In this document: positions 1-64,000 of the stretch, piece after piece
Numbering within the stretch: the stretch's first letter is position 1
Layout of the letters: each line of letters starts with the position of its first letter
From: a virus
Taxonomy: Duplodnaviria > Caudoviricetes
Virus record (IMG/VR): IMGVR_UViG_3300025944_000001
Coordinates: 659 to 64,658 of that record
Length of the DNA: 64,000 nt
Reading direction: 5' to 3' (one strand)
Position numbers and translations under genes: made by a program
Notes under the pieces: generated by a model
Told to the model about the DNA's origin: nothing
Seen by the model: the letters and a program-made list of their open reading frames with translations, nothing else
Databases searched by the model: none

Positions 1-389
1 TCAGGTACGCGGCCGTTGGCATCAGGCTGCACGAGGTTGTTTTTGTCTTGCCGGAGCGACTGAATACCACCACCGCCCATTGGCATGCCGAGCATGCACT
101 CAATACCCTTACCACAATCCCATCGCTTGTCAGGCGCTAGTTGCCCGCTACGCTGCTGAATGTAGCTTACGATGGGAGACGTGCCCGTCGACGGCGTGGT
201 CGGTAGTTCCGCCACGGTCTTCCCCTGCGACGCTGCATACCGCGCCATGGCCGCGCTTTCGGCAGACGTGACGTCGCTACCGGCCGACGCTGGCGCGGTA
301 GTAGGCGTCGGCAAGTCGGCAACCGTCTTTCCCTGTGCTTTTGCGTAATTGTCCATCGCCGCAATCTCTTGCGGTGTGAGATCAGCCAT
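1..389 (-). CDS. N-terminal part of a large internal virion (ejection-like) protein; runs off the left edge
   Basis: ATG at 389 overlaps the stop of the 503-aa gene (TAATG coupling). Open to position 1: MADLTPQEIAAMDNYAKAQGKTVADLPT, with a second copy AMARYAASQGKTVAELPT. Missing from the ORF track because it has no stop in the window. Confidence 0.65.
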   Translation of the reverse strand, partial: MADLTPQEIAAMDNYAKAQGKTVADLPTPTTAPASAGSDVTSAESAAMARYAASQGKTVAELPTTPSTGTSPIVSYIQQRSGQLAPDKRWDCGKGIECMLGMPMGGGGIQSLRQDKNNLVQPDANGRVP

Positions 390-1900
390 TACTTTGCCCT
401 TCGGACTGCGACCCCATTCTTATAAAAGACACCGTTACTGTCCACGGTTAGGCCCGGTGCCCCCGGTACTGGCTTGTGGTCGCTTTGGGTGCCAACTGAC
501 GGGGCTTGCCCTGCTGCCAACCCGCCCATGCCACGAATGGCATTCAACTGCTTGTCTATCTGTGCGTTGCCCTGCTGCAAGCTCAGTTGTTCGTCAGCGA
601 AGCCCCGCAACTGCTCTGGCGTGTACGTCTGTGTAATCGGGTTCCCGTTCGCGTCCTTACCGGTCGTTATCGTCACCGCGTGTGTCTTCGGGTCGCGCGG
701 CGAATTGAGGATGAACCCGAGTTTCGACAGTTCCTTGAGGTTGGCTTGCTTCTTGGCGCTGATGGTCGAGTCGACCCCGAGAGCGCGGAGGACCGGGCCA
801 ACGTTCATGGAGTTGATTTTGGCCTCGTCCATTTGCGGCAAGTACTGCCGCACGAGATCGTGCAGGAGCGCGTTCGACGTGGCACTCTGCGCCTGTGCAC
901 CCATTAACTTTGCTCTTGGACCACCCGGCGCGGCGAGGGCCGCGAGGTTGGTGTCAAGTTTAATCCTCGCACGGTTCAGGTCCGGTATTGTGGCGAGGAT
1001 GGGTAAACGAGCCTCGTTGACCTTCGTCACACTCCCGAGCCGCGACACATCCGCCGCCGTCTTAATATCCGGCGTGTATGCGCCCGCGAGTACCGGCGAT
1101 ATCGGCGGTACCGTGCTCTGCCCGATCGTCGACGGGTCCGACGTCAACGGCAGGCCACGCAACCCCGCGAGCATCTGCGCTCGGCTGACCGGCCCCGCAA
1201 TCGCGTCCTGCTGCTGGCCGATCGGAGTGACGCCGGGGATTGGTATCTGTGGCGCGGTCGGGTCGCCCGCGTAGACGCCCTGAAGATACTGCGCCTGACT
1301 GGCGGCGTCGGGCCGTAGGCTCGCGTTCTTAAGCAGTCCCTCGACTGTTTTCACCCCAAGACTCGACGCCCGCGCATCGCTCAAGCCCGCTGCCGAGGTC
1401 GTCTTTTTGTTGTTCGCAAGCGTGGTTGGTCCAAGCAACGGGTTCGGGTCGATCGGCGCGGGCGCTACCGGGTTCCCGTCCGCTCCGGTCGGCGGCGTGT
1501 CATAATACTGAGAGGGAATAGCGAACGATGGATCGGACGGATTTTTGCCAAACGTGCGCAGCGTTACCGCTCGTGCTCGGTAATAGGCGTCAGGTGTCAA
1601 AAGCCCTTTCCCCATCTGAAAGTCGAGTGAGTTTAACCGTGTCGATAGTTCGTTATCGCCTTGGTTGCCGGTTCGAGCATCCCTGTCTTTGATGATCCCG
1701 TCCCAGTAACTCTCCTGTGCACTGTTGTGTCGCTGGCTCTCCAGGTCCTTCTGCTGTTGGAGGTTCAACAGCGCTTGCTGCCTCAACAAGTTGGCGGCGG
1801 CAGCGCGGCGTGAAATCAGCGTTTGCTGCCCCTGTAGGTAGCCCTGCCCGAGACTATTCAGTACGTCGGCGATGCCGCCGGTTTGAAGATTCTGGTCCAT
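389..1900 (-). CDS. Putative internal virion / DNA ejection protein (503 aa)
   Basis: Long Q/A/G-rich low-complexity ORF downstream of the tail genes, translationally coupled to neighbours; function inferred from position. Confidence 0.55.
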   Translation of the reverse strand: MDQNLQTGGIADVLNSLGQGYLQGQQTLISRRAAAANLLRQQALLNLQQQKDLESQRHNSAQESYWDGIIKDRDARTGNQGDNELSTRLNSLDFQMGKGLLTPDAYYRARAVTLRTFGKNPSDPSFAIPSQYYDTPPTGADGNPVAPAPIDPNPLLGPTTLANNKKTTSAAGLSDARASSLGVKTVEGLLKNASLRPDAASQAQYLQGVYAGDPTAPQIPIPGVTPIGQQQDAIAGPVSRAQMLAGLRGLPLTSDPSTIGQSTVPPISPVLAGAYTPDIKTAADVSRLGSVTKVNEARLPILATIPDLNRARIKLDTNLAALAAPGGPRAKLMGAQAQSATSNALLHDLVRQYLPQMDEAKINSMNVGPVLRALGVDSTISAKKQANLKELSKLGFILNSPRDPKTHAVTITTGKDANGNPITQTYTPEQLRGFADEQLSLQQGNAQIDKQLNAIRGMGGLAAGQAPSVGTQSDHKPVPGAPGLTVDSNGVFYKNGVAVRRAK

Positions 1901-2799
1901 TAGGAAGCCCCCTGCCCGCCACCGTAGTACGGCGTGTAGCCACCGACCGAGTTCTGGAACGGGTCACGCCAGTCGACGGACTCTGAACCGCCAAACATAT
2001 TCGCTACCGGCGCACCCGTCGCGTCGTAGCCACCCATGAGCGGATTGGTATTACCGTAACCGCCGTACTGCCCCTGGTACGTGTTCATGAACGCGTCAGG
2101 GTCGCCTCCGTAGCTACTGCCGCCAGCCTGCGCAGGTTGCCCGCCACCGCCGCGTGTCATACCATAGATCGACGCGGCGGTACCGGCGAGGCCCGCGATA
2201 GACTTCCACGGGTTGTTGGCGTCCGATCGCGCGTAGTCACGTGCCGACTGCGACAGGTACGCCCCGCCAAGGCCCATGCGACCCTGTGCGGCCGCGCTGA
2301 CGCCCTGGAAGCCTCGCCCGTACTCCGTGTTCGCGAGGTCGCCGTAGATACCCGCCGCCGCCTGCTGTCGACGAAGCAGGGCATTGGGCGACTGGTACTC
2401 GTTGTAGTAGTTCGACGCGTTACCCGCCTGCGTCGACGCCAGTCCGTTGTCGAGTGCGCCGAGCGTGCCGCCGAGTACCGACGACTCCGAACCCTGGCTA
2501 TTCGCCGTGTCGAGTCCACGGTTCGCCGCGTCCTGCGTGGCACGTGCCTTCGCGCGAAGGTACGCGTCCATAGCCCCGCCGTTGGCACCCGCGAGGTACT
2601 GAGCGCGGTCCTGAGACGTCGGGTTGCGCAGGAGTTGACTCGCAACGCCCTGTTCGGCGTTGCGGTAGGCGCTGTTGTCCTGTCCGTAGTAGGAAAAGTT
2701 TTGGTTGCCGACATTCCCGAGAGTGTTGTAGTCGGAACCGGCTTGGCCGTAATAATTTAGGCCGGTATTCTTCTCGCCGGATGCGCCGTAATCGCTCAT
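1900..2799 (-). CDS. Putative internal virion / pilot protein, Gly/Tyr-rich (299 aa)
   Basis: G/A/Y/N-rich, with a KSIAGLAGTAASIYG-type hydrophobic segment typical of podophage ejection proteins; function inferred from position. Confidence 0.55.
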   Translation of the reverse strand: MSDYGASGEKNTGLNYYGQAGSDYNTLGNVGNQNFSYYGQDNSAYRNAEQGVASQLLRNPTSQDRAQYLAGANGGAMDAYLRAKARATQDAANRGLDTANSQGSESSVLGGTLGALDNGLASTQAGNASNYYNEYQSPNALLRRQQAAAGIYGDLANTEYGRGFQGVSAAAQGRMGLGGAYLSQSARDYARSDANNPWKSIAGLAGTAASIYGMTRGGGGQPAQAGGSSYGGDPDAFMNTYQGQYGGYGNTNPLMGGYDATGAPVANMFGGSESVDWRDPFQNSVGGYTPYYGGGQGAS

Positions 2800-2816
2800 G
2801 ATTGCCTCGCTGTGTC

Positions 2817-2852
2817 AAAGAAAAAGACGCCCCCGCCGAAGCGGTGCGTCTT
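2817..2852 (-). terminator. Intrinsic terminator
   Basis: Minus strand reads AAGACGCACCGC-TTCG-GCGGGGGCGTCTT then TTTCTTT: GC stem, UUCG loop and U tract. Confidence 0.7.
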
Positions 2853-2880
2853 GTGATCGAAAAAGGGTTGTGATTGCCGT

Positions 2881-3219
2881 TTACAAGCAGTGCGCGGTAT
2901 ACGAGCAAGCACCTGGCTCGCCGTCTGGAATTGGCGAGCCTAGAATCATATGCGCCAAGAACATCCCGACTAGGACGCCGAACAGGACGGCGGGAACGAA
3001 TGTAACCAGTGCCTCGCCCGCACAGTGCGCCATTGAGATCCTGCGGTCGGGTTCTCTGTCAGAAACATTATCGGCTAAAACCAATAGATAAAGCGCCAGT
3101 ATAACGTAGCCTGCTGCTGTCTCTGACATGTGAGCGACGAAGCCCGCGACGGTGGCTATCGCAAGGAATACCATCGCCCTATACTTGCGCCATATAAATT
3201 GTTTGTCTCGTGCATCCAT
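2881..3219 (-). CDS. Small membrane protein (112 aa, about 3 TM segments)
   Basis: Three hydrophobic stretches; AT-richer than flanking genes. Confidence 0.6.
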   Translation of the reverse strand: MDARDKQFIWRKYRAMVFLAIATVAGFVAHMSETAAGYVILALYLLVLADNVSDREPDRRISMAHCAGEALVTFVPAVLFGVLVGMFLAHMILGSPIPDGEPGACSYTAHCL

Positions 3220-3264
3220 TTACTTTATGGACACGCGGATTCGACAACGGTTGCGCAGACTCCT

Positions 3265-5304
3265 CTATCCAGGGCAGTCTTCGGGAACGTAAGTGTCGTC
3301 AGGCGGTGTACTCGCCGTCCACGTAGTCGTAGGCGGCGTCGACGCCCGAAACGTCGAAGCGGGTACGGAGGGCGCCGAAGCAGTCGACGCTGGCACAGGA
3401 GACGGTGTAAACGTGTTCGTCGGCGCGGTCGATGGCGTCCACTCGCCTTGACAGCACGTCGCCGTCGCACTCTGTTCTGCCGCAAGCGTGCCCTCGCCGC
3501 AGTCGTTGGTGAACGACACCCTGTAAAAATACTGCGTGCCGCTCATCAGTCCCGAGTTCGTGTACGAACCGGTCGCCACAGCGAGGCCGGATACGAGCAG
3601 TGTCTCGCTCCCGGCTGTCGTGCCCCGGTAGATGTTGACAGTCACGGTTCCGTAGGAGCCGGTCGGCACTGTCCATCCGACGATTATGCGCGTGCCTTTT
3701 GCCGTTAGCGAAAATGTCGGCGTCGGCGCAAGAGCGTTTACCGTAACCGTCATTGTCGCCGTGGCGGTCCCGCTCGTGTTCGTGGCGGTAATCGTGTACG
3801 TCGTAGTCGTCGACGGTGATACCGAGGTCGACCCACTTGTACTGACCGACCCGATGCCGTTGTCGATGCTGACCGACGCCGCCCCGGTCGTCGTCCAGGT
3901 GAGCGTCGACGAGGAGCCGATACAGACCGTTGACGGCGTGGCCGTGAAGCTGTCGACGGTGGGCGGCAGGACCGTGACGGTGACGCTGGCCGTGGCGTCC
4001 GTGAAGCCGTCTGCGGATGCGGTCAACGTGTACGTGGTGGTCGATGTCGGGTTGACGGTCGCGGTGCCGCTCGTGTTCGATGCGGTGCTGAACAGTGAGC
4101 CGACGCCGTTGTCAATCGACGCCGACGTGCCTATCGCGCTCCACGAGAGCGTGACCGACGCCCCGCGCACGACCGAAGTCGACGACGCGCCGAGCGAGGC
4201 CGACGGCGACGGGCCGACGAGTCGCCATGTAGGGTTCGGGCTACCTGCGGTATTGTCAATATAGGAAATATCGTAATAGTAGACCCCAATTGGCTTGCCG
4301 CCTACATGGCAGTAAGGTGTCGAATATCCGGTGTTAGCAGCCTCGCAAGTCGCCTGGTCTACGTAACCCCACGCGCCAGGATTTGGACTACCGATAGGGC
4401 CGGGATTAGTGGTATATACGTCATTACCTGAACCATCTGTTGGGCCATCTGTGATATGGTAGCCGGATTGTGGCGGTGCAAATATCGAGTCGCGAAAGTT
4501 AACACTCCAAAGAAAAACGGCAGGGTCAACCCCGCCTCGCAACGCACCTTGAACGTACTCAACATAGTAACGACCCGCAGGAAGGTTGTCGCCGCTGCTG
4601 AATAATGACGCTGCAAGGGAAGTAATCGAGGGTGTAACCTTATCGGAGCCAGACCCACCAGTGTGTGTCGCCTTAGAAACAGTCACCTGCGCGGTAACCG
4701 TTCCGGCTGTTGACGTGGCGGTCAAAGTCCACGTTTGCGACCCTGAGAGGACTGTAACCGACGTCGACCCCGACGCGGCCACACTGCCGATGCCTTGGTC
4801 GATAGACACAGACGTAATCAGTGTCGAGTCAGGACCGACCGACCACGCGAGTGTGTAGACCCCGCACGGGCCATTAGTGGGCGTTGCGGTGAATGTGATG
4901 ACGGGTAGGGCTGACAGGCTGAACGTCGGATTCGTCGTGCCATTTACGTTGTCGTCGTATCTGCCATCGTTTAAATACAGTCCAATCTTGCCGCCGACGT
5001 GCTGGTAGTCGACATAAAGGCCACTATTCCCTGCTTCTGCTAATGCCTGAGTTCGATAGCCTGTTCGGTTGCCGGGACCGAAGACTACATTGCCAGCACC
5101 ATCCGTAATGTAGAAACCATGCAAGTTACCAATCTGGACATCGTTGTCGTCATATTGAACCCCCCAATTCGGGGAGTTCGTGTTGATCTTGTACGCGCCA
5201 GACTGATACGTGATTCGGTACGTGCCCGCAGAGTAGTTCGCGCCGTTATTGAAGTAGGATGCGGCATCGGAATATATATCTGGAGTGACGGTTGGATCTG
5301 GCAT
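3265..5304 (-). CDS. Virion surface adhesin/fibre with a duplicated unknown domain, three Ig-like repeats, an FN3 domain and a P/S/T-rich tail (679 aa)
   Basis: Repeats such as FTATP..SSTLTWTTTGAASVSIDNGIGSVSTSGSTSVSPSTTTTYTITAT; FN3-like segment IVGWT..YGTVTVNIYRGT..YTNSGLMSGTQYFYRVSFTN. Confidence 0.7.
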   Translation of the reverse strand: MPDPTVTPDIYSDAASYFNNGANYSAGTYRITYQSGAYKINTNSPNWGVQYDDNDVQIGNLHGFYITDGAGNVVFGPGNRTGYRTQALAEAGNSGLYVDYQHVGGKIGLYLNDGRYDDNVNGTTNPTFSLSALPVITFTATPTNGPCGVYTLAWSVGPDSTLITSVSIDQGIGSVAASGSTSVTVLSGSQTWTLTATSTAGTVTAQVTVSKATHTGGSGSDKVTPSITSLAASLFSSGDNLPAGRYYVEYVQGALRGGVDPAVFLWSVNFRDSIFAPPQSGYHITDGPTDGSGNDVYTTNPGPIGSPNPGAWGYVDQATCEAANTGYSTPYCHVGGKPIGVYYYDISYIDNTAGSPNPTWRLVGPSPSASLGASSTSVVRGASVTLSWSAIGTSASIDNGVGSLFSTASNTSGTATVNPTSTTTYTLTASADGFTDATASVTVTVLPPTVDSFTATPSTVCIGSSSTLTWTTTGAASVSIDNGIGSVSTSGSTSVSPSTTTTYTITATNTSGTATATMTVTVNALAPTPTFSLTAKGTRIIVGWTVPTGSYGTVTVNIYRGTTAGSETLLVSGLAVATGSYTNSGLMSGTQYFYRVSFTNDCGEGTLAAEQSATATCCQGEWTPSTAPTNTFTPSPVPASTASAPSVPASTFRASTPPTTTWTASTPPDDTYVPEDCPG

Positions 5305-5316
5305 TTATGCAACCAA

Positions 5317-5346
5317 TTGACGGGTTCAGTGGTCTTACCGTATAAT
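5317..5346 (+). promoter_or_regulatory. Sigma70-type promoter of the acyltransferase moron
   Basis: TTGACG (5317-5322), 18 nt, TATAAT (5341-5346). The -10 box covers the ORF-track ATG, so the real start is probably ATG 5357. Confidence 0.65.
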
Positions 5347-5356
5347 GAATCTCACC

Positions 5357-6346
5357 ATGAAGGCGAACACGAATAACGATCCGCCACAAGTCGTTTGGTC
5401 AATCCTTGCCGTAATGCGGCTTTGCCTTGCATCCGTTGTTATGGTCGGCCACATGGCATTCTTTTATGCGATACCCGTAGGTACGTTGCGCTTTCTGTCG
5501 TCCCTTAACGGATCATATGCCGTTCTATGGTTCCTTGCAATAAGCGGATTTTCAATCGCGCATAGCCACACGAAAAACCCTGACGGATATTATGCCCGCC
5601 GATGTTGGCGCATCCTTCCAGTCTACGGCGCATGCGTGGCAGTTGCGTTGGTTCCCTACTTGTTCTCATTTGATATTTCGCAAGCATACGGCGGCTCGAC
5701 CGTAACTCATGCTAAGTTTTGGTCTACTTTGCTAGCGGCTTTTACGTTTAGCTTGAGCGGACACGTTGACACGGACGGGCCGATATGGTCACTTGGAGTT
5801 GAGGTGCTTTGGTATGCTCTCACCCCTCTACTTGCTCGTAGCCGTATCATCATTGTGACTTTAATGGTTGGGTCCTTCGCAATGTTTCACTGGACTGGTT
5901 GGCCGTCTACCACATGGTCTATTGGTGGAAATGCAACGTTAAGTGCTATCCCGATGGTTTCATGGGCGTGGCTCGCCGGGTTTTGCCTGTACCATGCCTG
6001 TAAGCGTTGGCCGACATTCAGTTTTTCTGGCAGAGTAGCAAAAACTGCTCAATGGTGCGGCGATATTAGCTATCCCGTTTATTTAGTCCACATGCCAGTG
6101 TTATGGTTGCTAAATGCCATTGGGTTCCCTATGAGCGCGTACACGGCTTTAATATTTGTGATCGTGTCGTCCGCTACAGTCTTCCATCTAGTCGACCTCC
6201 CGAGCCGTCGGCTACGAAAAGTTATGGGGTCGCGCCATTCAAAAAAATCTGACCAGACAGGGTTGCACGCATCACTGGCGTGTAAGCCTGCGGGCAAAGC
6301 TTCCCTTGTGAATGCAAAGCTTGAATCTGAGCCAAGGAAAACGTAA
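5357..6346 (+). CDS. Acyltransferase family 3 (OafA/Oac-like membrane O-acetyltransferase)
   Basis: AT3 motifs present: MRLCLASVVMVGH, FLAISGF, RRCWRILP, WSLGVEVLWY, GDISYPVYLVH. Multi-TM, opposite strand and AT-richer than neighbours. Confidence 0.85.
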   Translation: MKANTNNDPPQVVWSILAVMRLCLASVVMVGHMAFFYAIPVGTLRFLSSLNGSYAVLWFLAISGFSIAHSHTKNPDGYYARRCWRILPVYGACVAVALVPYLFSFDISQAYGGSTVTHAKFWSTLLAAFTFSLSGHVDTDGPIWSLGVEVLWYALTPLLARSRIIIVTLMVGSFAMFHWTGWPSTTWSIGGNATLSAIPMVSWAWLAGFCLYHACKRWPTFSFSGRVAKTAQWCGDISYPVYLVHMPVLWLLNAIGFPMSAYTALIFVIVSSATVFHLVDLPSRRLRKVMGSRHSKKSDQTGLHASLACKPAGKASLVNAKLESEPRKT

Positions 6347-6569
6347 GAGCCGGCTTGTTCGTAATCGGCTGGTTACAGCCTGGGCATACAACTGATACGG
6401 TTACCCCTGTGGGTGTGCCGTTCAAAACTGTCTGCATAACCACGCTGTCAAACGGATTAACCTGCCCCGCCCAAGGGCAAGTGTAGACCGCGCCAGTTAT
6501 TGGGTTGACCGTTTGCTGCGCACAAGACACGGCTATTTGTGTGAACCCGAATCCTGCTGTGGTAATCAT
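6222..6569 (-). CDS. Hypothetical tail-associated protein (115 aa, Cys-containing)
   Basis: Directly follows the 718-aa fibre gene with a GGAG RBS; its 3' end overlaps the acyltransferase 3' end antiparallel. Confidence 0.5.
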   Translation of the reverse strand: MITTAGFGFTQIAVSCAQQTVNPITGAVYTCPWAGQVNPFDSVVMQTVLNGTPTGVTVSVVCPGCNQPITNKPALTFSLAQIQALHSQGKLCPQAYTPVMRATLSGQIFLNGATP

Positions 6570-6582
6570 TTCCGTCTCCGTT

Positions 6583-8739
6583 TTACGTTTGGTTGATCCA
6601 TGAATTGTTAGCTCCGGCCGTATTCAACGCGGGGCTGTAGGCAGTTGTCGCCTTCCAATTCTGAGAACCGTTTGTAATTGGTATATTAGTCCTAATCGCT
6701 GACATGAACGATGCAACATAACCCGTGCCACAATTAAAGGTTGCCGCCATAATGGTTGCGGAGTTGTTTGCTCCAGTGTTCGATATCATTGAAAAGTTCC
6801 GCGTTAGGAAGCCGAAGTTGGAGCAATTTAGGCACTGCTGGTTCTGGCCGTTAATGAATGATCGGTTCTGTGCGTGGAACGCGGCACCGTTATTCGCTGA
6901 CGCTGCATTGTCGCCCTGCGTAGTCGTCATTGTCGTATAGGTCGTATTGTCCGCGATGAAGCACCCTTGGAAGCTGCTCACCACAACATTAGTAACCGTG
7001 GAATTGTTGCAATTCGACTGGTAGAGGCCGAATCCTGCGACACTCGATGATGTGAAATTGCTGTTCGAGTTACCGTACATGTAGAAGTTTTGGAACGTAA
7101 ACCCAGGTGTGTTCGCTATGTTGATCGCTGCTGTGGTCAGCGTCGAAGCCCAAGACAACGCGCATGGGAACGCTGCCGCAACTGGATTCGCAGTCGGCGG
7201 TGAAGCGGATCCCGAAGCGAATGCGCTCACGACCAAGCCGCCCGCGATAGTCCCTGTCGTCGCCTGAACGTGAAACGTAGACGCCGCGCCGTTAAGCGAC
7301 GTGCTCATATAGACATTAAGAGATGTCGCACCGGTCGGCAGCGTTATACCACCGATATTCATCTTGTGGTTCAACGTTGCCGCGAACGAGATGATAGGCC
7401 CCATCTGCGTCTCTTGCGTAGCGCCTCCCGCTGAGTACGTGTACGTAAGGCCGATGTAGTATGTCGTTCCGGTCAGCGTGCCACCGGTACCACCATCCGT
7501 CAACGTCGCATAGATCTGCGGAACAGTCAGCGTAGACGATGAGCCCTGAATAGTCACATTAGGCCCAATATTGGGCATTTGCATTGAGATCGCCGTCGTG
7601 CCATAGCCATAATCGACTGTGAAGACGTCGGCGGCTGCCGGTGTCGACGAGAGCCCTGTCGATCCCCCGCCGTTGTCAGAGGTGTAAGTGTAAACGCCTG
7701 CCACAGGACCGGTCACCACCGTAACACGGCACGATTTTCCGCTATTGCCTGCCGTGCCGCTTGAGTAAAGCAGAGTGGTACCTACCGACAATTGACTCGT
7801 CGACGTCCACGATGTTGTCGACGCTCCGGTGTTGATCGTGATCGTCCCGTTGTTGGCCACCTGTATGACGATTGTAGCCGTCGACGGTGAAGCCGCACCG
7901 ACAGCGTTTTTAACAAAGTTGATAGCCTGCTGGATACCAGCAGGATCAGTCCCGGCCGTCCCCGCGAACCGCTGCCCGCTTCCGCAGTTGAGCGTAATCG
8001 AAACCCGGAGGTACCAGAGTTCCCAGTTGGTGCCGCTATCAGAAGTAGGATCATGGTTTTGTGTCGACGTCAACGCCCGATAAAGGTTGCCGTCGCTCCC
8101 GAAAACGATAGACTGACTGGCCGTGTAGGTCGTAGAACTATCCCATGTAGCGAAGCCGCTTGTTGTTGTTCCGCTTACCGATGCCCATGTACCCGCACCA
8201 CTCCAAAAGGTTGAGGCCGTCGCACCTGTACCGGAGTTCAGGTTTGCGACAGGGAGGTTGCCTGATACCCCGCTCGCTAATGGGACTTGCCCCCACTGCG
8301 GGTTATTACTCGTGCCGGTGTTGAGCAATACATGCGTGGCGGTAGTCGATTTTGCGAGTCGCGATATTACCCCTGTAGCGCTGATATAATAGATATCCCC
8401 CTGCGCAGCGGACGCTTGGCTTGACCCGAATCCACCTTTCGATGTCGGTACGACCCCGAGCGCGTGCGAGTGGTCGGCCCGTGCCGCCTGATTCGACCCG
8501 CCCGACGCCGAGGTAGACGTTCCGGTCACGTCGGGAGGGGGATTCCCGCTCAGTGCTACATTGCTCGACACCGGCACCACAACAGGCGTACTGACCTGTG
8601 ACGTGGCGGCATTGTTGACCTTGCCGCCCGTGGTCGTGACAACGGTCTTCTGCCCCGCCGTCGCGGCCGTCATGTTGCGGCGAATTGCGTTGGCCCGGTC
8701 AATCGCGTTGTCACCGGGCTTGTAGATTTCCTTACCCAT
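6583..8739 (-). CDS. Tail fibre/spike with a CBM5/12-like module and a C-terminal beta-helix-like region (718 aa)
   Basis: WDSSTTYTASQSIVFGSDGNLYRALTSTQNHDPTSDSGTNWE resembles ChiC-type carbohydrate-binding modules; N/S/T-rich C-terminus resembles pectin-lyase-like coils. Confidence 0.65.
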   Translation of the reverse strand: MGKEIYKPGDNAIDRANAIRRNMTAATAGQKTVVTTTGGKVNNAATSQVSTPVVVPVSSNVALSGNPPPDVTGTSTSASGGSNQAARADHSHALGVVPTSKGGFGSSQASAAQGDIYYISATGVISRLAKSTTATHVLLNTGTSNNPQWGQVPLASGVSGNLPVANLNSGTGATASTFWSGAGTWASVSGTTTSGFATWDSSTTYTASQSIVFGSDGNLYRALTSTQNHDPTSDSGTNWELWYLRVSITLNCGSGQRFAGTAGTDPAGIQQAINFVKNAVGAASPSTATIVIQVANNGTITINTGASTTSWTSTSQLSVGTTLLYSSGTAGNSGKSCRVTVVTGPVAGVYTYTSDNGGGSTGLSSTPAAADVFTVDYGYGTTAISMQMPNIGPNVTIQGSSSTLTVPQIYATLTDGGTGGTLTGTTYYIGLTYTYSAGGATQETQMGPIISFAATLNHKMNIGGITLPTGATSLNVYMSTSLNGAASTFHVQATTGTIAGGLVVSAFASGSASPPTANPVAAAFPCALSWASTLTTAAINIANTPGFTFQNFYMYGNSNSNFTSSSVAGFGLYQSNCNNSTVTNVVVSSFQGCFIADNTTYTTMTTTQGDNAASANNGAAFHAQNRSFINGQNQQCLNCSNFGFLTRNFSMISNTGANNSATIMAATFNCGTGYVASFMSAIRTNIPITNGSQNWKATTAYSPALNTAGANNSWINQT

Positions 8740-11700
8740 TACCGCCCCTTATCGCGCCTTCCGCGCCTTCGACGCCTAGCGATTGCAACTTTACCTGTGA
8801 ATAGGCCGACCACGACAGCGCCACCTGTACCGCGTTACCGCGCAACTCGCTCGGCACCTTCCACCGTATCTCTGCGCTCTCTCCACTAATCGTGAATGTC
8901 TTGGATACCGTGGACGGGTAGCCAACCGCCGACACGGTCATCGTCACGTCGACGCTCTCCGTCGTCGTCAGCACTGCATAGGCCCGCGTAGGTCGATTCG
9001 TCCGCATTGCGTTGCGATCGGAACCGTCCTGCATGAGACCGCGCGACTTTGGGGTCGCCGTTATCGCTACCATCTTGCCGCACGCGCCCCCGCTCGTGTA
9101 GGAGCCGTTACCGGCCACGCCGACGGTGCGGGCACTGTCGCTGTAGAGACTGAAGTGCGACGAGTCCGACACTGTCGCGTAGAACGTACCATTCGCCGCC
9201 GTATTGCCCCCGACACCGCTGACGTACACGCGGTCGCCCGACGACAGTCCGTGCGACGCCGACGTGATGACAATCGGCGTCGCGTTCGTTGCGGCGGTGA
9301 CGGCCGTTATCGAGTTGACGTCGTAGTTGCCCTGGTACTTGAACATGTTCCCGGCGTTGCCGAGGAAATACAGGTCGTCTGTGTCGTTGCCGCCCGACAG
9401 GGACGCCGCCCCGGTGACCGTGAAGTTCGTGTACTTGGTCCAGCCGAGTGCCGGCTCCTGAGGCGTGTACCGGTGCGTGTCGTAGACGTAGGCGACCGTG
9501 TTCGCGGTGTCGCCTGACGTCGGCATGAACCACCAGAGGCGCTGCTGCGCGAACCGCATGGAGCCGCCCGCGTAGTACGTGGCACCTATTGCCGTTCCGC
9601 CCGTCAGCCCCGGCGCAATCAACGGCTCGATCTTCGTCGACATCTTGTCGGCACGTTCGGCACCGATATACTCGTAGACCGCATTCGGCCCCTGAAATAC
9701 GATGTGGTCCTGATAGAGCGCGTACCCGCGAGGTGCGGTCAACCCAATTCCAGCATCCCGGAGATGCGTAGACAACTGGAACCCGCTCACCGGGTCGGTA
9801 CCGGTCAGGATGTTAACCGACTTGCTCTTGAATATGGCGACGTACTGGTCGGTCGCGACCACGTTCTGTATTTTGTCGCCGCTGTTGGAAAAGACGGGGA
9901 TCTGTGCGCCCTTGATGACCGCGTTCGGGTCCGTCGGGTCGACCGTCGCCGGGAAATACAGCCCTGCCGCCGCGTCCGTCGTTAGCAGGTTCGACAGGTA
10001 GAACGTGGAGTCTTTCGCCAGCCCTACCCGGTTGTTGTAGCCACAGACGGCCGTCGCGCCCGTAGGCGGCGCTGTACGCCCACGTACGAGGACGTCCGCA
10101 CCAATCAGCGCAAGGTCAGGCGTGTTATCCGTGAAGACGCGCGTGGTCGGGTTCCAAGTGCAGTAACCGTCGGTCGACGTCCACGTATCGGTACCGTTCC
10201 ATGTCCACCCGGTCGCCCCATGCGTGCCGCCTGTCCAGCGCGGGCACTTCGCCACGAGCGCAAAGTCGGTGAACGGTGTATTGCCGGTCGGCAGCACGCC
10301 GCCGAACCGGAAGAAGTAAACGTAGTTCGCGGACGCGTTCGTCCACGCTGCCGCCGACAACTGGTACTGAGCCGCCGTCACAGTGGGTGTCAACACCGGC
10401 GTCGTAGGCGGTGACGGGTCGCTGAGAACGACGCCGTCGGTCGTTATGCCCGTCGACGCGCCCGCCGTGTCCACCGACGTATCCTGCGCTTCGGCAGCCA
10501 CGATGACATAGTCGACATCGCCAATGGTGAGGTTGCCCGCACTGGTGAACGGGCCGAGCGCGAACAATGCGGCACCGTCGCTACCGATGGCGATATCCGA
10601 GATGAAGACAATGGACACCTGCGCGATGCCCGTCAACTGGGCGCTAGTCAGCGATGATACGTCGATTGCGTACGTCACGCCGTCGGCCTGTACTACCGCC
10701 TCGTTGGTGAAGGCGGTACCGGTGGAGTTCGTCAGCCCAAGCCGGAACCGAAGCCCCGTTATCGTGCTGATGGGGTTGACGACGATTGCTGTGTGTGAGT
10801 AGGACGCGAACGAGGTAGCAAGCGCCTTGATAGCGGTCCCGCCGCTGATGTAGGTGGCGTTCGTCGTGACGCCGGTCGTCAGGCCCGAATCCGTGTAAAG
10901 TTTGAACGTGTTGGTAGCCACGCCGCCAACGTAGAATACGCCGTTTGCGGCCGTGTTGCCGAGTACGTCATGAATGATAATTAAGTCGCCGTTGCTGTAC
11001 CCGTGGCTGGCGCTCGTGACCTGAAGGACACCGCCCGAATCGGCCGCGCCGGTGATCGTCTTCGCCGTCGCGCCAACTGCGATGAAGTCCTTTGACAGCC
11101 GCATGCCGCCGACCTGTGCCGTCGACACCATGGGCGCGATGTTGAGCGGGGTCAACAGGCGGGCGTCGACCGACACGTGCCCGGTGGACGCCGACGCGAA
11201 CGCCACGGCCCCCGGTGTTGCGGTGTTGCCGTTGCCGACGATCGGGTACAGGGCAAGCCGCGAGATCCACGGGCCATTATCGCCAGGGTGGTTCTTTGCC
11301 CCTGCTGTGTAACTGACGCCAAGCGAGCGTATCGCCGTGTCGACGTCGCCAAACGCTACGACGTTCGCCAGCGTGACGAGGTGGTAGCCTATCGACGTGG
11401 TCGCGAGGTTGACCGTGCGCACCGATAGCAGGTTCGTTCCGGCCGTGTCGGAATAGGCGCTGACTGCGACGTCGATCGAGTCGTCGGTCGTCGACGCAAT
11501 CATGGTCAACTGCACGAGGAAATGAGTCGCGTACCGGCTCTTGTCGTTAACCAACTGCACGTTCGGAACAGCCGTCGTCAGCCGGAACGAAGACGGCGGG
11601 TTATCCATCTGGATATACTTGACGCCGGGGTCGAAGTCGGACGGCGAACCGGGCATCGTGGCCGTCGTGTCGAACGACCCGCGAGGCGTGTCCAGCGGGC

Positions 11701-12613
11701 CAGTGACGGGCGTCCAGCCGCCGCCTGCGCTGCCGACGCTCGACCACGAGAGATACTGCCCCTGCTGAGGCAAGAGGTTCGTCGCGCCAACCGCCGACAG
11801 GTTCGTCGTGGTGCCGAGCCGTACCGCCGAGCCGCCCGACGTGTACCCGGCGTTGCCTGTCGAGTTCGACCCGTCCATGTAGAGCAGTTGGAACGTGTTC
11901 GTCGCCACGGTCCCCACCAACCATGTCCCGTTTGCGGCCGTGGTGCCGACAACGCCCGATATGTTGACTACGTCGTTCGCGGAATACCCGTGCGAGGCCG
12001 ATGTCACGACCATGGGAGTAGCGTTTGTGACGCCCGTAATGGTCTTCGCCGCGACGGTGCCTGCGATATAGTCGGCACTCCATCCTGTTGTCGACGTGAA
12101 CGCGTCGATGGTCGTGTACGTGAGCGCGGGCGACGACGGGACCGACGGCGGCGAGAGCGCGGTCACCGCAACGGCCGTGTACGTGTTGTCGCTGTTGATG
12201 TTGACCCGGTACAGGCTCACCACGCCGTCGACGATATACAGGTACTTGCCGATATGGGCGGCGCGGGCGTTCGCTGAGACGAGGGAGAAGGAAACGGAAC
12301 CCCCGATTTGAATCTCGGCGTAGGTCATCGGAATCGGGCCGGGAACAGTGTGGTACAACTTGCCGTTGTTGACGAATACGATAGATGTCGTGCCGTCGCT
12401 TCGCAGGAAGGTGGCGAGTTGATAGGAGGGGTTGGAGGATGGTGCCGCAACGAAACACGACACCTTGCCGAGACGGGTATACATGTACCCGCCATAGGGG
12501 AACATGTTCGTCGTCTCGGCAAGGTCGTACTCGCTGATCTCGGCCGCTGCCGAGAAAACGTCGAGGCCCGCGAACCGGCGCTGCATCGTGAAACTGTTAG
12601 GGATTTGCGGCAT
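8732..12613 (-). CDS. Tail nozzle / tubular protein B-like (P22 gp10 / T7 gp12 class) with three inserted beta repeats (1293 aa)
   Basis: N-terminus RFAGLDVFS..ETTNMFPYGGYMYTRLG and propeller-like C-terminal part. Three copies of TITGVTNATPMVVTSASHGYS..DVVNISGVVGTTAANGTW..F.L..GNAGYTSGG. Confidence 0.7.
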   Translation of the reverse strand: MPQIPNSFTMQRRFAGLDVFSAAAEISEYDLAETTNMFPYGGYMYTRLGKVSCFVAAPSSNPSYQLATFLRSDGTTSIVFVNNGKLYHTVPGPIPMTYAEIQIGGSVSFSLVSANARAAHIGKYLYIVDGVVSLYRVNINSDNTYTAVAVTALSPPSVPSSPALTYTTIDAFTSTTGWSADYIAGTVAAKTITGVTNATPMVVTSASHGYSANDVVNISGVVGTTAANGTWLVGTVATNTFQLLYMDGSNSTGNAGYTSGGSAVRLGTTTNLSAVGATNLLPQQGQYLSWSSVGSAGGGWTPVTGPLDTPRGSFDTTATMPGSPSDFDPGVKYIQMDNPPSSFRLTTAVPNVQLVNDKSRYATHFLVQLTMIASTTDDSIDVAVSAYSDTAGTNLLSVRTVNLATTSIGYHLVTLANVVAFGDVDTAIRSLGVSYTAGAKNHPGDNGPWISRLALYPIVGNGNTATPGAVAFASASTGHVSVDARLLTPLNIAPMVSTAQVGGMRLSKDFIAVGATAKTITGAADSGGVLQVTSASHGYSNGDLIIIHDVLGNTAANGVFYVGGVATNTFKLYTDSGLTTGVTTNATYISGGTAIKALATSFASYSHTAIVVNPISTITGLRFRLGLTNSTGTAFTNEAVVQADGVTYAIDVSSLTSAQLTGIAQVSIVFISDIAIGSDGAALFALGPFTSAGNLTIGDVDYVIVAAEAQDTSVDTAGASTGITTDGVVLSDPSPPTTPVLTPTVTAAQYQLSAAAWTNASANYVYFFRFGGVLPTGNTPFTDFALVAKCPRWTGGTHGATGWTWNGTDTWTSTDGYCTWNPTTRVFTDNTPDLALIGADVLVRGRTAPPTGATAVCGYNNRVGLAKDSTFYLSNLLTTDAAAGLYFPATVDPTDPNAVIKGAQIPVFSNSGDKIQNVVATDQYVAIFKSKSVNILTGTDPVSGFQLSTHLRDAGIGLTAPRGYALYQDHIVFQGPNAVYEYIGAERADKMSTKIEPLIAPGLTGGTAIGATYYAGGSMRFAQQRLWWFMPTSGDTANTVAYVYDTHRYTPQEPALGWTKYTNFTVTGAASLSGGNDTDDLYFLGNAGNMFKYQGNYDVNSITAVTAATNATPIVITSASHGLSSGDRVYVSGVGGNTAANGTFYATVSDSSHFSLYSDSARTVGVAGNGSYTSGGACGKMVAITATPKSRGLMQDGSDRNAMRTNRPTRAYAVLTTTESVDVTMTVSAVGYPSTVSKTFTISGESAEIRWKVPSELRGNAVQVALSWSAYSQVKLQSLGVEGAEGAIRGGNG

Positions 12614-12633
12614 GTGAGGGGTAAAATCTGGAT

Positions 12634-12831
12634 ATGAATAACTCGTGGTCAGATATAGCTAGCTGCCCGGTGCTGCCATCGCCGGCCGAGTTCATTCGGG
12701 AATACCACGCACGTACTGGTGGCACCCCTTCGTGGAATAAGGTTGCAATGGCAACACAAAGCGGCTTTTTCGAAATCTGTTTAGCGCTGACGGAATACCA
12801 ATGTGAGGTTAAGAGAATCAAAGCGCCCTAA
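12634..12831 (+). CDS. Hypothetical 65-aa protein inserted antisense in the tail operon
   Basis: Fills an otherwise empty AT-richer gap; TAAAAT at 12622-12627 lies just upstream of the ATG (possibly leaderless); ends in a GC hairpin. Confidence 0.45.
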   Translation: MNNSWSDIASCPVLPSPAEFIREYHARTGGTPSWNKVAMATQSGFFEICLALTEYQCEVKRIKAP

Positions 12832-12900
12832 CCGAGACGAACGGCTAGGGCGCGGTCATGTTAAGCCTTCATTTGGGCGCTTTACGAAGGTTATAAGGCA

Positions 12901-13149
12901 TCACCTCACTTTTAATGTTACGGTTTGCCAGGAGTGTGGTCCGTCATGCCCACGGTCGAATGTGCACGGGCATTCTCCCATCTGCCCGTAACCGTTCTCA
13001 ATTTCACACTTCAAAACAATAACTGGCTGCTTAGACTGCCCTGTATACTTTTTGCCAGCCTCAACGGTGTGCCATTTAATAATCCGTTCCACCAAAGAAG
13101 TAAACGGCGATAACACTTCCATTTGAGATATCGTAATATCGCCCATCAT
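12901..13149 (-). CDS. Hypothetical protein (82 aa)
   Basis: Coupled to the upstream adaptor gene; C-terminal CPCTFDRGHDGPHSW Cys/His motif. Confidence 0.5.
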   Translation of the reverse strand: MMGDITISQMEVLSPFTSLVERIIKWHTVEAGKKYTGQSKQPVIVLKCEIENGYGQMGECPCTFDRGHDGPHSWQTVTLKVR

Positions 13150-13886
13150 TTACCTCCACTCATCGGCGGAGTCGGGAAGTGCGCCTTGCGGATGCGAAGG
13201 TCGATCTTGTTCCACAGGTCCATCCTCCCCTGGTCGTAAAGCCCCTGCCACACGGGCGCACGCATCGCCAGCGACTCGTCTTCGAGGTTCTTCTGCGCCA
13301 CCTTCGCCGCCGCGTACCAAACGAGCAGATGCGTCAGGTCGTCCGGTATCCAGGCGAGCGTATCGGTCGCTGCCGCGAGCGGTTTTGGCACGGCGTACCC
13401 GTCGATGGTCACCGTCGCGCTCGATGTCGTCGGCTTCGCGTAGAGGCCGATGCTCATTTCGCCATCACGGTACCAGTAGGTCGGCGCGGCATTGGCCGTC
13501 ACCATCCAGTCGGGGTCGCTCCGCTCAAGCGCCGAGCGGTCACAGTAGCGCAGGCCAACGGTCTGACTGCCGTACTTGACGCCTCTCACGGTCCAGAGCA
13601 CGTTTCCGGTGGTCGTCGGCGTGAAGTCGCTGATGAGATGCGTACGCTCGCCCGCTAGCCACGTATAGGTACCGGTTTCCGGCACTGGGTAGCACGTACG
13701 CGCCAGTTCCGCCGCCGCCTCATTCAGCAACGCCTTAGCCGTCGATGCGGTCGAGCCCGACGTCGTAATACCCGCAATCGTCGCACCACCCGCTGCGCCC
13801 GCGCGGAGGTCGAGGGCCGTGGTGTCGTAGGACTCCCCGAGCAGGTTTAAAAGCGACTTTTCAAGGTCAAGGAGTTGCAGGGCCAT
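13146..13886 (-). CDS. Head-tail adaptor / tail tubular A-like protein (246 aa)
   Basis: PTYWYRDGEMSIGLYAKP..IDGYAVP..IPDDLTHLLVWYAA pattern of podophage adaptors; position after capsid genes. Confidence 0.6.
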   Translation of the reverse strand: MALQLLDLEKSLLNLLGESYDTTALDLRAGAAGGATIAGITTSGSTASTAKALLNEAAAELARTCYPVPETGTYTWLAGERTHLISDFTPTTTGNVLWTVRGVKYGSQTVGLRYCDRSALERSDPDWMVTANAAPTYWYRDGEMSIGLYAKPTTSSATVTIDGYAVPKPLAAATDTLAWIPDDLTHLLVWYAAAKVAQKNLEDESLAMRAPVWQGLYDQGRMDLWNKIDLRIRKAHFPTPPMSGGK

Positions 13887-14594
13887 TTAATAACTCCAGT
13901 ACGCCCACGCAGGCGACAGGGACGCGCGCACAACGTCCTGGTAGAACGTCGCAGCGGCGCTTTCGGCCGAACCGCGCAATCGGCGGTACCGGCCTTCGAG
14001 GACCGGCAACACGCGAATCGCCTTCTGCACCTCGCGGTCGTCGTCGCTCGTGAGCATCTGGTTCGCCATGTCGATAGCCGCGCCGTAGACGATGGCCTCG
14101 TGGCACCACGTCGGCAGCGGGCATTCCGTCGCATCCGCCGCCCATGTCGAGATGCCCGATACGTTCGTCTGCGCGTAGCCCTCGAACTTCAGGCCGCTCG
14201 ATGTCGTGAAGTTCGGCGTCGGATAAAGCAGGAACCGATTCGCACCCTCAAAGACGATGTACTGCAACGTGGAATTTGACGGGTTGTTGCGCCAATTCGA
14301 AACGGTCAGGTCCATCTTTTGCGGCGTCGACGGGTAGAGCGGTTGCCAGTTGCTCGACGAGTCGAGCCAGTACGCGCCCTTGAGTTTGTACATGGTCGGT
14401 GCGCAGTACTCGGCCTGGTCGGTCGTCACGTCGCCGGTTTCGCTGGTCCAGTAGCAATCCATCCCCGGACCCGCGAACTCGTCCGTGACGCGGTTCAAGG
14501 CGCTGTCCGTGGCGAACGGATCGCCGTACGCGCTATCTCCGATCGACAGGCCGAGCAACTGCGCTATTCGGACCTTTATCGCGCCTCTAGTCAA
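13887..14594 (-). CDS. Second adaptor paralogue (235 aa)
   Basis: FLLYPTPN..LKFEGY..CPLPTWCHEAIVYGAA mirrors the adjacent 246-aa protein; TTG start after AGGGAG. Confidence 0.6.
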   Translation of the reverse strand: MTRGAIKVRIAQLLGLSIGDSAYGDPFATDSALNRVTDEFAGPGMDCYWTSETGDVTTDQAEYCAPTMYKLKGAYWLDSSSNWQPLYPSTPQKMDLTVSNWRNNPSNSTLQYIVFEGANRFLLYPTPNFTTSSGLKFEGYAQTNVSGISTWAADATECPLPTWCHEAIVYGAAIDMANQMLTSDDDREVQKAIRVLPVLEGRYRRLRGSAESAAATFYQDVVRASLSPAWAYWSY

Positions 14595-14607
14595 GTATTT
14601 ACTCCCT

Positions 14608-15144
14608 TTAGGCGACCGTGTAGTAAATGTACACGTTGCCGACGAGACCGGTCAGCGCGGAACCGCCTACCGACGAACCTGTCAGCCACTTCCCTGTTGC
14701 AAGTTTCTGTGACCCTCGACCATTCGTTCCATTGGCGACACCGCCGTCTAGCAACGACGCGTAACTGCCGTCGAAGCACCCGGTACCTTAATGCACATCC
14801 AGCCCATCGAGCATATTGTCTGATAATGTAGTCGCGTTGGTCGATGTCGTACCGATGTCGAGAGTTGCGGCACCTGTCGAAATGGTCGTCACGTCGACTA
14901 TGACACGGTGAATAATGATGCTACCGGTTTCAGGATTGGGCCACGAGAAGCACCCACCAGCCGTGGCGACCGCTGCGAGTGCGACCTTTACAACGTGGAT
15001 AAAACCGTTCTCAGTCGTTGCTGCCTTATGGACCGCTGCTAGGTCAGCCGCCGTGACCGTGGTCGACGTATCGTGCGCGCCGGCCCCGAGTATCTGGAGG
15101 ATCTGGCTAAACGTCTCGTCGCCCTGATAAACACCTTGGTACAT
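14608..15144 (-). pseudogene. Virion structural protein interrupted by an in-frame TAA at 14788-14790 (118 + 59 codons)
   Basis: Frame continues past the stop: DGLDVH*GTGCFDGSYASLLDGGVANGTNGRGSQKLATGKWLTGSSVGGSALTGLVGNVYIYYTVA, ending TAA 14608 just before the next RBS. Confidence 0.65.
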
Positions 15145-15153
15145 GGTGGCTCC

Positions 15154-15738
15154 TTACGCCTTTGCGAACGCGGTAACTGAGAGGTCGAACGATTCCGCTC
15201 CCGGTACTGCTCCGTCGACGTTGACTGTGCGGACACGTAGGCGGTCGCCAAACATGGACGGGCGAACCGTGTTAACCGCCGCATCGCTCGTAATGTTGAT
15301 ACAGGCGGTACCCGCCGCACCGGCCGGGTCGAGTGTCGCCATATACTTCTTGGCCCCGCCGTTCCCGAGGATCTGCGGGAAGTGAACGACGTTGAACCAT
15401 GTCGTACCGTCGAATGAGGAGTCAATATAGACGTCCATCGTGTCGTCAACAGCGTTCGCGGCGGCAGTCACGTTCAGGAGAACTTGGACCTGCTTGTACT
15501 TACCGAGAGAAGTTACGGCTGTGTTGTTGACGGTACCCGGTGCCGTGATGGTTGTAGCGGCGAGCAGCGTCACCAAAGCGTTCGACACGCCGGTACCGAT
15601 TGTAAACCCACCGCTCCCGTCAACCTGCAACGCGACCGTGTTACCGCTGCCGTCGAGCCCGCCGAACAGTATCGGGTTGCCCCCGGCACTGCCCGATCCG
15701 ACCGGCCCCTCGACCGTGAAATTAGCGATTGTCGTCAT
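15154..15738 (-). CDS. Putative capsid decoration / virion protein (194 aa)
   Basis: Beta-rich jelly-roll-like composition within the head operon. Confidence 0.55.
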   Translation of the reverse strand: MTTIANFTVEGPVGSGSAGGNPILFGGLDGSGNTVALQVDGSGGFTIGTGVSNALVTLLAATTITAPGTVNNTAVTSLGKYKQVQVLLNVTAAANAVDDTMDVYIDSSFDGTTWFNVVHFPQILGNGGAKKYMATLDPAGAAGTACINITSDAAVNTVRPSMFGDRLRVRTVNVDGAVPGAESFDLSVTAFAKA

Positions 15739-16454
15739 TTAGCGTCTCCATGCTTCAGAGTCATTTCTGCGGCCGTGCCACAACCCATGCACACGCACCG
15801 TATCGCGCCTTCGGCTGTCATGCCTTCCATCCGGTATTCCGCGCGCCCACAGTTCGGAGCGAGGCAGTTGAACAGGCGCATTAGCTCACTGCGCTGGTGC
15901 CCGACGGCTGCGACCTTCTGCACGATGAACTCGACGTGCGCCTCGGCCCCTGTCTCCGTTTGGTCGCAAAGGTCGCCGAGGTCGTAGTCGTAGCCGGTGT
16001 CGATCGTACGCAGCGATACGAGGCGATGCCCCGGCAGCAGTCTAATCAGGTCGACGACGTTCTTGCTCACCATCGACCACGATTCGGACTTAGACGCCGT
16101 GTACGTAAACTTGTGGTCACCATTGAAGAGTGACGGCCATACGCCCTGCTCGTACAGGTCTTCATCTGGCACGGCCACGATGAGATAGCCACCCGGCTTG
16201 AGGACGCGCCACCAGTTGAGGAGCGCTTCGAGCGGGTCGCGCATGTGCTCAAGGCAATGGGAGGAGTAAACGGTGTCGTAAAAAGCAGAAGGGACGCTCT
16301 CAAGTTTCTGAGCGTCCCCATTGTCCAAGTCCCAACCGTCCGCATCGGGCGTTATCTTGTCGTCACCGCACCCGATGTCGAGTACCTTGCCACGTAGGAA
16401 GCGGTCGAAGCCTTCGGCCTCGCGGCGGGCGCGGCTCTTGCTAGTTTCCTGCAT
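15735..16454 (-). CDS. Class I SAM-dependent methyltransferase with C-terminal Cys motif (239 aa)
   Basis: VLDIGCGDD motif I; FYDTVYSSHCLEHM..WWRVLKPGGYL is typical of Methyltransf_11-like enzymes. Confidence 0.85.
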   Translation of the reverse strand: MQETSKSRARREAEGFDRFLRGKVLDIGCGDDKITPDADGWDLDNGDAQKLESVPSAFYDTVYSSHCLEHMRDPLEALLNWWRVLKPGGYLIVAVPDEDLYEQGVWPSLFNGDHKFTYTASKSESWSMVSKNVVDLIRLLPGHRLVSLRTIDTGYDYDLGDLCDQTETGAEAHVEFIVQKVAAVGHQRSELMRLFNCLAPNCGRAEYRMEGMTAEGAIRCVCMGCGTAAEMTLKHGDAK

Positions 16455-17754
16455 TCAGCGCCTCCGCAACTTCAGCGAGCACCGGCCCCCACCCTTCGCC
16501 GTACGACTTCTGCCGGAACAGGCGCGCCGACGGGTACCACGGCGACGTTGTCGGATGATTTAGGCACCACCGCCAGTCAGTCGCGTACCGTATCAGAATC
16601 CAGACCGGCTTACCCATGGCCCCGGCGAGGTGCGCGACGCTCGTGTCGACGGTGATGACGAGGTCGAGCGAGGCGATGAGCGCGGCCGTCTCCGTGAAGG
16701 TGGGAATGTCGAGGTTTACGAAGTTCGGTACTTCGGGCAGTCTAACGGCAGGGTTGATGCTATAGAACGAGCATGGCGACCCTAAAACAGTATCAAAAAA
16801 AACATCGTCAGTAATCGATCGTTTTGCGTCGTCAGTGTGTCCCGCATAACCTCGCCAGCAGACTCCAACTTTTTTACGCCCTGTTGACGGCAACTCCATC
16901 GGAGCTATGCTGATATACGGTTCGGGCGCGAACTGCGCTTCGTCGTTAAGACCCATGATGTAGGGTAGGCTCATGATCCCCGCGTGACGAAACGGCCCAT
17001 CGATCGGGACGCTGTAGCCAACCGATGGCTGGTACACCTCGTCGGCTATGCCGAGGTCAAGGAACAGTGGCACGAGTTCGCGCTGCACTTCAAGCACAAT
17101 GCGAGCGGCATGTGATCGTTCCCGCGCCAACTTCACGAACCGGACGAACTGTATCGTGTCGCCTAGCCCCTGCTCGGCCCACAGGAACAGCGTTTCGCCG
17201 GGGATCGGCTCACCGTTCCATCGCGGCATCACGGATCGGCCTCGCTGATGCTGCAAAAATCTGTATTCGTACTCGCGCCACCCGCCCGCGTAGTTGCCGT
17301 GCAGAAGGTTGTAGAGCGAGCGGTTGAAGCACACGGCGGGAGCGTGCGGTGCGAGCACGTCGGCGCGGTCGTAGCAGCGCTTCGCGTTCTCCTGCTGCCC
17401 GAGGTTGCCGTACGCGGCACCGGCGAGCAACCACCCTTCCGGGTTCGACGGCTCAAGCGCGCAGGCACGTAGTGAAAACTTTAAATCGTCCTCGTAGCGG
17501 CCCAAACGGGCGAGGCAGTCGGCGTATTCGCGTAGGTACGTCGGTTCGTCCGGTACAAGGGCGATGCATTCCGCCCACTTCGCAGACGCTTCTTCGTTCT
17601 TCTTCTGGTTGCGGAGTTCAACCGCCTCGCAGTGAAGTGCGTAGGCGGCATTCGACTTGTCGATATCAGTCGTTGCGGAAGTCATAAGAGTGGGCACCCT
17701 CCTACGATGCCCTGTTATGTTAAGCCCTGCCGCTGTAGGAGAGCGACAGGACAT
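16441..17754 (-). CDS. TPR-repeat glycosyltransferase (GT-B, GT9-like C-terminus) (437 aa)
   Basis: N-terminal TPRs, then LWAEQGLGDTIQFVRF, KVGVCWRG and TAALIASLDLVITVDTSVAHLAGAMGKPVWIL..DWRW..SPWYPSARLFRQ. Confidence 0.85.
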   Translation of the reverse strand: MSCRSPTAAGLNITGHRRRVPTLMTSATTDIDKSNAAYALHCEAVELRNQKKNEEASAKWAECIALVPDEPTYLREYADCLARLGRYEDDLKFSLRACALEPSNPEGWLLAGAAYGNLGQQENAKRCYDRADVLAPHAPAVCFNRSLYNLLHGNYAGGWREYEYRFLQHQRGRSVMPRWNGEPIPGETLFLWAEQGLGDTIQFVRFVKLARERSHAARIVLEVQRELVPLFLDLGIADEVYQPSVGYSVPIDGPFRHAGIMSLPYIMGLNDEAQFAPEPYISIAPMELPSTGRKKVGVCWRGYAGHTDDAKRSITDDVFFDTVLGSPCSFYSINPAVRLPEVPNFVNLDIPTFTETAALIASLDLVITVDTSVAHLAGAMGKPVWILIRYATDWRWCLNHPTTSPWYPSARLFRQKSYGEGWGPVLAEVAEALNAGN

Positions 17755-17756
17755 CT

Positions 17757-18140
17757 TTAGCCGGGGATTGCCGAGTCGATCTCGACCTTGTAGATCCCGA
17801 CCGGTGTTCCTGTGCTAGCCGACAGCGTACCGACCACGCGAATATGCGTGTACGGGCGCTCGGCGTACATGTGCAGGTCGAGGACGCCTGCCGCCGCGAC
17901 GGTCGTGTACGTCAGCGGGACCGCGTACACCGAATCGATGTAGGTCGTTCCGTCGGTCGATTTCTGCTGCTTGAACGTCATAACCGAACCGGCAGTGGTC
18001 GACGATACGCCGCTGTAGAGGATTCGGGCGGATAGACCGCGACGGGGTGTACCCGTTTTGGTGTCGTAATCCGGCCCGTTCGTCGCGCCCGTCGAGAGAG
18101 TGGATGTTGTGAGCAATGTCACATTGGCATCTGCTGGCAT
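17757..18140 (-). CDS. Putative capsid decoration protein (127 aa)
   Basis: T/S-rich beta protein immediately downstream of the capsid gene. Confidence 0.55.
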   Translation of the reverse strand: MPADANVTLLTTSTLSTGATNGPDYDTKTGTPRRGLSARILYSGVSSTTAGSVMTFKQQKSTDGTTYIDSVYAVPLTYTTVAAAGVLDLHMYAERPYTHIRVVGTLSASTGTPVGIYKVEIDSAIPG

Positions 18141-18161
18141 TTCGTTGTCCTTTCTCGCGGA

Positions 18162-19196
18162 TTAGGCGACGACTTTGATATTGTAGAGTCGGCCGACCGC
18201 ACGAGTGTGCGACTGCCAGAGGCCGACGCCCCAGTCGATCAGTGCGTTGACCATCACGCCATTCGACGGATCAACGCCCAGGTTCTGAGGCTTCAGCTCG
18301 CAGTCCTGCCAACCCGCAAACGTGTCCTTGCCGTAGCGCACGCCGAAAATAGACGCGTACTTGGAACCCGACACATAGTCGGTGCCGTCGATAGCCTCGT
18401 CTCCGAGCACCTGCGTGGTCTGGTCGACTTTGCGGCCCGCGCGGCGAATCTTGGCGTTGCGGTAGTACTCGATCTCACGGCCAAACGCATCCTTCTGCGT
18501 ATTGAAACCGCCGCCCGCCCCCAGCGACCGGATCGCCCGCAGGAACTTAATACTCATGCGCTCGTTCATATACAGAACGACATTCGTCCCGTCGGGCGCG
18601 TTCATGTTGATAAGCAACTGGTTAACGCCGTCGATGACGTCGTTAGCCGTCGACGCGGTCACAGCCGATAGGTCAATCGTGGTGGTGGCGATTGTGTTGC
18701 CATTGATCGCCATATCGGACGCTACGCCGTACTGCTGGTAGTTCGCGATGCGCGTCTTGAGGCCGACGGGCGCGTTGTTATCGTGCCCGGTAGCTCCGTC
18801 GTGTGCGTTGTTGAAGAAGATGTTGTTCCACGTGTAGGCCCATGCCTCCATCCACGCGTTGAACTGAATCTCCATCGGGTCTTGGATTGCGTTCTTTTCG
18901 CGAAGGAACCGCTTCTCCATCTGGAACTGGCTGGAGACAATGTACAACTGCTCCTGCCACGGAGTCGGCTGACCCTTGGTGATGGTCGGCAACTGGTTAA
19001 GCTGACGCCACGCGGGGACCGGGAGGTTGTCGATGAACCGAATACCGTTCTGCATGAGCGTCTGTGACGTCACGAGAGGAATATCGTCCACAAGGTTGCC
19101 GACGTCGAACAGCGACATAACGATCTTGGTAACCAGAGGATCGTTCCGCATGTTCGCGTAGTCGACAAGTGTTAAGGCGTTTGAGTCAACGGCCAT
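18162..19196 (-). CDS. Major capsid protein (344 aa)
   Basis: Portal-scaffold-capsid synteny and size; PVPAWRQLNQ and PVGLKTRI segments resemble HK97-fold podophage capsids. Confidence 0.75.
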   Translation of the reverse strand: MAVDSNALTLVDYANMRNDPLVTKIVMSLFDVGNLVDDIPLVTSQTLMQNGIRFIDNLPVPAWRQLNQLPTITKGQPTPWQEQLYIVSSQFQMEKRFLREKNAIQDPMEIQFNAWMEAWAYTWNNIFFNNAHDGATGHDNNAPVGLKTRIANYQQYGVASDMAINGNTIATTTIDLSAVTASTANDVIDGVNQLLINMNAPDGTNVVLYMNERMSIKFLRAIRSLGAGGGFNTQKDAFGREIEYYRNAKIRRAGRKVDQTTQVLGDEAIDGTDYVSGSKYASIFGVRYGKDTFAGWQDCELKPQNLGVDPSNGVMVNALIDWGVGLWQSHTRAVGRLYNIKVVA

Positions 19197-19210
19197 TTTT
19201 GTTGTCCTTT

Positions 19211-19240
19211 AAATGAAACAAGCCACCCGTAAAGGCGGCT
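19211..19240 (-). terminator. Hairpin between scaffold and capsid genes (weak terminator or mRNA-stabilising stem)
   Basis: Minus strand AGCCGCC-TTTACG-GGTGGCT then TGTTTCATTT. Confidence 0.4.
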
Positions 19241-19271
19241 CGGTAGGTTTCGATTCGGTTATATGGATCGG

Positions 19272-20285
19272 CTAGCCGTAGTTCTTACGCATGCCGAGTA
19301 GGTCACTAATAAGTGTGCCCTTGGCCTGTTGTGCAGACATCTTGGGCACCTGCACAGGCGGTGTTCCGCCCCCACGCCCTTCGGCTGGCGGTGCGCCGTT
19401 CCCGTTCGCGGCACGTCGCTCATTATTGGCGATGACGGCGTTCTTGCCTGCCGCCGAAGCGGTAAGCTTGAGGATCGGCGCGAAGTCGGCAATCGCCTGT
19501 GGATGACCGACCTTGCGGACGGTCTTTTCGAACTCCGTAATGGCGTTCGCGTCGACGCCTGCGGCGCGCAAGTCTGCCGAAGCGGTAGCGAGCGCAGTGT
19601 CAAGGTTGCGCGTGGTCTCGTAGCTTGCCTGCGTTCGGCGTATCTCCTGTAGCGCCTGGGCGCTTGCGTTGGAGATTGCCTGCGCACTAAGGGCGATACG
19701 CTTGCTCTCGACGAGCTGGTCACGAACCGACTCGCTGATTTCATCCATGGCGACGCGGGCGTTCTGTTCCGCTTCGTACTGGCTCAGTTCGTTGGTCGCG
19801 CGCAGGACGTTCTCAGCCGTGCCGTAATTGTTCGCCTCGGCCCAAGCCTGGGCCTGCTTGAACTCCTCGACACTGACACCGGCAGCGCGGGCGCGGTTGT
19901 AAATCGCAATCTCGCCCTGCTGCTCCTGCCACTCCTGTTCGCGCTTCGTATTGCGCTCACGCTCTTGGGCAAGTTCCTGCTCAAGCGTCTGAGCCTTAGC
20001 GTTCACCTGGTCGAAGCGGTCGCGCGGAATAAACTTCTCGCGCTCGGCCTTCTGTTCAGGTGTTTCATCCGCATCGGTCGTGTCGACATCCGCATTTTCC
20101 GTCTGCGCGGTGTCCTCGGCCTTCTCAGTGACGACCTGAGAGGCGTTCGCGTTGTCCGTTGCGTTTACGTCGACGACATCCCCGAAGGCGTTCTGAAACA
20201 TCTCTTCGGCTGGTGTCTGCTGCTGTGTGCTATCCGTGGGCGGCACGGTAGCTATGTTTTCCGCCCCTTGAATCTCATCTGGCAT
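19272..20285 (-). CDS. Scaffolding protein (337 aa)
   Basis: Acidic disordered N-terminus, IPRDRFDQVNAK motif and long coiled coil, between portal and capsid genes. Confidence 0.75.
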   Translation of the reverse strand: MPDEIQGAENIATVPPTDSTQQQTPAEEMFQNAFGDVVDVNATDNANASQVVTEKAEDTAQTENADVDTTDADETPEQKAEREKFIPRDRFDQVNAKAQTLEQELAQERERNTKREQEWQEQQGEIAIYNRARAAGVSVEEFKQAQAWAEANNYGTAENVLRATNELSQYEAEQNARVAMDEISESVRDQLVESKRIALSAQAISNASAQALQEIRRTQASYETTRNLDTALATASADLRAAGVDANAITEFEKTVRKVGHPQAIADFAPILKLTASAAGKNAVIANNERRAANGNGAPPAEGRGGGTPPVQVPKMSAQQAKGTLISDLLGMRKNYG

Positions 20286-20295
20286 GAAGTTTGGA

Positions 20296-20847
20296 TTATT
20301 CTCCAGTGTTCGGTATCCAGCCCTGTTGCTTGGATAAACTTTGCGCCACTTTTACACGGTGCTCATTCGCGGCGGCTGTGTCAGGCCCGAAGTCGGCTAA
20401 CGTGATTTCGCGCGGCTCCGATTCGGTCGTTACGAACGTCACGGCCCCGCCGTTAACGCAGAGTTGACCGACCATCTCACACGGGTACCACTTGCCGTCG
20501 ACGGCGGCGACCCAACCCGGCACGTCGGTATCGGGCGCTACCGACGGCACGAACGCGTCGGGTTTCGGCGCGTCAGGATGCCAGGACGCAAGCGCTATGA
20601 CTTCCTGCCGCTTGTTTCGCTCGTTCTGGCTGTCTGGGTCGTTCGTGTCCGACGCAAGGCGCATCGGCTGCCACATCTGGCGCGGCAACGCGGGCGATAT
20701 CTGCCCCTCGCGCGGCCGACCAAGACGATCGTTGAGCGCATCGGACGATTCGCCCGACGCGACGCCGCTGATGTCGGCCTGGTTGTCACCGACGGCGAGT
20801 ATGTCGGGGTCGATACGTCGCACCCCCGGTGTAGGCATTGCTGGCAT
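20296..20847 (-). CDS. Hypothetical head-region protein (183 aa)
   Basis: In-operon ORF with normal codon usage. Confidence 0.55.
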   Translation of the reverse strand: MPAMPTPGVRRIDPDILAVGDNQADISGVASGESSDALNDRLGRPREGQISPALPRQMWQPMRLASDTNDPDSQNERNKRQEVIALASWHPDAPKPDAFVPSVAPDTDVPGWVAAVDGKWYPCEMVGQLCVNGGAVTFVTTESEPREITLADFGPDTAAANEHRVKVAQSLSKQQGWIPNTGE

Positions 20848-20851
20848 ACGG

Positions 20852-21022
20852 TTACATTCCCATCATTTTGCGGTACGGCGCGGCCTTTGCCTTCGCCCCC
20901 GACGTAGCGCCGGGGCTGGTGGCCTTTGCGGCCGGTCCACCACCGCTCGACATCTTCGACAGTTTCGAGGCGTTCGACTGCTGCGTGCCGCCCTTGGCGG
21001 TAAACAATCTGTGCTTCTTCAT
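20852..21022 (-). CDS. Small basic protein (56 aa)
   Basis: MKKHRLFTAKGGTQQSNASKLSKMS...PYRKMMGM; overlaps the portal stop; below the ORF-track cutoff. Confidence 0.5.
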   Translation of the reverse strand: MKKHRLFTAKGGTQQSNASKLSKMSSGGGPAAKATSPGATSGAKAKAAPYRKMMGM

Positions 21023-23319
21023 GACTTAGTTCCTTTCGATGCGCCACCGGGCGCGGTAGGCTTTGGCGCAGGCACCTTGCCCGTAAGCCCGTACTGTTGC
21101 TTCTCCAACTCAACGACGGCCGTCGGGTCCATCGTACCGGTCAATGTCGGCATAGTGCGCTCGACATGGTCCATAGCGGCCTCATGGTGGTGGTCCGCTT
21201 GCTGCTGGGCCAACGCTTCTTGGTGGTCCTGTGCCGACTTCGCCGCGTCCACTTGTGCGTTGAACTGTGCGGTCGCCTGAGCGAGTCGGATCTTGTTGTC
21301 GGTAGCGTGGTCGTCGATGGCATTGGCCTTCTGCTCGTCAATCGCCGCCATCATGCCGTAGTGCTCCTGGTCAGCCTGCTGCTTCATCTGCTCGGCCTGT
21401 TGCGCCTGTTGCTGTTGCTGCGCGGCGGCGACCTCGGGGGGCGGCGTGTTTGCCATGATCGTTGCGTACGCTTCGTCGATGCGGTCGGTGAACGTGTCCG
21501 ACCGGGCGAGGCCGAGTTCGTCGGCAACCATCTTGAGCACAGGCAACATCTGAGGAGTAAAGAACCCCTTCGCCGCCATGTCGAGGATCTGCTGAGACTG
21601 CGCGGCAGGGGTCTTGGGCGTGGCCGAACCCGGCACCACCTCGATACGCACCTGCCCGCCCTTCGTCAGCCCCTCGAACACCTTGACGGCCGTCGCCACG
21701 TCGAGTGCGGCGTTATCATCCGTAGGCGCTTGCTGAGGTGCCTGTGCACCCATAGGAGGCGGTTGCGGCCCCTGCTGCGGCATTGGCGGTGCTTGGGGCG
21801 GCGTTAGCGCTTTCTCGGGCAGCGTGGACACGGCAACGAGGCGCGGCTCACTGTAGAACTGCGACACTAGCGCGATTTCCCATTCCGCTCGCTTCTTCTG
21901 TGCCGTCTCGATGCACGTGACGAACTCAGACATCTGCGTCTGGTCAGACTGCTGCAACAACTCGATAGCATTACCGGCCGTCACGCCCGCTGGCACCGAC
22001 CCGTTCGATACCTCGTGAACGCCGCTGATGTCCTCCATCTGCGAGCGTATGAAGTTCGCATAGGACAGCAACGCTTCGTTGAACGGTGACGGCTGGAACA
22101 CTTGCGGTATGAACCCCGGTTCGTGTTTGACCCGCCGTAGTGCCGATGGGGATTCGTAGTCGTTGTCCGCGCCCGTTTCCGCCCCGCGCGGCTCCAAGAT
22201 CAGCACCTTGTCGTTGTCGATGCGGTCCTGCATTCGCGACACGGCCTTGTTGAAGGCCATCTGCGGCTTCACCAACCGGGTTACGGCGTTGAGCGACCAC
22301 AGCCCGCGCGGGCGCTTCTCGTACGTCAGCGGCACGAACGGAAACTCGTCGTTCTTTTTGTACGGCCAATCGACCTGGTTCGGCTCGGTCAGCAGGACGT
22401 CGCCTGCGACACGGATCAGTCGGCCCTTTGGATAGCGCGGTGACGGCAGTTCCCAACACTCGTACACGGTCGCCATCTTGAGGTCGGACGACGCGGGGAG
22501 AATGCTGTCGCCGTTGATGTTGTCGAGTCGCTGCTCGGCCCAATTGTTCGACGCATCGCCCTTCGAGAGAGAGCCTTCGACGAGGTACCCGCGCTTGCCG
22601 TACTTCGACTGAATGTACGACAACGGCCGGTCCTTCGCATGGATCAGCCACGTGACCTCGTTCCAGTTTCGCGCGGCCGGGTCGGGGAACACCTCAAACG
22701 GCGGTACGACGATTTCGTCGATGTCGCCGAGTTCCTGGTACTCCGCTATCCCCTTCGTGGTAGGCGCGAGGATCTTAGCCGTCGAATCCCATATGACTTT
22801 GAGGAACGTGGTCGACGCAGATAGGACGCTATCGACCCATTCGAGGGACTGCTCCTGACGATTGAACAGGCCGTCGTAGTGTGCGAGTATGTCCCGCGCC
22901 TCGGCGGCGGCGAGGCGGTCGATGCGTGACGACGTCAGCGGCTTGACCGACGCATCGGGCTTCGACATCGTCGCCCGCGCTTTGAGCTTGCGCAAGAGGT
23001 GGTCGATGACGTCGATGGTCGCATAGTTGCGCTTGTTGTCGTCGGGGTCGCGCAGGTCGAACAGTTCACCGCGCCGCCACTCAACCCACTGATTGCCCAT
23101 GCGGAACGCCTGACAAATCAGCCACTCGCGCACATGGATCTGCTTGACGGCAGACGCCGACGTAAAGCGGTTCTTGACCAGTTGCACGAGTTCGAACTCG
23201 TCCTCGACGAGTTCGGGCTTCTCGATGTGCAGGTCACCCGGCGAGACGTCCGAATCGACGTTGGACGGGTCGATCTGCGAGAACATCGCGCGTGCTGATT
23301 TAAAGGCGTTCTGGATCAT
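21019..23319 (-). CDS. Portal protein, P22-like (766 aa)
   Basis: Follows terL; SLNAVTRLVKPQMAFNKAVSRM, MEDISGVHEVSNG..TAGNAIELLQ and a Q-rich helical C-terminal barrel. Confidence 0.85.
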   Translation of the reverse strand: MIQNAFKSARAMFSQIDPSNVDSDVSPGDLHIEKPELVEDEFELVQLVKNRFTSASAVKQIHVREWLICQAFRMGNQWVEWRRGELFDLRDPDDNKRNYATIDVIDHLLRKLKARATMSKPDASVKPLTSSRIDRLAAAEARDILAHYDGLFNRQEQSLEWVDSVLSASTTFLKVIWDSTAKILAPTTKGIAEYQELGDIDEIVVPPFEVFPDPAARNWNEVTWLIHAKDRPLSYIQSKYGKRGYLVEGSLSKGDASNNWAEQRLDNINGDSILPASSDLKMATVYECWELPSPRYPKGRLIRVAGDVLLTEPNQVDWPYKKNDEFPFVPLTYEKRPRGLWSLNAVTRLVKPQMAFNKAVSRMQDRIDNDKVLILEPRGAETGADNDYESPSALRRVKHEPGFIPQVFQPSPFNEALLSYANFIRSQMEDISGVHEVSNGSVPAGVTAGNAIELLQQSDQTQMSEFVTCIETAQKKRAEWEIALVSQFYSEPRLVAVSTLPEKALTPPQAPPMPQQGPQPPPMGAQAPQQAPTDDNAALDVATAVKVFEGLTKGGQVRIEVVPGSATPKTPAAQSQQILDMAAKGFFTPQMLPVLKMVADELGLARSDTFTDRIDEAYATIMANTPPPEVAAAQQQQQAQQAEQMKQQADQEHYGMMAAIDEQKANAIDDHATDNKIRLAQATAQFNAQVDAAKSAQDHQEALAQQQADHHHEAAMDHVERTMPTLTGTMDPTAVVELEKQQYGLTGKVPAPKPTAPGGASKGTKS

Positions 23320-23576
23320 TGGCTAAGGTGAGGCAACACGCACTCGGTAATATACTGGGCTGTCTTTGACCGAAATGCTTCGGCAGACTCGACGTCTGCT
23401 CCATAGTTTGCTAACGTGGTCGATGACATATCCATAAAGACCGCTTCTACGCGGCCCACCTTTAGGACTAACCGTGCGATACCGTCGGCGCGGTGCCACT
23501 CACCCTTTACATCGGACACCCAACCTTTAGCCGCTTGGGCGCTCGGCAATACAGGGGTAAACGGAACATCCATCAT
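23316..23576 (-). CDS. Hypothetical protein (86 aa)
   Basis: Start reassigned to MMDVPF, coupled to both neighbours. Confidence 0.45.
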   Translation of the reverse strand: MMDVPFTPVLPSAQAAKGWVSDVKGEWHRADGIARLVLKVGRVEAVFMDMSSTTLANYGADVESAEAFRSKTAQYITECVLPHLSQ

Positions 23577-24082
23577 TACGCCCCCGTTATCGCATCGCAC
23601 TGCGCTTCGATCGATTGCGCCGCCGCGTATTGCTGCGGGGTCGTGTACCCGTGCTTGGCCTCGTGGACCGTCGCCTTCAGCCACGGCACGCAATCGGGCG
23701 CGATGTAGATGACGGCGTTACCGTCCGCTTCGGCGGCAGTAATCTGCGCCATACGTTCACCCGTTAGCGCGATTGTCTCGTTGGCGGTTTTGAGTTGGGC
23801 GTTGGCGATTTGTAAATGTTCCCAGTAGGCTTCCTTTTCGGCCTTAATCTCGCCGATATTAGCCTCCATCTGAACAATCCGCGCGCCGAGTGCCGCAAAC
23901 GACATGACCGCATCGGGCGCGGCCGTTTCGCCTTCGCGCAAGGCATCGGGTATAGGGCCGGGGTTAACGTTCGTCGCGTCCGTCACCTGCGCCTCGGGCG
24001 GCGTCGGCGTGACGGCGATTGTCTGCTCAGGCGCACGCATCGGGTTTATGCCTGACGGGTGGAATGTATCGTCTTTTTTCAT
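23576..24082 (-). CDS. Hypothetical coiled-coil protein (168 aa)
   Basis: In-operon ORF with central heptad pattern. Confidence 0.55.
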   Translation of the reverse strand: MKKDDTFHPSGINPMRAPEQTIAVTPTPPEAQVTDATNVNPGPIPDALREGETAAPDAVMSFAALGARIVQMEANIGEIKAEKEAYWEHLQIANAQLKTANETIALTGERMAQITAAEADGNAVIYIAPDCVPWLKATVHEAKHGYTTPQQYAAAQSIEAQCDAITGA

Positions 24083-24085
24083 AGG

Positions 24086-24253
24086 TTACGCGTACCACTT
24101 CTTTCTTCGGTGCAACAGGTCGACCGCGTCGAGCAGTCCCCGCTTCGTCGCCTCGCGGTTGAGGACGCGCGCAAGGGTCACCAGTACGGCGAGGAGGAGA
24201 ATGTTCGCAAGGGTCAACAGGATGATGCAGATGACGAGGAGGGTCAGCAACAT
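24086..24253 (-). CDS. Small membrane protein (55 aa)
   Basis: MLLTLLVICIILLTLANILLLAVLVTLARVLNR...; long hydrophobic helix with a basic tail. Confidence 0.5.
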   Translation of the reverse strand: MLLTLLVICIILLTLANILLLAVLVTLARVLNREATKRGLLDAVDLLHRRKKWYA

Positions 24254-24378
24254 GGGTACATCAGCCTAACTCTAAACCTACCTAACGCTAAGTAGAACGA
24301 ATCGCGCTTGAAGCATAGAAGCCTAAAACGCCGATTGCTACTCAGCCAAACACCAGATTCCCTGTGTTTCCCAAACAT
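24244..24378 (-). CDS. Small basic/aromatic protein (44 aa)
   Basis: GGAGG upstream of ATG; MFGKHRESGVWLSSNRRFRLLCFKRDSFYLALGRFRVRLMYPCC fills the gap after terL. Confidence 0.35.
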   Translation of the reverse strand: MFGKHRESGVWLSSNRRFRLLCFKRDSFYLALGRFRVRLMYPCC

Positions 24379-24403
24379 CAAAGATCAGCCGCCTCCAACA
24401 CGG

Positions 24404-26095
24404 CTATGCGTATCCGCCTCGCCCGCCGCGCTTGTGACCGACGAGGTACTGTTGTATCGATGACGTCGCGGTCGTCACGGCTGGTTCCGGTCCCGCTGGC
24501 TTCGGCCTCGTCATGATGGCATACCTGTCGGCGTCGAACAGGTCGTCGTCCATGTCCTTCTTGAGCATGTCACCGGGGCGTACCGGGTCGTGCTTCATCT
24601 GAGGGAACAATTCTAACATCTTGGCGTTGTAGCCGAGCCACACATGGTACTTACCGGGCGCTTGCAACCATTCGTGGTACCGGCTCCAACCGTGCAGGCG
24701 GTTATTGTTGGCTTCGAAGCATATGAGGCCCGCACGCCAGTAACATTCGATGTCGGCCTCGCCGACAATGTCACGGCGGTTGTTGTCCGTGAACATCGCA
24801 GGGTCGGCGGCTATCGAGCAACGCTTACGATCGACACCCCACCGCGCAAGGCAGGCGCATACCTCGCCACAGAACAGCGTCGGTGTCATACCCTCACGGA
24901 AGATGCTTTCGACGGTATGCATGCCGCCGTCTTCATCCATAGCCTTGAGCACGAACGCCGCCTTGCTTATGCCGTTCGCGTCGAGACCGCCGAACACGAT
25001 CCAGTTCGAGGGCAACGCGCCAACGTACGGGGCTGTGATAACGTGCTTGGGGTCGCTGCCGAACTCGGAGAAGAACGAGCCGCGACGGACGTTCCAGTCG
25101 CCACGAAGAAGCTGTGCGGCATTGACCGCGTCCTGCATGAGCAGGTTGGAAATATAGTCGGGGTCGGCTTCTTGCAGTTTGATATTGTCGTCAAGCTTCG
25201 ACGGCACGAAGGTTATAGACTTAGGCTTAGGGCGGTTACCATTGCTCTCAGCCGGGTAACGCCAGTCCTCATCAACCCATATGACTCGCTTATCGTCGTC
25301 GTTTGGGTCGCGAGCGATGTACCGTATCTCACCGGGTTCTGGCACCTCGGCATGGTACGTCGATCCGTCGGCCCGGTATGTGACGCGGTTCCATTCCGAA
25401 TCCACCCACGGGGCAATGATCCGCTTAACCCAACTCGCACCGTCCGGGTTCGTGCCTGCGCGTAGACGCTTCTTAACGCCTGCCATTGACCGCAGGCGGG
25501 AAATCATATACCAGAACTGGGCCTCGGTGAAATGCGTCAGCTCGTCGAAGTAAAACGCGTCGATTTCCGACGTCTGCCAGTCGAGGACATTCTTGTCATA
25601 TTGCAGGCTTGCGAACTGCCCTTCAGCACCAGACGGGAACTTCCATTTGTAGTTCGTTAGGTTTGGCTGGGCACCATACAGCGGGTAGAACTGCATTGAC
25701 TTATCAAACGGCCCACCGTTCTTGTTGATGTCTGTCTGCTGCCGCCGGAAGTAAACGAACCGGTACGCCTTGTTGTCGATATCCCTAACGCTGTCGAGGA
25801 ATACACCGAAGGTCTTGCCGCCGCCAGCCGCGCCGCCGAAGATGACGATGTCGGCCTCGCTGTCGAGGAACATCTGTTGCGGATGCACCTCCCCGTAGCG
25901 CGGATGGTCGGGCGGGTACGTCTGCGGCTTTGGCAGTTGCGCTCCGCCCCCCATCACGGCCGCGTCGACCTCGGCGGGCGTGAACCCGACCGCGTACGCG
26001 TCCTCTAGCGTCCTTCCCGGCACGGTGAGGAACGCGCGGCACTCGTCGACGATGCGCGGATCGGGCGGCGCGGGCGCTACTGTCTTGACCGGCAT
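24404..26095 (-). CDS. terL: Terminase large subunit (563 aa)
   Basis: Walker A FGGAAGGGKT, Walker B FYFDELTHF, coupling motif GTNPDG and RNase H-like C-terminus ending DDLFDADRY. Confidence 0.9.
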   Translation of the reverse strand: MPVKTVAPAPPDPRIVDECRAFLTVPGRTLEDAYAVGFTPAEVDAAVMGGGAQLPKPQTYPPDHPRYGEVHPQQMFLDSEADIVIFGGAAGGGKTFGVFLDSVRDIDNKAYRFVYFRRQQTDINKNGGPFDKSMQFYPLYGAQPNLTNYKWKFPSGAEGQFASLQYDKNVLDWQTSEIDAFYFDELTHFTEAQFWYMISRLRSMAGVKKRLRAGTNPDGASWVKRIIAPWVDSEWNRVTYRADGSTYHAEVPEPGEIRYIARDPNDDDKRVIWVDEDWRYPAESNGNRPKPKSITFVPSKLDDNIKLQEADPDYISNLLMQDAVNAAQLLRGDWNVRRGSFFSEFGSDPKHVITAPYVGALPSNWIVFGGLDANGISKAAFVLKAMDEDGGMHTVESIFREGMTPTLFCGEVCACLARWGVDRKRCSIAADPAMFTDNNRRDIVGEADIECYWRAGLICFEANNNRLHGWSRYHEWLQAPGKYHVWLGYNAKMLELFPQMKHDPVRPGDMLKKDMDDDLFDADRYAIMTRPKPAGPEPAVTTATSSIQQYLVGHKRGGRGGYA

Positions 26096-26358
26096 TAGTC
26101 GAACTTAATCTGCTTCAACGGCACGAGCACCCATGAAGCCTCTAGCTTCACCCATGCCTTCTTGCCGCGCTTACTGAGAAGAACGCCGCGCTCGCCCGTC
26201 GTCAACGTCACCGGCTTGCGAGGAGGGGCAACCGCCTCCTCTATTTCGTTGAGCGTGAAGCCGATGCGCAGCCCATCATCGAGCGTCGTTCCCGGCTTTC
26301 TCATGAAGGTGCGGCAAGTATCGACCAGACGTTGGTCAATTGAGGTCACTGTCGACAT
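26095..26358 (-). CDS. Hypothetical protein sharing its N-terminal domain with the TerL N-terminus (87 aa)
   Basis: DQRLVDTCRTFMRKPGTTLDDGLRIGFTLNEIEEAV aligns with TerL DPRIVDECRAFLTVPGRTLEDAYAVGFTPAEVDAAV; C-half is KOW/SH3-like. Confidence 0.6.
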   Translation of the reverse strand: MSTVTSIDQRLVDTCRTFMRKPGTTLDDGLRIGFTLNEIEEAVAPPRKPVTLTTGERGVLLSKRGKKAWVKLEASWVLVPLKQIKFD

Positions 26359-26408
26359 TCGGTCGTTCCTTTCGGCGCGGGCGCTACGACGTTACGGGCG
26401 GTCGGCAT

Positions 26409-26714
26409 TTAGTCCGCTTCAGTGAAGTCGATGTAGTACTGCTTGCCGAGCGTGAACGACTTCGCCGCCGTCTCGTTGATAGTGCCTAGCGACAGGCTAC
26501 CGCTCGGGGACGCCTGCCAGAACTTGGTGTTCTCGTGGTTCGGGTCGCCGTTGCCGTACACGGGCGACATCTCGACCGTGTAGAGGGTGCACGGTTCATA
26601 GGTCGCGTGACCTCGCTCATCCTTGACGGGCGCGCCGTCGGCGTCGAGAACTGCCTTGCTACTCAGAGTGTGCTTGACAGCGTTACAGGTGAACTTTGCT
26701 CGTACGGTGGGCAT
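26409..26714 (-). CDS. Conserved-looking phage hypothetical protein (101 aa)
   Basis: VRAKFTC...ENTKFWQASPSGSLSLGTIN..F..GKQYYIDF pattern. Confidence 0.6.
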   Translation of the reverse strand: MPTVRAKFTCNAVKHTLSSKAVLDADGAPVKDERGHATYEPCTLYTVEMSPVYGNGDPNHENTKFWQASPSGSLSLGTINETAAKSFTLGKQYYIDFTEAD

Positions 26715-26904
26715 GTTGATAGGTTCCTCTCATCGAAGGCGGTTGCGCAAACGGGTCCGACCTGGATTTATCCTGCTCGGCAGGGGTCATCTACACCATT
26801 TTCGTTTGACACCATTACCGTCGGTTTCGACCACCTTCTAGGTCATCCTTTGCGGGCGCGTCGACGGACACGCGAAATCGGCGTAACGGATTAGCGATTA
26901 GGGC

Positions 26905-26932
26905 TTGACATCGGGCGGTAGTGTGGTATAAT
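26905..26932 (+). promoter_or_regulatory. Strong sigma70-type promoter of a plus-strand moron
   Basis: TTGACA (26905-26910), 16 nt, TGG-TATAAT (extended -10, 26927-26932); AGGAG RBS before ATG 26977. Confidence 0.75.
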
Positions 26933-26976
26933 ATCTATGTTACTAAGAAGTTTTAACTAATTTAGGAGATTGAACA

Positions 26977-27219
26977 ATGCAAATCGACTTCACCGAGCAG
27001 CGCGCGGACACCATGCGCAACACACTGACCTACGCGTTTGCTGCGTACCCGGACCTAATCGAAGACTTTATTAAGGACATGCTCTCTGGCGACTGGCGCG
27101 GCGATACATTCGCTGACGGGTACCCGCTCTACTCTGCGCATACCTGCCGTGCATGGCGGGCTTGGTGCCTTCACTACGGGCACGCCGTTGAGCCGACTTA
27201 TCCACAACGCGCTGCCTAA
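26977..27219 (+). CDS. Moron hypothetical protein (80 aa)
   Basis: Clear promoter and RBS upstream. Confidence 0.6.
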   Translation: MQIDFTEQRADTMRNTLTYAFAAYPDLIEDFIKDMLSGDWRGDTFADGYPLYSAHTCRAWRAWCLHYGHAVEPTYPQRAA

Positions 27220-27267
27220 TCACCGATCCCGAGCCGCGCGGGTAAATCGCGGCAGGAGAAGGACACC

Positions 27268-27588
27268 ATGGAGTTTCGCTACAAAACTATATTCCGGCCC
27301 ATCGGCTTAAGTTGCCTACCGCAAGGAACCGAAGTCGTCTCTGTCGAACCTGCGGACAGCTACGCGCCTTATGGCTACTTCACTACCGCCGAACCAATCG
27401 AAGTCGCCGACATGAAGCACTTCGACGCATACGAGGCACCGAGAGTATTCGACCGGCCGTTCCCTGGGCAGTCGCGCCTTGAATACAATGGAGGCCCAAT
27501 ACTGTCGGACGGTGACACGAAACACGGTCACTTACTAGCTGACACCCGCGCTAATCGCCAAGCGAGAGGATTTTCATTAACGATATGA
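27268..27588 (+). CDS. DarA C-terminal-like domain protein (106 aa)
   Basis: FRYKTIFRPIGLSCLPQG...APYGYFTTAEPI resembles the Y-x-RP-x-GxxP-xG...YG-x-Y-x-L pattern of DarA_C; recognised by eye only. Confidence 0.4.
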   Translation: MEFRYKTIFRPIGLSCLPQGTEVVSVEPADSYAPYGYFTTAEPIEVADMKHFDAYEAPRVFDRPFPGQSRLEYNGGPILSDGDTKHGHLLADTRANRQARGFSLTI

Positions 27589-27869
27589 GCACCCAACCGG
27601 ATAACGATAAGCCCGCGCCGAAAAAGCGCGGGCCGAAGAAGGGCACCGTCAAGCGCCCCGATGTGTCTCAGGCGAACCGCGAGAAGCCGAACGACCCACG
27701 GTTCGCTCAGAATCCCGATAACGAACGCACCGTCCTAATCAGCGGGCGCGTCTCTCAGCCCGTCGCCGACAGGCTCGCCGCCGAAGGTCGCGGTTTGAAC
27801 AACGGCGAGCGCATCGAGCGCTTGGTACGTCGCGTTATTGACAGCGAGAACGGAGTAAACGAATGGTAA
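27585..27869 (+). CDS. Possible ribbon-helix-helix DNA-binding protein (94 aa)
   Basis: Basic N-terminus then RTVLISGRVSQPVADRLAAEGRGLNNGERIERLVRRVI. Confidence 0.45.
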   Translation: MSTQPDNDKPAPKKRGPKKGTVKRPDVSQANREKPNDPRFAQNPDNERTVLISGRVSQPVADRLAAEGRGLNNGERIERLVRRVIDSENGVNEW

Positions 27870-28031
27870 CGTTTGGGCATCGCATCAGCGAACTACGACG
27901 CGAGTGCAAGTTGACTCAAAAGGCGCTCGCCAAAGCCGTCGGTAGATCAGGCGTCTACCGACGCAATCAACGCACTTGAGAGACAGTGGATTGAGCGTTA
28001 TCGAGGACCGATGCTCCTAAACGGCGACTAA
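27863..28031 (+). pseudogene. Frameshifted XRE/Cro-C1 helix-turn-helix gene
   Basis: MVTFGHRISELRRECKLTQKALAKAVG in one frame; STDAINALERQWIERYRGPMLLNGD* in the next; the shift lies near GGTAGATCAG. Confidence 0.55.
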
Positions 28032-28048
28032 CATCTTTGTTACGTTAA

Positions 28049-28486
28049 CTATTCCGCCGCCGTATCGGCCGTCGCGCCCGCCTGCATGGCCGCGATGCGC
28101 GCGCGGAGTAGCGCCAGCCGTTCGTCGGACTCGGCGAGGCGTTCCGCATCGGGCGACGCCTGCTCGCGAAGGAGCCGCGCCTTGTCGATGAACGTGCCGA
28201 CCGCCGTCGATATCTGCGATACGGTCGCATCGCCCACCTTATCGGGCGTGATGCCGTCGGTGAGGATCTCAACGAGCGAGTCGAGCTTGTCGGCTAGCGC
28301 AAGGGCTTTTTCGTCACCGACTTTCGTGACCGCCTCGTTGACGCCACGACCGTCTCGCCACCCCGCAACGGTCGACCACGGGATACCGAGAGCCAGCGCC
28401 GTCATCTGGACATTACCGTCATTCGCCTTCAGCAGCGTGAGTGCGGTCGCCTTCTCGTCCTCCGTGTATTGTCGGTACTCTGCCAT
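28049..28486 (-). CDS. Probable terminase small subunit, HTH type (145 aa)
   Basis: RQYTEDEKATALTLL..LGIPWSTVAGWR HTH, then helical oligomerisation segment ISTAVGTFIDKARLL; upstream of terL. Confidence 0.65.
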   Translation of the reverse strand: MAEYRQYTEDEKATALTLLKANDGNVQMTALALGIPWSTVAGWRDGRGVNEAVTKVGDEKALALADKLDSLVEILTDGITPDKVGDATVSQISTAVGTFIDKARLLREQASPDAERLAESDERLALLRARIAAMQAGATADTAAE

Positions 28487-28494
28487 CGTATTAC

Positions 28495-28593
28495 CTACCC
28501 GCCGCCATTGACCGACCACGCCTGCCACAGCGCCCACAGCGCGAACGCCACGGCCAACGTCGCGCCGATGAAGATGAGGAGCGGTCGTGTCAT
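28495..28593 (-). CDS. Small membrane peptide (32 aa)
   Basis: MTRPLLIFIGATLAVAFALWALWQAWSVNGGG, coupled to the upstream stop. Confidence 0.4.
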   Translation of the reverse strand: MTRPLLIFIGATLAVAFALWALWQAWSVNGGG

Positions 28594-28853
28594 CTATGTA
28601 CGCTCGCTTCCGTGCGCCCCGCTTCGTACCGCCGCGTCCGTATCGGCCCGGTCGCCGTTGCCGCCGCAACATCCATGTCGACGTACAGACGCTCACCCGG
28701 TCGTAGCGGGCGTGTCGACAGTACCGGGTTCAGGCGAGGGCACGCGTCTACGGCGAACGCAGGGACCGCGCCGAGACTGGCCGCGAGAGCGTGAATGACG
28801 TCCTCGCGCGGCGCTTGCGGTATTCCCTCGCTGCGGTAGTACGCCTTCGACAT
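28590..28853 (-). CDS. Hypothetical protein (87 aa)
   Basis: Start MSKAYY coupled to the upstream stop. Confidence 0.45.
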   Translation of the reverse strand: MSKAYYRSEGIPQAPREDVIHALAASLGAVPAFAVDACPRLNPVLSTRPLRPGERLYVDMDVAAATATGPIRTRRYEAGRTEASVHR

Positions 28854-29137
28854 CACCAATTGCCTCGCTGGTTGCGCACCGATCCGCTGCACCCGTCCAC
28901 CTCGATAGCGCCGCTGCGACCGCTACGGACGACGTAGGAAGAGCGCACCGGAACCGTAACGGGTTCGACATCATCTAGTGGCTTCGGCGGCGTGATGCGG
29001 GCCTTGTGCCGCCACCCTGCGACCGTTTCGGTCGGTATCTGTAACGTCGTCGCGATCGCATCGTCCGGGACGCCCTCACGGGCCAGAGCGAGCGCACGGT
29101 CCTTGACGTCGGGTGTGTAACCTGAGCGGAACGGCAT
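28853..29137 (-). CDS. HTH protein (94 aa)
   Basis: YTPDVKDRALALAREGVPDDAIATTLQIPTETVAGWR, similar to the terS HTH. Confidence 0.6.
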   Translation of the reverse strand: MPFRSGYTPDVKDRALALAREGVPDDAIATTLQIPTETVAGWRHKARITPPKPLDDVEPVTVPVRSSYVVRSGRSGAIEVDGCSGSVRNQRGNW

Positions 29138-29141
29138 CGCG

Positions 29142-29420
29142 CTAACTCCCGTCGTTGAGCGTGTAGACGCCGCCGAGTTCGCGGTACGGGATACCCGCCG
29201 CCATGATACGGCGCATCCGCTCTTTATCGGGCGCGTCGATCGGCAACCGTGTTTGATTGGTCAGCGCATGGTTCAGGTCGACGAACGCAGCCGGATAGAA
29301 CGACTCCTCGCTCTTCGGCCGGCACGCCCGCACCGCCATGTCGTGGGCGTCATCACGGCGTGGCGCGGTTGACTCGGCAGAACGAATCGCCCAACGGCGT
29401 TTTTGCGTTTCGGATTGCAT
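29142..29420 (-). CDS. Hypothetical protein, first gene after the structured leader (92 aa)
   Basis: ATG with a plausible RBS; in-operon. Confidence 0.55.
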   Translation of the reverse strand: MQSETQKRRWAIRSAESTAPRRDDAHDMAVRACRPKSEESFYPAAFVDLNHALTNQTRLPIDAPDKERMRRIMAAGIPYRELGGVYTLNDGS

Positions 29421-29833
29421 AGGTATAAAGGGAAGCAGTAGCTATGACCGCGAGCCTACAGCGGGATACCGATAGGTTGAGGTCGTGCCCTTGCGGGCGG
29501 AAATGGAGTCGGGGAAGCGAGCGTTACCCACATCTCACGGGCTTTGGTGCACCTCTACCCGTGCGTTTTGTTTAAACTACTCCCCGGCACATCTGACCAA
29601 CGGAGCCTTGCGGACGCTTACGCGGACTAGCCGCCGCCGTGGTCATTTTCTTGCGTCGCCCCGCTTCGAACGTCACGGGCGCGTCGACGATGCGGGCGGT
29701 TCGTGGTCCGGCTAGTATTCCCGAAGGTCGCCACCGCTGGGCGTGGTCTTTCGACCCGGTGCCTCGAACCGCCTCACACTTTCGCGTCGTTCAGTGCCGC
29801 ACAATGTGCTCAAACGGCACCGAACCCAACGCT
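29421..29833 (-). ncRNA. Structured RNA / 5' leader of about 410 nt downstream of the putative late promoter
   Basis: Minus-strand stems capped by stable tetraloops: CGC-GAAA-GTG, GGTC-GAAA-GACC, CC-TTCG-GG, CGC-GTAA-GCG, CC-GCAA-GG; contains a cloverleaf ending in CCA; no credible ORF. Confidence 0.55.
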
Positions 29834-29839
29834 ACGGTA

Positions 29840-29868
29840 ATTATATCATGGCTCGGCAGTTTAGTCAA
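29840..29868 (-). promoter_or_regulatory. Strong leftward sigma70 promoter (candidate late promoter)
   Basis: Minus strand TTGACT, 17 nt, TATAAT with extended-10 TG. Confidence 0.75.
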
Positions 29869-29954
29869 CTATTTGCTAACTCTTTTGTACACTATGCTTA
29901 ACCTTAGAACAAGTGTGCTCAATTGTTTGGTGCTCTAAAAAGGGCACAGCCGTT

Positions 29955-30191
29955 CTACACGGGCGCGACTAACTTTATCGAACGTGTCAGCCCCGGCGTC
30001 GACGAGATGAGTCCGCGCTGTTCGAGCTGGCGCACGACACGATGTACCGCGCTCGTGGACCGGTACCCCGTCGCGGTTTCGAGTTCACGTATGGTCGGCG
30101 GGATGCCCTCTGTTGCCCAATGCGCGGTGATGGCGGCTAGGACGCGCTCCTGCCCCCGCGTGAGGTCGGTGTCGATGGCGTGTGCGGTCAT
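29955..30191 (-). CDS. LexA-like winged-HTH DNA-binding domain without peptidase (78 aa)
   Basis: LTRGQERVLAAI..GIPPTIREL..GYRSTSAVHRVVRQLEQRGLISSTPGLTRSIKL matches the LexA N-terminal domain. Confidence 0.8.
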   Translation of the reverse strand: MTAHAIDTDLTRGQERVLAAITAHWATEGIPPTIRELETATGYRSTSAVHRVVRQLEQRGLISSTPGLTRSIKLVAPV

Positions 30192-30355
30192 GATGATTCT
30201 CCTATGGCCCATGCGAGCACTGCGAACGCCAAGCCCGCTACGGCGTCACCGGCGAAGTAGACCGGTGCGCACGTGGTCGACCACAGCGTCATGGCGGCTG
30301 TCAGCGACGTAACAAGCACCCACGCCGCGAGTCCGTTCCGTATCGAGTGTTTCAT
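30188..30355 (-). CDS. Small 2-TM membrane protein (55 aa)
   Basis: MKHSIRNGLAAWVLV...; two hydrophobic helices. Confidence 0.5.
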   Translation of the reverse strand: MKHSIRNGLAAWVLVTSLTAAMTLWSTTCAPVYFAGDAVAGLAFAVLAWAIGESS

Positions 30356-30879
30356 GGCGTCGTCTCTCCTTTCGTCCCGAGCGCCTTCTCGGCGGCGGGT
30401 ACCGGGCAGCCCCAAGCGTGCTCGTGCTTTTCGCGTACGGCTAAGTATTGCGGTGACGGTCGGCATGAGCACTGCATGGGAGGTGACTCCCACCGCGCCC
30501 ACGACACCTCGTCGTCTTCGGGCATCACCGTGAACCGATCTGTCACCATCGCACTCAGCGCCGTCCTGAGCGCTTGCGCTTCGGCCTCGGCTTCGATACG
30601 CCCCTTACGCTCTCCAAATGCCATCTTGGCATTGGTGCGAAGGTCAGCCTGATAGCGAGAGATTAACGCCTCCGCGTCCCGTCACCGCGCTATGACGGCG
30701 AGCACGGTCGACGGATCGGCAGCGGCTGTGAAATCATCGACGATGGGCTTCCACTTCGCACAGTTCACCAACAACGAAATGTCCGTGTCGTCCCATTCGT
30801 CCATCGCGTCTTTGGCTGCTTTAGCCTTTGCCTCCAACTCGTCGAGGTCGACGGCCGCGACGTCGTTACGGTCGTTCAT
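30352..30879 (-). pseudogene. Ead/Ea22-like protein split by an in-frame TGA at 30682-30684
   Basis: DLDELEAKAKAA...AADPSTVLAVIAR*RDAEALISRYQADLRTNAK runs in frame into MAFGERK (30624-30352). Confidence 0.55.
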
Positions 30880-31008
30880 CTGTGTCGTCCTTTCGTTGCA
30901 ATACTCGCTTGAAGAAGGCCATGGTCGCCTGTGAACCTACCAAGCAACCAAGTATAAAGGTGTCGAACGCCAGCATCAGGCTTTGCGGGTGCATGCAATC
31001 AGGATGGT

Positions 31009-31455
31009 TCACTGCGCACCGCCTTTCGCGAACGCTAGGGCGTCATCGGCCACTTGGACGTCCTCAGTGGCACGTGTACAGAGGCCGCACGGGCACGTTG
31101 GGAAATGCGCGCAGGCAATGTATTGCTTTGCGCGGCTGAGGGCATCAACAAGTGCCCGGTTCGCCATCACGAGGCGATCGCGCTCGTTGACGCACGTGAC
31201 GATGTGCCGTCCGTTGGCTGCTGATGTCGAGTCGTCGGCATCGCAATCCACGTCTACGATCGCTAAGTCCTCGCTAATAATCAGTCTGTTCCGGTTGTTC
31301 CATATCCACGGCAACGGCGAATGCCCCGTCGCGTCCTCCGCGCTCGGGACCGCCGCCGCGTCCGTGTCGGGCGATTCGGCGTTGTCGTAAACGCCAGCAT
31401 CGGCCATCGCGTTCGACAAGTCGTCAAGTTTGCTCATTCGGTTGGTCCTTTCCAT
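31009..31455 (-). CDS. Hypothetical protein (148 aa)
   Basis: HSPLPW...ANGRHIVTCVN resembles phage ead/ea-like accessory proteins. Confidence 0.55.
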   Translation of the reverse strand: MERTNRMSKLDDLSNAMADAGVYDNAESPDTDAAAVPSAEDATGHSPLPWIWNNRNRLIISEDLAIVDVDCDADDSTSAANGRHIVTCVNERDRLVMANRALVDALSRAKQYIACAHFPTCPCGLCTRATEDVQVADDALAFAKGGAQ

Positions 31456-31517
31456 CCTGTCGTCCCTCCCTCTTCCTCGCGGCCAACGTCGCGGTCGCTG
31501 CGTCCGTTGCGTCGACG

Positions 31518-31727
31518 CTATTCGACGTTCTCTTCTAGCGCCTGGGCGTACTCGTCGGCTTCGTCATCATGGGCCTGCTGCCGTTCGTTCCATCGCACCT
31601 TTGCCGCGTGTCGGCATTCGTCGCAAACGTCGTAGCCTGCCGTCGTTCGGCGCTTCGGCGTTCCGTGGACGCGACACAGTTTCGGCGCTGTCGGTGGAGC
31701 GGCCATCGCGCGGGTATAACCGGGCAT
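31518..31727 (-). CDS. Small Zn-finger-like protein (69 aa)
   Basis: CRVHG...CDECR motif. Confidence 0.5.
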   Translation of the reverse strand: MPGYTRAMAAPPTAPKLCRVHGTPKRRTTAGYDVCDECRHAAKVRWNERQQAHDDEADEYAQALEENVE

Positions 31728-31954
31728 TACTCTGTCCTCCTGCTCTTGACCATCGCCGGCAGTTCCCTAGCGAGGTAGTTTGCCGACCACTCTTCGAACT
31801 TGTGGTCATCCTTGAAGAACGGGTCGCGGGCGCACCGTATGTACCAAACCCACTTGATGAACGCTCGCTTGGACATTAGGCCCGCTTTGTGCATCCCGTA
31901 TATCCACAGGTCGCGGTCGACAACCTCCGAAGTGGTTAGCACTCTACTCGCCAT
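31727..31954 (-). CDS. Hypothetical protein (75 aa)
   Basis: Coupled to both neighbours. Confidence 0.5.
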   Translation of the reverse strand: MASRVLTTSEVVDRDLWIYGMHKAGLMSKRAFIKWVWYIRCARDPFFKDDHKFEEWSANYLARELPAMVKSRRTE

Positions 31955-32525
31955 CGGTGACGCCCTCCACGGTCAGCAGTGGCCGAGCCTCGTCCTGTCG
32001 TAGCCGTTTGGCTTCTTGGTACTCAAGGCGCAATTCGTTGACGCTTTCGTCCCTAGACCCGGCGAGGATCTGTTCCGCCGCCCTCATGAGCTGCCCGCGC
32101 TGTACACCGATGGGCGTATCGTCCTCGCAGTACGCCACCCACCCGCCCATGACGGCCACCACGCGCCGTTTCACATCGTCGGTCCATTGCGGCTCACCGG
32201 GCTTCAAGAGGCGCGGAAAGTTCTCGTCCGGGACAACGTGAGAGCCATATTTGCTTCGGAGCGTCAGTATCTCGCCGACGACATCGGCCGCGCTCCGCTT
32301 GGCGGGTGCCACCACGTCACGCCACCGCTCCAGGATCTCGGCCGGCGTCGGTCGCTTCTTGCACTGGGTGCCGATGATTTCCGCAACGACGGCCGTGTCA
32401 CAGTCCGGGATCGTCTGCAACTGCTGGAAATACCAGCGGATAGCCTTGTCGTTCCACGGCTGGTCATATTGCGGTGGCAGCATCTCAAGGGCAGTAGCCA
32501 AAATTGCGAACGCGGCGGTAGTCAT
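31944..32525 (-). CDS. Replication-associated protein, helicase loader/inhibitor G39P-like (193 aa)
   Basis: Directly after the initiator; WYFQQLQ..IIGTQCKKRPTPAEILE pattern. Confidence 0.5.
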   Translation of the reverse strand: MTTAAFAILATALEMLPPQYDQPWNDKAIRWYFQQLQTIPDCDTAVVAEIIGTQCKKRPTPAEILERWRDVVAPAKRSAADVVGEILTLRSKYGSHVVPDENFPRLLKPGEPQWTDDVKRRVVAVMGGWVAYCEDDTPIGVQRGQLMRAAEQILAGSRDESVNELRLEYQEAKRLRQDEARPLLTVEGVTDGE

Positions 32526-33457
32526 TGGGTTCCTCGTAACATCGCATCGATTTCACGGGCACGGTCGGCAACGGACTGTTCGGGCTGATGGCCGTTAGTA
32601 CCGTTGCGGGTCGGTGACGCCCTGCCTGTTGCTTTCGGTAGCCATCGGTCGACTTGCTGACTTGTGAGCGTGCCGACAGCAAAACCGGCAGGTGCAGCGA
32701 ATGCCGTGTCGGAGAAAAACCCGGTAAGCGCCAACTCGTAGGTTTCGATCCCGCCGCCGTGGTCACGACACTTGACCGCGAATGCGCGCAGTTGACCTTT
32801 TTCCTTGTCACCGAGAATCGGGTCACGCCCCATTGCCTCACGGAACTTGTCAATGTACCGCCCGATGAAGTTGCTCGGTGGCGAAGTACGAGGTTCTTTC
32901 GGACTGGCGTCACCACCGTCAGTCCCCTTGGGGGTTTGGGGGGAGTCTTCTCTCCTCTGCTCTTCTCTCTTCTCCTCTTCTCTACTCTCCTCTACCGCGT
33001 TACCTCGCGTTTCTTCGCGATACTGCGCGTTACAATCGCTATCTTGGGCGTTACAAGGCGTGTCACCGGCGTTGCTTGGCGTTTCACTTTCTGCCTCTTT
33101 AGCCTTCTGTCGATGGCGCTGAACACGCTCGCGAACGGCCGTAGGTTTGTCCGATTCCTTGTCATACTGGCGGTCTTCGAAGTGGAGAAAAGTTATCTCG
33201 CTCTCGACGGTGGCACGAACGATTCTGAGGCGGTCAAGCTTTTTTAGCGTATCTACCAAAAGGTCGACGTCGCCGTTCGAAACCTCGATAGCGAGAAGGT
33301 CGCGGTCGTAGTCGAGGATCGCTCCGCGACTCCCTTTTTGGTCCGATGCATAGCAAAGGAGATTGAACCAGACTCGGTGCTCGGCGTCCGTGAGCGTAGC
33401 AAGCTTCTTATCATTGCGCGCCTCTGACCACATGCGGAACCATGGTAGATTGTTCAT
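32522..33457 (-). CDS. Phage replication initiator / replisome organiser
   Basis: PWFRMWSEARNDKKL..RVWFNLLCYAS N-terminal domain, FEDRQY..RERVQRHRQK, internal CNA repeats and E/R-rich linker typical of lambda-O/DnaD-like initiators. Confidence 0.7.
   Translation of the reverse strand: MNNLPWFRMWSEARNDKKLATLTDAEHRVWFNLLCYASDQKGSRGAILDYDRDLLAIEVSNGDVDLLVDTLKKLDRLRIVRATVESEITFLHFEDRQYDKESDKPTAVRERVQRHRQKAKEAESETPSNAGDTPCNAQDSDCNAQYREETRGNAVEESREEEKREEQRREDSPQTPKGTDGGDASPKEPRTSPPSNFIGRYIDKFREAMGRDPILGDKEKGQLRAFAVKCRDHGGGIETYELALTGFFSDTAFAAPAGFAVGTLTSQQVDRWLPKATGRASPTRNGTNGHQPEQSVADRAREIDAMLRGTQ
32997..33085. repeat. Iteron-like repeats inside the initiator gene (candidate origin)
   Basis: GCGTTAC at 32997, 33027, 33048; GCGTTGC at 33069; GCGTTTC at 33007 and 33079. 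Three copies are spaced 21 bp apart, next to a purine/pyrimidine-asymmetric tract at 32941-32995. Confidence 0.5.
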
Positions 33458-33993
33458 GCGCACCACTCCTCTACCGTCTTATCGTTTTTGGAGCTATTGC
33501 ATGTACGGCAAGCAACAACAAGGTTCGAAATGTCGTGCGTACCCCCAAGAGATTGAGGTTTAATATGGTCTAGGGTGAGGTCTTCTACTGAACCGCAGTA
33601 AACACATTTAGCGTCCGGGGTTAATAAGACCACGGCGACCTGACGGCGCACTCTTGCCCAAGTCGCCTTGCGGTACTTTTTATCCCTCATGCGTACGGAT
33701 TCAATAATTTCGGGTTGATGCTCTGCCCATTCGTGCACGACACATGCCCCCGCCTCGCCGTCGAGCCAGCCGGTTTCGCGCAGGATTTCGGCAAAGTTGC
33801 CGTCGTCATACTCGCAGATATCGGTTATCTTTTCGTCGGTGAGGCCCGATAGGTCGCCGGTCGGGCGATTGAGCGCGGTGTACTCAAACAGCGCATGAAG
33901 ACCGAGAATACCGTCGACGCCAGCGCGTTTAGCGAGGCGGCGTGTCTTGCGGTTCTTTGCAAAGCCAATCTTCATTCGGTAGTCGGTATTCAT
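33454..33993 (-). CDS. HNH endonuclease fused to an initiator-like N-terminal domain (179 aa)
   Basis: CVYCG..LTLDHIKPQSLGGTHDISNLVVACRTCNSSK; N-terminus GDLSG..GWLD..VHEWAEHQP. Confidence 0.8.
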   Translation of the reverse strand: MNTDYRMKIGFAKNRKTRRLAKRAGVDGILGLHALFEYTALNRPTGDLSGLTDEKITDICEYDDGNFAEILRETGWLDGEAGACVVHEWAEHQPEIIESVRMRDKKYRKATWARVRRQVAVVLLTPDAKCVYCGSVEDLTLDHIKPQSLGGTHDISNLVVACRTCNSSKNDKTVEEWCA

Positions 33994-34292
33994 TCCTGGC
34001 TGTCTCTCTTCTCGAAACGCTCAATCAAAGCCGCGCACTGGGCCACCTCCCTGGGCATGTGCACACTCTCATCACAAGCCGAAAGCTTCCTGCCTTCAGC
34101 ACTATCGTCACCCGCAGGCTTCCTGCCTTTGGTCTTAGTCTTCGGCCCGAACCGTCGCCACGCCGCCACCGCCAATCTCGCCGCTGTGCACGCCTCGTCG
34201 ACACGCCCGCCCCGGTAGTGCTCACGCGCCCGCAGCGCCCACGCGACGGCGATACGGTCCAACGGCGGGTGCGCTAGGATGTCTTTAGCCAC
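33990..34292 (-). CDS. Hypothetical protein (100 aa)
   Basis: Coupled in-operon ORF. Confidence 0.45.
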   Translation of the reverse strand: MAKDILAHPPLDRIAVAWALRAREHYRGGRVDEACTAARLAVAAWRRFGPKTKTKGRKPAGDDSAEGRKLSACDESVHMPREVAQCAALIERFEKRDSQE

Positions 34293-34554
34293 GAGGCTTT
34301 ATCATGGCGCGGCGAGCGTCGGCGTTCATTCGCACCTTGCCTTTAAGCGCGGCACCGGCAACCGTCGCGCGGTACAATAGTGGGCGATCGGGTACGAGTT
34401 CGACTAGCCCTCTGCGCATAAGCGCCTTCAATGTCGAATCCATGCAGATTGACTTGCCGTTGGCGTACACTTCGGAGTGGTCGTAAATCTGATGCGCTTG
34501 CCACCCCTTCGAGAACCACTCCATCGCCTGCGCCTGTCTTAGCGACAGTTTCAT
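34285..34554 (-). CDS. Winged-helix-like hypothetical protein (89 aa)
   Basis: Start MKLSLRQ; STLKALMRRGLVE..YRATVAG. Confidence 0.5.
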   Translation of the reverse strand: MKLSLRQAQAMEWFSKGWQAHQIYDHSEVYANGKSICMDSTLKALMRRGLVELVPDRPLLYRATVAGAALKGKVRMNADARRAMIKPRG

Positions 34555-34598
34555 CGTTTCATCCTCCACGCCCGCCACGTCGACGCGGGCGCTACGGT

Positions 34599-35084
34599 CT
34601 ACGCGCGTTTGGTCGTGTGCCACATCCCGCAGAGTGGGCACTGATAAGAGTTGCGGACGCCTGTGTGTGGCGCTCTGGCGGCAACTACGGCGTCGGCGGC
34701 TAGCTTATCTAGCAACGTGGTCTTGCCGCATTCACAGCGCGGCGGCTCCGGTATCCCTAACTCGGCCTTTTGCGACGTGGTCAGGTGCCAGCGCGGGCGC
34801 TTGGGGTTCGGCTTCGCAGGCGCTTTCGACGGTGCGGCGTTGCGACAGAACCGGTCGACCAATTCGCGCGTGTGCCGATCCGCTTCAGTCATCGGCTTCC
34901 ACTGTTCGCGTATCTCGGCAATCAGAAGTAGTTCCGCGAGGATGTCCCGCTGCTCCTGGCTGGTCATTGCTTCGAACCCGGACGCGTAATCCTTGCGCAA
35001 CCGCTTCGCCCGATTCTTCGCGAAGTCGCGGAACCGGTCGATAGCTTCGAGTTGTCTGCCGATGTCCGTGCCCTTGAGATACAT
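34599..35084 (-). CDS. Hypothetical protein with C-terminal Zn finger (161 aa)
   Basis: AAGGAG before MYLKG; CECGK...YQCPLCGMWHTT. Confidence 0.55.
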   Translation of the reverse strand: MYLKGTDIGRQLEAIDRFRDFAKNRAKRLRKDYASGFEAMTSQEQRDILAELLLIAEIREQWKPMTEADRHTRELVDRFCRNAAPSKAPAKPNPKRPRWHLTTSQKAELGIPEPPRCECGKTTLLDKLAADAVVAARAPHTGVRNSYQCPLCGMWHTTKRA

Positions 35085-35157
35085 CCTCGTCTCCTTCGTC
35101 ACGTTCGCGTCACCGTCGCGGTCGACGCGCCGACGCCGCCGTGACGTTACGGGGCGG

Positions 35158-35397
35158 TCAGTCTCCACCATCGATATGACGCAGCACCTTTGTGCAAGTG
35201 CCGTCGGTACCTCCGACGTATTCGTTGCGCACCCAACCGGTGTAGTTGTCAATCCACGGATAGCCGCCGAAGCCCTTGCGAATCGTTTCGTCGTAATTGA
35301 ACTGTTCATCGGGCGTGACCGGCCGCGTATTATCGCGGTCGAGTTCGACTTTGTCCCACCCGCCGTTCCAGTGGACGGTTGTAGTTTCAGGCTTCAT
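35158..35397 (-). CDS. Hypothetical protein (79 aa)
   Basis: In-operon ORF. Confidence 0.5.
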   Translation of the reverse strand: MKPETTTVHWNGGWDKVELDRDNTRPVTPDEQFNYDETIRKGFGGYPWIDNYTGWVRNEYVGGTDGTCTKVLRHIDGGD

Positions 35398-35543
35398 CGT
35401 GCACCTGCCACATTCTGCCAGTCCTCATCGACCCGCTCAACGCAATCAGGATGGACGTGTATCCACCGCTTGCCCCAAAACCAGCCCGAGACTTTAGCCC
35501 ATTTGCCGCCTACCATGCGCCTGAACCATTGGAAGTTTTGCAT
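35394..35543 (-). CDS. Small Trp-rich protein (49 aa)
   Basis: MQNFQWFRRMVGGKWAKVSGWFWGKRWIHVHPDC...; fills the gap and is coupled to the next gene. Confidence 0.45.
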   Translation of the reverse strand: MQNFQWFRRMVGGKWAKVSGWFWGKRWIHVHPDCVERVDEDWQNVAGAR

Positions 35544-35549
35544 CGGTCT

Positions 35550-35756
35550 TTATCCTTGGCGCGGTTTCAGTCCCGCAATCTTCAACACGTCCTCGACATC
35601 GCGTTCTGATGCTTGCCGAAGGCTAACCCATTGACCGTCGGGGTGCTTGTAGAACAGCCACGGATTGCCGCCCCATGTCTTGAGAAGCGCAGGCCCGTTG
35701 TCGCCGTCAAACTCTATCCCCTGGTCGACATGAACATTGGTGGTCATTGGTTGCAC
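35550..35756 (-). CDS. Hypothetical protein (68 aa)
   Basis: GNPWLFYKHPDGQWVSLR. Confidence 0.5.
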   Translation of the reverse strand: MQPMTTNVHVDQGIEFDGDNGPALLKTWGGNPWLFYKHPDGQWVSLRQASERDVEDVLKIAGLKPRQG

Positions 35757-36040
35757 TCCTCAGAGGTTGTTGGGCTTGCGCCGAAGGTCTCCGACGCACC
35801 GCAGAACGTGTCAGGCAGACTCTCATCCTGGTTGAGGGCGCTGTAAATCGGGTTGACACCTGATATATCGACTAGGCTGCCCGCCGTCCACACGTGCGGT
35901 CCTTTGCCGTCGTTCGAAGCAGTCAACGACAGGTCGTAATCAAGAATCACGTACCCGCACCATGAACATCGTTGACGTAGCCAGCGACCTTCGATGGTGA
36001 TGTGCTCACCGGCGATGTGGGTAGTTTTTGCAGTAGTCAT
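35744..36040 (-). CDS. Hypothetical protein (98 aa)
   Basis: Start MTTAKTTHIAG coupled to upstream stop; QRCSWCG motif. Confidence 0.5.
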   Translation of the reverse strand: MTTAKTTHIAGEHITIEGRWLRQRCSWCGYVILDYDLSLTASNDGKGPHVWTAGSLVDISGVNPIYSALNQDESLPDTFCGASETFGASPTTSEECNQ

Positions 36041-36297
36041 TAGGCTTTCCCCCATGGCTCGCCATCCTTCTTGTGAAGGCAGTAGCCGACTTCCGACAGA
36101 GCGTTCGCGATGTCCGTCATAGACACGAACACGCGGTTGATAATGCGGTGGTCGTCCGGGTCGTCCTCTCGCTGGTCGATGACGTCGACTTGCAACGCCA
36201 GCGCTTCGAGTTCGTTCATACCGTCCCAACTCGGGTCATCGCGGCCGTCAATTACTTCGACTTCACCGCGTAGGTCTTCATCATTCATGGTTTGCAT
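36040..36297 (-). CDS. Hypothetical acidic protein (85 aa)
   Basis: GAAAGG RBS; in-operon. Confidence 0.5.
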   Translation of the reverse strand: MQTMNDEDLRGEVEVIDGRDDPSWDGMNELEALALQVDVIDQREDDPDDHRIINRVFVSMTDIANALSEVGYCLHKKDGEPWGKA

Positions 36298-36317
36298 TTA
36301 CCTTTCATTCCGTGACG

Positions 36318-36878
36318 TTAAGGGTTCGCTTCATAGAACGCTTTGGCGAACCCGAGCGGCGTCATACTCCGAGCCGTCTTGGTACGCTCGCTCTTGCCGC
36401 CGTACTGGGTATGCATTTTCGAGCCTTCTGTCGGCGTAACTCGGCACGTCGGCGGGACTGTGAACTCACCCCATAGCGCCGTCTTTTTCGTGTACGGGTC
36501 GCCGTAGTCGCACGGGTCGAAGTACACTCGCGGCGGTCCTAGCCACCGAACTAGCTTCCCGACCGGGTTTTCTAGTGCCCAAAATACCGGTTTGTAGATT
36601 GCCACGGCACGCAGGCACGCGTCCACTATCGCGAGCGCTTCCGCATAGTCCTGTTCGGTGCGAGGCCAACGGGCACCGGACGCGGCGAACACGGTACATG
36701 GTGGCGCTGCAAGGATGCCATAAACCGAGCGGTCAACGTAGGGCATAAGTCGCACATCATGACCGAGTTTCAAGTCAATCTGCACCACGTCGTACCCGGC
36801 CTCGCGGTAGTACTGAGGCCAGTTCCCCGACAGGTCACAGAGACTTAATATGGTTTTCCCCCACGGCATAGTATCCAA
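36318..36878 (-). CDS. Short C5-cytosine DNA methyltransferase-like protein (186 aa)
   Basis: ILSLCDLSG (motif I-like), LAAPPCTVF (catalytic PC), WALENPVG (ENV motif), KKTALWG and ARSMTPLGFAKAF. Confidence 0.75.
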   Translation of the reverse strand: MDTMPWGKTILSLCDLSGNWPQYYREAGYDVVQIDLKLGHDVRLMPYVDRSVYGILAAPPCTVFAASGARWPRTEQDYAEALAIVDACLRAVAIYKPVFWALENPVGKLVRWLGPPRVYFDPCDYGDPYTKKTALWGEFTVPPTCRVTPTEGSKMHTQYGGKSERTKTARSMTPLGFAKAFYEANP

Positions 36879-37016
36879 CGATATTCACCACGAACAAACG
36901 ATTGTAACTTTATGAACTTCCGATACTATTATACCCCGGCGATTAAATCAACCGTGCGGACCTTTGCAACTTCCCAAAGATTCCAGTGTCACACTTAGTA
37001 GGGTATAGTTACAGGT

Positions 37017-37265
37017 GTGGACAACGAACAAAAAGGTACAACTGAAATGAGCGTCGACGAAGTCCTCAAAGCGTGCGGCATCACCCGGACCACGCTATAT
37101 CGATGGAACGACGAAAAACGCCTCGTGCCGTTACCTAAACGGTTCCCGGCAAAACGCAACGAACGCCGGGTCTATGACAAGGCCGATGTCGACCGCCTGA
37201 TCGAAGAGGGCCGCGCCGACGTCGAGGCGCTGCGCCGTGGCGACCGTGCCGACGCGGGCGGCTAG
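37017..37265 (+). CDS. MerR/Xis-type HTH protein, candidate recombination directionality factor (82 aa)
   Basis: MSVDEVLKACGITRTTLYRW..RRVYDKADVDRLI; TATAGT at 37004-37009 just upstream of the GTG. Confidence 0.65.
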   Translation: MDNEQKGTTEMSVDEVLKACGITRTTLYRWNDEKRLVPLPKRFPAKRNERRVYDKADVDRLIEEGRADVEALRRGDRADAGG

Positions 37266-37636
37266 GACGATGTGACGGCATGCTTACGCTCGGCCCGCCG
37301 TGCCCTCAGCGGCGCGTACTGACACCATCTGCATTGATGGCGTCGGTTGCCGTTCGTCGTCGGCTGGAACTCGCCTATCGGCTTCTCGCGCCCGCATGTG
37401 CGGCACGTCCGGAACAAGCCGCTCGTGTCGGCATCGGTTCGAGGCCTGCCGCCTTTGCTTGTGTCCCGGTCTTCCGGTTCGTCGTCGACGATAACGATGA
37501 CGCGGGTCGCCTCGCACATCCACAGCGCGGCGGCGGCGGCACAGAGCAGGCAGTTGTCATCGTCGCAGTCGTTGAGGCTGTGACCGGCCGTGTACGCGCG
37601 GATCTCGGCGGAGAGACGTTCCGAAGGCGTCTTCAT
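37262..37636 (-). CDS. Hypothetical Zn-finger protein (124 aa)
   Basis: Start MKTPSER; CRTCGREKPIGEF..CRWC. Confidence 0.5.
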   Translation of the reverse strand: MKTPSERLSAEIRAYTAGHSLNDCDDDNCLLCAAAAALWMCEATRVIVIVDDEPEDRDTSKGGRPRTDADTSGLFRTCRTCGREKPIGEFQPTTNGNRRHQCRWCQYAPLRARRAERKHAVTSS

Positions 37637-37830
37637 TCCTCGTCCCTCTCTGCCCAGTCTTCGAGCGGCGGCGCGATGCAGATGGACGCCCCGCGCATGG
37701 GCACCGGCGAGGTACACCAGCGCCGTACGCGACCGGCCGCGCCGTGGTCACGGGCGATATCGGCGAGGCGACGTTTCTTCGCGGCGGCACGTGTCGTCGG
37801 GTTGTCGGTCGACGGGCTGTTGTGGGTCAT
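37633..37830 (-). CDS. Hypothetical protein (65 aa)
   Basis: Start MTHNSP after GGAAAGG; coupled to neighbours. Confidence 0.4.
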   Translation of the reverse strand: MTHNSPSTDNPTTRAAAKKRRLADIARDHGAAGRVRRWCTSPVPMRGASICIAPPLEDWAERDEE

Positions 37831-38465
37831 TTGCGTCCTTTCCCGCCACGGTCGAGGTACATGTTCCAGAACCGGCAACTTAGCCGGTTGAGCACATCCA
37901 TGCGCTCTGCATCTGTTAACTTGCGACCGTTCGGTAGTTTGGATGGGGCGCGTACGACCTTCCAAAATCTGTCGAGCACGACCACGCCGACCCATGATGG
38001 CAATGTGCTAACCGCAATCTCTCCGAGTTTGTCAGTAGGCACTACGACGGTGAACTCTTTGACCGGATGTGCAATGCGCGCATTGGCAACAGTAGCCCGC
38101 CCAGCGCGCTTGACGATGTACGGATCGGAGACCTGATTCGGAACGCGCTCAATGGTCGACAGGTCAATATCCTCGTCATAGAAAGTCTTAAGTCGAACCT
38201 CGACGCCGTTCTGAAGCTCATCGTACTTTTCTGGCTTCTTCGTGACGTCGGCGCGGATGTCGGCAGCGGAAATCTTAATCTCAAACTCGTACATCCACCC
38301 TGACCGCATAATACGTACGAGGTCCATTTCGTGGGTGTATCGGCCAAGCCCGCAAAGATTGAAGGCGAGGAGGTCGGTATATGGACTGAAAACCGACCGC
38401 ACCATTCGGTCGCGTATTGTTCGCTCGGTGATTTTTGCATCGACTATTTCAGCGACTTCGTTCAA
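37827..38465 (-). CDS. MmcB-like / PD-(D/E)XK nuclease-fold protein (212 aa)
   Basis: HEMDLVRIMRSGWMYEFEIKISAADIRAD; TTG start after AAGGAG. Confidence 0.6.
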   Translation of the reverse strand: MNEVAEIVDAKITERTIRDRMVRSVFSPYTDLLAFNLCGLGRYTHEMDLVRIMRSGWMYEFEIKISAADIRADVTKKPEKYDELQNGVEVRLKTFYDEDIDLSTIERVPNQVSDPYIVKRAGRATVANARIAHPVKEFTVVVPTDKLGEIAVSTLPSWVGVVVLDRFWKVVRAPSKLPNGRKLTDAERMDVLNRLSCRFWNMYLDRGGKGRK

Positions 38466-38799
38466 ACTCCACTCCTTCCGGCAGCGTGAGCGCCGTATCG
38501 TCGTCGTTGCTGTCGAGCACAACCATGTCGGTACCGGCGTCGACCTGCGTGATGACGAACCGGTCGCGGGCCTCGGCGTCCGTCTCGCCGTCACGAATCG
38601 GGTCGACCGCGTAGGGCCGTGACGGGTATGGCGTCGCCTCGGTGCGCAGGACGATGCAGCGGCGACCGCGCCAGTGCTCGACGCGGATACGGCCGTCGGC
38701 ATGGGTCGGCGCGTCGTAGGAGCGTACAGCCGCGCGTACGGTGGTGCCCTGGCGAGCGGCGGTACACGCGGCGAGGGCGGTAGTGAGCGCGTCGGTCAT
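38449..38799 (-). CDS. Hypothetical protein (116 aa)
   Basis: In-operon ORF. Confidence 0.45.
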   Translation of the reverse strand: MTDALTTALAACTAARQGTTVRAAVRSYDAPTHADGRIRVEHWRGRRCIVLRTEATPYPSRPYAVDPIRDGETDAEARDRFVITQVDAGTDMVVLDSNDDDTALTLPEGVEFERSR

Positions 38800-39071
38800 C
38801 GGGCCTCCGGTAGTTCGATTTCGAAACTAAAAGGCACCATGCCTAAGTTAGCGTCGAAAGTACCGATCTTGGATGACACCCACGAGTTGAGATAGACGGC
38901 AGTGTCCTCTACGTCTTCGTCTAAGTCGAAAGAAACGCATTCTTCTGAGACGTAAGGTTCTAAGTCAGGTCGCGCGGCTTTGATAGCGAGTGCAACGGGG
39001 CAGTTGCAAGGGTCGCACCGTTGACCGAGTTCGATGTGCTCGCGCGTTACTTCTACGGTAGTAGTCTTCAT
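38796..39071 (-). CDS. Hypothetical protein (91 aa)
   Basis: VTREHIELG..CPVALAI..IGTFD..PFSFEIE pattern. Confidence 0.55.
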   Translation of the reverse strand: MKTTTVEVTREHIELGQRCDPCNCPVALAIKAARPDLEPYVSEECVSFDLDEDVEDTAVYLNSWVSSKIGTFDANLGMVPFSFEIELPEAR

Positions 39072-39379
39072 TAGTGGTCCTCCACGGACGGATCGGCCGT
39101 CACGGTGGCGTCGGCATCCTGGCGTACCGGCAGGTTCGCCCAGCCGGGAGCGAGCATGTCGACGGGCGGTAGGTCATCAAATGTCGGCTCGTAGACCGTG
39201 TCGGCTACTGATTGCAATGTGAGGCTTTCAAGTTCGACCGCAATCGGGTCGTCATTCACGGTACGACCGGTAAACCAGTACCGGGCGCACATCGGGGCGC
39301 GGTGTGCGCCGTAGGTGGATAACAGTGTTGGTAGCGGGTCGCCGCAATTCGAGCAGTTCATCGCCTGTCGTACTCCCAT
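39071..39379 (-). CDS. Hypothetical protein (102 aa)
   Basis: Start MGVRQAMNCSNCG. Confidence 0.45.
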   Translation of the reverse strand: MGVRQAMNCSNCGDPLPTLLSTYGAHRAPMCARYWFTGRTVNDDPIAVELESLTLQSVADTVYEPTFDDLPPVDMLAPGWANLPVRQDADATVTADPSVEDH

Positions 39380-39834
39380 GTTCCGCCCTTTCCTTTCTTC
39401 ACGACCACCACGGCAAAGAACGGGTACATCTCGCGAATAGCCCGAAGTTTTACCTGTGCGTCGTCTCTCATGAAGCCTTTCGTCTCGTGCAGTTCGATGT
39501 GCCCGTCGGCTAGGAGCACCATGAAATCGGTATGGTAAAAACACTTCTCGCCGATGCGTAGATTGAGCGCGCCGAACCGCCACCACGCCACCTCACCGCG
39601 TGCCTTGCGGGCGTCCAAAACGGCGCTGTACGCGGCCTCGGTCTTATTCATAGCCTGGTTGGCCAGCGCGTCAACATCGCCTATAGCGGCAGGCATCGGA
39701 CGCCGCTGAGTTTCGGTCGGCATCGACGATACGACGTCGGCGATGGGCGGCGACGGCTCGCCGAGTTGAGCACGCGCCTGTGCACGGAGGTGCGGCGGTA
39801 GGTCGTCGACGGTGGCGTAGGTCATGGTATCCAC
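39358..39834 (-). CDS. DUF1064-like PD-(D/E)XK endonuclease, possible Holliday junction resolvase (158 aa)
   Basis: MNKTEAAY..FYHTDFMV..IELHETKGFMRDDAQVKLR. Confidence 0.7.
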   Translation of the reverse strand: MDTMTYATVDDLPPHLRAQARAQLGEPSPPIADVVSSMPTETQRRPMPAAIGDVDALANQAMNKTEAAYSAVLDARKARGEVAWWRFGALNLRIGEKCFYHTDFMVLLADGHIELHETKGFMRDDAQVKLRAIREMYPFFAVVVVKKGKGGTWEYDRR

Positions 39835-40439
39835 CTCATCACCGGTTCGACGTTGGCGGGTCGGCTCTTATCCCAAACGAACCACGCGAACGCAATCATG
39901 CCAGAGCCGCCCGTGTCCATTCCGTTGCGGAACATCTGAATGCGGCGACTGAACTGGTAGATCCTCGCAATCGGCGTCGTGGTGAATAGGCGGTGACGTC
40001 CAGCCGACTCTAGGAAGTTCGTTCGCAGTAACATGCAGACTTTGCCGTCGACGATTTCAAGGGCGCGCCAGATGAATGCCTCGGCCTCGTTGTACGGCGG
40101 GTTGGTTACGATGTGATTGCACCCTGCATAGAGCGCGGCACTGGCTAGGAAGTCAACACCAACCTCACCGTAGCCACGATCGTACAGGTCGCCACTCACC
40201 ACCTTGGTTGTCCCGACTCCGCGCTGTTCTATGACGCGGGACATTCGGCCGTCGCCACAGGCGCATTCACCGACGATGCCCGGTAGCTCCTCGCGTTCGC
40301 ACAAGGCTATGGTCGCAGTCGGGTCCGTTGGGTAAAAGTCGTCATCGGTCGTACCGCGTCGACATTGGGCCAACCGCGCACCTCCGTTGACACCTGTTCG
40401 TCGCTCCAGTTCGGTCGGTTCGACTTCGAAAAGTCTCAT
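39822..40439 (-). CDS. N6-adenine/N4-cytosine DNA methyltransferase-like protein (205 aa)
   Basis: DDFYPT, ECACGDG (SAM-binding), IVTNPPY catalytic motif, FAWFVWD. Confidence 0.8.
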   Translation of the reverse strand: MRLFEVEPTELERRTGVNGGARLAQCRRGTTDDDFYPTDPTATIALCEREELPGIVGECACGDGRMSRVIEQRGVGTTKVVSGDLYDRGYGEVGVDFLASAALYAGCNHIVTNPPYNEAEAFIWRALEIVDGKVCMLLRTNFLESAGRHRLFTTTPIARIYQFSRRIQMFRNGMDTGGSGMIAFAWFVWDKSRPANVEPVMRWIP

Positions 40440-40548
40440 ACGGAATTCCGCAACCTTTCAGAACCTAGCGTGTCCTATAACCATGGACACTATCGCAATC
40501 GCCGCGACGCCGATGCCGATCGCGCAGCCAGTGACGTCGCCGCGACGA

Positions 40549-40893
40549 TTAAGCCGCAATTCTTTCCTGTTCCGTTGTCGGCAGGCTAGTAGCCTCGAAC
40601 TTGCGAGCCGCGAGAGGCAAAAAGTCGAGACGAGATTTATCAAGCAAGGGGCAGCCAGGCTCGTGCTCAATATCAGACTGAGCATAGATAGTATCGTCAA
40701 CCGGGTTGCCGGAGGAATCGCGCTTTTCAACGACAACAGCCTCATAGGTCAAAATCGTCACGTGTCCGCAATAGACACAGGTGGTCCATGGACTCAGGTA
40801 GGGGGGGCAGTCGCAAAGATTGCGCGACTTCACAATCGTCAGTGTCGACGAAAAACTCTCTTGACCGCCCATAGCGGACATGTAGGTGGGCAT
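40549..40893 (-). CDS. Hypothetical protein (114 aa)
   Basis: GGAGAG RBS; CVYCG...HEPGCP. Confidence 0.5.
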   Translation of the reverse strand: MPTYMSAMGGQESFSSTLTIVKSRNLCDCPPYLSPWTTCVYCGHVTILTYEAVVVEKRDSSGNPVDDTIYAQSDIEHEPGCPLLDKSRLDFLPLAARKFEATSLPTTEQERIAA

Positions 40894-40943
40894 TATGTTC
40901 TCTCCTTAATTGCGAATGCGCAGAACGACGGGCCGGGTCGGTG

Positions 40944-41324
40944 TCATCGCGCCACAGCCGACAGGTGCGCCGGGGCGTCGAGCGCTGCCGCCAACGACCA
41001 CAGCGCGATACCGATGACGAGGACCGTCACGGCGACCACGACGTGCCCGAGCATGACGGCCTCGCGCGGCTGGTGCCGTCCGTACGTGGGCGGTACCGAC
41101 TTCGGGCCGATGCCGTCGACGCGGCGCACCGTCCCTTGACGGCCGTCGTTGACCATGAGCGCGTCGATACTGCCGTTGCGGACAGGCGCGGTACCGTAGT
41201 CGCGGGCGGTTGTCCGTGCCGCCTTCGCCCGCTTCGTCAGCGTCGACCGGTGACGCGGATCGGGCGTACCGACCGGCGCGACGTCGTCCGGGTCAGTGGG
41301 GTGTGGTTGTGTATAGGTGTTCAT
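40944..41324 (-). CDS. Hypothetical membrane-anchored protein (126 aa)
   Basis: C-terminal TM segment. Confidence 0.5.
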   Translation of the reverse strand: MNTYTQPHPTDPDDVAPVGTPDPRHRSTLTKRAKAARTTARDYGTAPVRNGSIDALMVNDGRQGTVRRVDGIGPKSVPPTYGRHQPREAVMLGHVVVAVTVLVIGIALWSLAAALDAPAHLSAVAR

Positions 41325-41629
41325 GATGTGACTGTCTCCACTTCGAATAGCGTTTTGCCCTTGCGCTCAGTCCGATAGGCCAGCCGAATATGCAGCATTT
41401 CGGCCATTTCGCAGAGCATGTCGATTAGTGACTCGGCTGCATCCAAGTCCCCGCCTTCTACTTTTGACGCGCACTCTAAGATATCGCCGCCAATCTTGCG
41501 GCAGTCCCGCGCCGTCATTTCCTTGATGAACTGGAAGTCAACAAACGGGTTATAGTCATCTCTTGACGGTTGGGCTCCTGTTCGCTCGGCTACTGCCTTA
41601 GTGGCTTGGTTGATAATGTCGTTCGGCAT
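41321..41629 (-). CDS. Hypothetical protein (102 aa)
   Basis: AAGGAG before MPNDIIN. Confidence 0.5.
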   Translation of the reverse strand: MPNDIINQATKAVAERTGAQPSRDDYNPFVDFQFIKEMTARDCRKIGGDILECASKVEGGDLDAAESLIDMLCEMAEMLHIRLAYRTERKGKTLFEVETVTS

Positions 41630-41687
41630 CTCGTCTCCTTCGCCACGGCCGATACGACCGGGGCGGCGTGGCGTTCGCGGCGGCGGG

Positions 41688-42503
41688 TTAGGCTTGCATC
41701 GCACGCCAAAGTTTGTCTTGTTGCTGCCCAGTCAACTCATATGGGACCGCGCTACCGAAGTTCTTTTCCATGTATGTCTGCCACTGGCCGCGAACATCGG
41801 GCGGCATACTCATTAGCGCGTCTGTGATATCGTCGACGACCGACCGGTAGCCACCTCGGGCTGGTTGCGCCGATTCCTCATCACGCGACCCGGTAGGTGC
41901 GTGCGCTCCCGGCACGTCGCCGAAGTCATCGGCGGTAGCGACCGCAGCGCCCGTTCCGAACGGAGTGTCCTTGTAGCAAAACTGTAGAGCGCGAAGGCCA
42001 GGGGCGACACCTTTCGACTCGTTGTTGAACGCGTAAAAGTTGAGTTGCGCCTTAGCCCAATCACCAGACACCCACCCATCGACCGCGCGCGCTTCCGACT
42101 TATCGTGCGCGTTCATTAATCGCGGCGGCTTGTCTTCTTTGGCCGTGGCGTTCACAAACCAGTAGCCGGGATACTTAGGCACCCAATTACCTTTGCCGTC
42201 ATCAGCGGTAACGACGTCGCCGTCTTTCAGACACATCTTGAACACGTTGTCAGGCGCGTTCATGTACTTGTCGACTTCCTTCGGGCCGAACTCGTCGGCG
42301 ATAGCGGCACGTATCGCCGCGATGAGTTTGTCGTATTGCCCCGCGACGTAATATGGGTGTGCCGGGCCTTTCGGGAACAGCAGCGTCGCCTCGTACCAGC
42401 GCTTCAACGCGCCGTTCTGCATCTTTTCGCGCGGCTTGAAGACGTTCAGCCAGCTCAATCGGCACGGGCCGACGATAATCAGACAATCAGGATTTGCAGC
42501 CAT
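41688..42503 (-). CDS. ssDNA-binding protein, DUF2815 / T7 gp2.5-like (271 aa)
   Basis: GPCRLSWLNVFKP..YEATLLFPK, CLKDGD, SGDWAKAQLNFYAFNNESKGVAPGLRALQF..PFG. Confidence 0.8.
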   Translation of the reverse strand: MAANPDCLIIVGPCRLSWLNVFKPREKMQNGALKRWYEATLLFPKGPAHPYYVAGQYDKLIAAIRAAIADEFGPKEVDKYMNAPDNVFKMCLKDGDVVTADDGKGNWVPKYPGYWFVNATAKEDKPPRLMNAHDKSEARAVDGWVSGDWAKAQLNFYAFNNESKGVAPGLRALQFCYKDTPFGTGAAVATADDFGDVPGAHAPTGSRDEESAQPARGGYRSVVDDITDALMSMPPDVRGQWQTYMEKNFGSAVPYELTGQQQDKLWRAMQA

Positions 42504-42532
42504 GTTAGTAGGTTCCTTAAAGTTTTAGTAGT

Positions 42533-42856
42533 TCATTCGTCTAGTGGCTCAACGCCACCAATCCAGTCAAAGAGTGCGCGGTGCCGACACCGCCGATGAC
42601 GGCTCAACGTGTCCATACAATCGCACTCAACGGCGTAGTACAGCCCGTCAGGTCGCGGTGCCGTTACGATCTGGTGCGGCTCGTGCGGAGTCGCCTTACC
42701 AGTGTCACAGTCCCGGTGCCAGACGCGCATCAAAATCACGTTCACGAAGTCGAAGCCGCTCCGGTCGCGCCAGGTCGGCAGGAACCCGCACGGCGCAAAG
42801 CAGTAGTTGTTCAGGTCGCGTTTCGCCCGTGCCAGATGCGGCGGTAGTTTACTCAT
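42533..42856 (-). CDS. SWIM Zn-finger-like protein (107 aa)
   Basis: ECDCMD...RCRHR. Confidence 0.5.
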   Translation of the reverse strand: MSKLPPHLARAKRDLNNYCFAPCGFLPTWRDRSGFDFVNVILMRVWHRDCDTGKATPHEPHQIVTAPRPDGLYYAVECDCMDTLSRHRRCRHRALFDWIGGVEPLDE

Positions 42857-43077
42857 CGTTTCGTCCTCGTCGCGAACCGCTCACGGAACTTGTTGAACTG
42901 CGCTCGCTCGACCTCGGTCAACTGCACCACGTGAACAACCGGGCGACCACGGAACCACAGGGCGCAATCTGCATGCTGAGTGCGCCAACCGTGACCGGGC
43001 CACCGCTCGAAGTGTCCTAGGCCCGGTTCGACCGTTTGACCGCATCGGTAGCAAGTGCCAGCGTACTTGTTTCTCAC
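42853..43077 (-). CDS. Small Zn-binding phage protein (74 aa)
   Basis: MRNKYAGTCYRCG..V.PG.G...HADCA. Confidence 0.55.
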   Translation of the reverse strand: MRNKYAGTCYRCGQTVEPGLGHFERWPGHGWRTQHADCALWFRGRPVVHVVQLTEVERAQFNKFRERFATRTKR

Positions 43078-43949
43078 CTGTGCACCTCCGTGAACCCGAA
43101 CGCTTCGGCGTTACGGTCGGCGCGCACGTCGGCGGCGGATCGGCGCGCCGTCTTGGAGCGGACACGCTCGGGAAAGTAACCGGCTTTGCGCCGTTCCGAC
43201 AGCCACGCCGAAAGGTTCGATTCGGCGAACCGCCGTAACCGCGCCATGTCGTAGCCGCCCGGTATGTGCTCTAGATTAAGCGTCCCGGCGTCCATTGCCC
43301 GCATCCACAGCAACGGCGTCACGCACCGCCATAGCGCATCGTCTACCTGCGCCTGCGTCCACGTCCGAAGCTGCGCGCCATCTGCGCCAATCAGCAGGCT
43401 ACCGTAGGCTGTACGCGCCCCGTACGGCTCGTTACGGCCGTCGACATAGGCGACTGTCTCAAGGCGCGCCTGCATGGCAATCTGCGCAAGGAACCACGGC
43501 GATGGCGATACGCTGTCCTGTGTCTTCCCGTCGATGAGCCACTGCCCCGAGTCGTCGACCAACTCACCGCCGTCGATATCGGGCGTACCGGCGTAACCGA
43601 GTGTCACATTCGCACCCGGCGTCTCGATGCGGCGGGCGCGGATGACGTGTTCGGCACACCAGTTTATGGCGCTCGTGACGTACGGCAGAACCCAGTCGAT
43701 TTGCAGGCAGTAGCCGTTCCGTCCGATTTCCCATTCACACCACTCATCGATATAGGCGTCGCCGACAGTGCCCTCAATCTGCGCCTGCATCGCGAGGTGC
43801 ACGAGGCTCCCGCGCTGCATGTAGCGCGGGTGTGGCGGGTACTCGGGCTTGATGGGTGCGAGCACCGACGTTATTGATGGAAGGCGAAGGTCGCCGACAC
43901 GGTACGCGCCATCGATCCGTTGGGCGTAGGCGACGATCGTCATGTCCAC
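43074..43949 (-). CDS. PD-(D/E)XK (Cas4/exonuclease-like) recombination nuclease (291 aa)
   Basis: LPSITSVL, RGSLVH, GYAGTPDI..LIDGKT, AQIAM; next to the SSB gene. Confidence 0.7.
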   Translation of the reverse strand: MDMTIVAYAQRIDGAYRVGDLRLPSITSVLAPIKPEYPPHPRYMQRGSLVHLAMQAQIEGTVGDAYIDEWCEWEIGRNGYCLQIDWVLPYVTSAINWCAEHVIRARRIETPGANVTLGYAGTPDIDGGELVDDSGQWLIDGKTQDSVSPSPWFLAQIAMQARLETVAYVDGRNEPYGARTAYGSLLIGADGAQLRTWTQAQVDDALWRCVTPLLWMRAMDAGTLNLEHIPGGYDMARLRRFAESNLSAWLSERRKAGYFPERVRSKTARRSAADVRADRNAEAFGFTEVHR

Positions 43950-44584
43950 ATGCTCCCGTGAACAATCCGGGTCGATGACCGGCGTTTCATCTCCTTAGCG
44001 AGTTCACAAGCCGTATAGTCCGCATATCCGCCGCCTTGTTTAAGGCGCGTGATGGTGTTAGGCCGGTAGAGCATCTTGCCTGTCTCGTGGTCCTTGTAGG
44101 CGAAAATGCTCACGCCGTAGATTTCCTTGGTGTAGGTAATCTGTTTAATCTCAAGGGCCAACCGAGTCAGCCCTGGTAGCACGTTAGGTTTACGGTCCCA
44201 CCTAAAGCGCTCTTCTTCGGGCGTCTGCCGACCGGGAACCGGCCTAATATCCCAGCCATCAGCCTTCAGCGCTTCGCACAAGAAAGCGAACCCGCAATTT
44301 GTTCCTAGCCACTGCACGATAGTGGCGGCGATAGTGGCGTCTCGCTGGTGAATGACGAACGCGGGTTTAAAACCGAACCGCCAGCTAAGTTGAGCTAAGT
44401 ACCCACGCTTGCGGTCAGGAACCATAAGAAGGTTTTGCAGCAAACCGTAGCCGTGGTTGATGTAGTGGCACGGTTCGCATTCTTTAGCCCACTTCTCGGT
44501 GAATATCCGCTCCAGCCTGCTGAACTTATTGCGGTTAGGGAACAGCGGCACGTGCTTGATTTTCTTCTGTTGTCGCCGTGCCAT
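43940..44584 (-). CDS. Hypothetical protein (214 aa)
   Basis: ERIFTEKW...RDATIAATIVQWLGTNCGFAFL. Confidence 0.55.
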   Translation of the reverse strand: MARRQQKKIKHVPLFPNRNKFSRLERIFTEKWAKECEPCHYINHGYGLLQNLLMVPDRKRGYLAQLSWRFGFKPAFVIHQRDATIAATIVQWLGTNCGFAFLCEALKADGWDIRPVPGRQTPEEERFRWDRKPNVLPGLTRLALEIKQITYTKEIYGVSIFAYKDHETGKMLYRPNTITRLKQGGGYADYTACELAKEMKRRSSTRIVHGSMWT

Positions 44585-44791
44585 CTACGCCTCCCCCGCG
44601 TCGAGCGCATCGGCCATAACGCCGGAACTGTCGAACCGTTCGTAGTCGGTGTCACGCGTCTGGAAGTACTCCGCGTCTTTGTCGACCACGGGCGCGCCGG
44701 ACAGGAACGTGCGGTCGAACTCATCGAACGGGTTGAGCGTGCGCGCCGATACGTCGACCGGGCGCTGCGTCGTGGCGTGGTGGTGGTTCAT
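44585..44791 (-). CDS. Hypothetical protein (68 aa)
   Basis: In-operon ORF. Confidence 0.45.
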   Translation of the reverse strand: MNHHHATTQRPVDVSARTLNPFDEFDRTFLSGAPVVDKDAEYFQTRDTDYERFDSSGVMADALDAGEA

Positions 44792-45111
44792 TGGGTGGCC
44801 TCGCTTTCGTCCTCACCCTCGCGGTCTTCCGGTCCCATGAACTCGTCCCACGCTGCTGGTGAAATACCGGTCAGTAACCATTCGCGGTCACCGTCGCTCA
44901 GGTAGGGGAAAGCGTCCTGAACATACGCCCCCTGCCGATATCGAAACAGGTCTGGACCGTGCACTTTAACCGAGTGAAAACCGAAGCCGACATTGCCGGA
45001 AATGCAGTAGCAATGCCCGCGCTGTTCGTCGCCGGTACGAGGATTAACGCGAAAGTCAGGATGGTCGCCGTATTCGGTTATCGTCACCTTCGGATGGTCT
45101 ATGATGCTCAT
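44788..45111 (-). CDS. Conserved-looking phage hypothetical protein (107 aa)
   Basis: GAYVQDAFPYLSDGDREWLLTGISPAAWDEF; GGAGG RBS. Confidence 0.6.
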   Translation of the reverse strand: MSIIDHPKVTITEYGDHPDFRVNPRTGDEQRGHCYCISGNVGFGFHSVKVHGPDLFRYRQGAYVQDAFPYLSDGDREWLLTGISPAAWDEFMGPEDREGEDESEATQ

Positions 45112-45575
45112 CGTGCACCTCCCGTTCGGTCCCGCAACGGCCGCGCCATCGGCAGCAGGTTGTGCCGTAGTCGCTTCGACCGGCACATCGGCACGAACGC
45201 CTCGGCGTACCCGACGCCGCGAATCGTGCCGTCCGGTGCCTCCTCCGTCACAGTGTCGACGCTCCACGCCCGGCGATCGAAGCCCTCGACGACGTAGCCC
45301 TTCGCCGCCATCAGGTCAAGCGAGCGTTCCAGTTGGTCGGACACGGTCGCCGCCTCCAACTCCGCATCGGCCTTGCGCAGCGCGTTGGCGATGCCTCTGA
45401 TGGCGAACGGGTTGGTGTTGCTGCCGATGCGCAGTAACGCCAGTGCCGCCGCTTCCGTCGATGCGACCCGTGCCCGCGCGATTTCGAGGCGCGACGGCCC
45501 GCCGAAGGTGCCACAGCAAGCGCCCTGTGTGGCGGTTGTCCCGTTGACGGTATTTAGTTTTGGTTGTATACTCAA
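45108..45575 (-). CDS. Hypothetical protein (up to 155 aa)
   Basis: In-operon ORF; start uncertain. Confidence 0.45.
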   Translation of the reverse strand: MSIQPKLNTVNGTTATQGACCGTFGGPSRLEIARARVASTEAAALALLRIGSNTNPFAIRGIANALRKADAELEAATVSDQLERSLDLMAAKGYVVEGFDRRAWSVDTVTEEAPDGTIRGVGYAEAFVPMCRSKRLRHNLLPMARPLRDRTGGAR

Positions 45576-45612
45576 TAGCGTAAAGCCCTCAGAGTCGCCA
45601 GGAACCCAATTC

Positions 45613-45810
45613 CTAGGCGGCTCGCTTCATATCAGGTGCACCGCGTGCAAGATGGCCGCTGTCAAGCCGCCCGTTATCGCCTGCACGATTGCATCGATAA
45701 GCCGATTGTTGAACCGTCGTTTCCTTATCAATCCTCCCGTCATGGTGAACTCCTCTCTCGCCGTTCCATCGGCGGTCTTGCTGCCGTCCGTGCTCATCTA
45801 TGGGCATCAT
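45613..45810 (-). CDS. Hypothetical protein (65 aa)
   Basis: ORF right after tRNA-like element A; weak support. Confidence 0.3.
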   Translation of the reverse strand: MMPIDEHGRQQDRRWNGERGVHHDGRIDKETTVQQSAYRCNRAGDNGRLDSGHLARGAPDMKRAA

Positions 45811-45831
45811 GCCCGTCGTTCATTCCGTGAA

Positions 45832-45890
45832 TGGACCGGGAGGGAATCGAACCCTCACACTCTAGCGCTGTACCAATCAGCTTCCGGCCC
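45832..45890 (-). ncRNA. tRNA-like RNA A (59 nt) with no anticodon arm
   Basis: GGGCCGG AA GCTG-ATTGGTA-CAGC GCTAGAGTGT GAGGG-TTCGATT-CCCTC CCGGTCC A: 7-bp acceptor, 4-bp D stem, 5-bp T stem and canonical T loop, with only 10 nt between D and T arms. Confidence 0.75.
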
Positions 45891-45911
45891 GTATCGTCGT
45901 TACGCCGTCTC

Positions 45912-45949
45912 GCACGGGGCGGGCTGTTGACGTCGCGCCCGCCCCGTGC
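45912..45949. other. Perfect 13-bp GC hairpin just upstream of element A
   Basis: GCACGGGGCGGGC-(12 nt)-GCCCGCCCCGTGC. Confidence 0.6.
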
Positions 45950-46156
45950 TCTCTTCCAAACCAGCTATCTCAGAAATCCATATCAATTACGATAGGTCAC
46001 CTGATGGTTGCCGGTGCCCCGCTTTCGTTGTAGGTCGGTGTCACCTCCGTTTGCTGATTGCCTCGGTGGGCGCAAAGTGAATGTGAGTGCATGGGATTTT
46101 CCGGCGCAAGGCGCGCGGTAATCGTCGACCCCTCGAACGAACATTAGCACTCACAA

Positions 46157-46224
46157 AGGGGACCGGTGGAATCGAACCACCCCGCAACTATCCCTAGTCC
46201 GCACTGCCACTGTGCTTAGTCCCC
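46157..46224 (-). ncRNA. tRNA-like RNA B (68 nt) with the anticodon loop replaced by a GGGA tetraloop
   Basis: GGGGACT AA GCAC-AGTGGCA-GTGC G GACTA-GGGA-TAGTT GCGG GGTGG-TTCGATT-CCACC GGTCCCC T: full cloverleaf, but a 4-nt GNRA loop instead of a 7-nt anticodon loop. Confidence 0.8.
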
Positions 46225-46287
46225 GGCAATCATGGGGCTGATCTCCACCCTAGCCCCGCCCTCCTTCCTGCGCTCCGATGTGCGCGG

Positions 46288-46551
46288 CTAGGCTGCAATC
46301 CTCTCCCGCGTCGCGTACCGCCGCGTCGGCGCGGGCGTCGTCACGACTTCGAACTGCTCGGCTACTTCCGCCATGTGCGCCCGTGACGGCGGCAGGATTT
46401 CGGCATCGTCGAACCAGACGCGGTGACCGCCATCAAGCCACGACTTAGCGTTCGCGTTCGCCGCCGCCGCGATGTGCGGGTTATTGTTGTCCGGGTAGCT
46501 GCCGCGCAACGCCTTGCGGCCGTCGATTTCAACGTAGAGGTTCATCGTCAT
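46288..46551 (-). CDS. Hypothetical protein between the nucleotidyltransferase and the tRNA-like RNAs (87 aa)
   Basis: GGGAG RBS; 8 nt after the NTase stop. Confidence 0.55.
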   Translation of the reverse strand: MTMNLYVEIDGRKALRGSYPDNNNPHIAAAANANAKSWLDGGHRVWFDDAEILPPSRAHMAEVAEQFEVVTTPAPTRRYATRERIAA

Positions 46552-46558
46552 TAACTCC

Positions 46559-47422
46559 CTAGAACATGCGGTTGATTAGTTCAAGCAGGTAATCGTTCGG
46601 AACCTGTCCGTCTTCAAACTTCTTGTTCAACGCTTCGATAAGCATGGTGAAGAACAGAGCGTCGACACCCACGAGTTGGTCTTCAAGGATGGAAATGTTG
46701 TGCAAGTCGAGTTGGCTGATTTGCAGGGCCATCTTGAGTATCTGCCCTGCATTGATGCGCCAGCCGCGTTCAATGAACTTGCGCACCCGGAACATGGAAC
46801 ACACTGGATACTTCGACCCAACGTATCGCAGTTCTCGCGCCATCAAACATTCGAGCGCGTGGACATTAAGCACGAGTTCGCCGTCCCAAGACGTCCAGTA
46901 ATTGGTGCAGTGAATAAAGTCGAAGTTCTCGTGAATGGCCTCGGGTTCGCCGTAGAAGCGGATGACCAACTGAACCCGACCGTTCAAAGTAATCGCGTTG
47001 CTCGAAAGGAATACAGGCAGGTAAGCGCCTTCATCGTCGCCTTCAAGTACGGCCGGTTCGTCGACCACTTCGGTTTCGTCGGCGCTCTCGCCAGCAACGC
47101 CAGCCGATTTAATGAATATCCGCACCCTGCCCGACTCGTCGACTTTAACGGTCGAGTCTTTGACGGATTGACGCGTTGACTTGAACTTTTCAAGGTAGTA
47201 GTTGGCAACAGCCTCGGTGGTCGCCTTGTCCTTGAAGTAGATATCGAAGTCGTTGACTTCCTCGCCAAGAAGCATTGAGGCGATACAGCCACCGGTCACG
47301 ATAGAGCTGCGCTCAACCCACTTGCGCACTTTCTCATCCTCGATACTGGCGACGAACTCGTTGAACTTTCGAGTAATCACGCCCTTGATTGTTTTGGTCG
47401 TTAAGCCTCGCGTCATGTCCAT
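46559..47422 (-). CDS. Nucleotidyltransferase, CCA-adding/poly(A) polymerase head-domain-like (287 aa)
   Basis: VTGGCIASMLLGEEVNDFDIYF (cf. GGxVRDxLLGxxxxDxD), ENFDFIHCTNYW (cf. RRDFTINA), YPVCSMFRVRKF (cf. DPLRxLRAxRF); AAGGAG before ATG 47422. Confidence 0.7.
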   Translation of the reverse strand: MDMTRGLTTKTIKGVITRKFNEFVASIEDEKVRKWVERSSIVTGGCIASMLLGEEVNDFDIYFKDKATTEAVANYYLEKFKSTRQSVKDSTVKVDESGRVRIFIKSAGVAGESADETEVVDEPAVLEGDDEGAYLPVFLSSNAITLNGRVQLVIRFYGEPEAIHENFDFIHCTNYWTSWDGELVLNVHALECLMARELRYVGSKYPVCSMFRVRKFIERGWRINAGQILKMALQISQLDLHNISILEDQLVGVDALFFTMLIEALNKKFEDGQVPNDYLLELINRMF

Positions 47423-47658
47423 TATCGTTTCGCTCCTTCGGCCATAATCGCCGCGCCGACCGTTTCGAGCCGCGCGAGCGCCTCGTTCACCGCCGCCTGC
47501 ATCGCCGTCACGTCCGAAACGCGGCCGGTGCCGTGGCACGTGCCGCAGCGGTCGTTACCGGCGCAGCCACCACAGAACAGGCACGGCACGGTTCGCGCCT
47601 CGCGGCGAGTGAACGCCGACGTCGCCGCGTCGTGCTCGGCCGGTGTGATGGTGTTCAT
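47422..47658 (-). CDS. Small Zn-finger protein with CxxCxGxG-type repeats (78 aa)
   Basis: CLFCGG..DRCGTCHGTGRV. Confidence 0.55.
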   Translation of the reverse strand: MNTITPAEHDAATSAFTRREARTVPCLFCGGCAGNDRCGTCHGTGRVSDVTAMQAAVNEALARLETVGAAIMAEGAKR

Positions 47659-48071
47659 GAGCGTGTCCTCAACACGAGCGGCTCGACCTGTTCGAGCGGG
47701 GTGACTATCTCGTCGTTTCGGATTTTACAAGTATGATCACTGGTAAGATTGACTGCATTCGGGCACGCGTCCATTTGCTTTTGGTAGACCTGACTTGTCG
47801 GCTGACTGCCGAGATTGAACAAGTCGCCCGGTTCAAGTTCACCGAACGTGCACGTCGCCGGTGTCGGCGGCTCGCACGGTTCGACGGGTACGCCACATTT
47901 CTTGAAATAGCACGTAGCGCCGGGGGCCTTGGTGAGCCATACGCAGAGATAGTAGTCGTTTCTTGTCTCCGCTGTCTTGAGGTAGCGATTCCCACTGAAC
48001 ACAAACTCTTTCCCCGGCGCGATGTCGTCGACCGTCACGGTTCGCGGCGTGTCGATAATCCTGATTTCCAT
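47655..48071 (-). CDS. Hypothetical protein with two internal repeats (138 aa)
   Basis: VTVDDIAPGKEFVF..YLKT and TFGELEPGDLFNL..YQKQ. Confidence 0.55.
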   Translation of the reverse strand: MEIRIIDTPRTVTVDDIAPGKEFVFSGNRYLKTAETRNDYYLCVWLTKAPGATCYFKKCGVPVEPCEPPTPATCTFGELEPGDLFNLGSQPTSQVYQKQMDACPNAVNLTSDHTCKIRNDEIVTPLEQVEPLVLRTRS

Positions 48072-48072
48072 G

Positions 48073-48285
48073 CTAGGCTGCTGCCTTTCTGTCCGTCACG
48101 GTCGCGTCGACCGTAACCGGCCTTTGCGGTACCTGGATACCGGCCGTGTTGTTGGCGTACCGCGCAAACTCCCCCGCGTCGACGACCTCGCTTGTGCCGC
48201 CGTCCATGCGCCAGACGTCTAGGCCGTCACGGGTCACGAACGTCGCGCGGATCGGGCGCTTACGGCGATGCGGGGCGGTGGTCAT
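48073..48285 (-). CDS. Hypothetical protein (70 aa)
   Basis: In-operon ORF. Confidence 0.45.
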   Translation of the reverse strand: MTTAPHRRKRPIRATFVTRDGLDVWRMDGGTSEVVDAGEFARYANNTAGIQVPQRPVTVDATVTDRKAAA

Positions 48286-48288
48286 TGG

Positions 48289-48552
48289 TTACGCCTTCCC
48301 CGCGAACGTCAGTAGCCAGTTGCCGTAGTCGTCGCGGTCCATCGTCGACAGCGCGAACCCATGGTCACCCAGCGCCTCCGCGATGGCCGCTTCCTGCGAC
48401 TGTCGGCTGTCGCCGTGCGTCCGGGCCGAGATGCGGCCGATGGCGTCGTACAGACCGGCGATGGCGTGACCGCCGGATCGGAGGACGCAGCGGCCCGATA
48501 TGCGGTACTGCTTGATGACGATGTCGATCGCCGTGGTCGCGATGGTGGTCAT
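48289..48552 (-). CDS. First gene of the early leftward operon, hypothetical (87 aa)
   Basis: GAGGAG RBS downstream of the leftward promoter. Confidence 0.55.
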   Translation of the reverse strand: MTTIATTAIDIVIKQYRISGRCVLRSGGHAIAGLYDAIGRISARTHGDSRQSQEAAIAEALGDHGFALSTMDRDDYGNWLLTFAGKA

Positions 48553-48596
48553 GGTTGTCTCTCCTCGTTGCCCGCCAAGTTGATTGCTGATAATCT

Positions 48597-48625
48597 ATTT
48601 TATCAAAAAGATAATACCATGTCAA
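48597..48625 (-). promoter_or_regulatory. Early leftward promoter with embedded operator
   Basis: TTGACA, 17 nt, TAAAAT; palindrome TTATC-N5-GATAA at 48600-48614. Confidence 0.8.
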
Positions 48626-48650
48626 GCCTTTTTAATCATATAGATAAATA

Positions 48651-48890
48651 TTATTTTATCTTAGGCTTGGCGGCTTCTTCAATCTCGACAATGGGGCGGC
48701 TGTAGATCTCGGCGAGGGCGCGGATGTTGGCTGACTTGATGGTCCCGCGATATTCGATCAATCGTGCGTATTCCATGGAGATGGTACGGCCGAGTATATC
48801 GCCCATTTTTGCGGCGACGTCCTCATAGGACAAGCCTAGGCTTTCGCGTATGTTTTTGAGGGGGAGTTCGAGTTCGGCGGTTCTAGACAT
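48651..48890 (-). CDS. Cro-like XRE HTH protein (79 aa)
   Basis: LKNIRESLGLSYEDVAAKM..ISMEYARLIE; divergent from the repressor. Confidence 0.75.
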   Translation of the reverse strand: MSRTAELELPLKNIRESLGLSYEDVAAKMGDILGRTISMEYARLIEYRGTIKSANIRALAEIYSRPIVEIEEAAKPKIK

Positions 48891-48896
48891 GCCTCT

Positions 48897-48925
48897 ATTT
48901 TATCTGATGGATAACAGGCTGTCAA
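48897..48925 (-). promoter_or_regulatory. cro promoter with embedded operator (probably leaderless mRNA)
   Basis: TTGACA, 17 nt, TAAAAT; TTATC-N5-GATAA at 48900-48914; the -10 box ends 7 nt from the cro ATG. Confidence 0.8.
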
Positions 48926-48989
48926 GCTATTTTATCAACTCGGTCATTGCGGTTTGTAACGAAATGATAAAAAATGTGTCGTATGCAGT

Positions 48990-49517
48990 ATGCAAGTCTT
49001 AAGTATGAAAACGGTGGGTATGGGGCGTAGGTCGACAAGTCCAACAAGCGGGGTCGGCGAATGGCTCCGTAACGCGCGAACAGCGCGCGGGTGGACGCTC
49101 GAAGCACTTGCCGACGAGGCAGGTACGGCCGCGCCGGTCATATCTAACATTGAGCGCGGCAAACGTAATCCGTCCCGCGAGATGGTGCGTAAGCTAGGGG
49201 CGGCACTCTCGGCATCGCCGACGCTGGCTGGTAGATTAATAGACGAAGGGCTAATCGCAGCGGGGTTCGCACCCGAAGGTGACGCTTACAACGTGGTTAA
49301 GATTGAGGAAGTACCGACACCAACCGAAATGGTTGCCCTGTCGCCCGAGGAACGCGCCATCATTGAGCAGATCCGCGCGATGAAGACCGGTGCGCCCGCT
49401 CCATCGCCGCCGCCCGCCACGGACGACACGCGCACCGCCGGGGAGCGCAAGCAGGGCGTACCCGCGATGGCCGACAGGACGCTCCCGCCGAAGACCAGAC
49501 GGGAGCGTGACTTCTAG
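48990..49517 (+). CDS. CI-like XRE repressor (up to 175 aa; no S24 peptidase domain seen)
   Basis: GEWLRNARTARGWTLEALADEAGTAAPVISNIERGKRNPSREMVRKLGAAL; start could be 49005 or 49020. Confidence 0.8.
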   Translation: MQVLSMKTVGMGRRSTSPTSGVGEWLRNARTARGWTLEALADEAGTAAPVISNIERGKRNPSREMVRKLGAALSASPTLAGRLIDEGLIAAGFAPEGDAYNVVKIEEVPTPTEMVALSPEERAIIEQIRAMKTGAPAPSPPPATDDTRTAGERKQGVPAMADRTLPPKTRRERDF

Positions 49518-49753
49518 AGGACGGTGAAACCGCTCGCGACGATTTCGACGATGTCGCCCTCGCGAACGCCATTGAGGAACCCGGTCACGTCCGGGTGGGC
49601 GCGTTCGAATGCCTCGATTTCGTCCGCTATCGCTCGTTTCCGTAACTGCATTGTTACCCAGTGGCTTAGGTTAGTGGCGAATTGGTTAGCAATGATAGCA
49701 TGAGGTGCGTCCGAATCCATAATTACCTTGGCACTACAGGTAAATGCCACCAT
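49514..49753 (-). CDS. Hypothetical protein (79 aa)
   Basis: Convergent with the repressor and divergent from the integrase. Confidence 0.4.
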   Translation of the reverse strand: MVAFTCSAKVIMDSDAPHAIIANQFATNLSHWVTMQLRKRAIADEIEAFERAHPDVTGFLNGVREGDIVEIVASGFTVL

Positions 49754-50011
49754 CTCGGCAGCAATGTTGAAATGAACCGGCTAATTATTATTCCATGATT
49801 AATCGATTCCATCATATTAATTTACTCTTAACACGCAATGTAACTTACACTATGCAACGGCTACGGTTGAGTTCTATTAGTCGTTAGCACGCTTGACCAT
49901 GCGTCTACCCATTCTATCACATATAGAACCTTTGTGCTAGTAGACACGCACGATTGACCAGGGATTTGCCCGATTCTTTTAACGCTTCTCACTTGATGAG
50001 AATTACCGCCC

Positions 50012-51538
50012 ATGCCCGACTTCTCCACCCTCACCCGCTTCGCCCTGTATCGTCGTGTCAGCTCGCAGGAGTCGTTCGAGAAAGACCTTTCGCTCCCCGA
50101 GCAGGCGGCACAGCAGCGCGACTACGTGACGCGTAACGGCGGCATCATCGTTGCGGAGTTCGAGGAGGGCAAGGGGATATCGGCGTCTCGGGAGGACCGC
50201 CCCGAGTTCCAGCGGATGATTAGCGCGGCGAAGTCGGGCGAGTTCGACGTACTCCTTATCCACCGCAGTAACCGCGTGTTCCGCTCCCGGATGCACGCCG
50301 TCACGTACAAGCACCTTCTAGGGCAGCACGGTATCCGGCTCGCCAGTGTCACCGAGTCCTTCATCGGCTCAGACGACCCGACAGACAAACTCCTTGAAGG
50401 CATCATGGAGTGCTTCAATGAATGGTTCCTTGAGAACCTCAAAGCTGAAATCGGCAAGGGTTTGCGGCAGGCAGCAGCCCAGGGCAGGCAGAGCGGGGCG
50501 GTCCCGTACGGGTACCAGTGGGACCGCGAAGGTGACGGCAATTGGGCGATAGATCCCGTGACGTCGCCCTGGGTCGCGCGGATCTTCGAAGCGTTCCTAA
50601 CGCGCAGCCTTGCGTTCTCCGAAATCGCCCGTGAACTCAACTCGCTGGGTGCGCCGTCGCCGGGAAATCCGGGAAGCGCCAAGCAGCGCCAGAATTGGAG
50701 CAACACCGGTACCGACTGGTGGGGCGCGGCCGTCAAGCGCATCCTGTCGCTCAGGCAGTACGTCGGAGACGTCCACTACAAGGGCGAGTGGTACAAGGGC
50801 GTGCACTCGGCGCTCATCACCCGCGACGTGTTCGACGAAACGGCGCGGCGGTTATCCGGTAAGCGCGTTGGGCGGTCGTACAGTGCGCCGGCGCTGTTCG
50901 GGACGGGCTTACTCCTATGCCCTCACTGCGGGCAGGCGTTGACCGTTCGGCGGCACGTGCACAAAGCCGATGGCGTTCGCCGGGAATACACGAACTACGC
51001 CTGCTCTACGCACTCGGCGTACACGCAGAAGACCGCCCAAGGTGGCATAGCGGCAATGGACTGCCCAGGCTTCATGATATCAGAGGGCAAGGTACTGGAC
51101 ACGTTCCGCCCCGTGCTAGAGGCCGCGAGCGCCGACGTCGACCCGGCCGTCATCACCGTTACGGCACTACCGCCGATGAAGCCACCGACCGACAACTATG
51201 CGTTGATGACGGCTATGCGGACGGAACTGGCGACGATCCCGACCACACGCACGAACTACCTGCGCATTGCCGGTAAGGGGATGATGCCCGATGACGTGCT
51301 CGCGGAGGAGTTGGCGTCGCTTTCGGCGCGGGAGGTCGCGATAACGGCCGAAATCGAACGGTTGACCAATCAGGGTACAATCAGGGCCGAACCCGACCCG
51401 GTGGACGCGTACCGGCTTCTGCGTGCCCTTGACCGCGATGACCTCACGGTACCACAGAAGCGTGATGCGATACGAGCGGTTTTTGTGTCCATCACGCCCA
51501 CTGCCGACAAGGTAGGGTTACGTTGTGTTTTGTGCTGA
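50012..51538 (+). CDS. Large serine recombinase (integrase) (508 aa)
   Basis: ALYRRVSS catalytic Ser, SASREDRPEFQRMI, HRSNRVFRS, recombinase domain (VPYGY..YVGD..HSALITRDVF), Zn ribbon CPHCG...YACS and coiled coil. Confidence 0.92.
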   Translation: MPDFSTLTRFALYRRVSSQESFEKDLSLPEQAAQQRDYVTRNGGIIVAEFEEGKGISASREDRPEFQRMISAAKSGEFDVLLIHRSNRVFRSRMHAVTYKHLLGQHGIRLASVTESFIGSDDPTDKLLEGIMECFNEWFLENLKAEIGKGLRQAAAQGRQSGAVPYGYQWDREGDGNWAIDPVTSPWVARIFEAFLTRSLAFSEIARELNSLGAPSPGNPGSAKQRQNWSNTGTDWWGAAVKRILSLRQYVGDVHYKGEWYKGVHSALITRDVFDETARRLSGKRVGRSYSAPALFGTGLLLCPHCGQALTVRRHVHKADGVRREYTNYACSTHSAYTQKTAQGGIAAMDCPGFMISEGKVLDTFRPVLEAASADVDPAVITVTALPPMKPPTDNYALMTAMRTELATIPTTRTNYLRIAGKGMMPDDVLAEELASLSAREVAITAEIERLTNQGTIRAEPDPVDAYRLLRALDRDDLTVPQKRDAIRAVFVSITPTADKVGLRCVLC

Positions 51539-51649
51539 ATCTAACGGTGTCTAATGTCCGTGTTCGTTACTGCATCACCCTGGCGACCGCCGCGCACAAT
51601 TCACCGTGTCTACCTTGCGCCAACCTTCGAATCGTGCTAGACTCGGGTC

Positions 51650-51961
51650 ATGAGCCTACCGCCGACACGCGCCGAATGGGTGCGGTACCTGCGCTGGCGC
51701 GTCCGTAACCGTCGACCCGAGCACCGGCCGATATCGTTCGGCAACCCGGCCGCGAAGTACCCGGAGCTGCACCGTCGACCCGTGAGCGGCGACGGTGCGA
51801 CCGTGCGCGGCGTGGTGATCGATTCGGACGGTGCGGGAACCACGGTCGACGTCATTTGCCCGTACTGCGGCGAGCGACACGCCCATGTCGTGGCCGACGG
51901 GTGGAGCGGCCGTGTCGACGCGCCGTGCGGGTACGGCAGGTATCAGGTGGTGGTGGAGTGA
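51650..51961 (+). CDS. Hypothetical Zn-binding protein (103 aa)
   Basis: ICPYCGERHAH...APCG. Confidence 0.5.
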   Translation: MSLPPTRAEWVRYLRWRVRNRRPEHRPISFGNPAAKYPELHRRPVSGDGATVRGVVIDSDGAGTTVDVICPYCGERHAHVVADGWSGRVDAPCGYGRYQVVVE

Positions 51962-52287
51962 GTGGTTTCTATGGTCCAGCCTGAGCACTCAGTCACGTCG
52001 ACGCGCAACTCGTGCCCCCAGCACTTGGTTCGGTCGCTGTTTAGCCACACGTCACCGAGTCGACTTGCGCCGACCACGCGGTAAGTCTTGCCTTCGTACG
52101 TACACAACAGGATTCGGGCAGCTAGCCACATTTCCTTTTCTTGCAGCCATGCCGACATTTCGCGAATGGTCAGGTTGTCAGGGATACCAGAACGAAACCG
52201 CTCTAGCCATTCCTTAGCAGTGCGCTCCGATTCGTCCACTGGCGGAGTGTCGAGCCAATCGTCAACATGCGTCTCTGTCGTTTGCAT
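51943..52287 (-). CDS. Hypothetical protein (114 aa)
   Basis: YEGKTYRVVGASRLGDVWL..LRVDVTECSGW. Confidence 0.55.
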   Translation of the reverse strand: MQTTETHVDDWLDTPPVDESERTAKEWLERFRSGIPDNLTIREMSAWLQEKEMWLAARILLCTYEGKTYRVVGASRLGDVWLNSDRTKCWGHELRVDVTECSGWTIETTHSTTT

Positions 52288-52299
52288 TCCTCTACTCCT

Positions 52300-52560
52300 T
52301 CATTCCATCCATCCGAGTGCATCGACCGCCGCGCCGACAAGGGCCGTGGCGTTCCGGCCGCGCTCGAAGCCACGGACGGTGGCGGTTGACTCGTACCGTT
52401 CGCCATGTCGATGCTTGAATGTTCGCCAACCGCGCACCTCGTAGTCGCACGGCGTTCCGTCCGGTACGTCGGGGCCGACGTTGGCGATGGTCACGGACGC
52501 TATCGGCCGTGCGCGGGACTCATCGCCGTACGGGACGATTTCGACGGTTACTCTGAGCAT
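52300..52560 (-). CDS. Hypothetical protein (86 aa)
   Basis: MLRVTVEIVPYGD..IASVTIANVG..DYEV..VRGFER. Confidence 0.55.
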   Translation of the reverse strand: MLRVTVEIVPYGDESRARPIASVTIANVGPDVPDGTPCDYEVRGWRTFKHRHGERYESTATVRGFERGRNATALVGAAVDALGWME

Positions 52561-52742
52561 GGCTGCAAACTCCCGTCCATTCCGATGACTGCGACCACCT
52601 CGCCGTTGATGTAGGCGTGTCCGTTGTCGATACCCCCAGTCATCGTGTCGCCGGTGCGGAAGCATTCGACCGAACAATAGCGAACCGCCGAATCGCGCGG
52701 GTCGACAAGGGCATAGATGTAGACGACGGGACTATTACTCAT
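52548..52742 (-). pseudogene. Chimeric ORF starting with a GIY-YIG endonuclease remnant (64 aa)
   Basis: VYIYALVDPRDSAVRY is the GIY-YIG N-terminal strand but the YVG motif and catalytic core are missing. Confidence 0.45.
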
Positions 52743-53025
52743 CAGCCTTTACCTTCGGTATACCGGCCGGGTTCGGCTGGACTTCGTACATGTCGCGACT
52801 GTCGACACCGAGCAATCTAGCAGCCTCAGCAATCACCTGAATGGACACGCCTGAAATGTCGGCGTCCTTATCAGCAAGCACGCGGCGGATCGTCGCCCTC
52901 GCCATGTTCGTCTGTTCAACCAGAGACTCAAGCGAGATTTTCTGACCCGTCTCAAGTTGTCGTCTCAACAATACGTCATATCCCTTAGATATGACTTTGA
53001 CTCCAAGTTCACTCATCGGTGGCAT
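52735..53025 (-). CDS. Cro/C1-type HTH regulator (96 aa)
   Basis: ISLESLVEQTNMARATIRRV..IAEAARLLGVDSRDMYE. Confidence 0.7.
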   Translation of the reverse strand: MPPMSELGVKVISKGYDVLLRRQLETGQKISLESLVEQTNMARATIRRVLADKDADISGVSIQVIAEAARLLGVDSRDMYEVQPNPAGIPKVKADE

Positions 53026-53054
53026 CCCTCATTGTAGCACGGCGCTACACCATA

Positions 53055-53083
53055 AGCATACACTCTGTACCGTAATCTGTCAA
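53055..53083 (-). promoter_or_regulatory. Leftward promoter for the HTH gene
   Basis: Minus strand TTGACA, 17 nt, TATGCT. Confidence 0.6.
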
Positions 53084-53131
53084 GACTATATCGTAAATTA
53101 GAAAATATTATCGTTAACTAGTTGAAAAGGC

Positions 53132-53160
53132 TTGTATTGTGACTAAAGCCGTGATATAAT
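53132..53160 (+). promoter_or_regulatory. Rightward promoter of the accessory arm
   Basis: TTGTAT, 17 nt, TATAAT with extended-10 TG. Confidence 0.65.
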
Positions 53161-53195
53161 GTATCCATAGACGAGCCGAGAGGGAGACGCGACCG

Positions 53196-53393
53196 ATGAC
53201 CACCATCACAAGCATTGAAGACATCAAGGTAGGCACCGAGTTATTCTGCAATGGCTACCCTGGCACCGTCACCAAGATTTGCGACGGGCAGTTGAAGGGA
53301 ATGGCTGAGATTCGGCTTTCGCGCGGTGGAGTTTGCGTTAGCCTGAGCGAGCTTTTCCGGTTTCGCAATCAGGACAACCGAATCGGCAAGTAG
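53196..53393 (+). CDS. Small SH3/KOW-like protein (65 aa)
   Basis: IKVGTELFCNGYPGTVTKI..MAEIRLSRGGVCV; GGGAG RBS. Confidence 0.55.
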   Translation: MTTITSIEDIKVGTELFCNGYPGTVTKICDGQLKGMAEIRLSRGGVCVSLSELFRFRNQDNRIGK

Positions 53394-53394
53394 C

Positions 53395-53442
53395 CCCGAA
53401 ACGACGAAAGCGCCCTAGACTGCGGCAAACAGTCCAGGGCGC
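53395..53442 (-). terminator. Terminator-like hairpin for a leftward transcript
   Basis: Minus strand GCGCCCTGGACTG-TTTGCCG-CAGTCTAGGGCGC then TTTCGTCGTTTC. Confidence 0.55.
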
Positions 53443-53468
53443 ACGACAAAGAAAGGTTGAGTCTTTCA

Positions 53469-53747
53469 ATGTACATAAGCACTTTATCAAACCGAGTCGG
53501 ATCTGTCAAGCGTGCACCCACCCCGGCATACGTCCCGGTCGCCGCTCGCGTCGGCCTCGGGTTCCGCTCTGCCTACGTCGTCCCGTCGCCGCGCCCGAAC
53601 ATGGCCGTGCTGTTCGCGTACGAGGCGATGAGGAACGTGCTCGCGTGGTGGACGGCGACGTATCAGGCGGTAGGCGTCCACGGTCGGAACGGCGGTGTCG
53701 TCGTGAGCGCGTATGCGCGAAGGCGGGCAGTGCGGGGTGAAAAATGA
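53469..53747 (+). CDS. Hypothetical protein carrying an antisense promoter in its 5' end (92 aa)
   Basis: AAGAAAGG before ATG 53469. Confidence 0.45.
   Translation: MYISTLSNRVGSVKRAPTPAYVPVAARVGLGFRSAYVVPSPRPNMAVLFAYEAMRNVLAWWTATYQAVGVHGRNGGVVVSAYARRRAVRGEK
53481..53509 (-). promoter_or_regulatory. Antisense promoter inside the 53469 gene
   Basis: Minus strand TTGACA, 17 nt, TAAAGT. Confidence 0.6.
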
Positions 53748-53968
53748 GCGTAGACCACAGCAGGTGCTGGGAGATCGACATGACTTACGAAGAAGTGGCA
53801 TACGAAAGCGTACTGAAACGCTCTGTGCTCAGTAACCAGGCGTACTTCGCTAAGGGGCGAGGCGAATCACCCACCCCGTTTTATGACGCGATGGCAGAGC
53901 GACAACGCGCCCAGTCAGTCGCCCAGTCGTTCCAACCTTTTAGAGGAACTATCAAAGATGTCGAGTGA
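53744..53968 (+). CDS. Hypothetical protein (74 aa)
   Basis: Coupled ORF. Confidence 0.45.
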   Translation: MSVDHSRCWEIDMTYEEVAYESVLKRSVLSNQAYFAKGRGESPTPFYDAMAERQRAQSVAQSFQPFRGTIKDVE

Positions 53969-54061
53969 CAGAGCGTACACGGTGCCGACGCGCTCGCCGC
54001 TGCGGAGCGCCGCTGCGGAGCGCCGGATCGACCGGGACGCGCGACGGACGCAGGAGGATGT

Positions 54062-54235
54062 ATGATAACGCTCTACTCAAACTGGAATAACCGCTGGAAG
54101 ACCTTGCAGCGCATTAATAAAGCAAGGGTCTATGACCACGACTTCTGTGTCTACTTTGCTACGTACTCTGACCCGAATTGCAATCTATGGCCGTACACGC
54201 TTAGCGACGGTTGGGGAATTGGAGACAACTCTTGA
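54062..54235 (+). CDS. Small aromatic-rich protein (57 aa)
   Basis: AGGAGG upstream; MITLYSNWNNRWKTLQRINKARVYDHDFCVYF... Confidence 0.45.
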   Translation: MITLYSNWNNRWKTLQRINKARVYDHDFCVYFATYSDPNCNLWPYTLSDGWGIGDNS

Positions 54236-54246
54236 GCGAACAATCG

Positions 54247-54744
54247 ATGACGACCGAGACACCGCGCCGTTCAGTGCGCGATATACTGACGAGAATAATG
54301 GAGATTGCTGGGCTCAATTACGGCAGTAAAAATTGGAAATATGAGTACCGGCTCCGCACAATTCACGGCATGATAGCCGAAGCCCTCGCGGCCATCGACG
54401 CCGCCGCGCCCGCACCGGTCGAGTCGCCGTGGGTGCGCGTAACGACAGGCGAGCCAATCCCCGATGTTCGTGACGGATGGTACCTTCAGCGCCTCAACGT
54501 ACCTGCCTACAGAGGTCATTACCCGGCTCATTACAGGTACAGATCGGTTGAAGTTGTTGGTAACGAACACCATATCGGATTGTCGCCAAAGGTTGCCATT
54601 ACGCACTTTCGGAGAATAGTCGACCCGCCCGCTTCGCCCGTGGACGGCGCGGCGGCGAAGGGATATGTACCTTGCGGTTGTGACCACCATGGCGACCATG
54701 CCGCTTGTGATGCGAACTGCGAATGCGGAGGACTCAGCCGATGA
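54247..54744 (+). CDS. Hypothetical protein (165 aa)
   Basis: Mosaic-looking accessory ORF; start MTTETPR. Confidence 0.5.
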   Translation: MTTETPRRSVRDILTRIMEIAGLNYGSKNWKYEYRLRTIHGMIAEALAAIDAAAPAPVESPWVRVTTGEPIPDVRDGWYLQRLNVPAYRGHYPAHYRYRSVEVVGNEHHIGLSPKVAITHFRRIVDPPASPVDGAAAKGYVPCGCDHHGDHAACDANCECGGLSR

Positions 54745-55025
54745 CCGATACCACTGACGCCCCGCGCAACGTCGACGCGGGCGTGACGGACGATGAATTG
54801 AATGAGTGGTGGATTATCCCCTCGTCTATAGACGCAAAGAGTTTGCGCCGCCTAATCGCCGCCCTCCGCTCCGAACGTGACGGTCGCGCAGCCGATGCGC
54901 GGACGATAGTGGCGTTGGCCGACGAGATACATCATGGCGGGTTCGCGTGGTTACAGGCGTTCATGGAGAACAACAGGGTGGTTGAGGCAGCGGTGAAGTC
55001 CGCAAGGGGGAGGGTGGGGAAATGA
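54741..55025 (+). CDS. Hypothetical protein (94 aa)
   Basis: GGAGG RBS; coupled. Confidence 0.5.
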   Translation: MTDTTDAPRNVDAGVTDDELNEWWIIPSSIDAKSLRRLIAALRSERDGRAADARTIVALADEIHHGGFAWLQAFMENNRVVEAAVKSARGRVGK

Positions 55026-55186
55026 GCGAACCAGCAATATGCGCCGACTGCGCACAGTACGGGAAATGCATGGCAGGTCAAGGGATTTGCGTCTTAGAAG
55101 ACACTCGGTACCTTTCTATTCAGAGGCAACTCGCCGCCGCGAATCGTCGTCTCGCAACCTACGCGGAGGCCAGAGCGTCCGCGTAG
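55022..55186 (+). CDS. Small Cys-rich protein (54 aa)
   Basis: MSEPAICADCAQYGKC...; coupled to the upstream stop. Confidence 0.4.
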   Translation: MSEPAICADCAQYGKCMAGQGICVLEDTRYLSIQRQLAAANRRLATYAEARASA

Positions 55187-55195
55187 GTCGAAGCG

Positions 55196-55468
55196 GTGAT
55201 GCGAGACATCGACAGTTTACTCGCAGAGGTCACTGACGGCCACGTAAGCTTGTCTGGATATCTTGATGATAATGAGCAGGCACTTGTCAACGCCATTCGT
55301 ACCGAGATAATCGCCCTCGTCGCCAAGACGGAACGGGCCGATGCGGTCGTCACGGCAGCAAAATCATTCCAAAAAGTCTATAAAGGCTTCGATACTGAAG
55401 ACGCCTCGATTGCGACCTCTGCTTTATTTTCAGCGCTCGACGCCTACGACGAAGGGAGCACCACATGA
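55196..55468 (+). CDS. Hypothetical protein (90 aa)
   Basis: In-operon ORF. Confidence 0.5.
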   Translation: MMRDIDSLLAEVTDGHVSLSGYLDDNEQALVNAIRTEIIALVAKTERADAVVTAAKSFQKVYKGFDTEDASIATSALFSALDAYDEGSTT

Positions 55469-55653
55469 GCACCACCGTAACAGACAACGGCGACGGCACG
55501 ATTACGGTCGACCGCGCCGAACTCAAGCGGCAAGTCGCCGCGCTGACCGCCGCGTACCGGCACGACGCGGACGACGGCAAGCGCCTGACCGCCGCGTATG
55601 AGGCGTGGCACGAGTTCTTGGGAGAGGTGAAGGTGAAGGGCGATGACAAGTGA
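55465..55653 (+). CDS. Hypothetical protein (62 aa)
   Basis: GAAGGGAG RBS; coupled. Confidence 0.5.
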   Translation: MSTTVTDNGDGTITVDRAELKRQVAALTAAYRHDADDGKRLTAAYEAWHEFLGEVKVKGDDK

Positions 55654-56009
55654 ATAAGAAAGAGCAGGAGAGATTCGAGGAATTGTTGACACGCGCGGCA
55701 CTGAGGTCGACGTCGCCGACCCTGCCGGATGTCGACGTGCCAAACGACGGCCTATCGACAGGCTTTCTCTACGCCGGGGAGAACAGCGTCGATCCGCGCG
55801 TCGATGTCGCGTGCAGTTCGTCGGTTCACCACGCGTTCGGGCGCAACGACAAGACTACATCACAGCGACCACGGCGGCTGTACTCGACGCGGCTACTCGC
55901 GCTCAAGGGACTGCGCTACGCCGTCGAACAGCGGTGCGCGGCGATCCTGCGCGGTATCGATCGGCAGATTGAGGAAGAAGAGGTGAAGAATGGCACTAAC
56001 GGACGATGA
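55650..56009 (+). CDS. Hypothetical protein (119 aa)
   Basis: RVDVACSSSVHHAFG..TSQRPRRLYSTRLLALKGLRY. Confidence 0.55.
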   Translation: MNKKEQERFEELLTRAALRSTSPTLPDVDVPNDGLSTGFLYAGENSVDPRVDVACSSSVHHAFGRNDKTTSQRPRRLYSTRLLALKGLRYAVEQRCAAILRGIDRQIEEEEVKNGTNGR

Positions 56010-56670
56010 GGCGGCGAGACCATTAATAGCGTGCCCTATATGCGGCACCTTATTTAAGGCTAGGTCAAACAAGGGCAAATTGAACCAGCGATGCTCACGA
56101 CCTTGTAGTATTAAAGCAAGGAACGCCGACAAAGCTCGTAAAGACGCAAACCCATTAGACGCTAATGCGATTGAACGCTTCTTTGCCTCGGTTGACAAGA
56201 GCGAAGAATGCTGGATCTGGCGAGGCAATAAGAATCAGCGCGGGTATGGACTTTTTCATCTTCGTGATCTTAATGTCTCGGCCCATCGAGTATCATGGCG
56301 GATTGTTCACGGGGACATACCGGAGGGACTTTACATATGTCACAGGTGTGATAATCCGTCATGTGTAAATCCTGACCATCTCTTTCCTGGGACGCCACTG
56401 GAGAACGCGCAAGATATGGTTCGCAAAGGGAGGCATGCCCACCCGAACCCGTCAAAAGATTATCGCCCAAAATACCAGAAGAATTATATGCGTGGGTCTG
56501 AGCACGTGCATTCCAAGCTTAACGAATCGCTGGTCTGGGACATGAGAATACGCCACGTTCAAGGTGAGAGATACGCCGATATTGCACGATCAATAGGGAT
56601 ACGCGAAACAACGTGCAGGCAGGCCATCGTAGGGGAGAGGTGGGCACATGTGCCATTTCCGGACAAGTAG
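55990..56670 (+). CDS. HNH homing endonuclease (HNH_3 type) with N-terminal Zn finger and C-terminal HTH (226 aa)
   Basis: CWIWRG..GYG..AHRVSW..ICHRCDNPSCVNPDHL..GTPLENAQDM; AT-richer than neighbours. Confidence 0.85.
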   Translation: MALTDDEAARPLIACPICGTLFKARSNKGKLNQRCSRPCSIKARNADKARKDANPLDANAIERFFASVDKSEECWIWRGNKNQRGYGLFHLRDLNVSAHRVSWRIVHGDIPEGLYICHRCDNPSCVNPDHLFPGTPLENAQDMVRKGRHAHPNPSKDYRPKYQKNYMRGSEHVHSKLNESLVWDMRIRHVQGERYADIARSIGIRETTCRQAIVGERWAHVPFPDK

Positions 56671-56727
56671 CATACTGACCATCTGCCGCGCCTACCTCGC
56701 CGTGACGGGAAGGACGGAGGAGCGAGC

Positions 56728-57138
56728 GTGAGCGAACTCAAGAAAATCAGGGTTCAGGTCGACATCATACTGAGCGTGCGGCGATGCGAGACATGCGGCA
56801 CCATATTTGCGGTCCAGTCGGAGATTATCGAGAAGTACGCCGACGAGGGCGGCTTTTGGTCGTGTCCTAACGGACATCAGCGTGGGTACGCACAGGCCCG
56901 TAAGGACCGGGCCGAAACGAAGCTAGCCGCCCAACTCGAAGAGGCAAGGAAAGCGGCGAGAATAGCCGAACAACAAGCCGCCGGCTTACGCGCCGAGAAC
57001 GAACGGCTAAAGTCAACACCAGTTCAGCGACGGTCAACAAGGGAACCGGTCGAGTGCCCACATTGCGGTCGTAGGGTCAAGGGCCTGGTGATGCACATCC
57101 GGTCGGCGCACCCGGAATGCGTCGAGGTTGCCGCGTAG
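56728..57138 (+). CDS. Hypothetical protein with Zn ribbon and C2H2 finger (136 aa)
   Basis: CETCG..WSCPNGH and CPHCG..LVMHIRSAHPE. Confidence 0.6.
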   Translation: MSELKKIRVQVDIILSVRRCETCGTIFAVQSEIIEKYADEGGFWSCPNGHQRGYAQARKDRAETKLAAQLEEARKAARIAEQQAAGLRAENERLKSTPVQRRSTREPVECPHCGRRVKGLVMHIRSAHPECVEVAA

Positions 57139-57178
57139 CCGCCACGCCCGGATCGGCGCGACGGCGGTACGTCCGTGG

Positions 57179-57787
57179 CTAGGATGGCTTCCAACCACCT
57201 GCGTGGCCGTGACTAAGGTCACCGTCGACATCGAGGACTAGTACGGTACCTTCGGGCAACTGCACGATATCGGCCGTTTCGAGCGCGGCGGCGTGACCGG
57301 CGAATCCGGTCGACTGTGACAGCCAGCCATGCGTCACGAGGCCGAGCGCCTTCAGGTGCGCAATCGTTACGCCGTTGCCGTAGATACCCGGCGTGTACCC
57401 GGCGTTCCGCACAATGACCGACACGGCGCGGAAGTAGTCATCGACGGCCTTCGGCGCGGAATCGTAGTCGACGGCGAAGTATATCGGAGTACCGTGCGGT
57501 TGTCCCGCGTGCTGCGCGCACAGGACCGCATCAGCGGCGTCTACGTGGCCCTGCGCGGCCGTGAAGTACGACGCGGTGGTCGGAAACCCGTTCTCGTAGA
57601 CGGCCACGACCCACAGGCCGGCGGCGGCGAGCGCCTTCGCTTCGGCGGCGGTCAACACGTCCTTAAAATGCGAACTTCTGAAATAATACCGGGCGACCCA
57701 TGAATAGCCCTTGGCTACCAGTTGGGCCGCGACGTGGGCGAGTGACTTTGCGGAGTCAAGCCCCTTGTTTGTTGGTTGGGTGGGCAT
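57179..57787 (-). CDS. Endolysin, DUF1906 (GH25-like TIM-barrel) (202 aa)
   Basis: WVARYY..LTAAEAKAL..AVYE..GTPIYFAVDYD..YTPGIYG..WLSQS. Confidence 0.85.
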   Translation of the reverse strand: MPTQPTNKGLDSAKSLAHVAAQLVAKGYSWVARYYFRSSHFKDVLTAAEAKALAAAGLWVVAVYENGFPTTASYFTAAQGHVDAADAVLCAQHAGQPHGTPIYFAVDYDSAPKAVDDYFRAVSVIVRNAGYTPGIYGNGVTIAHLKALGLVTHGWLSQSTGFAGHAAALETADIVQLPEGTVLVLDVDGDLSHGHAGGWKPS

Positions 57788-57813
57788 AGTGCCTCCTTGA
57801 AAGGGAAAAGAAA

Positions 57814-58191
57814 ATGAAACATCCGATACAGCCGCTAGTGATGGACGATCACGGCGTTCTGAGGTTTCAAGAAAACAAGATAGTAAGCTTTTTGCTTGAG
57901 TTTGCGCGGGCGCACGGTACTACGCTGAACGAACTCGCCATGATGCAGTTCAGCAAAGAGGACTGGCAACAGTTCTCCCAACTTCACGGCTACAGTTTAA
58001 GCGGGTACGGCGGTCTATCGTACGTCGATGATGTGTCGTATGCAACTGCTGAGAGGATGCACGACGACCCAGAGCTGAGCGATAAGGACGCGCGTATTCA
58101 GTCACTAGAGTCCGTGCTTGCGAACATTAAGGACGGACTGCGAGAGCCTGTAGCGGAGTTGTTCGGGGTTCATCCTGACGACCTGTCCTAG
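57814..58191 (+). CDS. Hypothetical protein inserted antisense in the lysis cassette (125 aa)
   Basis: MKHPIQPL..GVLRFQENKIV..LNELA..FSKEDWQQFSQLHGYSLSGYG. Confidence 0.6.
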   Translation: MKHPIQPLVMDDHGVLRFQENKIVSFLLEFARAHGTTLNELAMMQFSKEDWQQFSQLHGYSLSGYGGLSYVDDVSYATAERMHDDPELSDKDARIQSLESVLANIKDGLREPVAELFGVHPDDLS

Positions 58192-58199
58192 CCGCGACG

Positions 58200-58418
58200 T
58201 CACGCCGCTTCGTCCGTCGCGGTCGTCACAGGCTCGCTCACCTTGACCGGAGTGCGCCCACTTTCGAGGTCGTCGAGGCGGGCGCGTGTTTCCTCGTGGT
58301 TCGTGTCGGCGGTTGACTGTGCCTTGTTCGCCTTGATGATGGCGACGGCTTGACCGCCAACCGCCGTGATGATGGCGACGATGGCGGTTGCGTACGCGCC
58401 GATAAGTTGCTCAGTCAT
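58200..58418 (-). CDS. Holin-like single-TM protein (72 aa)
   Basis: N-terminal TM followed by a short coiled coil; upstream of the endolysin. Confidence 0.5.
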   Translation of the reverse strand: MTEQLIGAYATAIVAIITAVGGQAVAIIKANKAQSTADTNHEETRARLDDLESGRTPVKVSEPVTTATDEAA

Positions 58419-58650
58419 TCCCCTGCCCTCCCGTCTTGACAATGGCGGCGTTGACGGCCTTTTCGAGAATGGCGTCGAGTTCCGGTTCGGTCGCCTGCAA
58501 CCCACGCTCAACTAGCACCTTGTGCAAGTCGGCCTCGACGGTCGCGATAACGGTCGGCGCGGCGATACTGATGACGGCGGCACCGACGGGTCGTTCGAGC
58601 GGGCGAAGGGCGCTCGCGACGTTTCGGGCGAGATTAGATAGCCAAGACAT
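58411..58650 (-). CDS. Lysis-region protein, possibly holin-related (79 aa)
   Basis: Amphipathic N-terminus; ELDAILEKAV tail resembles LL-H-type holin tails. Confidence 0.45.
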   Translation of the reverse strand: MSWLSNLARNVASALRPLERPVGAAVISIAAPTVIATVEADLHKVLVERGLQATEPELDAILEKAVNAAIVKTGGQGND

Positions 58651-58725
58651 GATGTGTTTCCTTTTCGGTTCGGACGTTGACAAATCCGTCGCGACCCCAC
58701 ATCTATTTCATTGGAGGGCAACGAG

Positions 58726-58917
58726 ATGAAGCGAATAGTAACGGTCAAGTTTACGGCCGAAGATGCGAAGGTGATTGGCGACGTTCTGAATATGGGCTTT
58801 GTCACCCTTGGCGATACTGCCGACAATGGCGACACTTCCGATGACGAAATGACCACGGCAAACGACGCCATTGAAAAGTTCTATGCCGCTTGCCGAGTGG
58901 CAGAAATCGAGTTCTGA
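58726..58917 (+). CDS. Small acidic protein inserted antisense in the lysis cassette (63 aa)
   Basis: GGAGG RBS before MKRIVTV. Confidence 0.5.
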   Translation: MKRIVTVKFTAEDAKVIGDVLNMGFVTLGDTADNGDTSDDEMTTANDAIEKFYAACRVAEIEF

Positions 58918-58926
58918 CGTTAAAGG

Positions 58927-59319
58927 TCAATCGGGCGGTAGCTCGATACCGTCCGTGAGGATGCGGAGCGCTTCGGCCGCGTCGACGGCTCGCCGGTGCG
59001 CCTCGCACAGTTCGAGCCGGTACGCGAGGCCCGCTGCGGTCCCTTCGGCCTCAGAGGCGCGTACGTCGGCCTCGTCGGCCCGGATGTGCGCCACGTCGGC
59101 GGCGACCTCGGCGAGCCGTATACGCTCCTCGCAGGCGACATGCGCCGTCTTTGCCCGCTCGATGGCGTCGTGTATCTCCTGGCTGGCGAGCCGTTCACGC
59201 TCGGTCGTGTTCGATGCGGCGGCGTTACGCGCAGTCGCCTTCACGCCCGCGTAGACGAGGACGGCCGTTACGATGGCACTGACGAACGAGGACGCTACGG
59301 TGAGTTCGGCGGTGGTCAT
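58927..59319 (-). CDS. TM plus coiled-coil lysis-region protein (130 aa)
   Basis: N-terminal TM then helical Ala/Glu-rich region. Confidence 0.55.
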   Translation of the reverse strand: MTTAELTVASSFVSAIVTAVLVYAGVKATARNAAASNTTERERLASQEIHDAIERAKTAHVACEERIRLAEVAADVAHIRADEADVRASEAEGTAAGLAYRLELCEAHRRAVDAAEALRILTDGIELPPD

Positions 59320-59337
59320 GTGCGGCTCGTGACCGCG

Positions 59338-59787
59338 TCACGGCGCGGCGTCTGGGTGCTCGGGGTCGATGGCGTGGATGATGGCGCGAAGACGGAGCGC
59401 TTCGGCGTGAGCAGCGTCACGCTGGGTAACGACTTCGGCGATATCAGCCTTGAGTTTGTCAATGACCTCAAGGTGTATCTTGCTGAGTTCCTTTTCACGA
59501 GCGAGCGCCCCGATACAGTGGTCGCGGTCGAGTTCGGCCTTTTTGCGAACCGCTACCTCGACCTCAAGTTTCGCCTCAAGTTCGGCATGCTTCGTGCGAA
59601 GGTCAGTGATTTCGTCGATACGCCTACCCATCTCTTCTTGCAGTGCTTCGACCAAGGCGCGAAGGTCCGCGCTCGCGTCGGCCTTTCTACTGCCGTAGTA
59701 GGCGATAACTGATTGAGCGACGAGGAACGCCCCTGCGATGATGGCGACCCAGTACGAACCAGGGAGGTGTAAGTCGAATGGCGGCAT
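59338..59787 (-). CDS. TM plus coiled-coil lysis-region protein (149 aa)
   Basis: N-terminal TM then long heptad repeat; AGGAG RBS. Confidence 0.55.
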   Translation of the reverse strand: MPPFDLHLPGSYWVAIIAGAFLVAQSVIAYYGSRKADASADLRALVEALQEEMGRRIDEITDLRTKHAELEAKLEVEVAVRKKAELDRDHCIGALAREKELSKIHLEVIDKLKADIAEVVTQRDAAHAEALRLRAIIHAIDPEHPDAAP

Positions 59788-59935
59788 AGTGCAGGCTCCT
59801 ATTCTATTGGGAGCAACGGCGGGAAGGAATCGGCGTCGGCGTGGCGAATGTTCCCTAGCTCGCGTTGCGGCACGACGTAACGGGAGTGTTCGGCCCTGGC
59901 GGTAGCTAGTAACTGCCGCCAGTGGCCGAGTAGTG

Positions 59936-61450
59936 TCAGAATGGCCCGCGCGGCATTTTCGGGCCTACGTTCGGTATCGATGGGAAGAGTGATCGCGAAC
60001 GGCTACTGCCGCCTGATTTCGTTTGAAATGTATTGACGCTTAGGCCCAAGAAGTTGCCGAGCGCTTGGCCGACGGCCGTCGGCACGCCGTTCTGCTTGGC
60101 GACTTGCGGAAAGTCAGCCCACGTCATCGGCAGCGCGTTCTTGGACAGGACGTAATCGGCGGTTGCGGCCGGTCCACCCGGCTTAATGACGCCAAGCCCC
60201 TGCGTGAGTAAGCCGCCCTGAGTTACCGGGTTGCCGACGACGTCCTTACCGGCCATGAGGTCCATTGCGGTCCCGGGCAACGGTGCCGCCTTGCCTCTCG
60301 CGAAGCTCGTGGCGACGTCGAGTCGGCTTTTGTTCATCCCAACCCCGTTAAGCGGGCGCACGATACCAGTCGTAGACGTCGTTTGACCGGTCGCCATGCG
60401 AGCCGCCAATGTCGCCCATTGCGCCAATCCAGCCATCAGGTCAACGCGAGTATTGCCGTACCGAAGCTTGAGGAAGTCACTGCTTCTCGGGTCCGTCGTA
60501 ACGTGAGCGCCACCGAGTTTTGCCAGTCCGATCATGGCAATTGCTGCTGTACCGAACTGCAAATACGTGCGGGCAATTAGGCGACGGGTCGCTGCCGTGC
60601 CGCCAATCAACGGCTGCCCGCTGATGAGTTGCAAACGGCTCGCGGCGAAGCGCGGTGAAAAGAACGCCATGGATAACGCCTCTGACGCATTGCTGAGTTT
60701 GCCAAGGTCGCCGCGTCCGGTCGCCGCGTTGACGAAGTTCGCCATCGCCTTAGCCTCAGCGTCGGTCATTGCCCGACCGTTGGCCTTCTCCAATTGCTCC
60801 TTGAACATGTCAAAGGAATCGGCACGCATTTTGTTGAGGAACGTCACATACGCGCGCTCCGATGCTCGGTATCCCTTACCGATACCTGGTATCTTTTCCG
60901 CGAGGTTTGTCATGAACGCTTCCTCGCGGCCGGTTAGGTTAGGTGTGCCCTCAAGCGGGCTGATGTACAGGCCTGAATCCTCGTACAGTTGAGCGTTTGG
61001 CCGAGTCTGTATCGCCGCGTCGATCGTGTTGGCGACTTCCTCGGATGCCGCCGCCTTCAACATCGTTCCGAACGCCTTGCCGCCCATGATCGGGTTCGCG
61101 TAGAACAGGAACGCCCCCTGCCGGAACGGTGCGGACAGGTCCATCGACGCCACTAGTCCACGGCCGGCACCTACGACGTTCAGGACCGTATCACCCACCT
61201 TGACGAACAACGGCCGGTTCTGTGCGGCCTCGTGCGCGATCGTGTCGGCTATCTCGCGCTTTACCGATTCCAGTGCCTTGTAGTCCGTGCGGTAGCGTTG
61301 GGCCGCTTTGGTTAACGCGGCCTGCATCACGTCGTCAGGCACCTTTCCGCCAAACTGCTTCTGCATCCGCTTGGCGAACGTTTCGAGGTCACGCGCGCCC
61401 TTGGCATACTCGTTCGCCGCCACTTCAACCACATCGCAGGCTGTTGCCAT
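59936..61450 (-). CDS. Large internal virion / polyvalent-type protein, helical (504 aa)
   Basis: ASMDLSAPFRQG, FFSPRFAASRL, DPRSSDFLKLRYGNTRVD pattern of podophage internal proteins. Confidence 0.6.
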   Translation of the reverse strand: MATACDVVEVAANEYAKGARDLETFAKRMQKQFGGKVPDDVMQAALTKAAQRYRTDYKALESVKREIADTIAHEAAQNRPLFVKVGDTVLNVVGAGRGLVASMDLSAPFRQGAFLFYANPIMGGKAFGTMLKAAASEEVANTIDAAIQTRPNAQLYEDSGLYISPLEGTPNLTGREEAFMTNLAEKIPGIGKGYRASERAYVTFLNKMRADSFDMFKEQLEKANGRAMTDAEAKAMANFVNAATGRGDLGKLSNASEALSMAFFSPRFAASRLQLISGQPLIGGTAATRRLIARTYLQFGTAAIAMIGLAKLGGAHVTTDPRSSDFLKLRYGNTRVDLMAGLAQWATLAARMATGQTTSTTGIVRPLNGVGMNKSRLDVATSFARGKAAPLPGTAMDLMAGKDVVGNPVTQGGLLTQGLGVIKPGGPAATADYVLSKNALPMTWADFPQVAKQNGVPTAVGQALGNFLGLSVNTFQTKSGGSSRSRSLFPSIPNVGPKMPRGPF

Positions 61451-64000
61451 TACTTACACCCTTTCAGCGCGTCGGCCTTGATCTTGCTGAAGTCGAAGCT
61501 TTCGAGGCGCTTCAACGCGGCGTCGGCCGATGCTTGCGATCGTTCCGATAGCGTCTTCTCGATGACCTTCGCTTTGGCGACGGTGCGAATAATGCTCGTC
61601 TGGGCCGCACCCGACAGTTTGCCGTTCGCCGCCGCCTGTGCCTTGCGCAGTATCGACGCGGAATCGAGCGGGCCGTCGACCACGGCCTTTTGGAACGCGA
61701 GACGACGACCGGCACTCGACGCCGATCGGTAGAGCGTGTTGCTCAACTTGTCGGCGTCGGCCATGGCGACACTGAGCCGCCCTTGTAGCCGTGCGTGCGC
61801 TTCGGGGTTGGCTTTCGGGTCCACGGACTCAATTTTCGTGAGAAGGTCAGGGATCGTCTTTTCGGTCAGTTGCCTGAGTGCAGTATGCCCGACGTATGTT
61901 TCCTCGTTCGTGAGGTTCGGATTGCGCTCGGCGTTGTAGAGTTTCAGACTGTCTTTGATGTCGATGTAGTTGGCGTTCGCTCGGGCCTTGACCTGGTCCC
62001 ATGTTTCGGAGAACGTCGACCTGTCGGGCAGTCGGATACCGATCTTCTTCGCTGCGTCCTCAAGGTCGGACATACGCATGCCGTGTACGTCCACTGGTGA
62101 GCCACCGGTCGACGCAGGGGCTTCGACCGGTGCAACTTTCGGCGCGGCTTCGGCCGTTGCCATCGGTACCGATATGGTCGGTTTGACGGCTGGCGGCTTG
62201 GGCACCGCCTTGACCTTTTCAGGAGGATGTATCGCCTCGGTTCCGTCGTCGAACTTGACCTTGACCTTGCCGAAGGGATTGCCTATGACTTTGCCCGGTC
62301 TGCCATCGACTGTTACGGACTTGCCGACATAGTTTGTCGCCTCCCGGTCAGATATCGCCTTTGCTTCTGTCGGTGTGAGTAACCCGCTAATTTGGCGACG
62401 GTTCGCGGCGTTCTGCATTGCTGCCGCTTTTTGGGCAGCGTCAAACTTCTGTTGGTCTTTGTGAATAGCGAACTGACGCTTGTTGAACTCCTGAGTGTCG
62501 GCGTAGCGCTGTTGCTCTTTGTCCCATTCCTTCGCCTGGTAGGCAGTCAAGACGGCCTGTTTCGTCTCGCCCTGCACCTGCATGGTGACGACTTTACCGT
62601 CGTCTTTGACAGTTGGCTTTGACGGCAGAGGTGTCGGTGTTTCGGGCTTACCCTCGACGAACGTACCGTCTGTATCGCGCGGTTGAGTGGTTGAGTGGTG
62701 CGGCGTCTCGGCTGGCTTTGCATCTGGCGCTGTCCATATGACATTACCGTCGGCGTCCTTTACTTTCGCGATGTCGCCGTGGTGATACTGCTTACCATCG
62801 GAACCAGTGACATGCCCGTCGTCGCTGATTTTCGAATCAGGCGAAAGATTGACTTCTCTCCCGTCTTTTAGCACGATGGACGGTGTCCCTTTCGGCTCGG
62901 TTGCCCCGAACGTCTTACCTCTCGACACTTCGGGCGCTTTCGTCTGTAACGTCTTAATCGTCGGCTTGCCGTTCGCCCCGATCTTGGGCGCGTACGGCGC
63001 GACGGGCGCGGCGTCAACAGGTTGACCGGCCGGTGCCGTTATCGCGTCCGGTGCGCCCTTGTACCCGGTCGTCTCGGCGATGGTCTTGCCGGTGGTTAGG
63101 TCCGGCCCCTTGTAACCGAGCGCAAACTGAGCGGCACCGAGCGGCTTACCCGATTTGAGCGCTGCGGCGATCTGGTGGTACTGGTAGCCCTTCGCGGTCA
63201 GTGCCGAAGCGGTCGCCGCGTCCGTGGTCTTCGCCGCTTGCGCGAGCACCGAGTCTCCGAGTCGCGCCATGCCGTCGGTACCTATGCGTGACGCAACGCG
63301 AGCACCAACCGTAGACAGCTTGCCGACACCCTCAGCGACAGGTAAGACGTTCAGTATCGCAATCAGCGGGTTGTCACCGGCGTAGTCAATCTCACCCTTA
63401 ATTACCTTCTGTAGGTTCTTAACGTTGGGGTTGCCGCCGTTGTAAAGCTTTGTGACAAGATCGGTCGGGATAAGACCCTTGATATCCTCATGGAAGGCTT
63501 GCTGTTGCTGTTGACCAATGGTGTTAGTGAATGCAATATTCGCCTGCATTTGCGCAGGATCAATCGAGAGCCTCAGAACGTTCATCGGCTGCCCAAGCCC
63601 TGCGTCCTGAGCGAACTTAGCTGTACCCTGTACAACGCTCGGCACGCCTTTGAGTAACCCGCCAAGTAGGTACTGGTCGAAGGTGCCGCCAAGTGACGCC
63701 ATCTTGTTTTTGACGGCATTGGACTGCATTCGCGCTCCAATGTCCTCTATCTGCTGTGCGCCAACGTCGCCCACCGACGGGTGAACGGCACCTATGGTCG
63801 CCGCGACGCGCGAGTCACTTGACGCCAGCCGCTTGCCGTAATCAGCGTCGCCCGGTTTGCCACCACCGTAGAAGATCGGGGCCATCGGCTGACCATTCGC
63901 CTTGTAGAACGTCACCATACTTATGCCGTTGACCATCTGGCGGGACGGCTTTGCATTCGCCGGGTTGACGGCCGAGAAGCGCCTGATGTCGTCCGTGAGC
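61450..64000 (-). CDS. Large internal virion protein; open reading frame extends beyond the right edge (more than 828 aa)
   Basis: No stop between 63936 and 64000 in frame (LTDDIRRFSAVNPANAKPSRQ-MVNG...), so the ORF-track start is not the real start. Confidence 0.65.
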   Translation of the reverse strand, partial: LTDDIRRFSAVNPANAKPSRQMVNGISMVTFYKANGQPMAPIFYGGGKPGDADYGKRLASSDSRVAATIGAVHPSVGDVGAQQIEDIGARMQSNAVKNKMASLGGTFDQYLLGGLLKGVPSVVQGTAKFAQDAGLGQPMNVLRLSIDPAQMQANIAFTNTIGQQQQQAFHEDIKGLIPTDLVTKLYNGGNPNVKNLQKVIKGEIDYAGDNPLIAILNVLPVAEGVGKLSTVGARVASRIGTDGMARLGDSVLAQAAKTTDAATASALTAKGYQYHQIAAALKSGKPLGAAQFALGYKGPDLTTGKTIAETTGYKGAPDAITAPAGQPVDAAPVAPYAPKIGANGKPTIKTLQTKAPEVSRGKTFGATEPKGTPSIVLKDGREVNLSPDSKISDDGHVTGSDGKQYHHGDIAKVKDADGNVIWTAPDAKPAETPHHSTTQPRDTDGTFVEGKPETPTPLPSKPTVKDDGKVVTMQVQGETKQAVLTAYQAKEWDKEQQRYADTQEFNKRQFAIHKDQQKFDAAQKAAAMQNAANRRQISGLLTPTEAKAISDREATNYVGKSVTVDGRPGKVIGNPFGKVKVKFDDGTEAIHPPEKVKAVPKPPAVKPTISVPMATAEAAPKVAPVEAPASTGGSPVDVHGMRMSDLEDAAKKIGIRLPDRSTFSETWDQVKARANANYIDIKDSLKLYNAERNPNLTNEETYVGHTALRQLTEKTIPDLLTKIESVDPKANPEAHARLQGRLSVAMADADKLSNTLYRSASSAGRRLAFQKAVVDGPLDSASILRKAQAAANGKLSGAAQTSIIRTVAKAKVIEKTLSERSQASADAALKRLESFDFSKIKADALKGCK

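Follow-up and report, generated by a model that had tools for sequence, protein, structure and literature searches.

The stretch of DNA analysed here, hereafter the window, covers 64,000 nt of the 64.6-kb genome of a temperate phage, in which two elements, A and B, are the sole cloverleaf-like sequences. Both lie in the early-left operon, past a gene for a predicted nucleotidyltransferase (NTase). The features of the locus, read in the direction of the operon, are the following:

48597..48925, minus strand: two leftward promoter sites of sigma-70-like type (TTGACA-17-TAAAAT) that head the early-left operon, from the promoter scan
46559..47422, minus strand: NTase gene, 287 aa, PF26128 (Gad2, Gabija anti-defence 2)
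46288..46551, minus strand: 87-aa ORF between the NTase gene and element A, from the ORF list
46157..46224, minus strand: element A, a 68-nt full cloverleaf, from folding, the scanner and covariance model R1
45891..46156, minus strand: A-B spacer, 266 nt, structured, from folding against shuffles
45913..45949, minus strand: 13-bp hairpin, 22 nt upstream of B, from folding
45832..45890, minus strand: element B, a 59-nt tRNA-Phe-type gene, from Rfam and R1
45627..45797, minus strand: 56-aa ORF, hydrophobic at its C-terminus and the next one past B, from the ORF list

The coordinates and strand that the initial annotation had assigned to the NTase gene, A and B are correct, and the ORF list confirms the single 87-aa ORF that it had placed between the NTase gene and A. 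The two promoter-like sites (48925-48897 and 48625-48597) point leftward and lie opposite a cI-like repressor gene; HTH families are annotated on this divergent repressor-like gene in the contig L026. After these sites the early-left genes all run leftward, with overlapping or abutting ends. The promoter scan gave no sigma-70-like site on the same strand between the NTase gene and B, and the promoter and terminator scans together found neither a promoter nor a terminator inside the NTase-to-B stretch. Given the leftward abutting genes and the lack of an internal sigma-70-like site, it is plausible that the NTase gene, A and B are co-transcribed. As for the small ORFs, the 87-aa one has no Pfam, PHROG or NCBIfam family and a single homologue was found for it, 93% identical, while the 56-aa one has no family matches in Pfam or PHROG.

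In three sister contigs (L065, L066 and L067) the 78-aa, 87-aa and 155-aa genes on the flanks are retained, 80-94% identical in nucleotide sequence (94% for the 87-aa ORF in L065 and L066), and two separate indels account for the absence of the NTase gene and of the A/B segment. The 5′ half of the 13-bp hairpin is common to the sister contigs, the sequences diverge past that point, and homology picks up again at the 56-aa ORF (45627..45797). The NTase gene and the A/B segment are, then, accessory inserts in the early-left operon. A remnant of integration or attP was considered for A and B and ruled out, the large serine recombinase being near the repressor and both elements being inside the early operon.

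The minimum-free-energy fold of A is a cloverleaf, composed of a 7-bp acceptor stem, a 4-bp D stem with GG in the D loop, a 5-bp anticodon stem closed by GGGA, a loop of 4 nt, and a 5-bp T stem with the loop TTCGATT; the discriminator is U and position 8 is A. On R1, a covariance model built from 28 ordinary phage tRNAs only and used in a 623-kb search, it scores 34.9 bits (E 8e-7), with a loop of 4 in place of 7. In Rfam it stays below the gathering score (29) of the tRNA model RF00005, its best clan match being tRNA-Sec at 19.3 bits. Element B possesses the acceptor, D and T arms and merely 10 nt for anticodon arm and variable loop together, the anticodon loop and the 3′ strand of its stem (12 nt) being absent. 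It reaches 45.9 bits on RF00005, the anticodon stem-loop being skipped in the alignment, and 42.9 bits on R1 (E 4e-9), and it carries a G3:U70 pair, an A as discriminator and an A at position 8. The latter, present in both elements, was considered as a rare shared mark and discarded, since 5 of 67 sampled phage tRNAs have A8 and it is only mildly unusual.

Taken together, the cloverleaf folds and covariance-model scores agree with the earlier description of A and B as tRNA-shaped, with the acceptor, D and T features claimed for them. A strict cloverleaf scanner returned exactly A and B in the window and nothing in 20 shuffled windows. All stem pairs are intact (37/37), and the G18G19 and TTCRA T-loop signature is retained. 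Moreover, 9 of the 16 stem pairs shared by A and B differ between them, 8 of these on both sides, and all still pair. The two elements carry different lesions, each of which removes the anticodon loop only: where decoding would require a loop of 7 nt on a 5-bp stem, A has a 4-nt loop and B neither loop nor stem. CCA is encoded in neither, the bases past the discriminator being TTG and TTC. This loop anatomy, together with ARAGORN, which called no tRNA anywhere in the window, A and B included, upholds the claim that both are non-decoding; that they lack an encoded CCA is likewise confirmed. In addition, A and B are not the tail of a decaying tRNA cluster, because the genome holds no ordinary tRNA. 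The three available copies of A and B are identical; L026 and L027 are the same over the whole segment, so that variation among these close copies is uninformative.

The origin of B can be traced further. The only exact matches to its 22-nt T arm and 3′ acceptor are tRNA-Phe(GAA) genes, in three viral contigs, and it is identical to the tRNA-Phe of one contig (L063) at 53 of 59 positions, with one clean 12-nt gap. This alignment shows the tRNA ancestry of B, which derives from a tRNA-Phe-type gene by a 12-nt deletion.

The 266-nt spacer between the elements folds with a minimum free energy of -100.9 kcal/mol (z -2.95; equalled by 1 of 200 shuffles) and has no Rfam match and no relatives. It ends in a perfect, GC-rich 13-bp hairpin upstream of B (-32.8 kcal/mol, z -5.4), which is not followed by a U tract and is not called a terminator by the terminator scan. 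The hairpin upstream of A is no better than chance (z -0.12).

The product of the NTase gene belongs to an already named family, Gad2 (PF26128), and is not a new kind of enzyme. It matches phrog_4400 at E 9e-67; in precomputed annotation PF26128 is found on the same protein in the near-identical contigs L026 and L027, as well as on all of the 120 homologues listed, and in the protein atlas the clusters at score 0.98-0.99 are 99-100% PF26128. NCBIfam gave no match for the protein, and some databases name its relatives 'AbiEii/AbiGii toxin family'. The NTase motifs claimed earlier are present, and across 61 homologues the residues of the GG...DxD catalytic motif (G44, G45, D58 and D60) do not vary. 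The gene is compositionally foreign, as judged from base content: its GC is 52%, where the window has 59% and the genes on either side 63-66%.

The predicted fold places this family more precisely. For the AF2 model (pLDDT 82), the top ~30 Foldseek matches in the PDB consist entirely of enzymes that add CCA, CC or A and of the poly(A) polymerase of E. coli, with E from 2.5e-5 (5HC9) to about 7e-3 and 23 matches at E 1e-3 or better, and VIA gives Z of 8.6-10.3 (3AQL 10.3, 9KMA and 3WFO 9.8, 1MIV 8.9). The predicted fold corresponds to head plus neck in class II CCA-adding enzymes and in poly(A) polymerase (Pol-beta), which bears out the class II-like assignment first made from sequence. Single-sequence and profile searches against the PDB found no solved relative, and the Pfam model PolyA_pol (PF01743) scores 16.3 bits, below its cutoff of 23 (E 0.012), over residues 42-92 only. 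The body and tail domains are absent: the structural alignments end at about residue 220-300 of targets of 344-517 residues, and PolyA_pol_RNAbd has no match in the protein. It is by these body and tail domains that CCA-adding enzymes hold the tRNA elbow and T-loop. In a reading of the alignment consensus, the segment F156-x-G-E159-P160 may line up with the F-x-x-(E)D-P of the EDxxR template motif in the neck; E-P is kept there, and the Arg position is not conserved.

A cloned Gad2 homologue blocks Gabija by itself (bioRxiv 10.1101/2023.05.01.538930); an RNA partner is thus not needed for the known activity of the family. The mechanism of Gad2 is still listed as unknown in reviews (PMC12904381), and Gabija is known to act on DNA, not on tRNA (PMC12445682). 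No SPbeta-like records were present among the tblastn matches of the NTase protein or of its SBSphiC homologue.

How often such an enzyme is accompanied by an anticodon-disrupted tRNA-like RNA was surveyed at ~180 distinct homologue loci. Such an RNA occurs at three of them, the discovery locus included, and ~98% lack it. The usual context of the homologues is a recombination module (ERF, SSB) with no tRNA nearby; the commonest neighbour families are ERF, SSB, Gp157 and DUF968, and clustering of the same-strand neighbour ORFs at 180 loci revealed no conserved partner gene, no family being found in more than 26 loci. About a dozen homologue loci have ordinary tRNAs nearby on the same strand, which in L142, L145 and L183 lie 25-33 nt from the NTase gene, always on its strand; the distance between the NTase gene and the closest tRNA, measured in 25 whole viral records, shows no convincing clustering.

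The two further loci deserve a closer description. In L114 the NTase homologue is followed by two ORFs and then by two tRNA-like elements, ~1 kb downstream and on the same strand, with 4-nt loops (CUAA and UAGC) at the anticodon position; the 87-aa ORF has no homology with the ORFs that occupy the corresponding place there. In L123 the NTase stop is followed after 17 nt, on the same strand, by a tRNA-like element whose stem has 9 bp and whose loop has 23 nt. ARAGORN is negative or dubious for these elements. In Rfam one element at each locus lies above the gathering score, with 41.2 and 44.6 bits, and R1 gives the three elements 31-36 bits. A 'tRNA-Leu' called by ARAGORN directly after the L114 NTase gene was rejected as a false call, because it coincides in part with a 181-aa ORF and finds no support in either covariance model. 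The NTases of the window, L114 and L123 are not sisters on the family tree. By our own estimate, two loci in ~0.25 Mb of downstream flank, the discovery case excluded, are not clearly above background, and the retention of the 'top half' in both is partly a matter of ascertainment, since the detectors respond only to elements whose acceptor stem and T arm are intact. Apart from the tRNA-Phe genes that share the arms of B, exact-pattern scans of viral contigs found no relatives of A, B or the L114 and L123 elements, and for this reason no one of these RNAs offers covariation evidence. The linkage of enzyme and RNA proposed by the initial annotation receives some support from L114, from L123 and from the joint absence of both in the sister phages, and is opposed by the ~98% of loci without such an RNA; of the candidate new system there stands a real pairing which recurs in a few phages, and not a conserved system.

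The interpretation that we put forward, tentatively, is that of an accessory early pair, in which a Gad2-type enzyme is accompanied by non-decoding 'top-half' tRNA mimics and the coupling between them is optional. RNase P, RNase Z and the CCA-adding enzymes read the acceptor stem, the T arm and the D/T elbow. As A and B keep exactly these parts, they would probably be excised from the early transcript as 60-70-nt RNAs and then given CCA. They may have been retained as mimics within the same early counter-defence programme as the enzyme, and two routes appear the likeliest: they could be 3′-end clients of the CCA-like enzyme, or else tRNA bodies that anticodon-arm nucleases of the OLD, PARIS and Septu type would bind and not cut. 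Because most family members stand alone, any coupling of enzyme and RNA would be optional and not obligatory. To the idea of a decoy it must be objected that a stoichiometric one would face competition from the entire tRNA pool of the host. The anti-Gabija activity of Gad2 alone, the missing body and tail of the enzyme and the action of Gabija on DNA likewise count against the pair.

A serious rival, which we consider possible although on balance doubtful, is that A and B are plain tRNA relics, recently inactivated in a hypervariable slot of the early operon, and that the Gad2-family enzyme acts by itself, for example on Gabija. The 12 nt that separate B from a tRNA-Phe lie beside the palindromic CTAG of the stem, as expected of a simple slippage-type event; the elements are absent from the sister phages and have no relatives; most NTase homologues have no tRNA-like neighbour, the tested Gad2 is active alone (10.1101/2023.05.01.538930), and the ascertainment effect of the detectors weakens the 'top half' retention at L114 and L123. 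Odd tRNA-like elements are also common in phage tRNA clusters (L062-L064), and weak matches occur in the 25 viral records. However, relics would hardly be expected to keep every one of the 37 stem pairs, along with the bases of the tertiary contacts, in both elements, nor would two independent lesions be expected to strike the anticodon loop alone, which makes up ~22% of a tRNA. Furthermore, in A the 5-bp stem is re-registered and bears a stable tetraloop of GNRA type instead of a ragged deletion, no working tRNAs are left in the phage, and a 4-nt loop at the anticodon position is seen twice downstream of the L114 NTase homologue.

A bolder version of the accessory pair would take Gad2 enzymes for trimmed CCA-adding enzymes active on tRNA-type 3′ ends, and the dedicated mimics with which some phages supply them, tetraloop-capped or armless, for uncleavable tRNA bodies which, matured or tagged by them, neutralise tRNA-directed ATPase-TOPRIM defences of the OLD, PARIS, Septu and Gabija lineage. 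We regard this version as unlikely; if true, it would reveal how Gad2 works and establish a new class of counter-defence RNA in phages.

Rather improbable is the alternative that A and B serve as punctuation, being cut by RNase P and RNase Z so as to divide the early transcript, fix upstream 3′ ends behind hairpins that protect them and free the 266-nt spacer RNA. Precedents for such a role are mascRNA, for MALAT1, and the tRNAs of mitochondrial transcripts. The retention of only the parts that RNase P and RNase Z read is in accordance with it, as are the perfect 13-bp hairpin without U tract 22 nt upstream of B, a spacer more structured than its shuffles (z -2.95), the stretch in which no internal promoter or terminator was found, and a weak match of B to the mascRNA model (21 bits), which denotes a similarity of shape only. 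Nevertheless, the hairpin upstream of A is at chance level (z -0.12), the sister phages do without such signals, the spacer has neither relatives nor an Rfam family, and the co-variation with the NTase gene would be left unexplained. Finally, that A and B hold the enzyme of the phage itself in check, be it as RNA antidote, as sponge or as preferred substrates sparing host tRNAs until needed, is very improbable: the toxicity of SPbetaL7 Gad2 on expression (10.1101/2023.05.01.538930), the cytotoxicity in P. putida, at high induction, of a phage NTase which its authors link to Gad2-annotated homologues (10.64898/2026.09.15.751885), and the joint gain or loss of NTase gene and RNAs in this phage lineage favour it, but most family members lack such an RNA, binding of tRNA by the enzyme would have to be assumed, and MenT1, a tRNA-modifying NTase toxin, matches the model weakly (Z 3.9).

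The reading of an accessory pair with optional coupling draws its interest from the finding of a Gad2-type enzyme a short way upstream of anticodon-disrupted tRNA-shaped RNAs in at least three unrelated lineages. The fold and the neighbouring RNAs together offer a testable lead, namely whether Gad2 acts on tRNA-type 3′ ends, and A and B are clean added examples of phage-encoded non-decoding tRNA derivatives. The finding is also timely, as anticodon-arm cutting by OLD-family nucleases and the rescue by phage tRNAs have only just been described. If A and B were relics, it would shrink to another Gad2-family gene in a recombination-module hotspot.

Among the closest known systems is Gad2 itself, likewise an early accessory gene of phages and prophages with a predicted nucleotidyltransferase domain (10.1101/2023.05.01.538930). 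The tested Gad2 is a 400-aa protein from SPbeta-like Bacillus phages, whereas the NTase described here has 287 aa and is placed in the family by PF26128; moreover, no tRNA-like partner has been described for Gad2. With the class II tRNA nucleotidyltransferases and poly(A) polymerase I (PF01743; 5HC9, 1MIV, 3AQL, 3WFO) the NTase has in common the head-neck fold and the GG...DxD motif, but it is ~110 residues shorter and lacks body and tail. The MenT/AbiEii toxins, which modify tRNA 3′ ends, are also Pol-beta NTases; MenT1, however, is a weak structural match (Z 3.9 by VIA, against about 10 for the CCA-adding enzymes), and the NTase locus does not have an antitoxin gene arrangement.

With regard to the RNAs, the anticodon stem of tRNAs is the target of the TOPRIM nucleases of the OLD family and PARIS, from which phage tRNAs escape by changes in that stem (PMC12445682, PMC11464382), the nuclease-resistant examples being T5 tRNA-Lys against PARIS (PMC11464382) and a phage tRNA-Thr against P2 OLD (PMC12445682). 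These resistant tRNAs still decode, and they rescue by taking the place of the host tRNA that was cleaved, whereas A and B, deprived of an anticodon, cannot replace any.

A different likeness is found in mascRNA/MEN-beta, the tRNA-like domain of tmRNA and the bacterial YrlA RNAs, which, like A and B, keep the acceptor/T-arm half with an anticodon arm that is reduced or absent, and which are processed by tRNA enzymes. The mascRNA-menRNA model (RF01684) gives B 21.1 bits, below its cutoff of 42.5, and YrlA and tmRNA have no Rfam match in the region, near which no Ro60/Rsr or SmpB gene was noticed. A tmRNA, whole or in two pieces, in which a tRNA-like domain is joined to a tag-coding frame, was considered and rejected: ARAGORN and Rfam find none here. 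A permuted tmRNA does occur in another contig (L110), where it is probably a host gene at the end of a prophage. G3:U70 and A73 are the alanine identity features used by tmRNA, and B has these acceptor features in common with it and nothing else. A and B differ from mascRNA, tmRNA and YrlA in being contiguous genes of tRNA derivation within a phage operon.

The window covers nearly all of the 64,658-bp virus record. Its leftward early operon lies opposite a cI-like HTH gene and has two TTGACA-17-TAAAAT sites at its head. The features considered here are:

46559-47422, minus strand: gene for the 287-aa nucleotidyltransferase (NTase), after several small ORFs in the ORF list
directly after it, minus strand: 87-aa ORF, then about 490 nt without convincing ORFs up to the 56-aa ORF
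46157-46224, minus strand: element A, a tRNA-shaped RNA gene without a usable anticodon
45891-46156, minus strand: 266-nt spacer that has a 9-bp long-range helix close to its 5' end and finishes in a 13-bp hairpin
45832-45890, minus strand: element B, of the same kind as A
45627-45797, minus strand: 56-aa ORF directly after B, whose middle is basic and whose C-terminal helix is hydrophobic
41688-43949, minus strand: exonuclease-like and Gp2.5-like ssDNA-annealing genes, further along the same operon

A and B are real tRNA-shaped RNA genes, and the initial annotation, which had described two such RNAs without CCA, is borne out by several layers of evidence. ARAGORN called no tRNA over the window; B reaches 45.9 bits on the Rfam tRNA model (cutoff 29), with the anticodon stem-loop skipped in the alignment. 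A covariance model trained on 28 ordinary phage tRNAs, A and B being left out, scored B at 42.9 bits (E 4e-9) and A at 34.9 bits (E 8e-7) over 623 kb. Furthermore, the minimum-free-energy fold of each is the proposed cloverleaf, and a strict scanner, requiring a 7-bp acceptor, a 4-bp D stem with GG, a 5-bp T stem and a TTCRANN loop, found A and B as its sole matches in the window; 20 shuffled versions yielded no match. At the anticodon position A carries a 5-bp stem closed by the 4-nt loop GGGA, while in B the D and T arms are separated by 10 nt; neither encodes CCA.

The ancestry of B can be traced. Exact matches to its T arm and 3' acceptor strand (22 nt) are tRNA-Phe(GAA) genes only, in three large viral contigs (L062, L063 and L064), and 53 of its 59 nucleotides are identical to the L063 gene, the single 12-nt gap corresponding to the anticodon loop and 3' stem strand. 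B keeps the 5' stem strand CTAGA and the Phe-type variable loop GTGT; it differs by A to G at position 3, giving a G3:U70 pair adjoining A73, by one compensated swap in the D stem and by one T-stem G·U pair turned into A-U. Where A comes from is harder to tell; around the anticodon stem and the variable region it shows a loose likeness to the same Phe type. Of the 16 stem pairs common to the two elements, 9 differ, 8 of these in both bases, with pairing kept in all; both therefore derive from functional tRNA-type genes that lost the anticodon loop by different lesions.

Following the tRNA-Phe match of B also brought to light recurrent odd elements in the tRNA clusters of these large phages, with acceptor AGTCAGG/CCTGACT, a well-formed T arm and 42-70 nt at the anticodon-arm position, most of which ARAGORN misses or labels 'tRNA-???':

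L062, 5358-5452
L063, 2636-2737 and 2893-3011
L064, 2919-3010

That A and B are plain tRNA relics is the foremost alternative, and we hold it to be somewhat less likely than retention. Several anatomical features favour retention over decay. None of the 37 stem pairs is broken and the elbow nucleotides are kept; two distinct lesions affect the anticodon loop alone; a re-paired stem is capped by a GNRA-type tetraloop; the genome is left without a working tRNA; and the same design is seen again in L114, a contig with an NTase homologue. RNase P, RNase Z, CCA-adding enzymes, EF-Tu and AlaRS are known to accept acceptor/T-arm minihelices as substrates, and the part retained in A and B is exactly what these proteins read.

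The linkage of such RNAs to the enzyme was explored in about 210 loci with NTase homologues (180 with distinct proteins) from phage records, viral contigs, species genomes and metagenomes, whose flanks of up to ±3 kb were scanned by ARAGORN, two custom scanners, Rfam and the covariance model. Nothing tRNA-like was detected near most of them. Ordinary tRNAs, most encoding their own CCA, occur at roughly twelve independent loci, almost always on the same strand as the NTase gene, and lie 25-33 nt from it at three (L142, L145, L183); the spacing between the NTase gene and the closest tRNA shows nothing unusual in 25 whole viral records. Aberrant elements were found at two loci:

L123, 1587-1680: 94-nt tRNA-like element that lies 17 nt past the NTase stop, scores 44.6 bits on Rfam tRNA and is missed by ARAGORN
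L114, 4977-5241: a pair of aberrant tRNA-like elements separated by 84 nt, which lie past two ORFs at about 1.0 and 1.2 kb downstream of the NTase gene

The L123 element, 73 nt from the contig end, has a 9-bp anticodon stem, a 23-nt branched loop and U73, with no CCA. In L114, the first (41.2 bits on Rfam) has CUAA as a 4-nt loop at the anticodon position and 29 nt inserted into its D loop; the second has, at that position, a 6-bp hairpin closed by the 4-nt loop UAGC, and its variable region holds an additional hairpin resembling a T arm. The layout of L114, namely enzyme, small ORFs and two non-decoding elements, resembles that of the window, and the NTases of the window, L114 and L123 are not close relatives on the family tree. 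The preserved top half in L114 and L123 is partly built in, since the detectors require an intact acceptor stem and T arm. The linkage initially proposed is echoed in L114 and L123 but absent from most homologue loci, and two loci in about 0.25 Mb of downstream flank, the discovery case excluded, amount to a weak enrichment at best. No conserved partner gene emerged, the commonest neighbours (ERF, SSB, Gp157, DUF968) each occurring in no more than 26 of 180 loci. Separately, a permuted (two-piece, betaproteobacterial-type) tmRNA gene lies at 556-845 of L110, 2.2 kb upstream of an NTase homologue, and probably represents the ssrA gene of the host, located at a prophage attachment site.

The operon is common to the window and three sister contigs (L065-L067), with nucleotide identities of 90-92% (end of the 78-aa gene), 94% (87-aa gene) and 81-89% (155-aa gene). 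In all three the NTase gene is missing, and a precise gap of cassette size separates them from the window where it lies between the genes for 78 and 87 aa; with a GC content of 52% (59% in the genome, 63-66% in flanking genes), the gene therefore looks like a recently acquired moron. In place of the A/B segment, too, all three carry unrelated sequence or an 80-aa ORF, and they show no tRNA-like signal even at loose thresholds; homology resumes at the start of the 56-aa ORF, whose product could be a small membrane or toxin-like peptide. The two inserts are separate indels that co-vary, a suggestive pattern seen in one lineage with both and two or three with neither. As the operon runs on into the exonuclease-like and Gp2.5-like genes, the NTase sits just upstream of a recombination module, and its homologues likewise adjoin ERF and SSB.

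If A and B were processed, the spacer would come free as a separate RNA; its structure exceeds that of shuffles (z -2.95), and it has no Rfam family and no relatives found. That the two elements are processing punctuation seems improbable, and that they form an RNA restraint on a toxic enzyme very improbable indeed.

The enzyme matches PHROG 4400 (E 9e-67) and, below cutoff, the Pfam PolyA_pol head (E 0.012). A large protein search returned 5956 relatives, and 120 of 120 among the matches listed carry PF26128, the Pfam "Gabija anti-defence 2" (Gad2) family; no solved relative was found by sequence. An AlphaFold model (61 sequences, pLDDT 82) best matches class II CCA-, CC- and A-adding enzymes and E. 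coli poly(A) polymerase (Foldseek E from 2.5e-5; VIA Z 8.6-10.3), MenT1 giving Z 3.9 only. It shares their head and neck, being about 110 residues shorter, without body or tail; the alignment shows no variation at G44, G45, D58 and D60. The class II-like head recognized in the initial annotation is thus supported by the predicted fold, but this family had been named, and a phenotype assigned to it, before. Phage SPbetaL7 requires its Gad2 to escape Gabija, a cloned Brevibacillus homologue is sufficient to block Gabija, and AlphaFold had already suggested an NTase domain (10.1101/2023.05.01.538930); how Gad2 works is still given as unknown (PMC12904381). According to its record, SBSphiC is a phage of B. 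subtilis BEST7003; it encodes a 361-aa family member (L069, 3001-4086) 35% identical to the window protein. If B. cereus Gabija restricts this phage, family membership alone does not confer escape.

It has been described that P2 Old cuts both anticodon-stem strands, an "amputation", that PARIS AriB cuts tRNA-Lys, and that phage tRNAs evade via anticodon-stem changes (PMC12445682, PMC11464382, 10.64898/2026.07.10.737580). Given such tRNA-cutting defences and phage tRNA escape, a tRNA body lacking a cleavable anticodon arm beside an anti-Gabija-family enzyme of CCA-adding fold makes an attractive pairing. GajA, of the same ATPase-TOPRIM lineage as these defences, is yet known as a DNA cutter. 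We tentatively favour, inferring every functional step, a retained accessory pair of A/B and the enzyme whose coupling would be optional.

The enzyme is an additional member of an already known family, and we know of no earlier description of Gad2-type enzymes juxtaposed with non-decoding tRNA derivatives. Rfam places A and B in none of the mascRNA, tmRNA or YrlA families; in principle, they are like mascRNA, the tRNA-like domain of tmRNA and YrlA as non-decoding mimics.

What the first reader, a model, noticed from the sequence alone, without database searches (positions are those of the whole stretch)
46157..46224. Full cloverleaf whose anticodon loop is replaced by a GNRA tetraloop
All four stems pair (GGGGACT/GGTCCCC, GCAC/GTGC, GACTA/TAGTT, GGTGG/CCACC), but the loop on the anticodon stem is the 4-nt GGGA. 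A stable tetraloop on intact stems looks selected rather than decayed. Position 8 is A instead of the usual U, as in element A. It cannot decode and lacks the 7-nt loop cut by anticodon nucleases (inference).
Basis: seen in the sequence. Interest (0 to 1): 0.75.

Follow-up and report, generated by a model that had tools for sequence, protein, structure and literature searches.

The report
Phage tRNA look-alike without an anticodon
A temperate phage carries a gene for an RNA that folds like a complete tRNA but has a four-base cap where the anticodon should be, so it cannot read codons; it most likely marks where host tRNA-trimming enzymes cut the early message, and it belongs to a widespread, apparently undescribed class.

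Summary
On the minus strand, 46157-46224 folds as its minimum-energy structure into a 68-nt cloverleaf. All 21 pairs form, the D- and T-loop elbow bases are canonical, and a GGGA tetraloop caps the 5-bp anticodon stem. ARAGORN and Rfam do not call it a tRNA. It lies in a 545-nt non-coding island of the early leftward operon of a complete 64.7-kb temperate phage, probably of Alphaproteobacteria. The island follows a Gad2-family nucleotidyltransferase gene and an 87-aa gene, and also holds a second, arm-less mimic (45832-45890).

No sequence homologue of the element exists in any collection searched, so it has no covariation of its own. The architecture does recur. These include a covarying alphaproteobacterial family with GNRA/UUCG caps and a haloarchaeal family in the 16S-23S spacer.

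Best reading (0.45): a selected, non-decoding t-element cut by RNase P and RNase Z. Rivals are a trans-acting tRNA mimic, possibly tied to the nucleotidyltransferase (0.22), and a recently decayed tRNA gene (0.25).

This scan has reported similar anticodon-less tRNA-likes before on other DNA.

The parts
46157..46224 (-). Element B: 68-nt cloverleaf tRNA-like RNA. Acceptor 46218-46224 / 46158-46164; discriminator U at 46157.
   Evidence: Sequence; MFE = cloverleaf; model R1 47.4 bits.
46186..46199 (-). Anticodon-position arm: 5-bp stem GACUA/UAGUU capped by the GGGA (GNRA) tetraloop at 46191-46194.
   Evidence: Sequence; fold; aligned without indel to the capped arm of R1.
46165..46181 (-). T arm GGUGG-UUCGAUU-CCACC with a canonical T loop.
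46201..46217 (-). A8 A9 plus the D arm GCAC-AGUGGCA-GUGC (G18G19 present).
   Evidence: A8 is absent from 109 other truncated tRNA-likes.
46234..46257 (-). 6-bp hairpin GGGGCU...AGCCCC, 9 nt upstream of element B. It could become the 3' end of the upstream mRNA after RNase P cleavage. Not significant by itself.
   Evidence: Sequence; the 60 nt upstream of B give z +0.5.
45832..45890 (-). Element A: 59-nt tRNA-like with no anticodon arm (9-nt linker). It carries G1:C72, G2:C71, G3:U70 and A73, which is the alanine identity set.
   Evidence: Rfam tRNA 45.9 bits; R1 48.4 bits.
45912..45949 (-). Perfect 13-bp GC-rich hairpin, 21 nt upstream of element A.
   Evidence: I1; the 60 nt upstream of A give z -4.0.
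45743..46287 (-). Non-coding island of about 545 nt holding hairpin-B, a 260-nt spacer and hairpin-A, between the 87-aa gene and a small ORF with a good RBS (ATG at 45742).
   Evidence: ORF list; sequence; no promoter-like site inside it.
46559..47422 (-). Upstream gene in the same operon: 287-aa nucleotidyltransferase of the Gad2 family (PF26128), with a fold like the head and neck of class II CCA-adding enzymes and poly(A) polymerase I.
46288..46551 (-). 87-aa ORF of unknown function between the nucleotidyltransferase gene and element B.
48597..48625 (-). Leftward promoter-like site TTGACA-17-TAAAAT (a second one lies at 48897-48925). This is the likely start of the transcript that carries B and A.
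   Evidence: consensus scan only.

Best explanation
Element B is a tRNA-derived but non-decoding RNA module that is kept for its tRNA 'top half'. It is transcribed as part of the early leftward polycistronic RNA. It folds into an L-shape whose acceptor/T helix and D/T elbow are recognised by host RNase P at the 5' side and by RNase Z or 3' exonucleases at the 3' side. Cutting there splits the early message and leaves the upstream Gad2-like/87-aa mRNA ending in a hairpin. It also releases a stable 68-nt tRNA-shaped RNA that could receive CCA. The stable GNRA cap keeps the helix rigid and guarantees that the RNA cannot act as an adaptor on the ribosome. In short it works like a t-element (tRNA punctuation). 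Shown: the fold, the intergenic same-strand position, the absence of an own promoter-like site, and the recurrence and covariation of the architecture elsewhere. Inferred: transcription, cleavage by RNase P/Z, and the benefit to the phage.
For: (1) The cloverleaf is perfect and has every elbow nucleotide, but the arm is 3 nt too short to decode. (2) Two such elements lie in one non-coding island of a phage with no functional tRNA. Both lack a usable anticodon arm, all their other pairs are intact (21/21 and 16/16), and both have the rare A8 (0 of 109 elsewhere). Two clean, independent losses with no other damage are unlikely under neutral decay. (3) The design recurs. (4) The alphaproteobacterial family covaries: 12 of 21 pairs change on both sides, 97.7% of cells pair, 0 of 500 shuffles reach this, and 3 of 5 pairs in the capped stem covary. 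(5) Processing contexts occur elsewhere. The haloarchaeal capped tRNA-likes sit in the 16S-23S spacer. Phage arm-less ones sit between terminase and portal genes on the same strand (L220). Of 79 viral elements, 58 are solitary and not in tRNA clusters. The 60 nt upstream are more structured than the 60 nt downstream (mean z -1.7 against -0.75). (6) There is precedent. t-elements are cut by RNase P and RNase Z in plant mitochondria (PMC1920247) and in Haloferax (PMC4326828).
Against: Element B has no homologue, so no covariation applies to it. The 96%-identical relative L024 starts a protein-coding gene directly after the 87-aa gene, so the island is dispensable or mobile. The hairpin before B is not significant. 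The pattern scans required an intact D arm and T loop, so they cannot measure how many truncated copies are decayed. The GNRA enrichment rests largely on one family.
Confidence: 0.45

Rival explanations
1. Trans-acting tRNA mimic. After excision, B (with A) acts as a free RNA that occupies or is modified by a tRNA-binding protein. Candidates are an acceptor-end-targeting host toxin or defence enzyme, or the phage's own Gad2-family nucleotidyltransferase encoded two genes upstream, which could tail the CCA-less 3' end. The cap prevents any effect on decoding.
For: B and A are co-oriented with, and 330-730 nt downstream of, a nucleotidyltransferase whose model matches class II CCA-adding enzymes and PAP I (VIA-align Z 10-11 over 170-205 residues, Foldseek E 1e-4). 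PF01743 matches weakly at its GG...DxD motif (17.5 bits). Neither element encodes CCA. Element A carries the full alanine identity set, so at least A could be charged. The Gad2 mechanism is still unknown in the literature (10.1101/2023.05.01.538930; PMC13728456). The island is accessory, as anti-defence loci often are.
Against: The association is not conserved. None of 94 other Gad2-family loci has a truncated tRNA-like, by regex, by ARAGORN or by covariance model. None of 135 truncated tRNA-like loci has a Gad2 homologue. Only 7 of 48 long Gad2 loci have any tRNA within 4 kb. The 287-aa enzyme lacks the body and tail domains that class II enzymes use to hold the tRNA elbow. B has G3:C70 and U73 without an anticodon, so efficient aminoacylation is unlikely (established identity rules; inference).
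Confidence: 0.22
2. Recently inactivated tRNA gene. B is a phage tRNA that lost 3 nt of its anticodon loop and has not yet accumulated further damage. The GNRA sequence is coincidence.
For: Phages gain and lose tRNA genes, and relatives of the neighbouring gene often have real tRNAs nearby (L005, L012). There is no homologue and no expression evidence. The closest relative lacks the element at this position. A single 3-nt deletion would be enough.
Against: All 21 pairs and all tertiary-contact bases are intact. The second element in the same island has independently lost the whole arm and is also otherwise perfect. A 64.7-kb phage with tight gene packing keeps 545 nt of non-coding DNA here. 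The same architecture is under purifying selection in other lineages. No parent tRNA could be identified among 261 tRNAs of related loci.
Confidence: 0.25
3. A DNA-level element: attP or an integration-site remnant, a replication primer site, or an assembly artefact that deleted 3 nt.
For: The phage is temperate (serine integrase at 50012-51538), and tRNA genes are common integration targets.
Against: No tyrosine integrase is present, and serine integrases do not use tRNA-derived att sites as a rule. Both tRNA halves are present, unlike att remnants. No reverse transcriptase is present. The element lies 3.8 kb from int. An artefact would not explain the second truncated element. Reads could not be checked.
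Confidence: 0.05

Closest known systems
t-elements: tRNA-like processing signals of plant mitochondria (Forner et al. 2007, PMC1920247) and of Haloferax volcanii (Hölzle et al. 2008 and 2012, as cited in PMC4326828)
   Same: They keep the acceptor/T-arm shape, cannot decode, sit inside longer transcripts next to mRNA or rRNA ends, and are cut by RNase P and RNase Z.
   Different: They are described in organelles and archaea, not in phage operons. They are usually more degenerate than this complete four-arm cloverleaf with a GNRA cap. Cleavage of this element is untested.
mascRNA / MALAT1 3'-end module (Rfam RF01684)
   Same: A tRNA-like RNA with a shortened anticodon arm. RNase P cleavage creates the upstream RNA's 3' end, which a structure protects. 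The small RNA then receives CCA.
   Different: It is eukaryotic and has no sequence relation. RF01684 scores only 21 bits on element A (threshold 42.5) and does not match B.
YrlA / bacterial and phage Y RNAs (Chen et al. 2014, PMC4201824)
   Same: [quoted passage not shown]
   Different: YrlA is circularly permuted: its acceptor-like stem is closed and its ends lie at the Ro60-binding stem. It is encoded next to a Ro60 (TROVE) gene. This element has normal tRNA topology, and the genome has no TROVE match.
tRNA-like domain of tmRNA
   Same: A non-decoding tRNA mimic with A at position 8 (from memory). Element A shares G3:U70.
   Different: tmRNA lacks a D stem and carries an mRNA-like domain. 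ARAGORN finds no tmRNA here. B has G3:C70.
Tetraloop-capped tRNA-likes found here: the alphaproteobacterial chromosomal family (alignment A3) and the haloarchaeal 16S-23S spacer family
   Same: The architecture is identical: a 7/4/5/5 cloverleaf with a 4-nt cap, often GNRA. B scores 47.4 bits against the family model.
   Different: There is no sequence homology beyond universal tRNA positions. Those have U8 and (in Alphaproteobacteria) an encoded CCA and G3:U70. Their contexts differ: fused to a second tRNA-like upstream of an SPFH gene, or inside an rRNA operon. I found no description of them in the literature searches.

Membership tests
Canonical tRNA (Rfam RF00005) | Four-arm cloverleaf with conserved D- and T-loop nucleotides | tested here: met
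   MFE cloverleaf with G18G19 and UUCGAUU.
Canonical tRNA (Rfam RF00005) | 7-nt anticodon loop with U33 and an anticodon | tested here: not met
   The loop is GGGA (4 nt). The arm has 14 nt, and no register gives 5 bp plus 7 nt.
Canonical tRNA (Rfam RF00005) | Score at or above the gathering threshold (29 bits), or a call by a tRNA finder | tested here: not met
   Not listed at gathering. Best clan hit 19.3 bits with the tRNA-Sec model. ARAGORN finds 0 genes.
t-element / tRNA punctuation signal | tRNA-like acceptor/T-arm (and elbow) structure that cannot decode | tested here: met
t-element / tRNA punctuation signal | Lies within a longer transcript, between genes, on the coding strand | tested here: inconclusive
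   It is intergenic, on the same strand as all neighbouring genes, with no promoter-like site between 46551 and 46224. Transcription itself is not shown.
t-element / tRNA punctuation signal | Cleaved by RNase P and/or RNase Z, creating mRNA ends | not testable with these tools
YrlA / Y RNA (Ro60 partner) | Permuted topology with a Ro60-binding stem, and an adjacent TROVE gene | tested here: not met
   Normal 5'/3' acceptor topology. No Rfam Y RNA hit. No TROVE match in the complete genome.
tmRNA | tRNA-like domain plus a tag-encoding mRNA domain | tested here: not met
   ARAGORN finds no tmRNA. The element is a 68-nt closed cloverleaf.
Tetraloop-capped tRNA-like class (model R1, defined here) | 7/4/5/5 cloverleaf with a 4-nt cap on the anticodon-position stem | tested here: met
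   47.4 bits, E 3e-12, full length, no indel in the capped arm. This shows shared architecture, not shared descent.
Class II CCA-adding enzyme (for the neighbouring gene) | Head and neck fold with a GG...DxD motif | tested here: met
   Z 10-11 to 3H3A, 3AQL and 3WFS. G44 G45 D58 D60 are invariant. PF01743 scores 17.5 bits, below its 23-bit cut-off.
Class II CCA-adding enzyme (for the neighbouring gene) | Body and tail domains that hold the tRNA, nucleotide-selecting motifs, and Pfam PF01743 above its cut-off | tested here: not met
   The protein has 287 aa. Most top alignments stop near residue 220-300 of the enzymes. There is no Pfam or NCBIfam hit at threshold. It is filed instead under PF26128 Gad2.

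The most novel reading that the evidence does not exclude
B and A are the RNA partners of the Gad2-family nucleotidyltransferase. In this reading the phage makes anticodon-less tRNA mimics, and its own CCA-adding-like enzyme tails them or uses them as primers. The product would neutralise a host defence such as Gabija or an acceptor-end-targeting toxin. That would give the first mechanism for Gad2 and a first RNA-based tRNA-mimic anti-defence module.
Probability: 0.08. Interest if true: 0.85.

Novelty: new variant of a known kind. Interest (0 to 1): 0.55.

Why it matters
If these elements are processing signals, phages use the host tRNA-maturation machinery to punctuate their operons, as mitochondria do. 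A whole class of 'failed tRNA predictions' in phage and bacterial genomes would then be functional RNA. I found no description of them in the literature searched. The position next to a Gad2-family enzyme of unknown mechanism also gives a cheap, testable lead.

Tried and rejected
Homologue searches for element B all came back empty:
- blastn of 45500-46600 against 50,697 phage records found no match.
- The exact T-arm/acceptor word found 0 matches in IMG/VR.
- A degenerate A8A9 pattern found 0 matches in IMG/VR.

Neighbouring genes and relatives:
- The 87-aa and 155-aa neighbours have no relatives in IMG/VR.
- L024, the 96%-identical relative, ends 42 nt after it diverges and shows a gene start instead of the island.

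Link between Gad2 genes and tRNA-likes:
- Other Gad2 loci hold only ordinary tRNAs, by regex, ARAGORN and covariance model.

The nucleotidyltransferase:
- No PDB sequence hit, with the single protein or with a profile.
- No PADLOC, Pfam or NCBIfam hit at threshold.
- The automatic UniRef label 'AbiEii/AbiGii toxin' is not supported by fold: MenT1 gives Z 4.1 against Z 10-11 for CCA-adding enzymes.

Other readings tested on the complete genome:
- Y RNA/Ro60: no TROVE.
- attP: no tyrosine integrase.
- Reverse-transcription primer: no RT.
- tRNA repair: no RtcB.

Smaller checks:
- Parent tRNA of B: no convincing nearest tRNA among 261.
- Flank repeats that would show duplication of A and B: none beyond the T loop.
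- A third R1 hit at 29506-29586 (17.8 bits) does not fold as a cloverleaf.
- Seven literature searches found no description of capped-anticodon tRNA-likes in phages or bacteria.

Without runs, read laying could not be used. An independent 64,672-bp assembly that carries the same nucleotidyltransferase therefore could not be compared.

Full report
**What is there.** The window is nearly all of a complete IMG/VR virus record (64,658 bp, direct terminal repeats). On the minus strand, 46224->46157 reads as follows: acceptor GGGGACU, A8 A9, D arm GCAC-AGUGGCA-GUGC, G26, stem GACUA, loop GGGA, stem UAGUU, variable GCGG, T arm GGUGG-UUCGAUU-CCACC, acceptor GGUCCCC, discriminator U. RNAfold returns exactly this cloverleaf as both MFE and centroid (-27.9 kcal/mol, z -2.25). 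All 21 pairs form and every elbow nucleotide is present. The anticodon-position arm has 14 nt instead of 17, so no register gives a 7-nt loop. ARAGORN finds no tRNA in the window. Rfam lists only the neighbouring 59-nt element at 45832-45890 (tRNA, 45.9 bits, anticodon arm absent). Element B reaches only 19.3 bits with any tRNA-clan model.

**Setting.**
- All neighbouring genes are on the minus strand. Two near-consensus leftward promoter-like sites lie at about 48.6 and 48.9 kb.
- Reading along the transcript, the order is: a 287-aa nucleotidyltransferase gene (47422->46559), an 87-aa ORF (46551->46288), and then about 545 nt without a credible gene.
- That stretch holds a 6-bp hairpin, a 9-nt leader, element B, a 260-nt spacer, a perfect 13-bp hairpin, a 21-nt leader and element A. 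A small ORF with a good RBS follows.
- Neither element encodes CCA.
- The phage has a serine integrase. It has no tyrosine integrase, reverse transcriptase, RtcB or Ro60/TROVE gene.
- Its terminase is closest, at under 30% identity, to phages of Sinorhizobium, Pelagibacter, Roseobacter and Rhizobium. Named homologues of the nucleotidyltransferase are from Methylorubrum and Novosphingobium. The host is therefore probably an alphaproteobacterium.

**The neighbouring enzyme.**
- The 287-aa protein belongs to PHROG 4400 and to Pfam PF26128, 'Gad2' or Gabija anti-defence 2.
- An AlphaFold model (pLDDT 83) matches class II CCA-adding and A-adding enzymes and E. coli poly(A) polymerase I. Foldseek gives E 1e-4. 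VIA-align gives Z 10-11 over 170-205 residues, against Z 4.1 for MenT1.
- PF01743 touches the GG...DxD motif at 17.5 bits, below its cut-off.
- The protein has the head and neck of that fold but not the body and tail.
- Gad2 is known to cancel Gabija defence by an unknown, probably enzymatic mechanism (10.1101/2023.05.01.538930; still unresolved in PMC13728456, November 2026).

**Is the enzyme tied to tRNA mimics?** Apparently not as a rule. In 94 other loci encoding family members (33-63% identity, plus one at 96-99%), regex, ARAGORN and a covariance model found only ordinary tRNAs. These occur within 4 kb in 7 of 48 long loci. Conversely, none of 135 truncated tRNA-like loci holds a Gad2 homologue.

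**Homologues of element B.** None was found. blastn against phage records, exact and degenerate patterns in IMG/VR, and searches with the flanking small proteins were all empty. The only close relative, metagenome contig L024 (96% identical over the enzyme gene), ends its 87-aa homologue with TAA. GGAG and an ATG follow at once, so a protein-coding gene starts where this phage has the hairpin and B. The island is therefore variable between near relatives, and B has no covariation evidence of its own.

**The architecture recurs widely.** I searched for an intact 7-nt-loop D arm followed, at a distance too short for a normal anticodon arm, by GGTTCGATTCC. After filtering for acceptor, T and D pairing, 121 distinct sequences remained:
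- 31 have no anticodon arm, like element A.
- 36 have a stem closed by a 4-nt loop, like B. Of these loops, 13 are GNRA and 4 UNCG. These counts are not phylogenetically independent.
- Of 79 viral elements, 71 are not called by ARAGORN and 58 have no tRNA within 1 kb.
- Some lie inside operons on the coding strand, for example between terminase and portal genes (L220).
- The 60 nt upstream are on average more structured than the 60 nt downstream (mean z -1.7 against -0.75).

**Two informative families.**
- A chromosomal alphaproteobacterial family (21 sequences, alignment A3) has a 5-bp stem capped by GAAA, GCAA, GCGA, GGAA, GAGA, GGGA, UUCG and similar loops. It pairs in 97.7% of cells. Twelve of 21 pairs change on both sides, including 3 of 5 in the capped stem, and 0 of 500 shuffles reach these values.
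- Haloarchaeal capped tRNA-likes lie between the 16S and 23S rRNA genes. That is a classical processing position.
- A model built from A3 matches B end to end (47.4 bits, E 3e-12) and A (48.4 bits). B thus fits this design far better than it fits tRNA.
- This scan has reported similar anticodon-less tRNA-likes on other DNA before.

**Selection at this locus.** The argument is indirect.
- A phage with no working tRNA keeps two tRNA-shaped elements in one island.
- Both have lost decoding capacity in different ways, while all their other pairs and tertiary bases are intact.
- Both carry A8, which none of 109 other truncated tRNA-likes has.
- Relative to each other, eight stem pairs differ on both sides without a single mismatch. 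This counts only if the two are paralogues, which cannot be shown: no flank repeats exist and no parent tRNA was identified.

**Mechanism.** The parts of a tRNA that remain are exactly those read by RNase P, RNase Z, the CCA-adding enzyme and elbow-binding proteins. The part removed is the one the ribosome, most synthetases and anticodon nucleases need. tRNA-like 't-elements' are established RNase P/Z signals in plant mitochondria (PMC1920247) and Haloferax (PMC4326828), and mascRNA is the mammalian analogue. I therefore rate a cis-acting processing module that also releases a stable tRNA-shaped RNA as most likely (0.45). A trans-acting mimic, possibly a substrate of the adjacent nucleotidyltransferase, comes next (0.22). 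Recent decay of a tRNA gene stays a serious rival (0.25) because nothing shows expression or conservation of this copy. DNA-level explanations or an assembly artefact are unlikely (0.05).

On charging: B (G3:C70, U73, no anticodon) is unlikely to be aminoacylated efficiently. A (G1:C72, G2:C71, G3:U70, A73) has the alanine identity set. Both statements rest on established identity rules, not on tests done here.

**Limits.** Reads, RNA data and the independent 64,672-bp assembly therefore could not be examined. The pattern scans were capped and cover only one T-loop and D-loop spelling, so all counts are lower bounds and say nothing about decayed copies.

**Verdict.** It is a non-decoding tRNA look-alike, and its design recurs and is selected elsewhere. 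At this locus its function is inferred, not shown.

Noticed in passing
L128:3225-3371 (-); likewise L190, L205, L207, L126, L200, L141 and 14 more loci (alignment A3): A conserved chromosomal non-coding RNA of Hyphomicrobiales-type Alphaproteobacteria. A tetraloop-capped tRNA-like (G3:U70, encoded CCA, covarying stems) is fused head to tail to a second tRNA-like. The second unit has only a 5-bp acceptor stem and an anticodon that differs between genomes (Lys, Asn, Thr, Ile, Gly, or again a tetraloop), and a hairpin follows it. A conserved GTGTTCCGC motif lies upstream. The whole unit sits upstream of an SPFH/Band 7 gene. I found no description of it.
   Followed up: partly
L101:1611-1656, L096:239-285, and L100, L103, L156, L170, L189, L110, L167: Haloarchaea (Halorientalis, Salinibaculum, Halapricum) carry a tRNA-like with a UUCG-type capped anticodon arm in the 16S-23S rRNA spacer, where a tRNA-Ala gene usually lies. 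It looks like a pure processing signal.
   Followed up: partly
window 45832-45890 (-): Element A is a 59-nt tRNA-like with no anticodon arm. It carries the complete alanine identity set (G1:C72, G2:C71, G3:U70, A73). Similar arm-less elements with GGGCC.../...GGTCC-A acceptors occur in viral contigs L230 and L279.
   Followed up: partly
window 46559-47422 (-): The Gad2-family (PF26128) anti-Gabija nucleotidyltransferase folds like the head and neck of class II CCA-adding enzymes and poly(A) polymerase I (Z 10-11). This points to an RNA 3'-end substrate for Gad2, whose mechanism is unpublished. The automatic 'AbiEii toxin' label is not supported by fold.
   Followed up: partly
L024:974-1015 against window 46262-46303: The closest relative (96% nucleotide identity over the enzyme gene) has a 59-nt insertion in the 87-aa gene. 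It starts a protein-coding gene directly after that gene's stop, with no hairpin or element B. The non-coding island is a mosaic, accessory segment.
   Followed up: partly
L220:1986-2043 (+); L249:2052-2113 (-); L232:5124-5191 (+): Truncated tRNA-likes in other phage contigs lie between the terminase and portal genes (L220), directly 5' of a TnpB/IS605 OrfB gene (L249), and upstream of a Schlafen AlbA_2 gene (L232; the same UUCG-capped element occurs in a Weissella viridescens genome, L163).
   Followed up: no
L231, L233, L235, L254, L269, L272, L275, L277, L288, L291, L303, L306, L315, L216 (IMG/VR), and L132, L153 (Parabacteroides): A large family of phage and Bacteroidales tRNA-likes has a 5-bp stem (UCCCC/GGGGA, covarying) closed by 4-nt loops (GACC, UACC, UACU). 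It apparently has a 4-bp T stem and a shifted acceptor register.
   Followed up: no
window 29506-29586 (-): A weak third match to the capped tRNA-like model (17.8 bits, E 0.004) lies in the gene-free structured leader before the late genes. Its MFE is an irregular long hairpin, not a cloverleaf, so it is probably not a tRNA-like.
   Followed up: yes
window 46004-46014 and 46223-46233: An 11-nt inverted repeat (one mismatch) could pair the 5' leader and first two bases of element B with a site about 210 nt downstream in the spacer. It may be chance.
   Followed up: no
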